Source: Centroscyllium fabricii (lineage: Eukaryota). From it: a DNA stretch of 64,000 nucleotides. The translations under genes and the position numbers were made by a program. Below the pieces are notes generated by a model. The model saw nothing but the letters and a program-made list of their open reading frames with translations. It did no database searches and was not told the origin of the DNA. The stretch spans positions 182,032,001 to 182,096,000 of the forward strand of contig JBNRSN020000010.1 of the NCBI GenBank assembly GCA_051313645.2. Reading direction: 5' to 3'. Shown here piece after piece: positions 1 to 64,000 of the stretch; within the stretch, counting starts at the first letter, position 1; the number at the start of each line of letters is the position of its first letter.

Positions 1-173
1 GCAGGTGCATTTTTCAGTTAGTCCATGGCCTCTCACACCCTGGCATGCGGGCTTCCCAAAAGCTCATGTCCACCAAGTTCGTTTGGCCGGGCCTCCATAA
101 AGACGTGCGAGGCTGGACTAACGCCTGCCAGGACTGTCAGCGTGCCAAGGTCCATTGACATACTTGAGCCCCA

Positions 174-998
174 TTGGAGCACTTCCCGGTGCCCGAGCGG
201 CGCTTTTATCATGTCCATGTTGACCTGGTTGGCCCATGGCCCCCATCGCAAGGTTTCACCCATCTCCTCACTGTCGTCGACCGCACCACTAGGTGGGCTG
301 AGGTCATTCCTCTTTCTTCCACCACGGCGGCCGACGTTGCCCGGTATTTCATTTTTTCGTGGGTGGCCCGCTTTTGGGTGCCGTCGGACATCACTTCCAA
401 CAGGGGCACCCAGTTTACCTCCCAACTCTGGAACGCAGTGGCCTCTGATCTAGGTACGCAAGTGCACCGCACCACTGCATATCACCCCCAGTCCAACGGC
501 ATTTGCGAACGTTTCCATCGCGCCCTTAAAGCCTCACTCCGAGCTAGCCTGGTTGATGGCAATTGGCTTGACAGACTACCTTGGGTTTTGCTTGGGCTAC
601 GTTCTGCACCCAAGGACGACCTCGGCACTTCATCTGCCGAACTCGTTTTTGGACAACCTCTCTGCGTTCCAGGAGAATTTTTCCCCTCCACCACCGTCGC
701 TTGGTCCCCTAGCGAGCAGCTCGCTCAGCTCCAAGACGCAGCACACCATTTTCTCCCTGTGCCCACCTCTCGGCACGGTGTCCGCTCAACTCACATGCCC
801 ATGGAGCTCCGACGGGCTAAATTTGTCTTCGTGCACTGCGACGCCCACAGAACCCCCTTGCAGGCGCCATATACTGGCCCTTTCCGGGTGCTGGAGGCTG
901 GCGACAAATCCTTCCTGTTGGAGGTCGGGGGTCGACAGGACCGCATGTCTATCGACCATCTTAAGCCGACCCAATCCGACCCCACCTTACAGGAATAG
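174..998 (+). pseudogene. Gypsy integrase (degenerate; second catalytic Asp reads N in ITSNRG)
   Basis: DDE integrase motifs in the translated ORF; upstream zinc-finger region is frameshifted. Confidence 0.85.
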
Positions 999-1270
999 TT
1001 TTCCCTGGACACCCGCCAGGAGTCATTCTTTGTTCCGAACATACCTGCAGCAGCTCCCATAGTCTTTACGCCCTCGGGTACGGCTCCAGTTGCAGTTTCA
1101 ACCCCTGTTTCGCCTTCCTTCGTGCCTGAGGCGCAGTTACCCCCCAGCCCGTCACAAGGCTCTCCGGCGCCCTCTCCCGCACCGGCGACTTACCGCTCTC
1201 GCAGTGGCCGCCTCGTCAAACCTCCTCAGAGGTTGACATACCTCGTGTATGCGGATTCTGGGGGGGCGTG

Positions 1271-1557
1271 TGTAGTGTAACTACTAAAGAGACTCATCCG
1301 CGGTCTCTGGAACCTAGAATCCACCTTCACCTGAGCGGGCCCGCCCCCGTTCCCCCATTGGTCAGTTGGGTCAACGGGTGCTGCTGCTCATTGGTCCGTG
1401 GGGCTGTCACTCAACAGCCCCCACAGTGCTTTGCATTTTTGCGCTGTTTCTCTCAGTTCTGCGTTGTTAGTAATTGAATAAAGACGTGTTATATTCAACT
1501 CCGCTGCTTCCCTTCGTTTATTAAGTACTTTAGAGTGGAAAACTTAGGATTACCACA
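1271..1557 (+). repeat. 3' LTR of the CsRn1-like element
   Basis: TG...CA termini, follows the PPT, AATAAA near 1478; a CR1/HE1-type tail resumes at 1558. Confidence 0.8.
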
Positions 1558-1647
1558 GGATGATCAGCCATGATCTCATCGAATGGCGGAGCAGGCTCGA
1601 GGGGCTGAATGGGCTACTCCTGCTCCTATCTTCTATGTTTCTATGTA
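1558..1647 (+). mobile_element. CR1/HE1 shared 3' tail (host of the LTR element)
   Basis: gatcagccatgatctcatcgaatggcggagcaggctcg...ttctatgtttctatg, the same tail as other copies in the window. Confidence 0.8.
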
Positions 1648-2348
1648 TTTTATAGCACGTGGCGAGGAGGAGGTCAAAAATACAAAATAATTTCAATGAA
1701 CAAGGCCCTCGTTTACTGTACAGCAGGCCTCTTTAAACGAAACAAGTGCACAGTATCAGCGTGCCGCAGCCTGTAATCTTGCACTGCCCTTCATTTGTGG
1801 GTCATAGACAGGAGTGAGTAAAGGACATCACACAGACAGGGTCGATTTCTCCCTCTGACACCGGGACTGTGGAACTTTGACTAGCCGTTCCAAGCTGTGG
1901 CTTTTCTCCTTCAAAGCTCTCTGGAGAGAATTAGTCTGCACTCTGCCCTTCCACTGAGGGGAAAGGGAAAGAGAAGATAGCGGTGGGAAAAAAAAACCTC
2001 CAGCCTGAGGAATCTTCAGAGATGCCATTATTGATCTGGCCCTTGCATCAACTGCAATGAGCAACCACTCTCCAGCCCTTTTGATTTACCAAGTGACCTT
2101 TATGCAGCCTTCCTCCTGAACATGAGGTCACAAAAAAAATTGATTCCTCGTTTCTCAGCCAGACGAGCATTTAACATTAAGCAGGTGCGGGCGGGTGAAA
2201 ATTTTAAACACGGGCAACACGAGAAACTGTGAATGGAAACAACTTTTACAAATGTGTCCGTTAAGTCAGAGAGAAATGTTTGCTAAAATAAATTAGTCTG
2301 GATCTGTACTTAAAAGTGCGTAGACATATAGATGTAAGAGGCTTTATA

Positions 2349-3052
2349 CAGGTTGAGCACTGGTAATCCGGCACCCTCGGGACCAGGCCGGTGCCGGACC
2401 ACTGAAAATTCCGAACCACTGAAGGTTCGGGGGGAGCGCGCGGTAGAACACTCCCCGGGGCCCAGAGCGCGCGGATAGAACACTCCCCAGGGCTCAGAGC
2501 GCGCGGATAGAACACTCCCCGGGGCCCGGAGCACGCGGTAGAACACTCCCCGGGGCCCAGAGCGCGCGGGTAGAACACACCCCGGGAGGGAGCCTGGGGA
2601 ATAGAACACTTACAAAACCTAAAAAGACAGCAACCCAAACGCCCGATGCCTTTGGCGCTCGCTCACCCTTCCCGGGAAATGATGGCGCCGCCGAGCAGTT
2701 GCTCCGCAAAATGAAGAGCGCCGGTTTCATAGAAACATAGAAGATCGGAGCAGGAGTAGGCCATTCGGCCCTTCGAGCCTGCTCCGCCATTCAATGAGAT
2801 CATGGCTGATCATCCAAATCCAGTACCCTGTCCCTGCCTTCTCCCCATATCCCTCGATCCCTATCGAGCCTGCACCGACACATATCCCACACTATCCCCG
2901 TAACCCCACATATTCAATCCCCCTAACACTAAGGGTCAATTTATCATGGCCAATCAACCTAACCCGCACATTTTTGGACTTTGGGTTTCCAATCGTGCCA
3001 GACCACTGAAGCTGCCAGACCATCAGGTGCCAGATTACCGGTGCTCAACCTG
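2349..3052 (+). mobile_element. Non-autonomous Tc1/mariner-pogo/Tigger-type MITE, copy 1
   Basis: TA|caggttgagcactggtaatccggcacc ... ggtgccagattaccggtgctcaacctg|TA. Contains a 31-32 bp tandem repeat (2434-2590) and an HE1 fragment. Confidence 0.85.
2728..2980 (-). mobile_element. HE1-type V-SINE, 5'-truncated, inside MITE copy 1
   Basis: Near-identical to the 3' half of the full copies at 9161 and 19876. Confidence 0.85.
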
Positions 3053-4292
3053 TAATAACATTTAAAAATACAGAATATTACAACATCTAAAATTCAGCCT
3101 GTGTGTTTAATCATTTCCTGTGATCACAGGATCGATGGGTTATTTTGGCTTTAATTGAATGAGTGGAGCAGAAAGACTCCGGGCCTCATGGCCACCATTT
3201 GGCGCGGAGAGTTGGCGTTTCAGTTCTCCATGCCACGCAGCATCAGCACCCGCTTGCACGATTTGCCACGCAAGCTCCCAGTCTCTGCCATGCTGCCAGC
3301 ATCAGCGGCAATCGGGACCGAACAGCGGAGTAGATCTTTGCCTTTACCGCCTGGGCGTTAAGCACCACCCGGGTGGAGCGCAGAGAGAGAGAGAGAGGAA
3401 AATCAGGAGGGGCTCAGTCACAACTCTTCCCGCCCAACTTTCCATCGCCTAGGCACAGCTCGACAGCGCAGGCAGTAGAAACACATAACCAGGGTCTATC
3501 CTAGCGAGCTGGCCAGCCATTCCAGGGCACTCACCCTTGCAGAATTCCAGGCGTGCAGCGCCAGACCAGCACCTGCGCAGGCCGGGAAGCAGGGGCGCGA
3601 AGCTCGCTTTCTTGGCTGGCTAATAGCACCTGGTGTGGAGGGACCTAAAAATACAGGAAGAAAACAACACCCTTGAGAAAAACTGGGCAAAATAAAACTG
3701 CGATTGATTCATGTCGTATGTCAAAGCAGCTCGGCTGCCAAAATGTTTGCTCATTGCATCTTGGCTTGTGTTCGATGTTTTTTACGCAAACTTTCACTTC
3801 ACTTCTGAACAATAGTCGAAGAGTTCCAAAATAACAGCGATAACCGATAATTAGCTGCTAACTCGGTAATTATACCTTCAGAGTGACAGTATTTTATAAG
3901 TTTTAATTTAACAGGATCAACTTGCCCTGGTGAAAAAAATGGCCCTGAAGTGAATTACTTTTTATTAATGAAGGCCAGCAATTTGGCTGAACAAGCTGAG
4001 AACATTACGAAATTCCTTTGCCTACGACTATAAAATTGTTAACTGCTTATTTTAAAATAAACACAGTGAAATCTCTGTTAAAATTCCAGAATAAAAGAAC
4101 TTAAGGTAACTAATGAAGGGATAATAGTACAAATCGAGCCAGGCTTTTGTTCCACAGCAGGGCCTCAGTAGGCGGGAGCCCAGGTTAGAGAATAGGGGCA
4201 GCTGTGAGTCCCGCGAGTGCTCCATTTCGGAGTGGGGCCTGGCTAAATTTGCCCTAATATCACTCAGTGTAATTTCAAGGCCAAAAGTCCTT

Positions 4293-5058
4293 GAGGGAGA
4301 AATTCATTATCGTCCCATTTGGGGCGCGAACATTTAAAAGTTGAAAAAATCAGCGTCAGACGCTAATGTTAATCAACTTTTTTTAAATTCGGTTTTAGCG
4401 CTCCAGGAAGGAAGTGAGAGCGCTAAATCAAGCTCTCCTCTTCATTCCTGGAGTGCAACAGGCAGCAGGCAGGGCGGTAGGTGAGCAGCGCTGCACACTG
4501 GGCCGTGCACCGCTGCCACATTGGAAGGCTCCTTCCCTCCCTTAAAGGGAAGGGCCATCGCTGCAGGGTCTGAAAGGGGAAAACTTACCTCATCCCCGAC
4601 CACAGCCACGATCCGGCCTGATCAGCCCCAGTGCACTGCAGCAGAGTGCCGGGCTGATCGAGCGCTGCGGCAAAAAAAAGCAAAAAAAACAAAGAACGAG
4701 CATTTCAGTATTTGTTTTACTTCCTGCGGCCACCTCGCCTTTAAGTATCGCCCCCGAAGTGCCCTGCCCCCCGATGAACGCCTCCTGCAGCTGCCGGTAT
4801 TGTCGTCCAGTGATGCTACAGGGGGGCGGAACCGAAGGTCGGGTCTGGGGCACTACCAGGGCGATGCGCACGGCTATGATGTCACGATCTCCAGGCGAAG
4901 GTGATCCGGGCGCAACGCCATACTGCTGCTGCAAACCCCCCGCCGAATGTAACGGCAGGCGATATTCTCGCCACGCCTGGGCGATAAGTGGTTCGCGCCC
5001 CATTATCGCCCCCCCGAGGCGCTAACTGGGAACCGCAAAGGTGCCCAATTTCTCCCCC
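4293..5058. mobile_element. PIF/Harbinger-like GC-rich non-autonomous element
   Basis: TIRs gagggagaaatt / aatttctccccc. The internal motif cttccctcccttaaagggaagggcc resembles one in 30029-30791. Confidence 0.6.
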
Positions 5059-5327
5059 TTTGAGTCATGTCAAAAGATTCCGAATGTTTTTAAAAGTTTC
5101 TACAGCTTCTTAATCCTTATAATTTGTGCATTGATTTTTTTTTTTTGACTTTATTAACTTCACAAACATTTCAATGGGTAGATTTCAGGGTCAGTTCCAT
5201 TTGTAGATTGTGCATTGGCTTCACTAATGAAATAATAGAGTCAACAAGAAATATCAATAATGTACGTTTTAGGTTTGTGTGTTTTTTTCTCGCTAAAGAA
5301 ACAGATGTCTGTCTGTTTACCTCAGAC

Positions 5328-6987
5328 GGGGGGCGGATTTTCATGTCCCCGTGAGGCGGGGTTTTCGGTGGCCCGGCCGGCAAAATAGCGGAACCGGCAG
5401 GTCCCGCCCCTGCCCGCCGTATCCCCGCCACTTTCTCATTTTCCCCCGCCCAGATTCCCCGCCCCGAAACCTTCCTGCCGCCGACCGGCGGGATGGGTTG
5501 TCACCTCATTAAGGGCCCTTAATTGGCATCTTTATGCCATTTTAAGGGCCCTCAGCCATTTTGCCCTGTTTCCCGCCCTAACCCCGCCACCCTAAACCCT
5601 GCTGGGTGAAACCCAGCGGGAGCACAGCGCTGCTTATTACTGTTGGACTATAACCTGGTGTTGTGTGACTTCTTGCATTTATAACTTTCTCCTTCAAGGT
5701 GTGAAGGACATGCTGCCAAATGCTTGGCATGCCTCCAGCACCTTAGAGGAGTAAGTTGCTCCGTTCTGGCTGCAGCAGCAGCTTTGAGCAGAAACTGAGA
5801 AATCTCAGTTCTGCACAGCTCCTGACAGCCGCTGCGAGTTGTGAGGGATTCTGAGCCCGCCCGCCCACCTGTCAGTCACCAGCACTTGGCCTTTCCCATT
5901 GGCTGCACTCCACTGTGATGTCACGGTGCAGTGTTTCCATGGGAGCTGACAACAACCAGTGCTGGAACTGTCAATCAAACTGCTCGTAGCCCCGCTGCAG
6001 CCCGACTCAATTGACCTAATTACTTCCCGCTGCCGCCGATGGGGAGTTAACAACCTAACTAAACTAAAATTGCGTGGCCTTCCCAGCTGTTTGGGCGGGC
6101 GGGGCCGGAGGCGGCCCAGAGCAATCCCCGCCAGGTTCCCGCCCTTCCGGCAATATCCCCCCCAGGTGGAGGGGATTTTTGGAGGGCCATGAGGTCGCGT
6201 TTCTGGCAGGGCAGGGCTTAAAATCCCGAAACCGGGGGGGGGGGGGGGTCCCAACCCCTGCCGCTGGACCCCCGCCGCTTTGCAGTTTTTGGCTGGCATG
6301 TCTAGCCGGCCCAAATCTTTCCCGCCTGCCACCGGCGGGGATCAACCTTGTGCTCGTTGGGGGCCCTTAATTGCCATGGATAATCCCATTTTAAGGGCCC
6401 CTCGTATCTTTTGAGCCCTTCCCACTCATACCCCGCCATCCTGAAACCCCGCCGGTGAAAGTTAGCGGGATCACAGTCAGCTTGGTCACTTTCACCTTCA
6501 ATGCATTGAAGCACCTGTAGCAGAATGCCTTCCAGGCCTTCAACACCCTGGAGGTGTAAGTGACTCCCTTGTCTGAGGAGCAGCTGTGGAGAAAACCTTC
6601 CAGAAACTTACCTGACAGATGAATGGAAATGCTTCACAGAGAGACGGCCCCTAACTATGAGCTTTCCAGCGAGTCCTTAGACCTGTCACTCAACCCACTT
6701 GGGCTTTGAGATTGGTTGCACTCCATTGTGATGTCACAATGCACTGTTTCCATAGAAACTAACAACACACAGTCCTTACCCCTGTCACTCAAACCTCCGG
6801 CTGTCAGCTGCAGCTCCGCTGTTTTCTGACTGGAATCAATCAATTGGCAGGGGCTCTGACATGCGCGCAATTAATTGGCCAATTAAGCCAAAATTGTGTG
6901 GGGCTCCCAGGCCCTTGAACATTCGTGTCAGAAACCTGATCCGCCCAAAACCCGCCAGGTTCCCACACCTTTGCGAAAATCCCCCCC
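5328..6987. mobile_element. PIF/Harbinger-like composite (two related units)
   Basis: Ends gggcggattttc / gaaaatcccccc. Internal direct duplication of tgcactcca.tgtgatgtcac..tgca.tgtttccat at ~5905 and ~6718. Confidence 0.5.
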
Positions 6988-7219
6988 GTGATCTTCATTC
7001 CAGTGTGCAGTTAGCCTCAGACACCTCCGCTCCCACAAGGACTTAATGTTAAAGGGGCAATGTTGTCACAATAATATTCTTCGTAAAATAACTTTGCCAT
7101 GTTTCTGAACAAGGAGTGGCATACAATCACCAACATGGTGGCATTACTGTGTTGTAGATTACATCTAATACATAAAAATTTATTTAGCATCTTATCACAT
7201 CTCTCAGAAGCAAAAACAA

Positions 7220-7600
7220 CAACAGCTTACATTTGTGTCTCAAAGAGGTTCAGGTTCAGTGAATCGATTTGAAGTGTAGGTAGTCAGGCAACCAATTTAT
7301 GCACAGCAAGATCCCTCAAACAGCATTGAGATGATATTGGTGGCGTTTATTTAACGAGGTACATTGGCAAGCAAGCAAGGAGTAAACGCTGCTCTTTTTC
7401 GAATCATGCCAAAGGATCTTTAATATTCACGTGAATCATTCAAATAGGCAGATGAGGTCTCAGAATCTTTTCTGAAGGGTGCTGGCTCCAACAGTGCTAA
7501 CTCCCTCAGAGCCACACTGGAGTCTCAGCCCACGACACTGCGCGAGACCCGGAGTGGGGCTTGAACTGACAACCTTCTGACTCAGAGTACCAACTAAGCC
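7220..7600 (-). mobile_element. Degraded Deu-domain SINE
   Basis: Reverse complement resembles the SINEs at 10429 and 31061 (ctctgagtcagaaggttgtcagttcaagccccactcc). Confidence 0.55.
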
Positions 7601-7841
7601 AAGCTGGTTAAAATCAATTATTTTTTTATTCCGATTTTCTTTCCAGTGAATTCCTGTTTTCATTAAGATGAAGGATGCTAGTGCTGGATAATGGAACTCT
7701 AACACAGTTCCAGGTGCTTGGCATCAACATCAAATACTCGCAGGGTCAAAATAGACGGCACAGATACCGAGTAAAGGAAGTGGGAAATGGAAAGGCTGTG
7801 CTGTCATGTTAGGCTATTGTTCTGAGGTTGGGATTGAGGTA

Positions 7842-8247
7842 CAGGTCTGACACCGTTAATCCGGCACCGTCGGGACGAGGCCGGTTCCGGACTAGTGAAA
7901 AATCCGAACGACTGAAGTTTCGGCGAGCGCATGTGCAAACCATTCAAAATGACTGCAGCGCATGCGCAGACCATTCAAAATGGCCACCGCGCATGCGCAA
8001 ACCATTCAAAATGGCCACCGCGCATGCGCAGCTGTTCAAAATGGCTGCTGTGCATGCGCAGACCATTCAAAATGGCCGTTGTGCATGCGCAGATTATTCA
8101 AAATGGCCGCTGTGCATGTGCAGACCAGTTGGGAGAGGCCCGCGCATCGTGAGCGTCCCTGGGATCATGTGGGCCGGCCAGACGGATTCGTGCCAGACCA
8201 CTGAAGTTTCTGGATTAACGGTCTCCGGATTAACGGTGCACAACCTG
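7842..8247 (+). mobile_element. Tigger/pogo-type MITE, copy 2, with a 31-bp tandem array
   Basis: TA|caggtctgacaccgttaatccgg ... ccggattaacggtgcacaacctg|TA. About 6.5 units of gcgcatgcgcagaccattcaaaatggccacc at 7927-8125. Confidence 0.85.
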
Positions 8248-9160
8248 TATATTGCTGGGAGAGTAGAGGGGACCTATACTCTGTGTCTGGCCTGCACTGT
8301 ACCGGATCTAGGAGCGCTTAATACATAAAAGTGTTGGGCACAGTGCAGGAGAAAAGTGTCCCATTCTCTCGCACTGTCATCCCTCACTCTGATCAGTACA
8401 AAATTCACCAAAAGTTTAGGAGGGAATTATCATGTCATTCATCAACGTATCATCACAGAGGAATCAAGCAGAAATTCAAATCAGTCAGAAGCTGGCAGAT
8501 AAAACACCTTTCCTAATCTACATAATTTTACACTGCGTCCCATCGTGAATTTTTTTAAATTATAATTATATTTGAAATACACAATATAGATGATCAGAGG
8601 CAATATTAACTCAAAACTCAATACCTATTTAGTTAAGAATAGTACAGGGAAAAAGTATATTCACTTTAAGTTGAATGATCTAAATAGAAAATACCAATTA
8701 TTATTTTCTGAGAGTACATGACACCCAATGAAGAAGGTGCTTATCTATTTGTACATTGACCAATGGTTAATTATTCACAGAAATCTGATTATGATTTGAG
8801 ATTTTTTAAAAGCCCCCCACCCTCCATAAATGGCCTCACCAGTTTATCGCTTGTGCTAGATATTCTTACTGAAGTGCAATTGAATTTCTTGTCCCTTTCC
8901 AAATGTAATAGTGGAAACGATGAATGTTGGAAGTGCCTTTTCTCAGACGATGCGCTCGGTTTGAAGTTGGAAGTCCGAGCCGTGAGGTAAGCAGTGAGTC
9001 GTTAGCAACAACTGCTCATACTTAGAAAGAGCTGAGGCAGCATCTGAAAGGGACAGACAATGGAGTATAAAAGTAGGGAAGTCCTGCTACAACTGTACAC
9101 GGTATTGGTGAGGCTACACCTGGAGTACTGCGTACAGTTTTGATCTCCTTATTTAAGGAA

Positions 9161-9565
9161 ATATAGAAACATAGAAACTAGGAGCAGGAGTAGCCCATCC
9201 GGCCCTTCGAGCCTGCTCCGCCATTCAATGAGATCATGGCTGATCATCCAAACCCAGTATCCCGCCCCTGCCCTCTCCCCATATCCCTTGATCCCTATCG
9301 AGCCTGCATCGACACACATCCCACCCTATCCCCGTAACCCCACATATTCAATCCCCCTAACACTAAGGGTCAATTTATCCTGGCCAATCAACCTAACCCG
9401 CACATCTTTGGACTGTGGGAGGAAACCGGAGCACCCGGAGGAAACCCACGCAGACACGGGGAGAATGTGCAAACTCCACACAGATAGTCACCCGAGGCTG
9501 GATTTGAACCCGGGTCTCCAGTGCTGTGAGACAACAGTGCTAACCACTGTGCCACCGTGCCACCC
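9161..9565 (-). mobile_element. HE1-type V-SINE, full length
   Basis: tRNA-like head (ggtggcacagtggttagcactg...ggttcaaatcc), V-domain (gtggagtttgcacattctccccgtgtctgcgtggg), CR1-type tail. Confidence 0.9.
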
Positions 9566-9687
9566 TTGCAATGGAGGCAGTTCAGAGAAGGTTCACTAGG
9601 TTGATTCCGGAGATGGAGGGGTTGTCTTATGAAGAAAGGTTGAGCAGGCTGGGCCTATACCCACTGGAGTTTAGAAAAATAAGAGGT

Positions 9688-9975
9688 TGTGCCGGATTGC
9701 CACGCACCGACCGGCGAATCCGCTGGACTCACAGACTCTAGGCACCGGCCCGAGACGCGCTGCTCCCTCGAGGCCGGTGCCGACACGCCGACGTCCCCGC
9801 GCATGCGCACAACGCGCCCGACGCGCAAATGTGCACAAACGCGTCGACGTCCGCGGAGGTCTTTATATTCAAGCGCAAGGGCGCAAAATGCTCTCTCAGC
9901 CATGTAAGTGAATAAGCTAAGTTGTATGCCGCTACCCGGTCTCGGAAGTTCTTTCGCCCACCAGCGAACAGAACA
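9688..9975 (+). repeat. Solo LTR, CpG-rich, 4-bp TSD AGGT
   Basis: aggt|tgtgcc...gaaca|aggt splits the CR1 motif agaggtgatctt; TATA-like tttatatt and aataag follow. Confidence 0.8.
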
Positions 9976-10428
9976 AGGTGATCTTATTGAAACACATAAG
10001 ATTCTGAGGGGGCTCGACAGGGTAGATGCAGAGAGGATTTTTCCCCTCGTGGGGGAATCTAGAACTAGGGGCCATAATTTCAGAATAAGGGGTCATCGGA
10101 AAGGAGGAGGAATTTCTGTTTTCAGATGGTCGTAAGTGTGTGGAATTCTCTGCCCCAGAAAGCCATGGAGGCTAGGTCATTGAATATATTTAAGGGGAAG
10201 ATAGACAGATTTTTGAAAGGTTATGGGGAGTCAAGGGTTATGGGGAGCGGGCAGGGAAGTGGAGTTGAGGCCAAGATCAGATCCGCCATGATCTTATTGA
10301 ATGGCGGCGCAGGCTCGAGGGGCCAAATGACCGACTCCCGCTCCTACGTCTTATGTTCTTATGACAAGCTTGTTTGGAACATCCAACAGTTCTGAAGCTA
10401 CTGCTGTATTCTAAGCCCTGCGTCCAGG

Positions 10429-10878
10429 GTGTCAGCTGTGGATCAGCTTCTGAGTCATAACATTGTGGGTTCAAGTCCCACTCCAGGGACTCGAACACAT
10501 AAAGCTAGGCTGACACTCCCAGTACAGAGGGAGTGCTGCGCTGTTGGAGGTGCCATCTTTCAGATGAGATGTTAAACCAAGGCCCCCTCTGCTCTCGCAG
10601 GTGGACGCCAAAGATCCCATGACACTATTTTGAAGAAGAGCGGGGGAGTTATTCCCCGGTGTCCTGCCCAATGTTTATATCACAACCAACATAACAAAAA
10701 CAGATTATCGGGTCATTATCACATTGCTGCTTGTGGGAGCTTGCTGTGCGCAAATTGGCTGCCGTGTTTCCCACATTCCAACAATGACTACACTTCAAAG
10801 AGCACTTCATTTACTGTAAAGCGCTTTGAGACATCCGGTGGTTTTGAAAGGTGCTATAGAAATGCAACTCTTTCTTTC
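10429..10878 (+). mobile_element. Deu-domain tRNA-derived SINE (SacSINE1-like)
   Basis: Deu core tctttcagatgagatgttaaacc...aaagatcccatgacac...ccccggtgtcctg, with an L2-like tail ctgtaaagcgctttg...tatagaaatgca. Confidence 0.8.
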
Positions 10879-11579
10879 CAATAAGAGAAATAGTGGCACG
10901 GGCACTATATATGGGAACAATTTCAATCTAGCCTGCCCATCGGAAAACTGACGGAACCGGCGGCAATGTGAGTGAAATGAATGGAGAGTAATATTGGGCG
11001 GGGTATAAAACCAGCGTTCCACCCGATCCCGTGGGTTTCCCGCCCCGCAAGGTAAAAATTCCCCCCTTTTACGTCAATCACCACTTTATTTTCCATTTGA
11101 CCCCATTTCATCTTTTCCCCTTCTTTTCATCTTTCCATTCATTTCCTTTTATTTTTTTCTCACCCTACTATTTTATTTTTGCTTCCATGTTTTATTATCT
11201 GTCCCTCCTCTCACCTCTAACCCTTGTCTGCGACCCGACTGATGATTGCGCGGACTTCCAGGGGGTGATTTTCGGCAGCACCTTCAGCTGCTAAAGATCC
11301 TCCAAGGTGGCCAAGAGGGGGTCTTGGTGAAACAGGCGATATCGGTACCGATGCAGTGGAAGTGAACTTCGAGGAGAGGGGTGTAACGAGCGGCTGATCC
11401 GATATTGCTCAGTTTACACTAAGGCTCAATCTCAAAATGTGTGATTATCCCCCTGTTGCTCGTGACAGTTCCCAGTTTGATTTTCTGGTTTGCGTTAACA
11501 GATCCATTACATGGTGAACGGAACCGTGCCTTCATTAGCGTTATATGCGCACTTTGGCCGCGATTTTGCCTACTTTCCC

Positions 11580-11812
11580 TATGCGATCAATTCGCACCCG
11601 CACGACTAGATTTCAGAACAGCTTCTTCCCCAGGGCTGTCAGCCTCCTGAACTCTAAAAATAAACTCCGGTACCTGCACACCTGATAATGTACTTTACTG
11701 TATGCAATTTGCATGTAATTTATTTGCACTACTCTCGGGAGAGTCGAGTCTTCGTCTCGTTGTATTGTACTAGTACTCTGCAATGACAATAAAACTTGAA
11801 TTGAATTGAATG
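11580..11812 (+). mobile_element. Rex1/Babar LINE 3' end
   Basis: SIRTRTTRFQNSFFPRAVSLLN followed by aataaa and a (ttgaa)n tail. Confidence 0.75.
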
Positions 11813-12900
11813 TCCGTGGTTGACGGCATTGGTGGCGGGTCCCGGCCCCGCTGCTGGCTCCATACCGGCCTCCGACATGACTTTCCCCTGATTGGGCTTG
11901 TTAAGCCCGCCCAGCACAATTCCCGGCCAATTGAAAGAAACGGGTGTGATTATGTAATTTAATGAATCATCATCAACCAGTTTCCTCGCGTAAGTTTATT
12001 TTGACATTTGTGTTGTCAGTGTTCTACAACACTGAGGTGCTGCAAACACTGGCAAGCACTGCACAGAGGTGCATGGCTGCACCCAGGCTCTCCCATAAGT
12101 CCCTACTTATGGGGGGAGCCACAGTATGCAGGAAGGTCCTCTTCCCTTCCAATGGGCAGAAGAGACCTCCCCAGGAGATCAAAACAGCCTGGTTGCACAT
12201 TGCAGAGGAGGGCACAAGTAGAGATGTGGTCAGGAGGACCAGGCTGCAGTGGTGCAAACCTTTCAGTGATCTCAGTAGATCACAAAATGTTACTGCTAAG
12301 CCACACTCAACCTCATCCTGCTGTGCCACTCATCACATCCCCATCACTCTGCCTTTCCCTACCCTACTCCTGCACATCCTTACTCACACCAACTTACCTT
12401 GCACCTCCACCCATCCCTCTCTATCTACATTATCACTTCCCCATCTCACCAGCCACCCCTCGCACTTTCCCATCCTCGTATAATCATACCAACTAACAAC
12501 ACACACACGTAGGCCCTTGGGTGTTTTAGCCAATGTTCATGTGAAGTTTCTGTTAATGTTCTGCCAAACATTGAAATCTTTATTTTCAACACTTTGCATT
12601 CTTGGGCAGATTTGTGTGCAACTTTGGAAGTGGCTTAGTGAGTTGCAGTGAATGGTGAGACATAATGGTACCCCCAGCAATGGTGATGAGTGTGAAAGGA
12701 ATGGCTTGGGCATTGTAGGGATGCTTTAAGTTGTTGGTGTGGGGTGATGCCAACCTGGCACATCATGTAGCAGCCAGGGTGTACAGCATCAAGTGAAGTA
12801 AATCTGGCCCTGGTGAGGCCATCCCTGGCATCCTGGACAGCAATGTGGTCGGGTGCTGATGCCCTCTGTCCTGTGCAGCATCAGGTGATTGCAAAGAAGG

Positions 12901-13138
12901 TGACGTATCGTCAATCAAATGCAAAGGACGAGTAGTTACTCAAACTATAGGCTTTTATTCACTAACAATGGAGCTGGTCTCCTGTTGAGTTCAAGGCGAG
13001 AGTGAGCGGGGGCAGGGCAGCCCTCACCTATATGCTCTGACCTGAGGGGAGGAGTTAGGGGTGTGGCTGACCTGGCCTAACATACAATATCAAGGTGAGC
13101 ACATCAACTATATACAATGGTAATACACGGTTACTACA
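12901..13138 (-). repeat. Gypsy solo LTR, 5-bp TSD GAAGG (family of the 61341 LTR)
   Basis: gaagg|tgacgtatcgtcaat...gttactaca|gaagg; shares its termini and gacgagtagttac with 61341-61630. Confidence 0.9.
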
Positions 13139-14329
13139 GAAGGTAGGTGTGGTTGGTATTGCTGTTGATGTGCCTGGTGATGCTGGTGTTGGGACTGATA
13201 GTGGTGGGATTCTGAGGACCAAGGTGAGAGAGTATAAAGTGCACCCATGCTGATGGAATAGATGGCAGGTGAGGTAGAGCTGACAGAAGCGATCTGTCAG
13301 AGGTAATGAGGTCAGACTGGATGGAGACTTGTGAAAAGACTTGCAGCATTCTGAATCTGTAGTGGAAATGCAGATTAGACAAGCTCGTGGTTAAGGGAAC
13401 ATTTGTCATTCAGCTGGGAGCTTTGACTTGACATTTGAAGCTGTCAACTCATCAGCTGATTCAATGCCCACTGACCTCCTGCCTCAGCTTCACAGATGAG
13501 GTCTAGGCACAGCAGGAAACCGGTGGGTGACCTGTCAAATTTAAAAAGCTGGGGGACAAAAAGCATTGTTAAGTGGCTGTAAGCAAGCCAGTAATGATTG
13601 GCTATTGGGTCTGTTGGGTCTGCTCAGTGCCGGTACACCCGATATCGGGAAATGCAGGTGTGCACATTTTGACAGTGGGTTCCTGACCCGCTGTCAATCA
13701 TTTTAAATTTCACAGCTGACCCACGGAGCATCAGCAAAATCACAGCCTTTGTGTTTGGGGATAGTGATCAGATTATGATTTGCAGTATGTTCTGCTTTTC
13801 AGCGCAGCAAATCGCAAAGGAACATTAACGGAGCCAACAAACCTGTCTGGGGGTCTGTGAGCTTTTCCTGCTCTGAATGAAGGAGGAAGTGTGGCCATGA
13901 ACAGGTAGGGTGCAAGAAACCGGAGACTGAAAATCAGTCTTTAGTCACAGTGGGCCTCAGTGCCCCCTGGGCTCAAGCAAAGAGTTTTCCCATTCCTGAG
14001 TGTCATTCAGTGACTCCCTTTGGAAGGTCCATGTGTCGTGAGCATCAGGTGAGAACGGGATAAGGCTCAGCTGTGATGCCGTCCATGGTCGAACGCCCCT
14101 GCTGCCACTCCCCGTCTAAGGCTTGCGCATGATGAATGGCCGCTTGGCCGAGGGGACCCGAGGGCTTTTGACGCCTATGTGGAATTATATCCCGTCAAGG
14201 AGTCGGCACCTTCAAGATAATAAAAAAAAGGAAGAGAAAACTTGGAGGAAGAGAGAGAGAGAGAGCACAGCTTTAAAAACCCGCTTCATGCATTGTGTGC
14301 TTCCGACTGACGTGAAGGCTCGTTGAGGG

Positions 14330-15070
14330 CTCAGCCCTTTGTTGAACTGAGTAACTTTAATCTGCTTTTCATTAAAAGAATCGCAGACAGGGAAAATTCA
14401 CGGCATAAAATAGGAAGGTAGCCTGTGAAACCTAAACACAGGTACTGGATTGTTTATAAGCGCCTTCAATGTAATATATGAGGTTTGCATTGGTGAAAGG
14501 GTGAGCGTACATTTTTTTATTATTAATTGGGTAGAAGATACTATAATAATAAACTTGAGCTGCACTCAATAAACAGTCAATTAATGGGCTAATCTCGGCA
14601 TCTCGGCCAATTATAATTGCTCCGAGAGACAGAAGGGCCTATTTTTTTTTGTCAAAATGTGCCCCAGTAGCATCTGGATTCTTGTATATACAATAAAGGT
14701 GTCCACTTCTCCTCGCATGTACTGCCTCCCCACTCCCATTCAGGGCTCTCGCTCTCTCTCAAAACGCTGGGGGCATGAAAGGCCCTTTTAAAGGTAAATA
14801 ATTGAAATAATTAGTGAGATCTTCCAAGATACACAGGCTCCCCTTCAAGCCGGAGCTAAGGCCCTCTCCTTCTGTCAGAGTACAAATTATCCCCATATGT
14901 TGATGTCCATCGTTTTCAGCTATGATTTATTCATTATGCGGAGGACTGTGTGCCAAATGGCGGAGGCTGATTTCCTCGACAATGGTGCAGCCCCGATCAA
15001 GCCACTGCAGGAGTAAAGATTATCGAGATACTTAACCCTTTAAAGGTCAGGGTACAGGATTACACTGTTC
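14330..15070. promoter_or_regulatory. Candidate conserved non-coding element cluster
   Basis: Repeat-free, rich in TAAT/ATTA and TGATTTAT-type motifs, no ORF. Conservation is inferred, not tested. Confidence 0.4.
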
Positions 15071-15256
15071 AAATCCATGCAGCTGTACTTCACAGCGAAT
15101 GCTTTAACTCTCTCCTCCCGGACATGCCTTGAAGCAGATGCTGAGCAAATTGTCAAAGTGGTCGTTGTTTTTAATATTTAAAGAAGTGCAGCTGACGCTG
15201 TGAAAATGCATTTGAAGGAATGTTTCTTTTGTTCCCAGTTTTCTCCCCCTTGTTTC

Positions 15257-15525
15257 ATAGAAACATAGAAACATAGAAGATAGGAGCAGGAGTAGGCCAT
15301 TCGGCCCTTCGAGCCTGCTCCGCCATTCAATGAGATCATGGCTGATCTTTGGCTGAGATCATGTCTGATCTTTCATGTTCAGTACACCATCCCCGCCTTC
15401 TCTCCGTAACCCTTAATCCCTTTAGCCTGAAGAAATGTATCCAATTCCTTCTTAAATATATTTAATGAACTGGCCTCCACTGCCCTCTGTGGCAAGGAAT
15501 TCCACAGGCTCACCACTCTCTGATC
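15257..15525 (-). mobile_element. CR1 3' end
   Basis: (catagaaa)n tail plus the reverse complement of the WNSLPQRAV region. Confidence 0.8.
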
Positions 15526-15783
15526 CTGAAAGGTGTGTGGGTTAGGTTGATTGGCCATGATAAATTGACCCTTAGTGTTAGGGGGATTGAATATGTGGGG
15601 TTACGGGGATAGGGTGGGATATGTGTCGGTGCAGGCTCGATAGGCATCGAGGGATATGGGGAGATGGCAGGGGCGGGGTACTGGGTTTGGATGATCAGCC
15701 ATGATCTCATTGAATGGCGGAGCAGGCTCGAAGGGCCGAATGGCCTACTCCTGCTCCTAGTTTCTATGTTTCTATGTTTCTAT
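15526..15783 (+). mobile_element. HE1-type SINE, 5'-truncated
   Basis: Matches the 3' half of 9161-9565. Confidence 0.85.
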
Positions 15784-15794
15784 TTCCCCCCCTA

Positions 15795-16006
15795 AAGGAA
15801 AATTACCAATGAACCAGATGGGGTTTTACGACAATCGGGTAATTTCATGGTCACCATGATTGACACTACATTTTTTTATTCTAGATTTATTAATTAACTG
15901 AATTTAAATTCCCCAGCTGCTGTGGCAGGATTATGAACTCATGTCTCATGGATCATTAGTCCAGGCCTACTGGATTGCTAGACCAGTAACATAACCACTA
16001 TGCTAC
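15795..16006 (-). mobile_element. tRNA-derived SINE 5' fragment (another family)
   Basis: Reverse complement gtagcatagtggttatg...gagttcataatcc has A/B-box-like motifs. Confidence 0.5.
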
Positions 16007-16008
16007 TA

Positions 16009-16640
16009 CAGGTTGTGCACCATTAATCCACCACGGGCGGGACCAGGCCCGTGCCGGGAAACTGAAAAAAACGGGAGAACGAAGTTGGACACTGCGCATG
16101 CGCACCATTCAAAATGGCCGCGATTGGGATTGCTGGCGCGTGCATGCGCAGATCAGCCAATAATGTCCGGCGCGAAGTTTTTTGAGGGGCTCAGGCTTGT
16201 GTGGCGTTCCGTTTGCCTTTTAGGGCTGTCGGGCAGCAGTGAAAGGCCGGTCTTGCAGGGGGGGAAGGAGGGTTGTGCGGGCGCGGGTCGGGCCCAGTAG
16301 GTTCGCCTTCCCTCTCCATCGCCTTTCGGGTTGCTGCTGCCGCCGAGCCGGACTCAGGCTGACAGCTGTTGCCTAGTGACTGTCCGCCTCAGTGACGGGG
16401 CTCAGCTGTCGAGAAAATAACCGGCGGCCGTATTGAATTATCTGCGCATGCGCAGATCATTCAAAACACCCGGCAGCCGTTTTGAATGATCTGCGCATGC
16501 GTTCGGCGCATGCGCAGATCATTCGCCGAAGCCGCGATGGCGGCTGCCATCTTGCGCATGCGCAGTGCAGTCGGGGCAATTTGTGCCGGCAGACTGAAGC
16601 TGCCGGCTTTTCGGGACACGGATTTTCGGTGCACAACCTG
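16009..16640 (+). mobile_element. Tigger/pogo-type MITE, copy 3
   Basis: TA|caggttgtgcaccattaatcc ... ggattttcggtgcacaacctg|TA; several tgcgcatgcgca palindromes. Confidence 0.85.
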
Positions 16641-16799
16641 TATACCCCTAAGCAAGATAGTGTCCGCAAGCAACCATCGACGGAAGGTGATGAAGAGCAG
16701 GAATCCTCTCCCTCGCCCAAGGCCACTGCAGCCAAATCTAGCACTCATGTCATTGCCCTGGTTGAGGTCAATGAACTCTGAGCGGATCCAGAATTAAAT

Positions 16800-17142
16800 T
16801 AGATGCTGAGAGGCTGTTTCCCCTGGCTGGAAAGTCTAGAACTAGGGGGGCATCATCTCAGGATAAGGGTTCAGACATTTAAGACTGAAAAGAGGAGAAA
16901 TTTCTTCACTCAAAGGGTTGTGAATCTTTGGAATTCTCTATTCTGAAAGGCTGTGGATGCTGAGGTGATGAGCATATTCAAGATAGAAATTGATAGATTT
17001 TTGGACTCTTGGGAATCAAAGGATATGGAGATCGGGCGGGAAAGTGGAGTTGAGGTTGAAGATCAGCCATGATCGCATTGAATGGCGGAGCAGGCCCGAG
17101 GGGCCGAATGGCCGACTCCTGCTCCAAATTCTTATGTTCTTA
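16800..17142 (+). mobile_element. CR1 3' end
   Basis: Contains tctagaactaggggg, ttcttcactcaaagggttgtgaatctttggaattc and the CR1 tail. Confidence 0.8.
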
Positions 17143-17609
17143 TATAAATCTGGAACCTTCTGAATTGCATGGCTTTCTACCACACTGCCTGGAGCATTGA
17201 CCCACTGACCCATTGGCAGACTTCGATTTTTCTTTTAAACTTGAATTGTCATTTCTGCGCAAGAGCTGTCGCCGTTCTGGTTGCTTCGTTGTTGCAGATC
17301 GGTGTGTACAGGTGGCCCTGTTTAAATTTACAGAGGGAGGGGGTGTCTCTGGAGAACCAACTATCCCAACTGGTTCCCAGTGATGTCATGAATTGGAAAC
17401 ATATTTTTATAACCATGTATGTAACACTATGCAAACACTATTAACTCAGCCTTCATTACAGGTTTGTGAAAATTAGGCATTTGCATTCACCTTAAATATT
17501 AGGTTAAAAAAATCACATAGAGTATTAATAGTCCCCACAGCTCCTGCGAGAGACAGAGTGGGGAGTAAATTCTATCCTGGACGGTCGAGTACAATGGGCG
17601 TTGGTGAAT

Positions 17610-18915
17610 TTACTCCCCCTCCCCGGTTTACTCCCCTCTCCCTCCCCGATTTACTCCCCCGAGTTTACTCCCTCCCCCTCCCCATTTACTCCTCTCCCTC
17701 CCCAGTTTACTCCTCCCCCTCCCCCTCTCCCTCCCCAGTTTACTCCTCCCCCTCCCCCTCTCCCTCCCCAGTTTACTCCTCCCCCTCTCCCCGGTTTCCG
17801 CCCCTCCCTAGTTTACTCCACACCCTCCCCCTCCCCAGTTTACTCCTCCCACTCCCCCTCCCCAGTTTACTCCTCCCCTTCCCCAGTTTACTCCTCCCCC
17901 TCCCCCTCCCCAGTTTACTACTCCCCCTCCCCCTCCCCCTCCCCAGTTTACTCCTCCCATTGCCCCTCCCCCTCTCCCCGGTTTACACCCCTCCCTAGTT
18001 TACACCACCCCCTCCCCATTTACTCCACCCCCTCCCCAGTTTACTCCTCCCCCTCCCCCTCTCCCTCCCCAGTTTACTCCATCCCCTCCCCCTCTCCCTC
18101 CCTAGTTTACTCCTCCCCCTCCCCCTCTCCCTCCCCAGTTTACTCCACCCCCTCCCCCTCTCCCTCCCTAGTTTACTTCTCCCCCTCCCCCTCTCCCTCC
18201 CCAGTTTACTCTTCCCCCTCCCCCTCTCCCTCCCCAGTGTACTCCTCCCCCTCCCCCTCTCCCTCCCTAGTTTACTCTACCCCTCCCCCTCTCCCTCCCC
18301 AGTTTACTCCACCCCTCCTCCTCTCCCTCCCTAGTTTACTCCACCCCTCCCACTCTCCCTCCCCAGTTTACTCCTCCCCCTCCCCCTCTCCCTCCCCAGT
18401 TTACTCCTCCCCCTCCCCCTCTCCCTCCCCAGTTTACTCCACCCCTCCCCCTCTCCCTCCCTAGTTTACTCCACCCCTCCCCCTCTCCCTCCCCAGTTTA
18501 CTCCTCCCCCTCCTCCTCTCCCTCCCCAGTTTACTCTTCCCCCTCCCCCCTCCCTCCCTAGTTTACTCCTCCCCCTCCCCCTCTCCCTCCCCAGTTTACT
18601 CCACCCCCTCCCACTCTCCCTCCCCAGTTTACTCCACCCCCCCCTCTCCCTCCCCAGTTTACTCCACCCCCTCCCACTCTCCCTCCCCAGTTTACTCCTC
18701 CCCTCCCCCTCCCCAGTTTACTCCACCCCCTCCCACTCTCCTTCCCCAGTTTACTCCACCCCCTCCCCCTCTCCATCCCCAGTTTACTCCTCCCCCTCCC
18801 CCTCTCCCTCCCCAGTTTACTCCTCCCCTCCCCCTCCCCCTCCCCAGTTTACTCCACCCCCTCCCACTCTCCCTCCCCAGTTTACTCCACCCCCACCCCC
18901 TCTCCCTCCCCAGTT
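17610..18915. repeat. C-rich minisatellite (ccccagtttactcc + variable cctcc units) inside a small TIR element (17560-19002)
   Basis: Dozens of agtttactcc-anchored units; flanks ggggagtaaattct / agaattcaccccc form imperfect TIRs. Confidence 0.9.
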
Positions 18916-19875
18916 TGGAAAGCAGGTCAGGCGGGGTGTAAAAGGCGCTGCCGATTCGTTACGCCCTGTTCTGTGCTACCACCCAAGACAGAATTCACCC
19001 CCTGCCTCCCTTTAGCTGTGAAACTTCTAAAGTAATTTTGCAACAAAAGTAAAATAGAATGGTAGAGTCAAATAGTTCCCAAAGGCATAAGCAAAACCAG
19101 AGGAGAAAATAAAAGTGCGGCATATGTAGACTTTACAAACGGGTACTTGACATTCCTCCAATCTTATGTCACAGTGCACAGAAGGAATTGCTATATAAAA
19201 CTTTGGTGAGAAACATGCCCCCAAGTTACTACCGATCAGGCGCTTCCATTGTTTCAGGAGGGATTAAAATTAAAAACCCACCAAAAAATAATAATATTTT
19301 CAAATGAGGTGGCGGACAACAGCAGCATTATAATTATGAAAGATTGGGCAGGTCGTAACTGCTTTTAATGACATAAAGCGATGCATGAAATGTGCCTATT
19401 GCTGAAAGGCAATATTCTCAGGGAGTCAGCACTCCCAGAGAGCCTGTAACGCAGAGCGAGGATCTAGCACTCTAAATATGGAGAGAGTGTCAGATTCAGC
19501 GTTACGAACATATTGCCATTATTTCTAGAACATCTCTCCTGCCCTGTTGCGATGGAATCTTCAATTAGCGAGGCTTGTTGACTTTTCAGGAGCTTGAATC
19601 ACACAATCTTCAGATCTGTGCCTGCTCCCTCACTGCCCCGAGACTGCAGTTCAAAATAATCAAAACTCGCATCCACTCAAATTTGTTTTAATCCCATTCC
19701 GCCCACCCACTGAAAATACGATTTTATTATTTGTCCAATTCTGTTATAAAAGATGCTCTTGTGATTCTTAATCATATAGCGGCATCAACAATCCCTGAAT
19801 ATATAACGATAAAATAAAGCACAGAAAGAGGCCATTCAGCCCATCGTGACTGTGCCGGTTCTTTGAAAGAGCTGT

Positions 19876-20268
19876 CATAGAAACATAGAAACTAGGAGCA
19901 GGAGTAGACCATTCGGCCCTTCGAGCCTGCTCCGCCATTCAATGAGATCATGGCTGATCATCCAAACCCAGCACCCTGTCCCTGCCTTGTCCCCATATCC
20001 CTCGATCCCTATCGAACCTGCACCGACACACATCCCACCCCATCCCCGTAACCCCACATATTCAATCCCCCTAACACCAAGGGTCAATTTATCCTGGCCA
20101 ATCAACCTAACCCGAACATCTTTGGACTGTGGGAGGAAACCGGAGCACCCGGAGGAAACCCACACAGACACGGGGAGAATGTGCAAACTCCACACAGATA
20201 GTACCCGAGGCTGGATTTGAACCCGGGTCTCCAGTGCTGTAAGGCAACAGTGCTAACCACTATGCCAC
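19876..20268 (-). mobile_element. HE1-type V-SINE, near full length, inserted in an older CR1 tail (~19819-20375)
   Basis: Highly similar to 9161-9565. Confidence 0.9.
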
Positions 20269-20650
20269 AGTCCCACTGCCCTGCTCTCTCCCCATAGCCC
20301 AGCCAATTTCTTCCTTTTCCAGTAGATATTCAATTCCCTTTTCAAATTTACTCTTGACTCTGCTTCCCCCACCAGGCAGTGAGCACCTCTGGAATCACCG
20401 CACACTCACCATCACCACAGTATTTGTTTCCCCTTTTTAAATGTTCGGCAAACTTCTGTGTCCATTCTAATCACTGAGGGATGAAACACTGTCTCCACTT
20501 TCTGCATTCGTGTCGGTATCGAGCACTTGCAATCAGGTTTGACACAAGGGAAAGGTTCCCTCGACTCGACCCCAACAACAGAGGAAGATCTCCTCTGTTT
20601 TCTACTGGAAAAACTTTTGCGATTTCGCTACTAATAACGAGCCACAGGAT

Positions 20651-21805
20651 ATAGAAACATCGAAACATCGAAGATAGGAGCAGGAGTAGGCCATTCGGCC
20701 CTTTGAGCCTGCTCCGCCATTCAATGTGATCATGGCGGTTCCCCGTACCCCGTACCTGCCTTCTCCCCATATCCCTTGATCCCTTTAGCCTTAAGGAATA
20801 TATCCAACTCCTTCTTGAATATATTTAATGAATTGGCCTCCGTGAATTCCACAGGTTCAACATTCTCTGGGTGAAGACATTCCTCCTCATCTCAGTCCTA
20901 AATGGCTTACCCCTTATCCTTAGACTGTGAACCCTGGTTTTGGACTCCCCGGCCATCAGGAACATCCTTCCTGCATCTAGTCTGTCCAAGCCTGACAGAA
21001 TTTTATAGGTTTCGATTAGATCCCCTCTCAATCTTCTAAACTCCAGTGAGTATAAGCCCAATCGACACTATCTCTCCTTATATGTCATTCCTGCCATCCC
21101 AGGTATCAGCCTGGTGAATCTTCGCTGCACTCCTTCCATGGCAAGAACATCCTTCCTCAGATAAGGCGACCAAAACTGCACACAATACTCAAGGTGCGGT
21201 CTCACCAAGGCCCTGTACAGCTGCAGCAAGACATCCTTGTTCCTGTACTCAAACCCTCTTGCTACGAAGGCCAACATACCATTTGCCTTCTTAACCGCCT
21301 GCTGCACCTGCATGCTTACCTTCAGCGACTGGTGCACAAGAACACCCAGGTCTGTTTGCACTTCCCCATCTCCCAATCTATTGCCATTCAAATAATAATC
21401 TGCCTTCCTGTTTTTGCCGCCAAAGTGGATAACCTCACATTTATCCACATGATAGTGCATTTGCCATGTTTCTGCCCAATCACCCAACCTGTCCAAATCA
21501 TACTGGAGTTTCACGACATCCTCCTCACAGCACACCCTCCCACCCAGCTTTGTGTCATCTGCAAATTTGGAGATACTACATCCAGTTCCCTTGTCCAGAT
21601 CATTAATATATATTGTGAACAGCTAGGGTCCTTGGACCGATCCCTGCGGTACCCCACTAGTCACTGCCTGCCACTCGGAAAAAGAGCCATTTATTCCAAC
21701 TCTTTGCTTTCAATCTGCCAACCAGTTCTTTATCCAAGTCAATATCTTGCCCCCAATCCTATGTGCCTTAATTTTGTACGTTAATCTCTAATGCGGGACC
21801 TTATC
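20651..21805 (-). mobile_element. CR1 LINE 3' part (RT)
   Basis: ORFs 21068-21535 and 20825-21061 (KCEVIHFG, LVRPHLEYCVQFWSPY); KFADD motif near 21555-21570. Confidence 0.9.
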
Positions 21806-21814
21806 TCCTGCCCC

Positions 21815-21964
21815 TCTAGATGCATAAGGCATCAAGGGGTATGGGGAGAGAGCGGGAATATGGGATTGAGATAGAGGATCAACCATGATCATATTGAATG
21901 GTGGAGCAGGCTCGAAGGGTCAAATGGCCTACTCCTGCCCCTATTTTTCTATGTTTCTATGTTT
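21815..21964 (+). mobile_element. CR1 3' tail, head-to-head with the previous copy
   Basis: gatcaaccatgatcatattgaatggtggagcaggctcgaaggg...ttctatgttt. Confidence 0.75.
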
Positions 21965-22879
21965 CCCCAGCACTACCCACCTCTACGCCTTAACAAACAA
22001 CCTGAAAATCGCACCCCTACCGCACCAGTGCAACAACTCAATTCCTCACACCAACCTTCCTTACACCCTTGCATAGCAAGATTGTCAGTGTGGAATTCTG
22101 CAGATAGCTTTAGCCATGCACCCATCCCCACTAGGAACCGCATTCAAATTCCACAAATCATTTTGTGAAGGACCATTACAGCAGGGAGGGAGGGCAGAAT
22201 CTTATCCTATCAATCTGGGTTAGATACAAACCTCGGCAGTGAAAGAACAGTAAAATAGCCCACTATGCTACCCAATCCCGCAAGCTTTTTTTTGTTGAGA
22301 AAAACTTAATGCAGATTGATTTTATTTGTTTTGCCTTGCACTTCTCAAAACTTTCATTATTCATTTATTCCTTTACATTATAGACCGTGAAAATATTACT
22401 CGCAATCCTCATTACATGCAGCACTCTTTCCTCACGCTGCTCACGCCATTAACCACACCACGTGACTGGCCCATTACTTGTTATAACACAACGGTGAACG
22501 TATCGGAATAAAATATCATAATATTAACATTTTCAATCAGAACAGGAAGTGCTGGAGAAAGTCGCAGCCGGTCAGTCCATCACTCAAAGAAACAGGACAG
22601 ATTCAGGGTGGGCTTTTCATCACAATTCAAACCCCCCAAACGTTAAGTAGCCTCTCCTCTGTCAAATCTGCAGAGGATTCATTTTCATTTCAGATTTCCA
22701 CCGAGCACATTTTTTTCTTTCTGAGATAGAAATTCAGTGGTGATGGTCTGTTAACCCATGAAATTTTCTATACATATAGAACTAGGTTTGTAAGAAAAAA
22801 GCTTCAATTTGTGACATTTTATCATTTAAAGTGCTCGCAATTCAAAACAAACTTTCATTGTCACCAAATATATCTATAT

Positions 22880-23985
22880 ATAGTGTGCGTGTGAGTGTGC
22901 ATGTGAGTGTGTGTGCGTATGAGTATGCATGTGAGTGTGAGGGAGCGTGTGAGCATGTGTGTGTGTGCGTATGAGTGTGCAAGTGAGCGTGTGTCTGTTA
23001 TTTTTACCTTGGGAGTTTTGCTGCAATCTCTGGCAAGCGTATGAGTGTGTGTGAGTGTGCGAGCGTGTGTGTGTGAGTGTGCATGTGAGCGTGTGTGTGT
23101 GAGTGTGTGTATGAGTGTGAATGTGCATGTGAACATGTGTTTGTGTGCATGAGTGTGCGTGTGTGCATATGAGTGTGTGTATGATTCAAGATTCAAGATA
23201 ATTTTATTGCCATGTGTAACTCGTACAATGGAATGTTTACTCCCCATTCACTCCCACAATTATAAATGTAGAAAAGCAAAAAGTAAAAAGTGAAAAAAAC
23301 AAACAAACAAGTATAAATATAGAAAAAATAATAATCAAATAAACAAATAAGTAACGAGTGCAGTTAGCAGTTCAGTAGGCGCACTGCCTGTGGGTGGAAA
23401 CCTTTTTTGAACCTGCTGGTCCTGGTTCGGATGCTGCAGTACCGACGGCCGGACCGCAGGAGGGAGAACAGATCATGCCCAGGGTGATTGGGGTCCTTGA
23501 TGATGGAGCGGGCCTTGTTCCGACATCTGGTCTGGAAGATCTCCTCGATGGATGGAAGTGCACACCCGATAATTTTTTCTGCCGTCCGCACGACCCTCTG
23601 AATGGCTTTCCTGTCCTGAGCAGTGGTGTTGCTGTATGAGTGTGAGTGTGCGTGTGAGCATGTGTGTGTGTGTGCGTATGAGTGTGCGTGTGTGCATATG
23701 AGTGTATGTATGAGTGTGAGTGTGCATGTGAGCGTGTGTGTGTGTGCGTATGAGTGTGAGTGTGCGTGTGAGCGTGTGTGTGATTGTGAGTGTGCGTGTG
23801 AGCGTGTGTGTGTGCGTATGAGTGTGCGTGTGAGCGTGTGTATGAGTGTGAGTGTGCGTGTGAGCATGTGTGTGTGCGTATGAGTGTGTGTATGAGTGTG
23901 AGTGTGCGTGTGAGCATGTGTGTGTGTGCGCGTATGAGTGTGGAGGGGTGTGTGCGTGTGAGCATGTGTGTGTAGGCGTGCATAT
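22880..23985. repeat. Degenerate (TG)n/GTGTGA microsatellite split by Rex1/Babar
   Basis: Visible tandem TG-rich units at 22880-23182 and 23635-23985. Confidence 0.9.
23183..23634 (-). mobile_element. Rex1/Babar LINE 3' end
   Basis: AQDRKAIQRVVRTAEKIIG..IIKDPNHPGHDLFSLLRSGRRY..FHPQAVRLLN; (tcttgaa)n tail. Confidence 0.85.
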
Positions 23986-25482
23986 ATATTACATACATAT
24001 AAAACTGACATTATGATATCAATTTACATTACATGGAACATGCTCAAATTCTAATCTGCTGAAATAGAGGTCTAGGAATAAACTAAGAGTTTGAAAATAA
24101 AATGATACCATAAAGGTCATGTTCTGCCTTTGGACAATTGCCCACTGGGAAAGGGCATATTGGAAATTCGGGAATGTGCTGCCCGCAAATTTCCGATCAT
24201 TCCAAATCAGAAAGTCTGAGAGATGCGTCACAGTGAGAAGAGCTCCCTGCTGAGAGCAGGATCTCAGAGAATTACCACTGAAATGTAAGAGGAAAAGTTG
24301 CAAGGTTGGTTACCAGCAGAAAAGCAAATTAACACAATTTAAAACTCATGCTGTTTCACGGATATAATAGATTGTTTTATTTTGTGCACGATACCATTTG
24401 TTTATATTGAGATTAAGTTAAATTGAATTTGTCCTTTTTTTCCGAGTTCCTCATTCTTCTGTTATTTTTACCTTGGGAGTTTTGCTGCAATCGCTGGCAA
24501 AACAATTTCACCACTCAGCTGTTGTTTTTAACAGCGAGCATCAAAGATAATGGATCCTAATGTGCGAAAATGAACTAAGTAAGCAATGAGGTTTACCTCG
24601 GAGGCCGCTGCCCTCCGCAGAGAATGCTGCTGAGTTGTGAGGTAGAATTATTTCGGTATTAAATAGCGATGCCGTGAGAGCGACCCCAAAGGCACGAGGC
24701 AACGCTGAGCTGGCACCCTGGCCAAGACGCTGCTGGTTCAAGCCTTGCCCTTGCCCTCGCCCTTGCCCTCGCCTGGGCCCTTTCGACTCTGCCCGAGCCA
24801 GCCAGCCAAGTGAACGGCAGCTGGTCTCAGGCAAGACGCTGAATGGATTGATGCGTGAAAGCAATGATGCTTTTGGACGGGTACCCAGGCCCTATTCCTC
24901 CCCTCTGGATTGGGATGAAGGGCAGCGAGCAACAAAGAAGAAACCCAAGATGTTGTGCTTCAGTTTCCTCCCCGTCCCAGTTTTCTTTTTTGTTACACAT
25001 TTAAAACAAGTTCTCCCTCTTTTTAGTTCCCTTCAATTGCCGCACACGCTTGTCCTGTCTGCAACCAACTGGGTGAATAGCCGATCTAGATCTCCCCCGC
25101 CCCCCACACTGCCCCCCCCCTCGTCCTCTGCCCCGCTCTAACCCAGCCTGGCAGAAGGTGCGCTGCAGGAAGCTGGAATGGGCTACGAGAAACAGTTGTT
25201 GAGGTGAGGACACTAGGCTAATTTAAGGAACAGCTGGGTGCTGTAATGGCGAGTCGGTAGAGTTGGCATTTCAGGAGGATGACATCAAATGGGCTATGTG
25301 CCTTCTTTGTCCACACCTGTCTTCTGATCTTGTAAACTTGGCCTGACTTTCCCATTCCTATTCTTCTTAACGTACATTTCCTCTTTGCCTCTGCTCCCCT
25401 GTCAAATCACCGTGAAGGGATGCCCTGAAAGAAAATAAGCTAAAAGAAAACAAATGCTGGCTGCTCCGTGAATCTGGAATGT

Positions 25483-26187
25483 GATGGGGCTGGGTGGGGG
25501 CTGGCTGGGGGTGGGGGGAGGGGCTGGGTAGGGGTGGGGGTAATGGGTGGAGGTGGCTCGTGGGGGTGGGGCTGGGGCTTGGTGGGTGGTGGGGCTGGGG
25601 CTTGGTGGGGGGTGGGTCATGGAGGTGGGGGGGCTGGGTGGTGGATGGATGGGGGTGCTGGGTGGGGGTGGGTGGGGAGGTGGCCTGGTTGGGTGGGAGA
25701 TGGGGTGTGGGGGTGGGGTTGGGTCGTGGGGGTGGGTCATGGGGCTGGGTGGGTGGGGGGATGGGGTGCTGGGTGGGGGTAGGGGGCTTGGTGGGTGGGG
25801 GGATGGGCTGGTTGGGGGCTGGTGGGTGGGGGGATGGGGTGCTGGGTGGGGGGCTTGATGGGTGGGGGGTGGGCTGTGTGGGGGTGGGGTTGGGTCGTGG
25901 GGGTGGGTCGTGGGGCTGGGTGTGTGGGGGGTGTGGTGCTAGGTGGGGGTGGGGGGTTTGGTGGGTGGGGGTGGGCTGGATGGGGGCTAGTGGGTGGGGG
26001 GATGGGGTGCTGGGTGGGGGGCTTGGTGGGTGGGGGTGGGCTGTGTGGGGGTGGGGTTGGGTTGTGGGGGTGGGTCGTGGGGCTGGGTGTGTGGGGGGAT
26101 GGGGTGCTGGGTGGGGGTGGGGGGTTTGGTGGGTGGGGGGTGGGGGGTGGGTTGGGTGGGGGTTGGGGCTGGGGGTGGGTCGTGGGG
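25483..26187. repeat. G-rich degenerate tandem repeat
   Basis: GGGGT/GGGCT/GGGTCGT units with a higher-order repeat of roughly 80-90 bp. Confidence 0.85.
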
Positions 26188-26269
26188 AAATTGTAGTAAC
26201 AAAGCACAGAAACACAAGGCCTGATTTTAACTCCAGGTGGATTTCCTCCACAGGCCTGAGTTAAAATTA

Positions 26270-26552
26270 CAGTTGGGTCACTTTCCCAAGCCCCTTCACA
26301 GCAGCGTAATAGATAAAAATTGACACCGAGCCAAAAATGGAGACATTAGGACAGGTCACTAAATGCTTGATCAAAGAGGTAGATTTTATGCAGAATCTTA
26401 AAGGAGGAGAAAGAGGGGGAGAGGCGAAGAGGTTTTGTGGAGGAAATTCCAGAGCTTTGGACCTTGACAGCTGGAGGCGCAGCCACCATTGGTGGGGGCG
26501 AAGGAGGTGGGGGATGCACAAGTGACTAGAGTTGCAGGAACGCAAAGATCTC
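26270..26552 (-). mobile_element. L2 LINE 3' end
   Basis: Reverse complement of the L2 end at 57870-58165. Confidence 0.7.
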
Positions 26553-26989
26553 AGAGTTAAACGTTAAAGGCTCGGCATAAATAGTTATTTTTGTTGTCGA
26601 TGCCATGAATTCAACCATGCTGCACAAAGTTCTATAATTTACGCACCTCTGCGGCTCTTCGCACACCTTAAAAACCTTTCACAGACACCACTGAATACAT
26701 GTCTGCTAGGCAGGGGTTCGGGCAGGCAGTTGAAAAGTGCTGCCACAGGCCAAAGCTCCCTCCTGCTTGCTCCTTGGTCACTGTGCTATCTGATATGGAT
26801 CTCAGCACAGCTAATAATCTTGGGGTCCTCAGTAACTCCTATGCCTAATAGCGGACAAACACCACAACTGTTAATCTGAAACTCTCCCCAATCCCACCTC
26901 ACCCCCCACCATTTCAGTGGAGGCATTAACCCATTTAATATAATATAAACATCTTCACTAAAATAGCAGAGACTCTACGCTATCCTCTA

Positions 26990-28225
26990 AGACTTGTGCA
27001 GTGTCCATATCTGAGCTGATGGCTGTGAGTGTGAAATCAAGTGACAGTTTGTCTTCATCACCACTGCCTTCTTGATCTTCCTCCCTGCCTGGCCAGGCTG
27101 TAGTTCTTGGGTATCTGAAAGGAAAAAAGGACAAGAAAAGGGTTGTGGGGAGGGGAGAGGGGAAAGTAAGAAGTGTAGGCTTACACCATCTGAAAATTGT
27201 AAGTCAGAAGAGATTGTGTTATGAGGGGGAAGTGGGATGTGAGAAGGAGAATTAGGTATGAGGATATTGTCACCTTCGGTGGATTCAGCCCCACCACTGG
27301 CCATGGCCTCAGCAATGGCCCTTCCGATAATGACCTCCATGGGGTTTAGAACATGCAGGCGCACCTCTCCCCTTCCTGCTGCCTCCAGTTGTACGCCACC
27401 TTCTCCTGCAAGAGAGAGGGAAGTGCATCAGTGAGTGTCGTGCAATATGTTTGGGTGATGTGGCTGTCATGGTTGAACAGCTGGCAGTGTTTGCAAGGTG
27501 TGAGGTGTGGGTGTGAGACTTGCAAGAGTGCTAAGTGTTTGAGGGTGAGGTGAAGCATATGAATGTTAGGTATGAGTCCTGACAGATAGAGTTTGTTGGT
27601 AGGTGAGTGATGGGGGTGTGAATTGAGCAGTGGCTGAGGCTAGTGGTGCGGTTGGTAGAATATGGCATTTGAAGATGCATTCACAGATGTGTGAGGTCAT
27701 TAAACATCCTGCGGCTTTGCATAGAGGTCCCCGGGGATAAACCCCTGGCAGTGACCTCCACAGATATCTGTTCCCACTACCTTCTCATCATGTGCCTGGA
27801 AGGTATCCTCCCCACCCCCTGCGGATACAGGACAATGCTCCTCCTTTCCACCTCCTCCATCAAGACCTCCAGAGCAGTGTCGGAAAACCTTGGTGCCTGC
27901 TTTCCCCCATGGTCAGCCATTGTTTGTTGCACAGCGCTATTCAGAATTATGTCAGCACTTCCAGCAGCCACAATGCACCTTCCCTTTAAGAGGTGCAGGC
28001 TAGATTTAAGCACTGCAGGCTAGCTTTAAGTAGTGATAGCAAGTAACACTATTGGGCCCCCTGCTTATGCGTGTAGCCAAGGAACAGCGGAGTTTGCCCT
28101 GGCTGCATGCTTATGAGCCAGCAGCATGAAGATGACCTGCTGCCTGCATTACATCGAATGGGTGTGGGGTAATCGTGCATCGGGATCCCCACGCTTGTTT
28201 TTGGGGGCTATCCAATTTAGCCCCC
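26990..28225 (-). mobile_element. Harbinger fossil with an intron-containing Myb/SANT-like gene remnant
   Basis: MADHGGKQAPRFSDTALEVLMEEVERRSIVLYPQG.. at ~27920-27640, plus EKVAYNWRQQ..IIGRAIAEAMASG at ~27410-27265. Right end ccaatttagccccc|taa; left TIR not found. Confidence 0.6.
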
Positions 28226-28605
28226 TAAGTGTCTTAATAGAATGTTTCTGGATTTATCGGATCTTTACATTTGTCACATCAGTAAGCCCAAGATACAAGC
28301 CTATGCAGCATAAGCAAATACAAGATACAGATGGTGCAACTGGTTGACGTTTTGCCTTTCTCTTCCCACTTTCTATTCAGTTGCTGGGACAGAGTTATAA
28401 CATAAATTGAGGGCTTCAAATTGTATCATCTCCGAGAGTCCGAAGACTTGAATGTTACAGATACTATCTGAGCTGTCGGATTCGGGTTGCCACCACAGAC
28501 TCCCTCTTGTTCTTTAAATTTAGCAATCGAGTACACTGTAAGCTACTGAGAATCAAATTTGCTTCAAACTTTAAAAGAAAATCTAACGAGAGATTGAATG
28601 ACCAC

Positions 28606-29355
28606 CAGCAACAACAACTACTTGCATTTATATAGCGCCTTTAATGTAGTAAAACATCCCAAGGCGCTTCAAGGGAGCGATTATCATAAAAAATTTGACA
28701 CCGAGCCACATAAGGAGATCTTCGGACAGATGACCAAAAGCTTGGACTAAGGGGTCGGTTTTAAGGAGGTGAGAGAGGTTTAGGGACAGAATCCAGAGTT
28801 TAGGGCCCAGGCAGCTGAAGGCACGGCCAACAATGGTTGTGGTAACCCTGTATTTACCACTTGTATATAATGTCTGTACCAGTAACGACCTTACTGCATT
28901 GCTGTATATATATCTATCTGTATATACCTGTACATACCTGGCTGCAGGAACCGCCCCACCTCTAACTCCTCCCCTCAGGTCGGAGTACACAGGTGGCTGC
29001 TCACCATCCCCCGGTTATTTACCGTCCTGAGCTCAGCCAAAGACCAGCTCTGTTCTATAGTTAATAAAAGCCTTTAGTTGAGGTAACTATTCGCCTTTGA
29101 GTCTTATTGACCATACGTCAATGGTGGAGCAATTAAAATCGGGAATGTGCAAAAGGCCATAAATGGAGAAGCACAGAGATCTCGGAGGGCTGGAGGAGGT
29201 TACAGAGATAGGGAGGGACGAGACCATGAAGGGATTTGAAAAACAATTTGAGAATTTTGAAGTTGAGGTTTCTGCTGTACCAGGAACTAATGTAGGTTAG
29301 TGAGCACAGGGGCAATGGGTGAACGGTGGACGATGCAAGTTAGGATACGGGCAGC
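28606..29355 (-). mobile_element. L2 LINE 3' end, split by a solo LTR
   Basis: (caa)n tail and ttgcatttatatagcgccttt; collinear with 57700-58165. Confidence 0.8.
28838..29120 (+). repeat. Gypsy solo LTR, 5-bp TSD ATGGT
   Basis: atggt|tgtggtaacc...aataaaagcc...catacgtca|atggt. Confidence 0.9.
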
Positions 29356-30028
29356 TTTCCGCGACATTATTGTACTGCGTTGTTTCAATGGACTAGTGCA
29401 GCAAGTCCTGTCTGTGGTGTAAGCAGATCCTGCATTATGCCACAGCTTAACTGGTTAAATTAAGGGTAAGTCAAAGTTGCGATGCTTTTTTTCTTTCTTC
29501 CATCATACAGCCCGATGGACTGCTGTACGTACACTGAAGCAACCGAGTTCACAGGGTGGTGGGATAAGTCTTTATTTTTTTTTATCTGACTTGACTTAAC
29601 ATGAACTGAATGTTGCTCTTTTATTTTCTTCTTTCAGAATTTTATTCCCATAAGCATCCGAGGTCCTCAGCTTGTTCGTGTTCAGACATGACAGCTGGCG
29701 TGGCAACGCCAAGGGAACGTCAAACACGCCCCGGACAATCAAAGCAACGTTTCAGTATGCCCTCACACCATTCAGTAGTTAAGCGTGTCCTCTTGGGCAA
29801 AATTAGTGCTGATTTAACTCTTAAAACACTGCACAATAGATTGTCGGACACAAGCCAATGATATTGAGTGCAACAGTAACATCAGACAGTAAGCTGTGCT
29901 ATATTGTCATTCAAGGCTCAGATTTACTAAGCGTCTGGGTATTTCAAAAGAGAGAAGAAAAGACTTCAACACAGCATTACCATGTACTTATGGAGTGACC
30001 GGTATCACAGTTCCGATCTAGGAGCAAA

Positions 30029-30791
30029 GGGGGAAAAATTCGGTGGCGGCCATCTTTGGGCACTAACCTCGGTGGTGCGCTACTTTTAGCGCCTGCCTAG
30101 CGCTGGCGCCGTTCCCGCTGACATTCGGTTGTAGCGCCCAAAGTAGAAGGTCAGGCGCTACTGCAGGCGCCCGACCTCGTTCTTTAGGCGCTGCAACCGA
30201 ATATCCGGCGCTGTGGGCTGAAGCGCCAGGCAGCACAGAGTGCCACGCCGCGGTACTGCAGGCCTTCCTCCCCTGATTAAAGGGGAGGGACCTAGCACGG
30301 TTTCGGCCGGAGCCCCGCGGGGCCGCCGTGGGACGCCATGCCGCCGAAGGAGCCCGGCACTCGAGGGAAGTGCCGGGCTCAGTGAGCAGAGGCAGCGCAC
30401 CGTGTGGGGGAGGCGGGGGAGGCAGCGGGGAGGCCGGGGATGGCAGAGGGGGAAGGTGCTGGCAGTCGGCCAGCAACAAAAATGGCCGCCCGGCACCCTC
30501 CCCTTTAAGCAGCGCTCCCCCCCCCGCAAGTACGACAGGATGAAGCTGTCGCGGGCAGCGTCAGACGGAACGTCAGCGGGCGCGACTCAATTTCGCTTCC
30601 CCAGGCGCGAGAGGGTCGCTGCGCGCTTTGATGACATCATCCCTGGCGGCGTGGAGCCGCGGGGCACTACCGGCTACCGCACATGCCAGCGCCCCACTGA
30701 ATATCGTGGGAGGCGCCAGGCAAGGCTTGCGCCCCATTAGCAGCCCTCTTAGCGCGCTAACGGCTGCCGCAAACCACCGAATTTCTCCCCC
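30029..30791. mobile_element. PIF/Harbinger-like CpG-rich MITE, 3-bp TSD AAA
   Basis: aaa|gggggaaaaattcggtgg ... ccaccgaatttctccccc|aaa. Confidence 0.75.
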
Positions 30792-31060
30792 AAAGTCCCA
30801 ACGCACCGTATTGTTCCCATTCTGATACTTTTATTTAATAGTCTTGATAAAAGAGGAACGTTTCCCTACTAATCACTTATGAGCTTATGATCTAGCTCCT
30901 CCGTACCATCCACCAATGGCTGAGCCCATGGGCTGTATTTAGGATGTTTGCATTGTTGTGGATGCCCTACGTTCACCTGAAATTGAAAGAGCTGTTTTAC
31001 TCAAACACCTCCTCCTCCCTCCCCCAGCATAAAGGCACCAATGAAATGTGCACCGATACA

Positions 31061-31515
31061 GTGTCAGCTGTGACTCAGTGGGTAGCACTCTCGCCTCTGA
31101 GTCAGAAGGCTATGAGTCAGAGTCCCACTCCAGGGACTTCACAAAAATCCAGGCTGGCCCTCCAGTGCAGTGCTGAGGGAGTGCTGCGCAGTCGTAGGTG
31201 CCGTCTTTGGATTAGACGTTAAACCGAGGCCCTGTCTGCTCTCTCAGGTGGATGTAAAAGATCCCACGGCACTATTTCGAAGAAGAGCAGGGGAGTTATC
31301 CCCGGTGCCCTGGCCAATATTTGTCCCTCAATCAACATCACAGAAACAGATTATCTGGTCATTATCACATAGCTGATTGTGGGAGCTTGCTGTGTGCAAA
31401 TTGGCTGCCGCGTTTCAGCAATTACAACAGTGACTACACTTCAAAATGTACTTCATTGGCTGTAAAGTGCTTTGGGACGTTCGGTGGTCATGAAAGGTGC
31501 CATATAAATGCAAGT
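31061..31515 (+). mobile_element. Deu-domain SINE (SacSINE1-like), full length
   Basis: tRNA head gctgtgactcagtgggtagcactctcgcc, Deu core and L2-like tail. Confidence 0.85.
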
Positions 31516-31809
31516 GTTGATTTCATTTTATGGATATGAGACCTCTACCAGTCAGATCTGTAGCTGTACAATATGTATGGATGTGGGGTCTGCACTTGTA
31601 TCCTTAGGGGCGGTCCCCAGTGATCGGGCAGGGGCAGAGCGGCCTGCAATCGGGAGGGGGGGAGGCGGTGTGATTGGGAGGGGCAGAGGCCCGCGATTGG
31701 GAGTGGGGAGAGACCCATGACCGCGAGGGGGGAGAGGATGCGATCAGGAGGGGGAAGAAGCCTGTCCATCATGGGGTGGTGGGGGGGGTCAATATCGACA
31801 CCAATGGAT

Positions 31810-32890
31810 GCGGATCTGTACCTCGACAATATGTACAGATGTAGGGTCTGTATCTGGACAATGTGTAGGGATGTGGGGTCTAAATCTGGACAATGTGTAG
31901 GGATGTGGGATCTGTATCTGTACAATGTGGGATCTATATCTGGACAATTGTTAGGGATGTAGGATCTGTACGTGGACAATGTGTAGGGATGTAGGATCTG
32001 TACGGGGACAATGTGTAGGGATGTGGATCTGTACCTGGACAATGTGTAGGGATGTGAGGTCTGTATCTGGGCAATGTGTAGGGATGTGAGGTCTGTATCT
32101 GGACAATGTGTAGGGATGTGAGGTCTGTATCAGGACAATGTGTAGGGGTGTGGGGTCTGTATCTGGACAATGTGTAGGGATGTGAGGTCTGTATCTGGAC
32201 AATGTGTAGGGGTGTGGGGTCTGTATCTGGACAATGTGTAGGGATGTGAGGTCTGTATCTGGACAATGTGTAAGGATGTGAGGTCTGTATCTGGACAAAT
32301 ATGTAGAGATGTAGGGTCTGTATCTGGACTATGTGTAGGGGTGTGGGGTCTGTATCTGGACAATGTGTAGGGATGTGGGGGTCTGTATCTGGACAATGTG
32401 TAGGGGTGTGGGGTCTGTATCTGGGCAATGTGTAGGGAGGTGAGGTCTGTATCTGGACAATGTGTAGGGGTGTGGGGTCTGTATCTGGACAATGTGTAGG
32501 GATGTGGGGTCTGTATCTGGGCAATGTGTAGGGAGGTGAGGTCTGTATCTGGACAATGTGTAGGGGTGTGGGGCCTGTATCTGGACAATGTGTAGGGATG
32601 TGAGGTCTGTATCTGGGCAATGTGTAGGGATGTGGGGTCTGTATCTGGACAATGTGTAGGGATGTGAGGCCTGTATCTGGACAATGTGTAGGGATGTGGG
32701 GTCTGTACCTGGACAATGTGTAGGGGTGTGGGGTCTGTACCTGGACAATGTGTAGGGATGTGAGGTCTGTATCTGGACAATGTGTAGGGGTGTGGGGCCT
32801 GTATCTGGACAATGTGTAGGGGTGTGCAGTCTGTATCTGGACAACGTGTAGGGATGTGAGGCCTGTATCTGGACAATGTGTAGGGATGTG
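31810..32890. repeat. 32-bp minisatellite gtctgtatctggacaatgtgtagggatgtgag, ~33 copies
   Basis: Direct tandem repeat; the 32-aa periodicity in the ORF track equals three units. Confidence 0.95.
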
Positions 32891-33259
32891 CTGCCCAGTG
32901 ACCACCCAGCAGAAGATGCAATTCAATCCAGTCCAATGTCTTTGGAATCCTTCCCCCTTCACCCCACCAAAAAGGCAGAATGCTTCATTATCCTGTCTCG
33001 CATTCCTTTGTGTAACCTGAGCAGGAACTCACCCAACTGTAGCTGGTCATTTCAAGTGATAAGCCAGAATGGGACTGAAGCTCATGACCTCTTGACCAAG
33101 TGTCAAACACACAACTGCTTGAACCATCAGAGCACCTCTCGGTCACCTTTCCTGACTTTCTTATTGTTGCTGCCCGACATACCTCCTGAGAATTTCAAAA
33201 TTGTGTCCATAAGGAAATTCATCAGTGATCAAAGTTCACCCATCTTGCCTCTTTTTTAT

Positions 33260-33468
33260 TCAAGGCAAGGCCAGCATTTATTGCCCATCCCGAATTGCCC
33301 GTGAGAAGGTGGTGGTGAGCCGCCTTCTAGAACCGCTGCAGTCCACATGGTGGAAGTACTGCCACAGTGCTGCCAGGGAGGCATTTCCAGGATTTTGACC
33401 CAGCAACGATAAAGGAACGGCGATATGTTTCCAAATCAGGATGGTGTGTGACTTGGAGGGGAAGTTAG
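33260..33468 (-). mobile_element. LINE (CR1/L2-group) 3' fragment; second copy at ~50850-51105
   Basis: ggcaaggccagcatttattgcccatccc...ggattttgacccagc is shared by both copies. Confidence 0.6.
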
Positions 33469-35109
33469 AAACAGGTGCATAAACGCACAAGAATGCAGAC
33501 AGGTGGCATCTGGTGCAAGTTCTGATCCATTGCTATTGACTGATGTAGGACCTGCTTTATAGTTCTTCGCCACATAGTTCCATGTTGCAGCTATTTCCAC
33601 AATCACTAAACTGGCCAGGTACACCACAAGCCAGACATAAAGTACATTGCCTCTGACAAGCTGAGGAGCACACCGATTACACCAAAGCAGCCTTTTTCAT
33701 TTTCACGCACCCGTTGTGTGCAATGTGTACGAATGTGAGGTTTGTACCTGTGCAATGTGCATGGACTAAAGTGGAACGCAAGATTGGTGCCAATCACTGG
33801 CCAGTTCTATGCCAACTTTTTGAGACATGTACTGCTGCTCGCCGGGAAATGGATAGGAACTTCCTAGGCTCGTTTTGTATAAGAACCCTTTACAATCAAC
33901 AGAGCAATAGACTATCCGCCTCACTGATTGGGCTGGATGGAGGCCTAGATCAGAAAGGCCAGGAGGACAATGCTCTCACAAACACACTGCAGCAAAATAG
34001 TCCCCTCAAGTATATATATTGAAGAATTTGCCGAAAACGGTTCATAGTCAGACCTTTTCAGATGTGAAGAAAGGGAAAAAGGTAATATGACAAGTGCTGG
34101 TAAATTGTTTTTTTTTGCAGTCAGAATACACTCTGTGTGTGCTGTCCTACTCCCTAATATAACATGTCTTTGAACTGTGGGACAGCTGCACAGAGCTGTT
34201 ATATGACATGGAAAACGTTGTGAAATATTCAAGAGGCAATGTCTCTCAATCCCCGCAGGAATTGTGAGAAGCGTCTTTTCTTCTCCCAGTCTCTCGTCAT
34301 GTTCAAATAACAAGTGTAGAGACGTGCGCTGCCTCGTGTCCCTGTGTCTCCATGTCTCCTCAGAAGCATTCCTCACATCGCTTCATTATACACACTCACA
34401 AACAGCAGGTGTTCCCGAGGCCCAGATCATTACTACCACAAACATTATCTAAATATGCGAATGTGTTGGCATTCTCTTTAAAGACACAGTATCCCCTTTT
34501 GATGGTTTATATGCTGGCTGGGCTTCGGTGGAATTATTCTACCCTTGGACTCGAATCTGAACATTAGTCTCGAAAATGTAATCACACTGTAATTCCTCAT
34601 TTACATCTCAGCCTAGGGATAAGGAAGAAAAGATTGCAGCGCAGCCTCGTTATTACAAATCTCTCGTTATAACAAGCCCTTGCCCTGGTTCCAGTGGAAG
34701 CTCCATCATAATCAGTCGAAGAGCTGGAACCATAGTAACAGGAGCCCCCGATATCAATGAATGTTTAGCCGCTCAATGATAAATCGCGCACTGTGACCCC
34801 CCCCCCCAGCTAAAGGAGTTAAATAAACTGACCGTCCACCTGCTTTGCTAAGCTCCTCTTATCTTTTAAGGTAAACACATGTGTTGGTCTTACTTTTTGG
34901 TATTCTGGAGAACACAGAGCCTCTGAAGGGAAAAGACCTCTGGCCCAATCATCCCCCCTGCCTCATAAACTTTTTAAGGCTGATGTTGCTGTTTATTACT
35001 GTGAATAAAGCTGTAAACGAAGCTTCTTCTGCGGTGAGAGTCAGTCAAAACTATGTTGGTCGTACAGTGCATGAGGTACAAGAACATGTAGCATGAGCCC
35101 ATTTCATGA

Positions 35110-35640
35110 CCATGATAAATTGACCCTTAGTGTTAGGGGGATTGAATATGTGGGGTTACGGGGATAGGGTGGGATACGTGTCAGTGTAGGTGTGGTAAAC
35201 AACCATCTTGTATTTATTGTATAGTGTCTCCCCCTTGTGTCCCCTCCTTGTAATTACTGTACTGTATGTGTGATTGTGACTCCTTGCCTTCTTGTCTGGG
35301 AGGACTCATCTGGGAGGACCCAGCTCCTTGGCTTCCTCTCCAGGCTCCGCCCACAGGGTATAAAAGTGCCAGCACACCTGAGTGCTTTCACTTTGGCTCG
35401 GAAGATCGCCAGACCTGTGTCCAGTTCTAAGTTAATAAAAGCCTCAGTTGCATCGAACCATCGACTGGGAGTAATTGATTGTGCATCAGTAGGTTCGATA
35501 GGGATCGAGGGATATGGGGAGAGGGCAGGGGCGGGGTGCTGGGTTTGGATGATCAGCCATGATCTCATTGAATGGCGGAGCAGGCTCGAAGGGCCGAATG
35601 GCCTACTCCTGCTCCTATCTTCTATGTTTCTATCTATGTT
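35110..35640 (+). mobile_element. HE1 SINE 3' half split by a solo LTR
   Basis: Collinear with 15526-15783 across the LTR. Confidence 0.85.
35191..35488 (+). repeat. Gypsy solo LTR, 5-bp TSD GTAGG
   Basis: gtagg|tgtggtaaac...tataaaa...aataaaagcc...gtgcatca|gtagg; same subfamily as 52860. Confidence 0.9.
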
Positions 35641-36444
35641 TCATCTCCAGCAACAGACCCCATTCAGTGATGGACTATCGTTGCCCTGCTCAACAGACTC
35701 CAGAGGAAAATCCATCTCTTCATCCGCTAGGCAACATAGTCCAAAGCCACGCAGACCAGCAGACCTGATGGGAATAGACTACTTCGTGTCAGAGTCTATC
35801 TTTACCGGCTGCAAAGAGATGTGGCAAGTTTGGCAGCCCTCTGCAGGATTATGACTGAAGTAGCACTGCAAGGCGGACTGCTGCTTAAAACCAAGCGCCA
35901 GGTTTAGCTCGTGCAGAAAAAGCTCAACATTCCACAGCACCACAAAGAGTCCACACAAAATAACGGCAGCAAAAACCTCATGCACTGTCAAAACCTCTCC
36001 CAGTTTCGTTGTTTCTTCAAACCAGATGTTAAACAGAGAGCAAACCTTCACTTGTCTGAAAGCTTGTGATTTAAAATAAAACTGTTGGACTATAGCCTGG
36101 TGTGTGACTTCTTGCATTTGTTTGAGCATGCATTGGGTTATCGAATCATACAGCACAGAAGGAGGCCACTCGGCCCATTGTGCCTGTGCCAGCTCTTTGA
36201 ATGAGCTCTCCAATCAGTCCCACACCCCTGCTTTTTCCCCATAGCCTGTAACTTTCTCCTTTTCATGTATTATCCAATTCCCTTTTGAAAGTTAATAATG
36301 AATCTGCTTCAGGCAATGCATTCCAGATCATAACAACTCGCTGTGTAAAATAAATTCTCCTCATCTCCCCCTAGTACAAAGTCTTTCCATGTCCCCAGTA
36401 ATATCAAAGGCCAGTTTTGTGACATAGCTGGCTTTTTACAATTG

Positions 36445-37550
36445 AACATCACCGAATAGGAGGGTGAGTGGCAGCTTGGATAAGAAATTGGCTTAAGGAC
36501 AGAAAACAGCGAGTCGTGGTAAATGGTTGCTGTTCAGGCTGGACGATGGTAGACAGTGGTGTTTCCCAAGGGTCAGTGCAAGGACCACTGCTTTTTTGAT
36601 ATATATAAATGACTTGGAAATTGGAACACAAAGTAACATTTCAAAATTTGCCGATAATACCAAACTTGAAGGTGTGGCAAACAATGTGGAGGATACCAAT
36701 TGACTGCAACAGGACATAGATAGGCTAGCAGAATGGGCAGACAAGCGGCAGATGGAATTTAATATAGAGAAGTGTGAGGTGATGCATTTTGTCAGAAGGG
36801 ATAGGGAGAGGAAATAGACACCTAATGGCACAGTTTTAAAGAGTGTGCCGGGAAAGAGGGACCTGGGGGTTCATGTGCACAGATCTTCGAAGGTGGCAGG
36901 ACATATTGAGAGAATGGTTAACAAAGCATATGGGATCTTGGGCTTCATAAATAGAGGTATTGAGTACAAAAACAGGGAAGTTATGCTGAACCTTTACAAA
37001 GCTCTGGTTAGGCCACAACTCGAGTATTGTGTCCAGTTCTGGTCACCACAGTTTAGGAAGGATGTGAACAGTCCTTGAGAGGGTGCAGAGGAGATTTACC
37101 AGAATGGTTCCAGTGATGAGGGATTTTAGCTACAAGGTTACATTGGAGGAGCTGGGGTTGTTCTTCTTAGAGCAAAGGAGGTTGAGGGGAGATTTGATAA
37201 AGTTGTACAAGATTATGACGGGTTTGGATAGGCTAGACGGAGAAAGGTTGTTCCCACTAGTTGATGGTACAAGGACCAGGGGACACATGTTTAAGGTTTT
37301 GGATAATAGGTACAGGGGGGATGTGAGGAAGAACATTTTTATGCCCCGAGTGGTGAGGGCCTGGAACTCGCTGCCGACGGAAGTGGTGGAAGAGGAGACA
37401 CTCAATGTTTTCAAAAGGAAATTGGATAGGCACTTGAAGGAAATAAAGTTGCAAGGCTACAGGGATAGAGTGGGGGAATGGGACTGATTGGATTGCTCTC
37501 CAGAGAGCCGGCACAGACTCGATGATCCAAATGGCTTCCTTCTGTGCCAT
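36445..37550 (+). mobile_element. CR1 LINE 3' part (second subfamily)
   Basis: Degenerate SGVPQGSV, KFAD, and LVRPQLEYCVQFWSP motifs in ORFs 36845 and 37083. Confidence 0.85.
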
Positions 37551-38025
37551 AATGGCTGCCATTTCAAAACTGAGATGAGGGGGAACTTCTTCACTCAGAG
37601 GGTGGTGGGGCTGTGGAATTTGCTGCCCCAGAGAGCTGTGGAAGCTACTACGTTGAATAAATTTAAAACTGAGATAGACAGTTTCCTGGAATTAAAGGGA
37701 ATTAGGGGTTATGGTGAGCGGGCAGGTAAGTGGACGTGAGGCTAGGTTCAGATCGGCCATGTGATCTCCTGGACCAGTTTTCGATCGCCTAGATGGGTCG
37801 GAGAGGAATTTTCCTGATTTTTTTCTCCCAAATTGGCTACTAGGTTTTTTAATCTGGTTTTTCGCCTCTCCCAGGTGATCACATGGGTCTGGGTGGGGTG
37901 GAGAGTAAAAATAAAATTGAGGTTAGGATCAGATCAGCCATGATCTTGTTGAATGGCGGAGCAGGCTCGAAGGGCCGATTGGCCTACTCCTGCTCCTATT
38001 TCTTATGTTCTTATGTTCTTATGAC
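37551..38025 (+). mobile_element. CR1 3' end with extended 3' UTR
   Basis: Near-identical to 43250-43599 plus 48156-48195; serves as the empty-site paralog of the LTR insertion. Confidence 0.85.
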
Positions 38026-38457
38026 TCTATGAATCTATGACTCTATGACCTACACCTTAGAAAATAAGAAGCTGAATGGGATAGAAGAGCAAAGGGATCT
38101 AGGGGCCATAAATACAAGATAGTTACGAATAAATCCAATACAGAAATAAGGAGAAATTACTTTACTCAGAGAGTGGTTAGAATGTGGAACTCACTACCGC
38201 AGGAAGTGTTGAGGCAAATAGCTTAGGTGCTTTCAAAGGGAAAATAGATGGGTACATTGGAGAAAAGGGAATGGAAAGATAGGCTGAAAGGCTGAGGTGA
38301 AGTAGATAGAATGGGAGGACACTCAGGTGCAGTATAAACACCAGCACCGACTAGACGATAACAAAATACTGCAGATGCTGGAAATCCAAAATAACAATCT
38401 GAAGAAAATGCTGGAGAAACTCAGCAGTTCAGGCAACATCCGTGAAGAGAGAAACAA

Positions 38458-38495
38458 GAGTCAACGTTTCGGGTCAGGACCCTTCATCAAGACTG
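38458..38495 (-). ncRNA. Minimal hammerhead ribozyme motif in the Penelope terminal repeat
   Basis: Minus strand cagtc-TTGATGA-a-gggt(cctg)accc-GAAAC-GTT-gactc gives stem I agtc/gact, stem II and a core with C3 to U. Confidence 0.6.
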
Positions 38496-38856
38496 AAATG
38501 AAACAGACGAGAAGGATAGAGGAGGGCTGTGAGAGAACAAAGGGATGAGAAGAGTCAATGAGCATTATTCAAAACGAGACGAGGTGGTAATAGGACAGAA
38601 GACAGCTCAAGATTATGTGTGGAATGCGCCGGCTGAATAGGAGACTGCTGCCATGTAGGAAAGAGAACAAAAAAGGGAGCGGGGGGCAGGGGAGGGCCGA
38701 GGCAAAGGTGTGGATAATGTAAAAAAAAGGTAAAAATGTGAAGGGTTATGATCTGAAATTGTTGAACTCAATATGGAGTCCGGAGGGCTTTAAAGTGCCT
38801 AATCGGAAGATGAGGTGCTGTTCCTGGAGCTTCCGCTGAGCTTCGGTGGAACAATG

Positions 38857-39293
38857 TGAGCATAGGGACATGAGAATAGAGCAGCTAAATACGTGGCTAA
38901 AGAGTTGGTGCAGAAGGGAGGGCTTCAGTTTCCTGGATCACTGGGTTTGCTTCTGGGGAAGATGGAACTTGTACAAGACGGACGGTTTACACCTGAACCA
39001 GAAGGGGACCAATATCTTTGCCGGGAGGTTTGCTAGCACTGTTGGGGGGGGTTTAAACTAAAATTGCAGGGGGTTGGGAACCTGAGCAGGGAGACTAAGG
39101 AAAGGGAAACAAGGATAGAAGCAAAAGAAGGGAAGGAGAGAAACAAAGATGGCAGTCAGAGAAATCAAGGGTGGAAATCAAACATGGTCATCGTAAATTA
39201 GAATTCGAAAAGGTCTAAGAGCATTAGAAAAACAAGCCTGAAGGCTTTGTGTCTTAATTCAAGGAGCATTCGTAACAAGGTGGATGAATTAGC
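38857..39293 (+). mobile_element. Internal CR1 fragment: ORF1 SGNH-esterase end and ORF2 start
   Basis: LNTWLKSWCRREGFSFLDHW..DGLHLN..G, then LKALCLNSRSIRNKVDEL. Confidence 0.8.
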
Positions 39294-40991
39294 AGGGTGG
39301 ATGTTTCAGGCCCTGGACAGTGGGAAGGGGAGAGGTATAAGGGCAGGTGTTGCATCTCTTGTGCTTGCACGGGAAGGTGCCGGGCGAAGGGGAAGGGGTG
39401 CTGGGGGTGATAGAGGAGAGGACTAGGGTGTCTCGAAGGGAGCGGTCCATACGAATGTTGAAAGGGGAGGGGAGGGTAAGATGCGTTTGGTGGTGGGATC
39501 ACTTTGGAGGTGGCATAAATGGCGGAGGATGATCCGTTGAATATGGAGACTGATGGGGTGAAAGGTGAGGACGAGGGGAACCCTATCGTGGATCCGGGAG
39601 GGAGGGGCGGGGGTGAGGGCAGAAGTGCGGGAGATAGAACGGGCATGGTCGAGGTCTGTGTCAACCAAGGTAGAGGGGAATCCGCGGTTGAGGAAAAAGA
39701 AAGACATATTGGAAGAACTGGTGTGGAAGGTGGCATCGTCGGAGCAGATGCGGCGGAGGCGGGGAAACTGAGAGAATGGAATAGAGTCCTTACAGAAGTT
39801 GGGGTGGGAGGAAGTGTAGTCCAGGTAGCTGTGCGAGTCAGTGGGCTTGTAGTGAATGTTGGTCAATACCTATCCCCAGAGATGGAAACCGCAAAGTCGA
39901 GGGAGGGAAGGGAAGAGTCGGAGATGGACCATGTGAAGGTGAGGGAAGGGTGGAAATTGGAGGCAAAGTGAATGAAATTGTCTAGTTTAGGGCGAGAGCA
40001 GGAAACGGCGCCGATACAGTCATCAATGTACTGGAAAAAGAGGTGAGGGAGGGGACCCGAGTAGGACTGAAACAAAGAGTGTTCCACATATCCCACGAAA
40101 AGGCAGGCATAGCTGGGACCCATGCGGGTACCCATAGCAACACCTTTGATTTGGAGGAAATGAGTGGAGTCAAAGGCGAAGTTGTTCAATGTGAGAACAA
40201 GTTCAGCCAGGCAGAGGAGGTTGTTGGTGGATGGGGACTGGTCGGGCCTCTGTTCAAGGAAGAAGCGGAGCGCCCTCAGGCCATCCTGTTGGGGGATGGA
40301 GGTGTAGAGGGATTGTACGTCAATGGTGAAAAGGAGGCAGTTGGGACCAGGAAACTTGAAACTGTTGAAGTGACGGAGGGCGTCCGAAGAGTCGCGGATG
40401 TTGGTAGGAAGAGACTGGGCAAGGGGAGAAAAGATAGAGTCAAGATAGGAAGAGGTAAGTTCCGTGGGGCAAGAAGAGGCTGAAACGATGGGTCTACCAG
40501 GGCAGTCCTGTTTGTGGATCTTGGGAAGGAGGTAGAAGCGGGCTGTGCGGGGTTGGGGATCTATGAGGTTGGCGGCCGTAGGGGAAAGATCTCCAGTGGA
40601 GATGCGGTCAGTGACAGTCTTGGAAACGGTGGTTTGATGTTCAGTAGTGGATCCAAATCATGAAGGGTGGAAGTTCAGTTGGAATCCACGTGCAATAAGT
40701 CGGAACTGGAGACAGTTGCTGAGGAAAATGATGTGGCTGTGAAACCGAGTCTTGGCAGACACCTGATCAAAAATGAGAAGGGAAACTGAAAGTAATGAAG
40801 ATGAACAAGGTTGAAGAGCCAGACGGAAATCCCATTGAAGAGAAGAGCAGAACTTCTTCAAGGTAAGCATTCCTAGAAGAGGTGTGGCAGTGAACCAAAC
40901 ACTAGACCATAACATGCTGGAAATCCAAAATAACAACAGAAAATGCTGGAAAAACTCAGCAGTTCAGGCAACATCCGTAAGAGAGAAATAG

Positions 40992-41029
40992 GAGTCAACG
41001 TTTCGGGTCGGGACCCTTTATCGAGACTG
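40992..41029 (-). ncRNA. Degenerate second hammerhead motif copy
   Basis: cagtc-TCGATAA-agggtcccgaccc-GAAAC-GTT-gactc; core is mutated. Confidence 0.45.
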
Positions 41030-41301
41030 AAATGTAACAGACGAGAAGGACAGAAGAGGGCCGTGAGAGAACAAAGGGATGAGAAGAGACGATGAGAGTT
41101 ATTCAAAATTCGACGAGGTGGTAATAGGACAGAAGACAGCTCAAGATTAGGTGTGAAATGCGCTGGCTGAATAGGAGACCGCTGCCATGTGGGAGAGAGA
41201 AAAAAAAGGGAGGGGGCCGGGCGAGGGGGCCGAGGCAAAGGTGTGCATCATGTAAAAAAAAGGTAAAAATGTAAAGGGTTATGAACTGAAATTGTTGAAC
41301 T

Positions 41302-43599
41302 TTATTTACTGAGCTTAAATAAAGGAGACTATGATGGTATGAGAGCGGAATTGATTAAGGTGGACTGGGAAAACAGATTGAAGTGTAAGACGCTACATGA
41401 TCAGTGGCGTGTATTCAAGGAGTTATTTTACAACTTTCAAGAAAAATATATTCCACTGCGGAAAAAAGGATGTAAAAGAAAAAATAGCTATCCGTGGCTA
41501 AGTAAAGTAATAAAGGAGAGTATCCGACTAAAAACAAGGTTAAATAGGTAGCTAAATCTAGTGGGAAGATAGAAGATCTGGAAGCTTTTAAAAGTCAGCA
41601 AAAAATAACAAAAAGATTGATTAAGAAAGGGAAGATAGATTATGAAAGTAAATTAGCAAAAAATATAAAAACAGATAGCAAGAGTTTCTATAGTTACATA
41701 AAAAGAAAAAGGGTGACTAAAGTAAATGTTGGTCCTTTAGAGGATGAGACCGGGAAATTAGTGGTAGGGGACATGGAGATGGCAAAAGCACTGAACAAAT
41801 ATTTTGTATCAGTCTTTACAGTAGAGGACACTCAAAATATCCCAACATTGGATAAACAGGTGGCTCTAGTGGGGGAGGAGCTAATTACGATTAAAGTCAC
41901 TAAGGAAGTGGTACTCGGGAAAATTATGGGACTTAAGGTGGATAAATCCCCTGGACCTGATGGCTTACATCTTAGGGTCTTGAGGGAAGTGGCGGTAGGG
42001 ATTGTGGATACATTGGTAATAATTTTTCAAAACTCTCTGGACTCGGCAAAGGTTCCGGCAGATTGGAAAACTGCTAATGTAACGCCTTTATTTAAAAAGG
42101 GTAATAGACAGAAGGCTGGAAATTATAGACCAGTTAGCCTAAAATCTGTGGTTGGCAAAATGTTAGAATCCATTATTAAGGAAACAGTAACAGGGCATTT
42201 GGATAAACATAATTTAATAGGACAAAGTAAGCATGGTTTTACAAATGGGAAGTTATGTTTGACAAATTTGCTAGAGTTCTTTGAGGACATAACATATAGG
42301 GTGGATAAAGGGTAACCAGTGGATGTAGTGTATTTGGATTTCCAAAAGGCATTTGACAAGGTGCCCCACAAAAGATTATTACTCAAGATAAAAAATCACG
42401 GGGTTGGGGGTAATATTCTGGCATGGGTGGAGGATTGGCTTTCTAACAGAAAACAGAGAGTTGCGATAAATGGTTCGTTCTCAGACTGGCAGTCAGTGAC
42501 TAGTGGTGTTCCGCAAGGGTTGGTGCTGGGACACCAACTCTTTACAATCTATATTAATGATTTGGAGGAAGGGACCAAGTGCAACATATCAAAGTTTGCG
42601 GATGACACAAAGATGGGAGGGAGGGTGATGAGTGAGGAGGACATTAAAAACCTGCAGAAGGACATAGATAGGCTAAGTGAGTGGGCAGAGATTTGGCAGA
42701 TGGAGTATAATACTGGAAAGTTTGAAGTTATGCACTTTGGCAGGAAAAATAATAGAGCGAGTTATTATCTAAATGGAAAGAAACTGGAAAGTACTTCAGT
42801 GCAAAGGGATCTGGGGGTCCTGGTGCAGGAAACACAAAAAGTTAATATGCAGGTGCAGCAGGTGGTCAGGAAGGCCAACGGAATGTTGGCTTTTACTGCT
42901 AAGGGGATGGAGTATAAAAGCAGGGAGGTCTTGCTGCAGTTGTACAGGGTATTGGTGAGACCACACCTGGAATACTGCGTGCAGTTCTGGTATTCATATT
43001 TAAGAAAGGACATACTTGCTCTCGAGGCAGTGCAAAGAAGGCTCACTAGGTTAATTCCGGGGATGAGGAGGCTAACATATGACGAGAGGCTGAGTAGATT
43101 GGGCCTCTACTCATTGGAGTTCAGAAGAATGAGAGGCGATCTTATTGAAACATATAAGATTGTGAGAGGGCTTGATCGGGTGGATGCGGTGAGGATGTTC
43201 CCAATGGTGGGTGAAACTAGGACTAGGGGGCATGATCTTAAAATAAGGGGCTGCCATTTCAAAACTGAGATGAGGAGAAACTTCTTCACTCAGAGGGTGG
43301 TGGGGCTGTGGAATTTGCTGCCCCAGAGAGCTGTGGAATCTACTAGATTGAATAAATTTAAAACAGAGACAGACAGTTTTCTGGAAGTAAAGGGAATTAG
43401 GGGTTATAGTGAGCGGGCAGGTAAGTGGACGTGAGGCTAGGTTCAGATCGGCCATGTGATCTCCTGGACCAGTTTTCGATCGCCTAGATGGGTCGGAGAG
43501 GAATTTCCCAGATTTTGTCTTCCAAATTGGCCACTGGGTTTTTTATCTGGTTTTTTCGCCTCTCCCGGGTGATCACATGGGTTTGGGCGGGATGGAGAG
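41302..43599 (+). mobile_element. CR1 LINE ORF2 (post-endonuclease region and RT); 3' UTR continues at 48156-48197
   Basis: KSPGPDG, NYRPVSL, YLDFQKAFDKV, SGVPQG and KFADD motifs; premature TAA at 42313. Confidence 0.95.
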
Positions 43600-43961
43600 T
43601 GTTAAGTCTGGGGTGTCCAGACTTAATAACTTAGTCGGAGTCAGGAGGTAATCAACAAAGTAGGTGTTTAATCTATGGGAGAGAATTAAGACCTGGCTCA
43701 AAAGGCAACTGCCAACCGAACTAACATTCTAGAACACTGCAGAGAACACAGGAGTTACTGGTATTCCAAATAGGTGTTGGATTCCCTTAAAGGGGCCATA
43801 CACCACAATCCTCCCCCTTTAAATCCCTTAGCGTTATACAAGGTATGAAAGCTAAGGGGGAGGTTACAACAACAATATAACTATCGTTAATAGAGAACAT
43901 ATATACATATATATCAATTCTTAATGTACATTATGTAGCATGCACCCCAAAATAAACCACG

Positions 43962-45689
43962 TCACATTTCCTCAATCAACCTGTGCGGTTGCCGAGTCAC
44001 CCGGTCAGAGCGACGTAGTTCAGGTGCAGGTACAGGCTGCGATTGTTGAGCAGCAATTCTAGATGAACGCCTGACCTCACTAGGCGGCGAGGGCCAAGGT
44101 ACTATCGTTGGGGACTCAGGTACCAGGAAATCCGGAGTTAACGGCTCGACCATCTCCGTAGGCAGTTCCAAGACTTGTTCCTTTGCAGGACTTGACACCG
44201 GTAAAAATGTCGTGGGCGGATGCACTGGCGTTGCTAACGACTGATCACGAGAGTACGACATCTCCTCACGGCTCACATGTTCCGGAGGACTAGCTAATGG
44301 TTCCTGAAGCTGCGGGGAGCCCACCAGCTGGTCCACGTGGCGGCGAATTACTCCTCCGTTGGTGTCAATCGCATACATCAATGGTCCTTGCTTTGCCGCG
44401 ACGACTCCAGATCGCCATTTCTGGTCACGGTAGTCCCGAGCAAGAACCTGATCACCCACATTAAAACTGCGCACAGTCTTTGGGGACAAATGTTGAAAAA
44501 CCCTTTTATCCACCTCACGCTTCAGGTCTGGTCTCAATAAGTCAAGCCTGGAGCCCAGTCGTCTGTTAAAAAAGACCATTGCTGGGGACTGACCCGTTAC
44601 TGTATGCGTAGCATTCCTGTAACTAAACAGAAAATTGTCCAATCTATGCTGCAGGGGCAAGTTCTCTAACCGCGAAGCTTTCAAGGACTTTTTGAATGAC
44701 TGCACAAATCGCTCTGCCAATCCATTTGTGGCAGGGTGGTAAGGGGCCGAAGTGTAGTGCTTGATGCCATTTCCTTTCAAAAATCTCTTGAACTCCTCGG
44801 ACACAAACTGGGGACCATTGTCCGAACACAATTGTTCCGGAAGACCATACCTGGCGAAAATTGTCCTCAAAACCACGATTGTTTTCTGCGCCGTAGTCGA
44901 AGACATTTTAATCACTTCCGGCCATTTGGAGTGCGCGTCAACTACCACCAGAAACATGGATTCCTGAAACGGGCCAGCAAAATCCACATGAATCCTTTTC
45001 CATGGTGCCGACGGCCACTCCCACGGATGTACCGGAACCACCGGTGGTGAATTCTGTACCAGCTGACAACCTTGGCAGTACTTGGTCAGCTCCTCAATCT
45101 GCCCGTCTATTCCAGGCCACCACACAGAGGCACGTGCTAAGCTCTTCATTTTGGTGCATCCGAGATGCCCTATGTGTAATTCTTTCAAAATTACTTTTTG
45201 TAACTTCACTGGGATGACCACCCTGGATCCGCACATTAAGGTTCCCAGACAAGTAGACAGTTGTTCCCTCCTGGCAAAATACTGAGCCAGTCGTGGATCA
45301 TTCCGAGCCGGCCAACCCTTTACTGTGGCATCATACACCAGTGATAACACTGGGTCATTTCTGGTTTCCCTCTCAATGTCCCTGTTGGTCACCGGCAAGG
45401 CTTCTACAATAGACGTATGGAAAAGGTCCGCAGCATCCAATACGGTATCTTTACCTTTTACTGGCAGCGGAAGTCGTGACAAGCTGTCTGCGTTGGCGTG
45501 TTGTTTGGTCCCTCTGTATTGTATGTCGTACTGGTGCGCACCCAGGAACAAAGACCACCTCTGCAATCGTTGCGCCGTCATCATTGGAACTGCCTTGTTT
45601 GGGTTAAAAATGGCAACCAAAGGTTGATGATCGGTTATCAGAGTAAATTTTTGTCCATATAGATAGTGATGAAATTTTTTACGCCCCAC
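43962..45689 (-). CDS. pol: RNase H C-terminus and integrase
   Basis: TDHQPL, HIGHLG..C..C, RIHVDFAGP, SDNGPQF, NGLAERFV. Confidence 0.9.
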   Translation of the reverse strand: MGRKKFHHYLYGQKFTLITDHQPLVAIFNPNKAVPMMTAQRLQRWSLFLGAHQYDIQYRGTKQHANADSLSRLPLPVKGKDTVLDAADLFHTSIVEALPVTNRDIERETRNDPVLSLVYDATVKGWPARNDPRLAQYFARREQLSTCLGTLMCGSRVVIPVKLQKVILKELHIGHLGCTKMKSLARASVWWPGIDGQIEELTKYCQGCQLVQNSPPVVPVHPWEWPSAPWKRIHVDFAGPFQESMFLVVVDAHSKWPEVIKMSSTTAQKTIVVLRTIFARYGLPEQLCSDNGPQFVSEEFKRFLKGNGIKHYTSAPYHPATNGLAERFVQSFKKSLKASRLENLPLQHRLDNFLFSYRNATHTVTGQSPAMVFFNRRLGSRLDLLRPDLKREVDKRVFQHLSPKTVRSFNVGDQVLARDYRDQKWRSGVVAAKQGPLMYAIDTNGGVIRRHVDQLVGSPQLQEPLASPPEHVSREEMSYSRDQSLATPVHPPTTFLPVSSPAKEQVLELPTEMVEPLTPDFLVPESPTIVPWPSPPSEVRRSSRIAAQQSQPVPAPELRRSDRVTRQPHRLIEEM

Positions 45690-46624
45690 ACCAGGCTCAG
45701 GGCCTCCCGATCAATCTGTGCATAGTTCTTTTCAGCCGACGTTAGTGATCTGGACGCAAACGCAATAGGTCGTTCGGCCCCTCCCGGAAACTGGTGAGAG
45801 AGCACCGCTCCAATGCCATAAGGCGATGCATCACAGGCCAGTTTAATTGGAATTGTAGGATCGAAATGTGCCAATATTTTCTCGGAAGTGATCAACCTTT
45901 TACTCTCCGCAAATGCCTTAACGCATTCTGGGGACCATTTCCAAGGAACCCCAGTCCTCAAGAGGTTATTTAGAGGGTGCAGAATAGTAGACAGGTTCGG
46001 TAAGAACTTGTGGTAATAATTAATCAGTCCTAGGTACGAGCGCAGCTTTGAAACAGTTTCCGGTGCCGGTGCATTTACTACAGCCTCCACTTTCTCTGGT
46101 GACTTATGCAACCCGGTCCTATCAATGATGTGGCCACAATATGATAGCTTCTCCTTAAAAAATTCACATTTGTCCTTATTGGCCCTTAATCCATATTGTT
46201 TCAATCGCTGTAAAACTCGTTCCAGATCGTCCAAATGATCCGTTTCTGTTCTTCCTGTGATCAAGATGTCGTCTAGGTAGCATTGGGTGCCCGGAATTCC
46301 TTGCAACACCTGCTCCATGGCTCTTTGCCAAATTGCCGGAGCAGATGCAATCCCAAATATCAACCTATTGTAGCGGTATAGACCCCTGTGTGTGTTGATT
46401 GTAAGAAATTGTCTGGAATCCACATCGACCTCCATCTGTAGGTACGCCTGTGCCAGATCAATCTTCGAAAAACATTGTCCACCTGCTAAGGACGCAAAAA
46501 TGTCTTCAATCTTTGGCAACGGATATTGTACTATTCGCAACACCGGGTTTACCGTTACCTTGAAGTCACCACAAATTCTGACCTTTTGATGCGCCCCTGG
46601 ACTGTCAGCAATCATCTTCTTCAT
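45638..46624 (-). CDS. pol: Reverse transcriptase and RNase H (frameshifted at ~45675)
   Basis: RICGDFK, KIDLAQAY, YLDDILI, CDAS..GIGAVL, NYAQIDREAL. Confidence 0.9.
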   Translation of the reverse strand: MKKMIADSPGAHQKVRICGDFKVTVNPVLRIVQYPLPKIEDIFASLAGGQCFSKIDLAQAYLQMEVDVDSRQFLTINTHRGLYRYNRLIFGIASAPAIWQRAMEQVLQGIPGTQCYLDDILITGRTETDHLDDLERVLQRLKQYGLRANKDKCEFFKEKLSYCGHIIDRTGLHKSPEKVEAVVNAPAPETVSKLRSYLGLINYYHKFLPNLSTILHPLNNLLRTGVPWKWSPECVKAFAESKRLITSEKILAHFDPTIPIKLACDASPYGIGAVLSHQFPGGAERPIAFASRSLTSAEKNYAQIDREALSLVWGVKNFITIYMDKNLL

Positions 46625-46659
46625 GACTGGTACAATGGGAGTAGCCCAATTACTCCATT

Positions 46660-47664
46660 CTACCTTGGAAAGTACCCATGGTAATCTTTTTCATTTATTA
46701 CCGTCAACGCCGATCCCGTGTCTAGTTCCAATTTTAGTGAAATACCAGAGATGGATAGGGTAACCCAGATAGCATCACGGTCTCCACTCCCTTGGACCGA
46801 CTGTATATGCAAACATTTCAACTTTTCTTCCCCGCCGGACTCTTCATTCTCACTGGAACTTTCTTTATTAAACTCGTAGACCCTCTTGGTCTCAGACTTA
46901 AAAGCACTTGCTTTCTTGGCTGTCTTCTTTTCGGAATCAGTAGCTTTGCAGACTTTTGCCATGTGTCCCATTTTACCACAGTTTCTGCAACTTTTGTCCT
47001 TGAACCAGCAATTCTGGTGATGATGGGATGTCTTCCCACAACGGAAACATCTTACTCTGGTTAACATCCTATGTGTATCCAGTTCCATATCCTTTTTCTG
47101 GATCACCGCCGCGCCCTTCTGCGCCGCTTCGAACGAGATAGCCATCTTTATAGCCTTTTCTAATCCTAGCTCGCTTTCGGCCAGTAGCTTTTGTTGGAGC
47201 TCCTCGCTTTGAAGTCCGCACACAAACCTGTCACGTATGGCTTGGTTTAAAAATTCTTCAAACCTACAGAACACCGTCAGCTTCCTGAGTTCCGATAAAA
47301 ATTGCGCCACCGATTCACCCGGTCTCTGATCTCTTCTATAGAACGCGAACCGTTCGGGCAAAAACAATGGAGCAGGGTTCAAATGCTCCTTTAGCTTATC
47401 GGATATCTGCTGAAATGATGCTTCTGTTGGCTTCTTTGGGTACAGGAGGTTCTTTAATAAGCCGTACGTCTTTGTACCCATTACGTTTAACAAGTTTGCG
47501 GCCTTTTTTTCTTCTGTGACCTCATTCACTACACAGTATACATTAAATCTCTCAACGTACGTGTCCCAGTCTTCTAATTCGCCGTCAAATACCGACATAT
47601 TACCTCTTTTTGACATTTTTCTTGCCTTCTCACCGTTTTTAACACTGCGTCGAGGAAAAAGCAA
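46660..47664 (-). CDS. gag: Gag with two CCHC knuckles and a truncated aspartic protease
   Basis: RDRFVCG, CFRCGKTSHHHQNC, CRNCGKMGHMAKVC, LDTGS. Confidence 0.85.
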   Translation of the reverse strand: MLFPRRSVKNGEKARKMSKRGNMSVFDGELEDWDTYVERFNVYCVVNEVTEEKKAANLLNVMGTKTYGLLKNLLYPKKPTEASFQQISDKLKEHLNPAPLFLPERFAFYRRDQRPGESVAQFLSELRKLTVFCRFEEFLNQAIRDRFVCGLQSEELQQKLLAESELGLEKAIKMAISFEAAQKGAAVIQKKDMELDTHRMLTRVRCFRCGKTSHHHQNCWFKDKSCRNCGKMGHMAKVCKATDSEKKTAKKASAFKSETKRVYEFNKESSSENEESGGEEKLKCLHIQSVQGSGDRDAIWVTLSISGISLKLELDTGSALTVINEKDYHGYFPR

Positions 47665-48197
47665 AATGGCGCTTCCTGCCCTTCAATTAGGGCTGGGAAA
47701 AGGTTCCGCTGCCTTAATCCTCTACAGCGCCCTTTTCCCGGACTGAACCTCTCTCCCTGACCTTGAAGGTACCCTCAGTACAGGGCACCGATACTCACCG
47801 ACCTGCTTTACTTTGCTCGACCTCGCACCACCGTCCAATCTCTGAGGGTGCGGGGAGCAATTTGATGTCGTTGTTTTCTTTATTTCCCGACTCCTCTCAG
47901 CGCCCGCTGCTCTTCTTGCCTTCTGGGTCCTTTACCTGCGTCGCCACTGTTAAGTCTGGGGTGTCCAGACTTAATAACTTAGTCGGAGTCAGGAGGTAAT
48001 CAACAAAGTAGGTGTTTAATCTATGGGAGAGAATTAAGACCTGGCTCAAAAGGCAACTGCCAACCGAACTAACATTCTAGAACACTGCAGAGAACACAGG
48101 AGTTACTGGTATTCCAAATAGGTGTTGGATTCCCTTAAAGGGGCCATACACCACAGAGAGTAAAAATAAAATTGAGGTTAGGATCAGATCAGCCTTG

Positions 48198-48527
48198 TTA
48201 GAAACATAGAAACATAGAAAATAAGAGCAGGAGTAGGCCATTCAGCCCCTCGAGCCTGCTCTGCCATTCGATGAGATCATAGCTGATCATCTAAACTCAG
48301 TACCCCGTACCTGCCTTCTCCCCCTATCGCTTGATACCTTTAGCTCTAAGAAATATATCTAACTCCTTCTTGAATATATTTAATGACTTGGCCTCAACTA
48401 CATTCTGTGGTAGAGAATTCCACAAGTTCACCACTCTCTGGGTGAAGAAATTCTTCCTCATCTCTGTCCTAAATGGCTTACCCCTTATCCTTAGACTATG
48501 ACCCCTGCTTCTGGACTCTCTGACCAT
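48198..48527 (-). mobile_element. CR1 3' end, tail-to-tail with the 41302 copy
   Basis: ORF 48324-48527 (SRGHSLRIRGKPFRTEMRKNFFTQRVV) and a (catagaaa)n tail. Confidence 0.85.
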
Positions 48528-50244
48528 ATTGAGTGCCTAATCGGAAGATGAGGTGCTGTTCCTGGACCAGCACAGACTAGGCCCAATGGCCTGTTTCTGA
48601 GCTGTATATTCTATGTAATTCTATGCAAGCTGGTTGCACCCGCTAGATCACATGAAGACAAACAGAAACTGTGTGCAGTTCTGGTTGCCGCACTATAGGA
48701 AGGATGTGATTGCTTTGGAGAGGGTGCAGAGGAGATTCACCAGGATGTTACCTGGGCTGGAGCGCTTCAGCTATGAAGAAAGACTGGACAGGCTGGGGTT
48801 GTTTTCCTCGGAGCAGAGAAGGCTGAGGGGCAAAATACCTCCCCATTTGTACAAACCTTTACGTGAGGTATTTTTAATTTTAATTTTACAATCCATACAA
48901 GGAAAAATGTTATGAATAGGACGGACCATTAGGTCGAACAAGCTGTTCTATATTTTTCGGTGGATTTCGACACCACTTTCCCACCTTCTCAGATTTTTTT
49001 CCAATTGCCTCCAGAACCCATTTACACTATTCACTTTGATCGTCCTTCCTTTTAACTTATTTCATATCAGAAAGAAAGAAGAAAAAGAAAGACTTGCATT
49101 TATATAGCGCTTTTCACGGCCTCAGGACATCCCAAAGTGCTTTACAGCCAATGAAGTACATTATTCTTTGCATCAAATAGTTCTGCCCAAATTCCCTACC
49201 TACTTCTGATTTCCTAATTTATAAAATTGTGCCCTTGGTTTTTAAACCCTTCATCACTGTGAATAACTTGTCTGATTTTTGAAGTTTTATCGTCTTCGTA
49301 ATTGTGAAATGAGTTTACCTTAAAGAACTAGTCCAGCTTCTTTAACCTTGCCTCATAATTTCAATTTGTGAGACTCGCATCTGCAGTATGGCCCCGCAGT
49401 GCACCATCTGAAGGGCAATGGTAATTTTCCTATGTTGTGGTATTCAGCACTGCACACAGCAGTCCAGAAAGGCTCTAACCAGTGCCTAATACAGTAACAC
49501 GTGCACACGGCAGTAGATTAATCGTTACTGATTCTCACCTTTGTAAATGCTGATAGATTTGCTAATGTTTCATCTAAATGGGCCAGTTTAACACCTCCTT
49601 ATTAACTTCTTCTCGAGTCTAGCCTGTATAAATAAAGGATATGTCAGGGGAAAGCAGTGAGACATGACAAGAGTGTCTGCCTGTCAGGCTGACCAGGCGT
49701 GTCACCAGGAACAGTCACATGTGTTGTGTCTCACTGTTGATCGTGGCATATTCTGCTTGTAACATTTATAGAATGTTTTCAGCAGAAGAAAGAAAATCAG
49801 GTGGTGCTCTCCTGATAGCGAAAAATAAGAAATGCAGCTGACAAAGTTTTCAATCAAAGGGCTTGGATTTACTTTTTGCTGGTCAATGGGTAAGTGCCTT
49901 GGCCTGAGCAAGGCAGACCAGAAAGATCTCGGATTTCAATCCAAGGTCTGTGCTGAAGTAGCTGATCCCAGCTGAGGTGACAGCAAACTGCTCCAGCTGG
50001 GCTACAACCGGTCAAGTGAAGGTAAATATAGGCCAGGATTTCTGCTCCTGGTCGCCATCCATTGACCATTGCGGGGAAGTGCCAACGTGTCACACCATTT
50101 GGGACAGGAGCCAACATCCTCAGGCGAGAAATACTGCAATGAGGGAAATCAATACAAATGAGATGGCTTATACGACTTTCCCAGTGATTCACGGTGGCGC
50201 AAGTGTCGGCCACGAGTCACTGATTAACCCGATTTTCATCACAA

Positions 50245-50548
50245 CACCATTGGCCGCCATGCCTTCAGCTGTCTAAGTCCTAAGGAAATTCCCGAGCTTA
50301 TCATAGAATTATAGTATCATTCTATGATTCCATGATAAGCTCGGGAATTTCCTCCCTTGAAGCTTCTCCGCCTCTCCACTTCTCTCTCCTCTTTTAAGAT
50401 GCTCGTTAAAACCCACCTCTTTGACCAAGCACCGGTCCTAATATGGCCTTATTTGGCTCAGTGTGAAATTTTGTCTGATTACGTTCCAGTGAAGCACCCT
50501 GGGATGTTTTACTACATTAAAGGCGCTATATAAATGCAAGTTATTGTT
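50245..50548 (+). mobile_element. L2 3' end
   Basis: ccattggccgccatgccttcagct...ggcgctatataaatgcaagttattgtt. Confidence 0.7.
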
Positions 50549-52859
50549 TAGTTTAGGAGGAGACCACAGGGATATCTCCATGGTCTGGCACTTCCAGTAT
50601 GGAGCAGGGCCCACAGGAAGTGCATCGCAACACCCTGCTTAAAAGGAATGGATCGAAAATCACATTGCTACATGGCTGCGGTTTCCCAAATCACATTCCA
50701 CGGGAGACCTTCGCCCCGCGAAGAACACCAGACCATGGAATCACCCCTCACGGGTAAATGTGCACCGCACAGAGCTTCACCTGCGGGAGGGCTAAAGATG
50801 AAGATTTATCACATGTCCACACGGCTGGGGTTGAATATGGTTTTAAATATTCATTCACGGGATGTGGGCGCCCTTGGCAAGGCCAGCATTTATTGCCCAT
50901 CCCTAATTGGCTTTGAGGAGGTGCTGGTGGGCCGCCCTCTTGATCTGCTGCAGTCTGTGCGGTGAAGGTCCTCCCACAGTGCTGTTAGGGAGAGAGTTCT
51001 CGGATTTTGACCCAGCGACGATGAAGGACCGGCGATACATTTCTCAGTCAGGATGGAGGAGAACTTGGAGGTGCTGCTGTTCCCATGCACCTGCTGCCCT
51101 TGTTTGGGAGCCAAACACAGCTCTTTCAATAAAAGGACTCCTGTGAGCATCCTCATTCTGGGACCATGATGGTGAATTAATGTCAAAATTGATTCTTCTT
51201 TTTTTTAATTTAAATTGTGAAATCGAAAGGGTGGTCCTTTCCTTTTCGCAATTGGGCAATTCTCCGAGACGAGCACGGAATCAAGCTGCAGCCAAAAGGA
51301 ATGGCCAAGCAATTCGTTGCAAGTGAACTTACGGACCACGCGGCTCGTTCACCGGCCTAACGATACAATCATTTGGGCCTGGCCAGAGGTTCCACCTTGA
51401 TTAACATGAATCACCTGCAGGATCAGATCGGCATTACCTCAGCTGTGGCCTGCCAGCAAGCGCTGATCTCCCCGGCAGAAGCCTGGCACCACGATTCATA
51501 AGAGTGGGCAATCAAGGGTATCACACTGAACCATGGCTTCCACCTTCCCTCGGCCAGTAATTCTTACGCTTTTTTTTCATTAAATAAAATCACTTTATGC
51601 ATTTTCATCAATAATGGCTGTGTAAAGTTGATTATTTGAAAACAAAAATTTTGCAAGCTAACTCCAAAGGAGAAATTGTCTTTTTTTTAAAAAACACTGG
51701 AATATTTAATTTCCCAAAGCATTTTGTTTTATTTATTTATTTTACGTTTACAAAAAGAAACTAGCTACCAACTCCCAGATCGGCAGTATATTTATTAGAT
51801 GTAATATTTTATATCTTCGCAGTCAGAGTTGACATTATCATTCCTTTCCTATTTCAATAATAATAATCTCTAATCTTCCATTCCTTGACAGGAGCTAATG
51901 GCTTCTTTTATTATATGAGAAGCTCGTGGAACTCACTCAGTGTGGAGCAAAATGAGCTGTTTTTTTTTAATGTTAATTCCTTTCATGATATAGACTTCCC
52001 TGAAGTCACTAACAAGGTAAGGGAGGATGAAATTGTTACTAGTGCGAGCAGGGAAAGAATCAAAGGATTATAATTATCCTTTTAACATTTTTCTTTATTT
52101 TTGTTTTAAAGGAGTTGATAGCCTTTTTACTGGCTGATACCTATATTTAGACCTAAGTAAAAAGCAACTTGGATGTCGTTAATGTATGTTCGGTCCTCAT
52201 TAGCTCTTATTCCATCTGGATGAGGCGTCCTGATTTCAACAGATTTTCAAGCTCGTCTTCTTAAACTTCACGTCAGCCACCTCTTCTGATCTAACAAACT
52301 AAGGATGAAAAGACAAGGGAAAAGCAACAAAGGAAAGGCTTGGAGTAAAGAAAGGGGGATAGTAGGAGGGAGAAAGAGCCAAATGAGCGAAAGAAAAGAC
52401 CAAGAGGGTTCAGGCGCGACAATCCTTCACACTTGGGATCCCAGTCTTGGTCAAGTCGATGTGGGAAAGGCGCCAAACAAGGTCCCAAAATGCATGCAGG
52501 TGAGGGAAGCTCATCTTAGTTCTTTCATCCGAGAACAAACCTGGCGGTCCTCCATCATGTCATCTAAATGGATCATTAATGTACCCGAGGTGTTTGCCTG
52601 TGGTACTCTACCTGGAAGAGCATTCTAAATGTTGATTACTCTCCACATACCTTGCGCAAGTGATTGCACTTCAAAAGTAGTTCATTGGCTGTAAAGCGCG
52701 TTGGGGCATCCTGAGGTCGTGAAAGGCGCTATACAAATGCAAGTCTTTCTTTTCTTTTAAAGTTCTTCTTAACATCAGCCCTGAAGTGGCCGTTAGCAAG
52801 TTTTGGCCTTTACTTTCTTGCTGTTCTCTCCTGCCCTGAAGTAGTACTCCAGATTTACC

Positions 52860-53131
52860 TGATGCACAATCAATTACGCCAGTCGATGGTGAGATGTAAT
52901 CAAGGCTTTTATTCACATAGAACAGGACACAGGTCCGACAATCTTCCAAGCCAAAGTGAGAGCACTCAGGTGTGCTCTCACTTTTATACCCAGTGGGCGG
53001 AGCCTGGGGAGGAAGCCGAGGAGCGGAGTCCTCCCAGGTGAGTCCTCCCTGGCAGGGAGACGTTATGTGCAGTTACAGGGAGGGGACACAAGGGGGAGAC
53101 ATATATATACAACATACAGTGGTTTACCACA
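52860..53131 (-). repeat. Gypsy solo LTR, 5-bp TSD TTACC
   Basis: ttacc|tgatgcacaatcaattac...gtttaccaca|ttacc; reverse-complement similar to 35191-35488. Confidence 0.9.
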
Positions 53132-53854
53132 TTACCTTACCTAAACTATTTGATATACACCTTTGTCAGGTCACCTCCTTTCAAGTCTAAAGAGCCTCAG
53201 TTTCTCCAGCAGAAGCAAAGTGCTTCTCCATCAGGAGGGAGGGAGGGTGTGTTGCTACAAGGTTGTGCTTATGCATCTAACACCAGCCACTAGAAGATGC
53301 ACATAAGGGTGGCCTGAGGATGGCACTCTCTCTGATTTTTCTTTTCTTCCTTTGTGGAAGTGTTTGGGTTTCCCCATGGTGATTACAGAGAATGACATAG
53401 GATTTAACAGCACCAAAACAGGCCATTCAGCCCAACAGGTCTATGCCGCTGTTTATGCTCCACATGAGCCTCCTCCCACCTTACTTCACCTATCAGCAAA
53501 TCCATCTACTCCGTTCTCCCTCATGCACTTATCTAGCTTCCCCTGAAATGTATCTATGCTACGCGCCGCAACCACTCCTGGTGGTGATTACTGTTGCGTT
53601 TGCAGGGTGAAATCAATGGCAGCCTGTAAAACTGAACTTGTGTCGTTTTTTAATGGTGCCCAACTACACTCACAGACAAAAGCAATCCAGTACCTATCAC
53701 AATCACAGACATAACATAATGTATAAAACTTCATGTACTCTAATGCAACACTGTAACCCAGTGTGCAGACATAACAATTACAAGTTCCACATTCTCACCA
53801 CTCTCTGAACAAGGAGGTTTCTCCTGAATTCCCTATTGGATTTATTAGTTACTA

Positions 53855-54484
53855 CAGGTTGAGCACCGGTAATCCGTTAACCGGAAAGCCGGCAGCTTCA
53901 GTCGTCTGGTATAAATTGCCCCAACTGCCCTGCGCATGCGCAAAATGGCCGCCGCGATTGATGCTTCGGCAAAAGATCTGCGCAAGCGTCACCGAACGGC
54001 GAGCGCATGCGCAGATCATTCACAATGGTTGCCGCGGGCCGGGCCTCCCCGAGCCGATTGCGGTCCAGGCCTTCCCGAGTCTCTCTGAACCGATTGCGGT
54101 CCAGGCCTTCCCGAGTTTCTCCGAGCCGATCGCGGGCCGGGCCTTCCTGAGTCTCTCCGAGCCGATCGCGGGCCGGGCCGTCCCGAGTCTCTCCGAGCCG
54201 ATCGCGGGCCGGGCCGTCCCGAGTCTCTCCGAGCCGATCGCGGGCCGGGCCGTCCCGAGTCTCTCCGAGCCGATCGCGGGCCGGGTCTCTCTGAGCCGAT
54301 CGCGGGCCGGGGCTCCCCGAACGATAAGCGCATGCACAGACCACTCAAAATGGCCACTGGCCTTTCGCGACTGCCATTTTGAATTGTCTGCGCATGCGCT
54401 CGCCAAAGCTTCAATCGTTCGGGATTTTCACTTTCCCAGCACGGGCCTGGTCCCGCCCGTGCCGGATTAACGGTGCTCAAGCTG
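53855..54484 (-). mobile_element. Tigger/pogo-type MITE, copy 4, with a 36-bp tandem array
   Basis: TA|caggttgagcaccggtaatcc ... ggattaacggtgctcaagctg|TA. About 7 units of ccgagccgatcgcgggccgggccgtcccgagtctct at 54049-54312. Interrupts a minus-strand CR1 remnant. Confidence 0.85.
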
Positions 54485-55205
54485 TACCTTATATTTATGG
54501 CCCCTAGTTTTGGGCTCCCCCGCAAGTGGTCTAGGTCTACCCCTATCGAACCCCTTCATAATTGTAAAGACCTCTATCGGGTCACCCCCTGCCAGCCTTC
54601 CCTTTTCTAGAGAGAGGGGCCCCAGCCTGTTCAGTCTTTCCTGATAGTTGTAAAGTGACTGAGATGGAGACGTCAGTGTAAAAAGCCATGCAGCACAATT
54701 CCATGTTCCACCACACTGCCCCCCCCCCCCGATCACAAGATAATTGAAGAAGAGTGAGGCCATTTTAGTTCATTTATCCCGAAATACTCTTCAGTTCCTC
54801 CATTGCAGCATTCAATTGGTTCTGAATTGATTTCAGGATTTTTGTCTCCATACTCTACCTGGAAATTCATGCTAAGTACCGCTCACTCTTTTTGTGGAAA
54901 ACCTCCTGATATTGTTCCTAAATCTGCTTCTTCCCAGCCCTATTCATACACTTTGAAGTAATTGTCAGGATTTACTTTTTCCATACCGTTAACTATCGTT
55001 TAGCTCTGTACGGTCACCTTTCCGATGGCTCCTTTCAAGGCTGAAAAGCACAAGTTTCTTAATCGCTCCTCAGAACTCAGGTGTGCGATTTACTTTGCTC
55101 TTTTTCACACTGCCTTCTATGTTTGAATGTTTCCCTTGTGTCCTCAGGTACTGTCTCCCACTCCCTCAAATCAGCCATCATCACCCCTCTCCTCAAAAAA
55201 ACAAC

Positions 55206-56759
55206 TGTAGGATTCTCAAAATTCCCACACCCCTCCCAGTTATTCAATGATATAACCGTACGTAGAGAAAAGAACTTCCAGCAAAAGGCTGCAAGTTTCA
55301 AAACCGACAACAGGCCCATGGCCAAGGTCAAAGGGCATGGAATGTCACTTACCTGAAACCAGACAGACAGCAGGGAGCACAATCCACTTCCAAACAGACA
55401 GGAGCCGGAGATGATTCGATCTTGTTAACATGTTAACGATTAAACATTATGCATAAATAAGCACTCCTCTTTTACTCGTCCATTAAGGCAGAAACCAGTA
55501 ACTCGAACGTTTTGCATAACTGAAACTTCCAAACTTCAGAACAATCAAACATCGATACTGGATGTGACCGAAATAACGACCTCGTGGACGAGTAGTTATA
55601 AGGGTGAAACAATACGGCTTTTATTCACTAAATGGTGGACATGCACCAGGTAGTCGACCGTCCCCAGGAATGGCTGGGGGATGGGAGACGGCCACTTATA
55701 TACCTCCTCCTGGGAGGGAGGAGTCGCGGGTGGAGCCAGCCTGGGCATGTCCAGGTAATCGTACAACAGGTTAAACAGGTTATATACAAACATAGATATA
55801 AGCACGATTACAGAGATACATCATAGGGTGAGTATATACAATGGAAACAGTGGTTTACCACACTGGACACTTGACACCTCCCAGAACAAAGCGCCCTAAA
55901 CGACAGGGCCATTAAGGGAGGGGACCACCATCCCAAAACTCATTAAAGTTAATGGCCACGATCACCTTTTGCTAGCCCGCCAAAATTTGGAACAATAGCC
56001 TGGCTTTGATTTGGCGCGAGATAAGAGACACAGATTTTGTATAACTGTGAGGCTCCAAAAGCAAGCAGGCAGGCAGACACTCGACAGAGCAGACAGGAGA
56101 TTCAGAAGACAAGAAGGCAGAATGTAATGAGAAGTCGGCGAAGCATCTGGACAGGAGGACAAGCACTATCAACTACTAAGAAGACCAGGAAACGAAACCC
56201 AAAGTCCCTGTACAAAGTTTAAAGGGGCTAGGTAACAGGCAGTACTCTCTGAGAGCAGAACAGCACAGAGAAATTGATCCGCTACAAGTATTGCGCAGTT
56301 CCTGAGGGAGAGCGACCAAGTGACAGCGGTAGACCCCTAGGGACAAGAAGCAGCAAACTCCAAACTCACAACTGCAGTGGCAGAACTTTTGGCTTGGTGA
56401 GCATGAATCCATGAGTTCTCATTGCAAAAATCTAGCTAGGTAATAGGGATGGGACCAGGTTAAAGGGGAGTAAATATAATTGTGATTTTGTTCCCTCGAT
56501 GTGTCGTATCTTTCCCCATTCCCAGTTATTGTATTTTGTTTTATAAAGTTTAGTCCTGTATGTTAACGTATCATAATTTCCTCTCTGTTATAAAATTTTA
56601 TGGTGATTTGTCATAAAAGCAGTTTTCTTGCATCGAACCTGTTGTCCATTCTATTTTGTGCATCGCAAACCTGCACCCAAGTCCAGTGTCGAGCACCTCA
56701 GGGGCGTGGGAGTATTTCAAACCGCTCAAGGAAGTCAGAGGCAAAGCTGACCCCCTGCA
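55206..56759. repeat. Long solo LTR (~1.25 kb net), 4-bp TSD CAAC
   Basis: caac|tgtagg...cctgca|caac; removing it restores the L2 sequence aaaacaacccttgac. Confidence 0.75.
55563..55862 (-). repeat. Gypsy solo LTR nested in the long LTR, 5-bp TSD CTGGA
   Basis: ctgga|tgtgaccg...ggacgagtagtta...gtttaccaca|ctgga. Confidence 0.9.
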
Positions 56760-58319
56760 CAACCCTTGACCCCCTCCATCATTGCAAACTACCACTCCAT
56801 CTCCAACCTCCCTTTCCTCTCCAAAGTCCTTGAACGTGTTGTTGCCTCCCAAATCCGTGCCCATCATTCCTTCAATTCCATGTTTGAATCCCTCCAATCA
56901 GATTTACACCCTTGCCACAGTACCGAAATGGCTCTCATCAAAGTCACAAATGACATCCTTTGTGACTGTGTTCCTCCTCGTCCTGCTTGACTTGACTGCA
57001 GCCTTTGACACGGTTGACCACTCCATCCTTCTCCAACACCTGTCGCCCAGTTGGGTGGGACTGCACTCGCCTGGTTCCATTCTTATCTATCTAATTGTAG
57101 CCAATCACCTGCAATGGCTTCTCTTCCCGCTCCCGTCTCGTTACCTCTGGTGTCCCCACGGATCTATCCTTGGCCTCCTCCTATTTCTCATTGATATGTT
57201 GCCCCTTGGCGACATCATCTGAAAACACAGCATCAGTTTCCACATTTACGCTGACGACACCCAGCCCTACCTCACTACCACTTCTCTCAACCTCTCCACG
57301 GTCTCTACAATGTCAGATTGCTTGTCCGACATACAGCTCTGGATGGGCAGAAAGTTTCTCCAATTAAATATTGGGAAGACCAAAGTCATTGTTTTCAGTC
57401 CCCGCGACAAACTCCGTTCTCTAGCCATTGACTCCATCCCTCTCCCTAACATTAACCCTGAAATGAGCTTCCGACCACATACCTGCAGCATAACTAAGAC
57501 TGTCTACATCCACCTCCGTAACATCGCCCGTCTCTGCCCTTGCCTCAGCTCATCTGCTGCTGAAAGCCTCATCCATGCCTTTGTTAACTCTAGACTTGAT
57601 TATTCCAACGCAATTCCTGGGTGGCCTCCCACATTCTACCCTATGTAAACTTGAGGTCATCCAAAACTCGGCTTCCCGTATCCTAACTCGCACCAAGTCC
57701 CGTTCACCCATCAACCCTGTGCTCGCTAACCTACATTGGCTCCCGGGTAAGCAATGCCTCGATTTCAAAATTCTTATCCTTGTTTTCAAATCCCTCTATG
57801 GCCTCGCCCCTCCCTATCTCTGTAATCTACTTCAGCCCCACAACATCCCCGAGATATCTGCGCTCCTCTAATTCTGCACTCTTGAGCATCCCTGATTATA
57901 ATCGCTCAACCATTGGTGGCCGTGCCTTCTGTTGCCGAGGCCCTAAGCTCTGGAATTCCCTGCCTGAACCTCCCCGCCTCGCTACCTCTCTTTCCTCCTT
58001 TAAGACGATCCTTAAAACCTACCTCTTTCACGAAGCTTTTGGTCACCTACCCTAATTTCTCCTTAAGTGACTGGGTGTCAAATTTTTTGTCTTTTAATAT
58101 TCCTGTGAAGCGCCTTGGGACGTTTTACTATGTTAAAAGCACTATATAAATACAGGTTGTTGTTGTCTCGGTGGCCCGAACTGGACACAGTGCTCAAGGT
58201 ATGGTTTGGCTGCGGAGCACTGCAGAGTTTGATCCTGACATCCTCCTACTTGTATTCTACTGTCCAGCCAATATAAATCAACTACTGTTGCTTTGTGGAT
58301 TACTGTTCTACATTAGTTG

Positions 58320-58975
58320 GAGTTGTCGGCCTTTATTGCAAGGAGGTTGGAGTACAAGAGTAAGGAAGTCTTGCTACAATTGTACAGGGCCTTGGTGAGA
58401 CCACACCTGGAGTACTGTGCACAGTTTTGGTCTCCTTATCTGAGGAAGGATATACTTGCCCTAGAGGCGGTGCAACAAAGGTTCACTAGGTTGATTTCTG
58501 GGATGAGAGGGCTGTCCTATGATGAAAGATTGTGTAGAATGGGCCAATATTCTCTGGAGGTTAGAAGAATAAGAGGTGATCTCATTGAAACATACAAGAT
58601 TATGAAGGGGATTGACAGGGTTGATGCTGAGAATTTGTTTCCCCTGGCTGGAGAGTCTAGAACTAGGGGTCACAGTCTCAGGATAAGGGGTAGGCCATTT
58701 AAGACTGAGATGAAGAGGAATTTCTTCACTCAGAGGGTTGTAAAACTTTGGAATTCTCTGCCCCAGAGGGCTATGCATGCTGAGTCTTTGAGTATATTCA
58801 AGGCTGAGATAGATAGATTTTTGGGCACTAGGGGAAATCAAGGGATATGGAGATCGGGCAGGAAAGTAAAGTTGAGGATGATGATCAGCTATGATCTTAT
58901 TGAACGGTGGAGCAGGCTCGAGGGGCCGCATGGTCTATTCCTGCTCTTATTTCTTCTGTTCTTCTGTTCTTATGT
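58320..58975 (+). mobile_element. CR1 3' end
   Basis: ORF 58317-58994 with CR1 RT C-terminal motifs. Confidence 0.9.
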
Positions 58976-59394
58976 TGAGTGCCGAGTCTGCTAAAACTCA
59001 TGTTGGTACTTCAAACCGCTGAGCCACCGTACTGTGCATTTTCCTCTCTTCTCAGTCCTTTCAATTACTTACTCTGACCACCAACATTTTGAAAGTCCGT
59101 CCCAGCGAGCATGTGAGTGGATCTACAGAGCCAGCTGCACTGCCAAATCCAGCAACAATATGATGACATAGATGAGCTTGTATACTCAGTATCTACTCAA
59201 AAAGACAATACCAGTGAGCAAAAACTCTTATCTTTTAATTCCTTCCAAGTGGTGATAGATGCCACAACTATTAAGAGCTGCCTCAGAACAACAACATCAA
59301 TAAATACTCTGTTGTAAAGCAGGGTTCTAACTAGCAGAAACCTGTATCTAAAACCAAGATTGAATTATAAGGAGGACAAAAGGAATGGGTGAAA

Positions 59395-60491
59395 TGTGAC
59401 ACAAATCAGTGCTGTCGGCCAAGCTCCCAGCCAGTGTTCAATGCCAGAGTGGCTGGTGACAAGTATGGACTGTGAAGGAATAAGCCATATTCAGAAAAAT
59501 ACACCACTCTATGAAAGAATTCTAGCCTTATTAAAACATGCCAAACTGGGTTTGGAAATCTGGAAGCCTCAACAATCTAAAGCTGTAAACAGCATACAGG
59601 CTATTGAGATAAGATAAGTTGTTGACACTGAATCAATAACCTTATTGAAACAGGAGGTTGGAGGCTCCTGAAGTCTGCAGCTTTGGAAAGAACACAATGG
59701 TACACCCTGTTAAGTTGTCCTAAGTTATACTTCAGAAAGAAACACAGAAAATTAAGAAACATATGCCTTCGTAAAAATGACATCAAATGAAACACAGGAG
59801 ACATGATTCTGTGTTGCAACCAGCTGAGGTAAATAAGAATTGCATAGATTGTCCTGGTTGAGGTTGTTTAATTTACAGACACAAACAGAAGACCTTGGTA
59901 AAAATGACATCAAATAGATGCACCTGCTGATTACACCATTTTTTATGGTGAGCTTCGAACACCTAGGGTAGAAACATAATTCTTAATGCTACCAGCTGAA
60001 CTGACTGTAAGAATAGCAGGGGTTAGCAGAAAAATAACCAGTGATAATTAGCTTACATCAGCAGAAAACTTCAAAGGAAATACCACTGAGAAAGGTTATA
60101 AATATTGAACTTTCAAATGGGATGATAAATTCGCTGTAAAGGGGTAAAGTGATTCTCGGCTTCAGAGGCTCGCACTGTAAGTCTACACCTCTTTGTATTT
60201 TGGGGATCAGCGGTATTGTATTTGATTTTGGTGGATATTCTGAATAAGACTGAGAACTGTGAAACTGTAGAGAAGTTAAGATCTCTAATAAGAATTGTGA
60301 AGCTTATTCTTTTTGGAACTGTTGATGCTGTAATTGAAAAACCTACTGTAATTACATGTTGGTGCTTTAATAAATCTATATATTTTTAGAATTGTCTCAC
60401 ATAATACTTCTGTATTAAACTCAAAAACTCAACCTCTGTATGCTCCTTGGTGAGGAGTTGCAGAATTCTGAGGGAGTTTTCCGGACCCTCA
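59395..60491 (+). repeat. Possible old long LTR
   Basis: Purine tract aaaaggaatgggtgaaa then TG, internal tataaa and aataaa/attaaa, ending at accctca. No TSD or partner LTR seen. Confidence 0.35.
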
Positions 60492-60527
60492 TAATATCCG
60501 GAATGTTCCAGTCTAGCTAAACTTATT

Positions 60528-61139
60528 GGCCCAGAAATTCCGCTCCCAACGCGTGAGTACGCGCTGGATACTCACCCGTAGGCCCATCCGAAGTGCTGGT
60601 TTTGTGCATGTCTCTGGGTAAGAATGGAGAAAGATATGGCTCCTATTTTCATGCGCAAAGACCCCTTTTCAGAAGGTAAGTGGTGAATTAATTCAATTTA
60701 AAAAAAAAATCCACAGGTTTTTTATTTTTAAATACTTTAAAGAAAGGTAAGTTGATTTTTAGCACCGTTAAAAAACTTTAATTTTTTTTTTCAAAATTTT
60801 AAATTTTTATTTAAAATAGCTGGTTGATGTAATTGATAGTTATTTTTAAGATTTACTGAGGTTTTGGGGCTTGTAGTATTCATAAGTTTGACAGGTTTTC
60901 CTGTCAAACCTATGAATGGAGCATTAAGTGCTCTGATTGGCTTTCCGTGGCCCACGTGATCCCGCGCGATCCCTCGCACTAAATGCACCGCTCGGATCCG
61001 GGAGCACGGTGCGTCGGCACTTCAGGAAGGCCCCGCATCGGGATTCCATGCGGGGTCACAGCTCAACGGCCGGCGCTGTAGATCAGTACAGGTTGGAGGC
61101 TTGCACTCGCGGGAAGCCTCCAACCCGAATTTCTGGGCC
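60528..61139. mobile_element. PIF/Harbinger-like MITE
   Basis: TIRs ggcccagaaattc / gaatttctgggcc. Confidence 0.7.
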
Positions 61140-61340
61140 AATGAAAACTGCTATCTGGAGGATGGTAACATCATCAGGTCATTCCTTTCCTTTAGGGAGA
61201 GATAGTTCATACCTTTAGACCCAATTAAGTGTCTTTAGCGTTCGGCTACCTCAAACTTGAGTTGAAAGTGAATGTCTGGGGAATACGCCTGATCTGGGGT
61301 AGCGCTAAAGGGGCTAGGACTAGTGATAATCCTTTCAGGA

Positions 61341-64000
61341 TGACGTATCGTCAATACCTTCGATTAAAAGAGTCGACGAGTAGTTACCGAAACTAAAGGC
61401 TTTTAATTGCTAAGAACGGAGCTACCCTCCGGAACGAACTACAGTACAGGAATGAAGGAGCCTCGGTCAGATCTCACCTATAACGGGGCCTCACCTGGGG
61501 GAGGAGTTGGAGGTGTGGCTGACCTGGCTCCCAACAGTGTCACAGTATACAGGGCTGTGCCTAACATCTGCACAGCCCATCATTAGCCATAATGGTACAG
61601 TGGTATAACAGACATACAATGGTTACCACATTCACCCCTTCTTAAAAACTTTGAGTCCGGGGGGGGTGAATGGGTCGAACAGTTCACAATAAGTCTGTCC
61701 GGCGGTCGTGTCTGCCTGGAGGACCGCCGGCGCTCCGGTGTTGGTGGTGGTGCCTCCTAGGTCGAATCGCCCGCATCTGCCGGCGCTGTGACTTCAGGTG
61801 GCGGTGGGCTCGGCTGGTCCCCGCCGTCTGGGTCGTAGTTGGGGAAACTCAGGGGCCATCGTGTGTCTGGTGGTTGATCGGCCTGCTGGCCGGCCGGGGG
61901 CTCTGCGGTGGTGATTCCTGCGGGAGCCAGGTCCCTGATGGACACGGTGTCCTCACGCCCGTCCGGGAACTGCACGAAGGCGTAGTGCGGGTTCGCGTGT
62001 AGGAGCTGTACCTTGTCCACCAGGGGGTCCGTCTTGTGGCTCCGGAAATGCCTTCTAAGCAAAACCGGCCCCGGAGTCGTCAGCCATGGTGGAAGAGCTG
62101 TCCCCGAAGTCGACCTCCTGTTGAAAGAGAAAATCAGATCGTGCGGGATGGCGTTAGTGGCAGTACATAACAGAGAGCGTATAGAGTGCAGCGCGTCTGG
62201 GAGGACTGCCTGCCAATGGGACACTGGAAGGCCTCTGGACTTGAGAGCCAGGGTGACCGCCTTCCAAATGATCCCATTCTCCCTTTCTACCTGGCCGTTC
62301 CCCCGGGGGTTATAACTGGTCGTTCTGCTCGTGGCAACCCCTCTCTGGAGCAGAAACTGGCGCAGTTCATCGCTCATGAACGATGACCCCCCGTTCGCTA
62401 TGGATGTAGCTGGGGAGACCGAAAATGGCGAACAGCGTGGTGAAGTGTTTGATCACCGTTGCGCTCGTCATGTCTGGGCAGGGGAAGGCGAAGGGGAAGC
62501 GGGAGAACTCATCCACTACCGTGAGGAAGTATGAGTTGCGGTCGGTGGAAGGGAGGGGGCCTTTGAAGTCCACGCTGAGACGTTCAAAGGGGCGGGTGGC
62601 CTTAATGAGGTGCGCCGTGTCTGGCCGGAAAAAGTGGGGTTTGCACTCGGCGCAGACAGGGCACTCTCGGGTCATAGCCTTGATCTCCGTGATGGAGTAG
62701 GGGAGGCTACGAGATTTGACGAAGTGGGCGAGTCTGGTGACACCCGGGTGGCAAAGGCGGTCGTGGAGGTCCTTCAGCCGGTCTAGCTGGGCACTGGCGC
62801 ACGTTCCCCTGGACAGTGCATCCGGGGGTTCATTGAGTTTGCCTGGTCGGTAAAGAATGTCGTACTCGTAAGTCGAGAGTTCGATCCGCCACCGCAGGAT
62901 CTTATCATTCTTGATTTTACCCCGTAGTTTATTGTTAAACATAAACGCCACCGACCGTTGGTCGGTGAGCAGGGTAAAACGCTTACCGGCCAGGTAATGA
63001 CGTCAGTAGTGCACGGCCTCCACGATGGCCTGGGCCTCCTTTTCCACTGCTGAGTGGCGAGTTTCGGGTCCCTGTAAGGTGCGGGAGAAAAACGCTACCG
63101 GCCTGCCTGCCTGATTCAGGGTGGCAGCAAGGGCAAAGTCCGAAGCGTCGCTCTCCACCTGGAAAGGGATGGATTCATCAACAGCGAGCATGGTCGCCTT
63201 GATAATATCTTCCTTTATCGTTTCGAATGCCGTTTGGGCTTCTACAGAAAGGGGGAAGACGGCAGCCTTGAGGAGTGGTCTAGCCTTATCTGCGAACTGT
63301 GGGACCCATTGTGCATAATAGGAGAAAAATCCTAGGCATCTCCTCAAGGCTTTGGGGTTGTGAGGTAGGGGCAGTTCTTGCAGGGATCGCATACGCTGTG
63401 GGTTGGGGCCGAGGAGCCCGTTTTCCACCACGTATCCGAGGATGGCGAGCCGGGCTGTATTAAAGACACATTTGTCCTTGTTATACGTGAGGTCCAGCTT
63501 GTCCGCCGTGGCGAGGAATTTGGCCAGATTGGCATCGTGGTCCTGCTGGTTGTGGCCGCAGATGGTCACGTTGTCCAGGTAAGGGAAAGTGGCCTGCAAG
63601 TCATTTTGGTCAACCATACGGTCCATCTCTCGTTGGAACACTGACACCCCGTTGGTCACGCCAAAGGGGACCCGGAGGAAGTGGTAGAGCCGACCGTTCG
63701 CCTCGAAGGCGGTGTAGGGGCGGTCGGCTTTCCGAATCGGGAGTTGGTGATACGCCGATTTAAGGTCGATCGTAGAGAACACCTTGTACTGGGTGATCTG
63801 GTTGACCATTTCCGAGATGCGGGGAAGGGGGTAGGCGTCGAGCCCGGTGTAGCGGTTGATAGTCTGGCTGTAATCGATAACCAGCCGCTGTTTTTCGCCA
63901 GACTTCACCACTACAACTTGGGCGCGCCAGGGGCTGGTGCTGGCTTCAATTATCCCCTCCTTCAGCATCCGCCCGACCTCCGACCTGATAAACGTGCGAT
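61341..64000 (-). mobile_element. Ty3/Gypsy element 3' part: RT-RNase H-integrase pseudogene, PPT and 3' LTR (61341-61630)
   Basis: ORFs 63003-63968 (RT/RH), 62367-62951 and 61757-62377 (integrase: DFKGP, YNPRGNGQVER); one stop and one frameshift; PPT aagaaggggtgaa abuts TGTGGTAACC. Confidence 0.92.

Follow-up and report, generated by a model that had tools for sequence, protein, structure and literature searches.

A non-coding miniature transposon of probable Tigger type whose NRF1- and YY1-like words appear to derive from a young autonomous parent

The 406-bp element at positions 7842–8247 of the window—that is, of the whole 64-kb stretch of DNA that we analyzed—would be a miniature Tigger (pogo) transposon that codes for no protein; it shares its ends with a young parent, from whose ends its transcription-factor-like words derive. 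With moderate confidence, and from comparisons among sequences, we favor the reading that those words benefit the element and not the host, and that they decay once a copy has been inserted. The element has the form TA-CAGG…CCTG-TA and comprises the following features, listed by window position and strand.

7840–7841, no strand: left TA target-site duplication; TA is present at both ends in 25 of the 30 closest copies
7842–7866, plus: left TIR, imperfect, 19/25 identical to the right TIR; the same TIR occurs in autonomous elements
7867–7926, plus: left subterminal arm, nearest to the 3' end of a sister Tigger that lacks the motifs (80% across element positions 1–79)
7927–8127, plus: array of 6.5 copies of a 31-bp unit (TRF: period 31, 84% matches)
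7958–7967, 7989–7998 and 8020–8029, no strand: perfect NRF1 word GCGCATGCGC, intact in 3/7 units
7977–7984, and also from 8008, 8038, 8069 and 8100, plus: YY1-like word AAAATGGC, intact in 5/6 units
8128–8185, plus: short module, with only ~25-bp hits in the fetched parents
8186–8247, minus: right arm including the TIR (8223–8247), matching that sister Tigger's 5' end at 83% (90% for the majority)
8248–8249, no strand: right TA target-site duplication, flanking the element

In each unit an NRF1-type palindrome precedes a second one, CCATT-nnn-AATGG, the right half of which is the YY1-like AAAATGGC; the extent of the array agrees with the approximately 6.5 copies counted in a preliminary description of this DNA. 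The other four NRF1 units of the focal copy are broken, mostly through CpG-type changes, while the majority of 30 related copies has perfect words in all units. A part of the short module of about 29 bp, containing CACGTG in the family majority, is found in other repeats as well.

The same description had called the element a MITE, which designation is borne out by the TIRs, the TA duplication, the non-coding length of 406 bp, and a transposase-coding parent with the same TIRs. The following attributes of a Tigger/pogo MITE were found: a TA duplication, TIRs of 40 bp or less, short non-coding copies in high number, and an autonomous partner sharing the TIRs. TA flanked 44 of 48 sampled TIR ends, and a Pfam scan of the 171-aa open frame that spans the focal element gave no hit.

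The parent is a pogo element, probably a Tigger, of 3,892–4,081 bp with the focal TIRs and a 605-aa transposase ORF carrying the CENP-B_N, HTH_Tnp_Tc5 and DDE_1 domains. We reached it by a further, third protein search after the pogo-domain searches, the top DDE_1 and HTH_Tnp_Tc5 hits being rejected as the parent because they come from Tigger families unrelated to this one, whose TIRs are different. The catalytic triad, DD32D by motif reading, fits both Tigger and pogoR; the nearest named proteins, at about 46–55%, are JRK/TIGD2-like and favor Tigger over pogoR, the best full-length protein match being 54%. In the portion of the source on which we draw, JRK/TIGD2-like proteins are described as derived from Tigger (Gao et al., 2020, PMC7386202). 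Twenty fetched stretches made up the parent census: 10 held full parent elements with TA on both sides, 2 held longer versions, 3 held sisters, and 5 were without a complete element. Since seven copies differ by only 0.5–1.2% from their own majority, we regard the parent as young. One parent copy has three NRF1 words within its first 200 bp, one about 330 bp before the ATG—adjoining an AT-rich, TATA-like run—and two within its last 300 bp, and its ORF has none; against those six, composition-matched simulations gave a mean of 0.007. The focal element, which shares the ends, was likely moved in trans by the transposase of this parent.

The sister Tigger, of 3.3–3.6 kb, has the same TIRs and an ORF with 80% nucleotide identity to that of the parent, and bears no NRF1 or YY1 words. 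The three sisters (L352, L353 and L354) lie on one contig within near-identical flanks, for which reason we treat them as segmental duplicates and not as independent insertions. The element ends may resemble those of human Tigger4/Zombi-MER46, and a captured piece that may resemble a retroposon tail occurs in an autonomous parent (L339, element positions ~200–420) and in some MITEs (L067, L080 and L085). As to other Tigger families of this genome, one has nearly identical ORFs of about 600 aa within C2H2 zinc-finger-gene-like sequence on two contigs (L108, L109 and L110), and the DDE region of one such family has taken up ends of focal-family MITEs at nearly the same place at two loci (L040:~2130–2348, L047:1332 onward).

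The focal subfamily has a mosaic make-up, with arms that match the motif-free sister (left 81%, right 90%) and a majority 31-bp unit that resembles, at 87% over 54 bp, the motif-bearing parent's 3' arm. We propose that template switching between two parents with shared TIRs may have given rise to this combination, and that slippage between neighboring palindromes about 30 bp apart could then have multiplied the unit, at first in the source and at times again after insertion; a third, unsampled parent with the same combination is a possible alternative source. The best 30 of 40 scored matches (from 5,582 candidates), which were chosen for likeness to the focal copy, share a seven-unit frame, and their majority has a 1-bp deletion in unit 4; because the frame and the deletion are common to these closest copies, the seven-unit array was already present in the source element. 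In a separate sample of 30 copies, which a word of the left arm (2,899 exact hits) picked out in genome order, 11 carried from 2 to at least 23 units head to tail, and the rest had different arrangements. The longest array (L313:1455 onward) contains at least 23 homogeneous, CpG-intact units with 25 perfect NRF1 words in 900 bp; this run would be a MITE-derived minisatellite that has undergone a recent local expansion.

The window contains three further elements with the focal TIRs, to which we refer as copies 1, 3 and 4.

2349–3052, no strand: copy 1, of the same TIR family, with sister-type arms, no NRF1 or YY1 words and a 32-bp array of its own; a LINE 3' fragment interrupts it
16009–16640, minus: copy 3, an internal-deletion derivative of a motif-bearing parent (81% over 428 bp to the 3' end, 90% over 189 bp to the 5' end)
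53855–54484, plus: copy 4, with parent-type arms that bear motifs and a central, motif-free 36-bp array

The NRF1 word stands at 16094, 16444, 16506 and 16554 in copy 3 and at 53932, 54003 and 54390 in copy 4; AAAATGGC at 16111 in copy 3 and at 53942, 54347 and, on the minus strand, 54373 in copy 4; and a variant of the YY1-like word, AANATGGC, on the minus strand at 16546 in copy 3. Both words thus occur where the preliminary description had placed its recurring pair in copies 3 and 4. We also considered whether the 32-bp unit of copy 1, which has no motifs, is homologous to the 31-bp unit; this was unsupported, 1,200 of 3,000 shuffles scoring equally well.

The words correspond, as had been claimed, to the published consensus strings, which in the part of the source consulted are ACTGCGCATGCGCA for NRF1 and CAAGATGGCGGC for YY1 (PMC13017510): the YY1-like word of the unit matches the YY1 consensus at 10/12 positions and the first such word of the parent at 11/12, while in the first block of the parent a 14/14 match to the NRF1 consensus overlaps that 11/12 match. 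Inside the window, 10 of the 11 perfect NRF1 words fall within elements of the focal TIR family. The idea of a roughly three-helical-turn spacing of the pair did not hold up as a property of the motifs, since motif-free arrays of the same family likewise have periods of 30–32 bp and since motif spacings of 13, 23, 28 and 48 bp also occur; helical phasing of the motif pair was accordingly rejected. Arrays with a 29–33-bp period accounted for 7 of 12 in or near elements versus 14 of 93 outside them.

The genome assembly, from a vertebrate that to judge by the look of its LINE tails is probably a shark, measures 7.2 Gb, and in it the exact TIR pattern gave 52,832 hits versus 0 for the control. 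A census of 100 evenly placed 10-kb stretches (a 1-Mb sample) yielded 48 TIR ends, as against 2 in shuffled sequence, making up 19 paired elements and 10 unpaired ends, from which the family scales to about 140,000–190,000 elements. The perfect GCGCATGCGC occurs 488,438 times in the genome versus 2,202 and 4,057 times for palindromes of equal base content, which matched controls replaced an earlier reversed-pattern control (360 hits) that holds more CpGs. Among 62 sampled NRF1 words, 46 lay in paired elements (95% interval of that share, 62–84%), 5 near unpaired ends and 11 elsewhere; because 46–51 of the 62 sit in the family, we attribute some 360,000–400,000 NRF1 sites to it. The proposal that the family spreads NRF1- and YY1-like words was in this respect upheld, and on a very large scale. 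Such words are not needed for spreading, however, because the motif-free sister has the same TIRs and because 7 of the 19 sampled paired elements are without any NRF1 word.

The preliminary description had gone further, suggesting that the family may spread a ready-made, copy-number-tunable promoter or enhancer cassette. The strong consensus matches, the variable number of units and the huge supply of sites speak for a working cassette of that kind, kept by the host, as does the observation that, with all sites counted, non-CpG motif positions appear conserved (2.5–3.0% changed versus 4.75%, p 0.001–0.007). That apparent conservation, though, arises because subfamily-diagnostic sites lie in the flanks, and it vanished once 31 high-frequency sites were set aside in a decay test on 29 copies: the non-CpG changes then numbered 27/1070 at NRF1 sites, 42/1392 at YY1 sites and 79/3131 in the flanks (2.5–3.0% versus 2.5%). 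The motif CpGs for their part decayed as fast as or faster than those of the flanks (102/810 at NRF1 sites versus 117/1100, p 0.19); a mean of 2.8 of 7 perfect NRF1 words survives per copy. In 29–30 copies and on terminal branches, we thus found the motifs after insertion to be conserved no further than a neutral rate would allow, which for the bulk of the copies was the very pattern of decay that the original proposal had named as counting against it.

Across 30 copies the CpGs were changed in 26.6% of cases versus 5.3% (27/510) for a GpC control, or five times faster, and judging by that loss these copies do not appear to behave as CpG islands unmethylated in the germline. CpG-biased decay is a signature of germline methylation. 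The focal copy has itself lost 14 of 47 CpGs, and the young parents exhibit the same CpG bias (63/2322 versus 36/10885). Elephant-shark transposable elements show hypermethylation, according to the portion of the source cited (PMC5437953). Among the 30 copies there was no spared subset and no overdispersion (dispersion p 0.19); a rare exapted minority is possible, 30 copies being too few to exclude one. Weak evidence in the same direction comes from the window, where no Pfam hit was obtained among 104 of 187 ORFs of the unmasked sequence and where no CpG-island-like stretch was present outside repeats. The contigs that were compared for expression pile up on the repeat and are not specific to the focal copy. 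We accordingly retain from the suggested cassette the variable unit number and set aside its promoter or enhancer role, the retention of which by the host we hold to be highly improbable in view of the decay after insertion.

In lineages that acted as sources the words appear to have fared otherwise. We mapped changes onto trees of 44 and 29 parent-type arms and distinguished internal from terminal branches. Non-CpG motif sites had 0 internal and 17 terminal changes versus 63 and 75 elsewhere (p 1e-4 combined, 0.001 and 0.08 singly), a signal that is inflated by the short alignments of 120–175 bp, by dependent sites and by repeated motifs that anchor the alignments. With motif-blind recruitment by TIR only, leaving aside the fetched parents, the counts were 1/19 versus 50/119 (combined p 0.017; for the single arms, p 0.11 and 0.16), and shifted masks did as well in 0/82 and, for the 3' arm, 20/80 cases; this weakening of the internal-branch signal in the absence of motif-aware recruitment weakens our preferred explanation. 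In that set the words were kept in 45/45 and 40/41 parent-type arms, 61 of 280 ends being without an arm-type assignment. Within the 407-bp subfamily the comparison (1/59 versus 14/154, p 0.12) was not significant. We regard the near-absence of motif change on internal branches as suggestive, not firm, of selection on the element rather than on the host.

Because the words lie 75–150 bp inside both TIRs, face inward and change less between lineages than do the TIRs themselves (0/17 versus 22/16), one might see in them accessory sites for the transposase or for another element-encoded function, their likeness to host-factor sites being incidental. We judge that unlikely, given that the sister transposase, in spite of its close relation to that of the parent, works on motif-free ends, and given that a further NRF1 word of the parent stands upstream of the ATG beside a TATA-like run.

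A doubtful, though weightier, alternative would be that the words are without function: GC-rich palindromes might arise and be repaired through hairpins or template switching during gap repair, or be re-imported from the parent, so that the likeness to transcription-factor sites would be a matter of chance. Both the NRF1 word and CCATT-nnn-AATGG are in fact palindromes, and the focal element folds strongly (z −4.7); in the clam element DTC84 a palindrome likewise occupies the low-variability part of the unit, as the excerpted account has it (PMC3879986); motif-free relatives have spread too; and the motif-blind arm test is statistically weak. Repair should, however, have reduced the changes on terminal branches as well, where the rates per site are similar (0.44 versus 0.47 in the 5' arm). 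In that same arm, moreover, the AAAATGGC half is conserved save for a degenerate position, whereas the stretch with its palindromic partner varies; the overlapping consensus matches in the first block of the parent (14/14 and 11/12) likewise speak against it; and unrelated LTR elements of the same genome carry the same words.

For the words as servants of the element, the reading that we prefer, the following course of events may be envisaged. Source copies with intact words would be copied more often, and passenger copies would lose theirs; putative binding of NRF1 and YY1 in briefly unmethylated germ cells might open the ends or help to drive the transposase gene; and methylation of the inserted copies by the host would render the bulk of them inert. 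The host genome does encode NRF1, with five exon matches at one locus, and the binding of that factor is described as methylation-sensitive in the part of the literature source used (PMC9729108). In a stronger and only tentative version, selection at the level of the element might act on NRF1 and YY1 sites inside both ends, such that host factors would license movement in germ cells; the MITEs would have brought the module into arms that had no motifs and multiplied it, and the roughly half-million perfect NRF1 sites of the genome—about 120–220 times the control palindromes—would be hidden by methylation against a titration of NRF1.

Both Tigger MITEs and tandem-repeat MITEs are kinds already known; what is new is the parent, the origin of the subfamily as a mosaic, the load of NRF1 words across the genome and the way in which source copies contrast with passengers. 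Tigger elements of the pogo superfamily, in the account available to us (PMC7386202), share with the focal family the TA duplication, TIRs shorter than 40 bp, a parent in the range of 1.2–5.2 kb and the same three domains, with triads of DD29-36D within which the DD32D of the focal parent falls; the focal family differs from those described there in its long, GC-rich, motif-laden ends, in the modular interiors of its MITEs and in its many different minisatellites. The clam element DTC84 is alike in that its flanks form a cassette for an internal array whose length varies, whose variants are fixed by position and whose every unit contains a palindrome, and differs in its AA duplications, its units of ~160 bp and, within the excerpt, a parent that was not identified (PMC3879986), whereas the focal 31-bp unit has been traced to a Tigger parent and is built of transcription-factor-like words. 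The NRF1-driven IAP retrotransposons of mouse germ cells, again as far as the extract goes (PMC12420836), are mobile elements with NRF1 sites that methylation would block, but there the sites belong to LTR promoters and binding and knockout data are at hand, while here the evidence is that of sequence and concerns a DNA transposon, whose words stand at either end and also in copies that do not code.

The distinction that emerges is between a transposon that carries transcription-factor words and a host that uses them, the words appearing to be kept as long as an element acts as a source and to be lost when it has become a passenger. Were the binding real, the family would parallel, among DNA transposons, the activation of IAPs by NRF1, its young, intact parent being accompanied by a natural control in the motif-free sister, and the genome would test how methylation shields a methylation-sensitive factor from decoy sites that number in the hundreds of thousands; were it not, what we describe would be an ordinary, very abundant Tigger MITE family. 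Among the papers listed by our literature searches, none described the family or NRF1-laden DNA transposons in cartilaginous fish; a Repbase or Dfam name may exist.

Other repeats were encountered in passing. The window holds unrelated long minisatellites at 17691–18916 (33-bp period) and 31815–32890 (32-bp period), as well as, by eye, LTR-retroelement ORFs (integrase, gag-pol) at 168–998, 43962–47682 and 61757–63002 and a CR1-type LINE ORF2 at 41548–43434. Elsewhere, the LTRs of a retroelement (L092, L103 and L104, around 1400–1600) contain the NRF1 word in perfect form, next to words of the TGACGTCA type and to a TATA-like run, which retroelement is, to judge from those LTRs, a second mobile family using the NRF1 word. 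A Gypsy-type retroelement, finally, bears 45-bp tandem arrays, many with the YY1 consensus (L162:1964–2563, L173:3288–3850, L186:5045–5359, L191:2923–3387 and others), situated between an apparent gag zinc knuckle and the protease; these may be simply a coding repeat, and the 45-bp period accounts for 25 of the 93 arrays outside MITEs in the 1-Mb sample.
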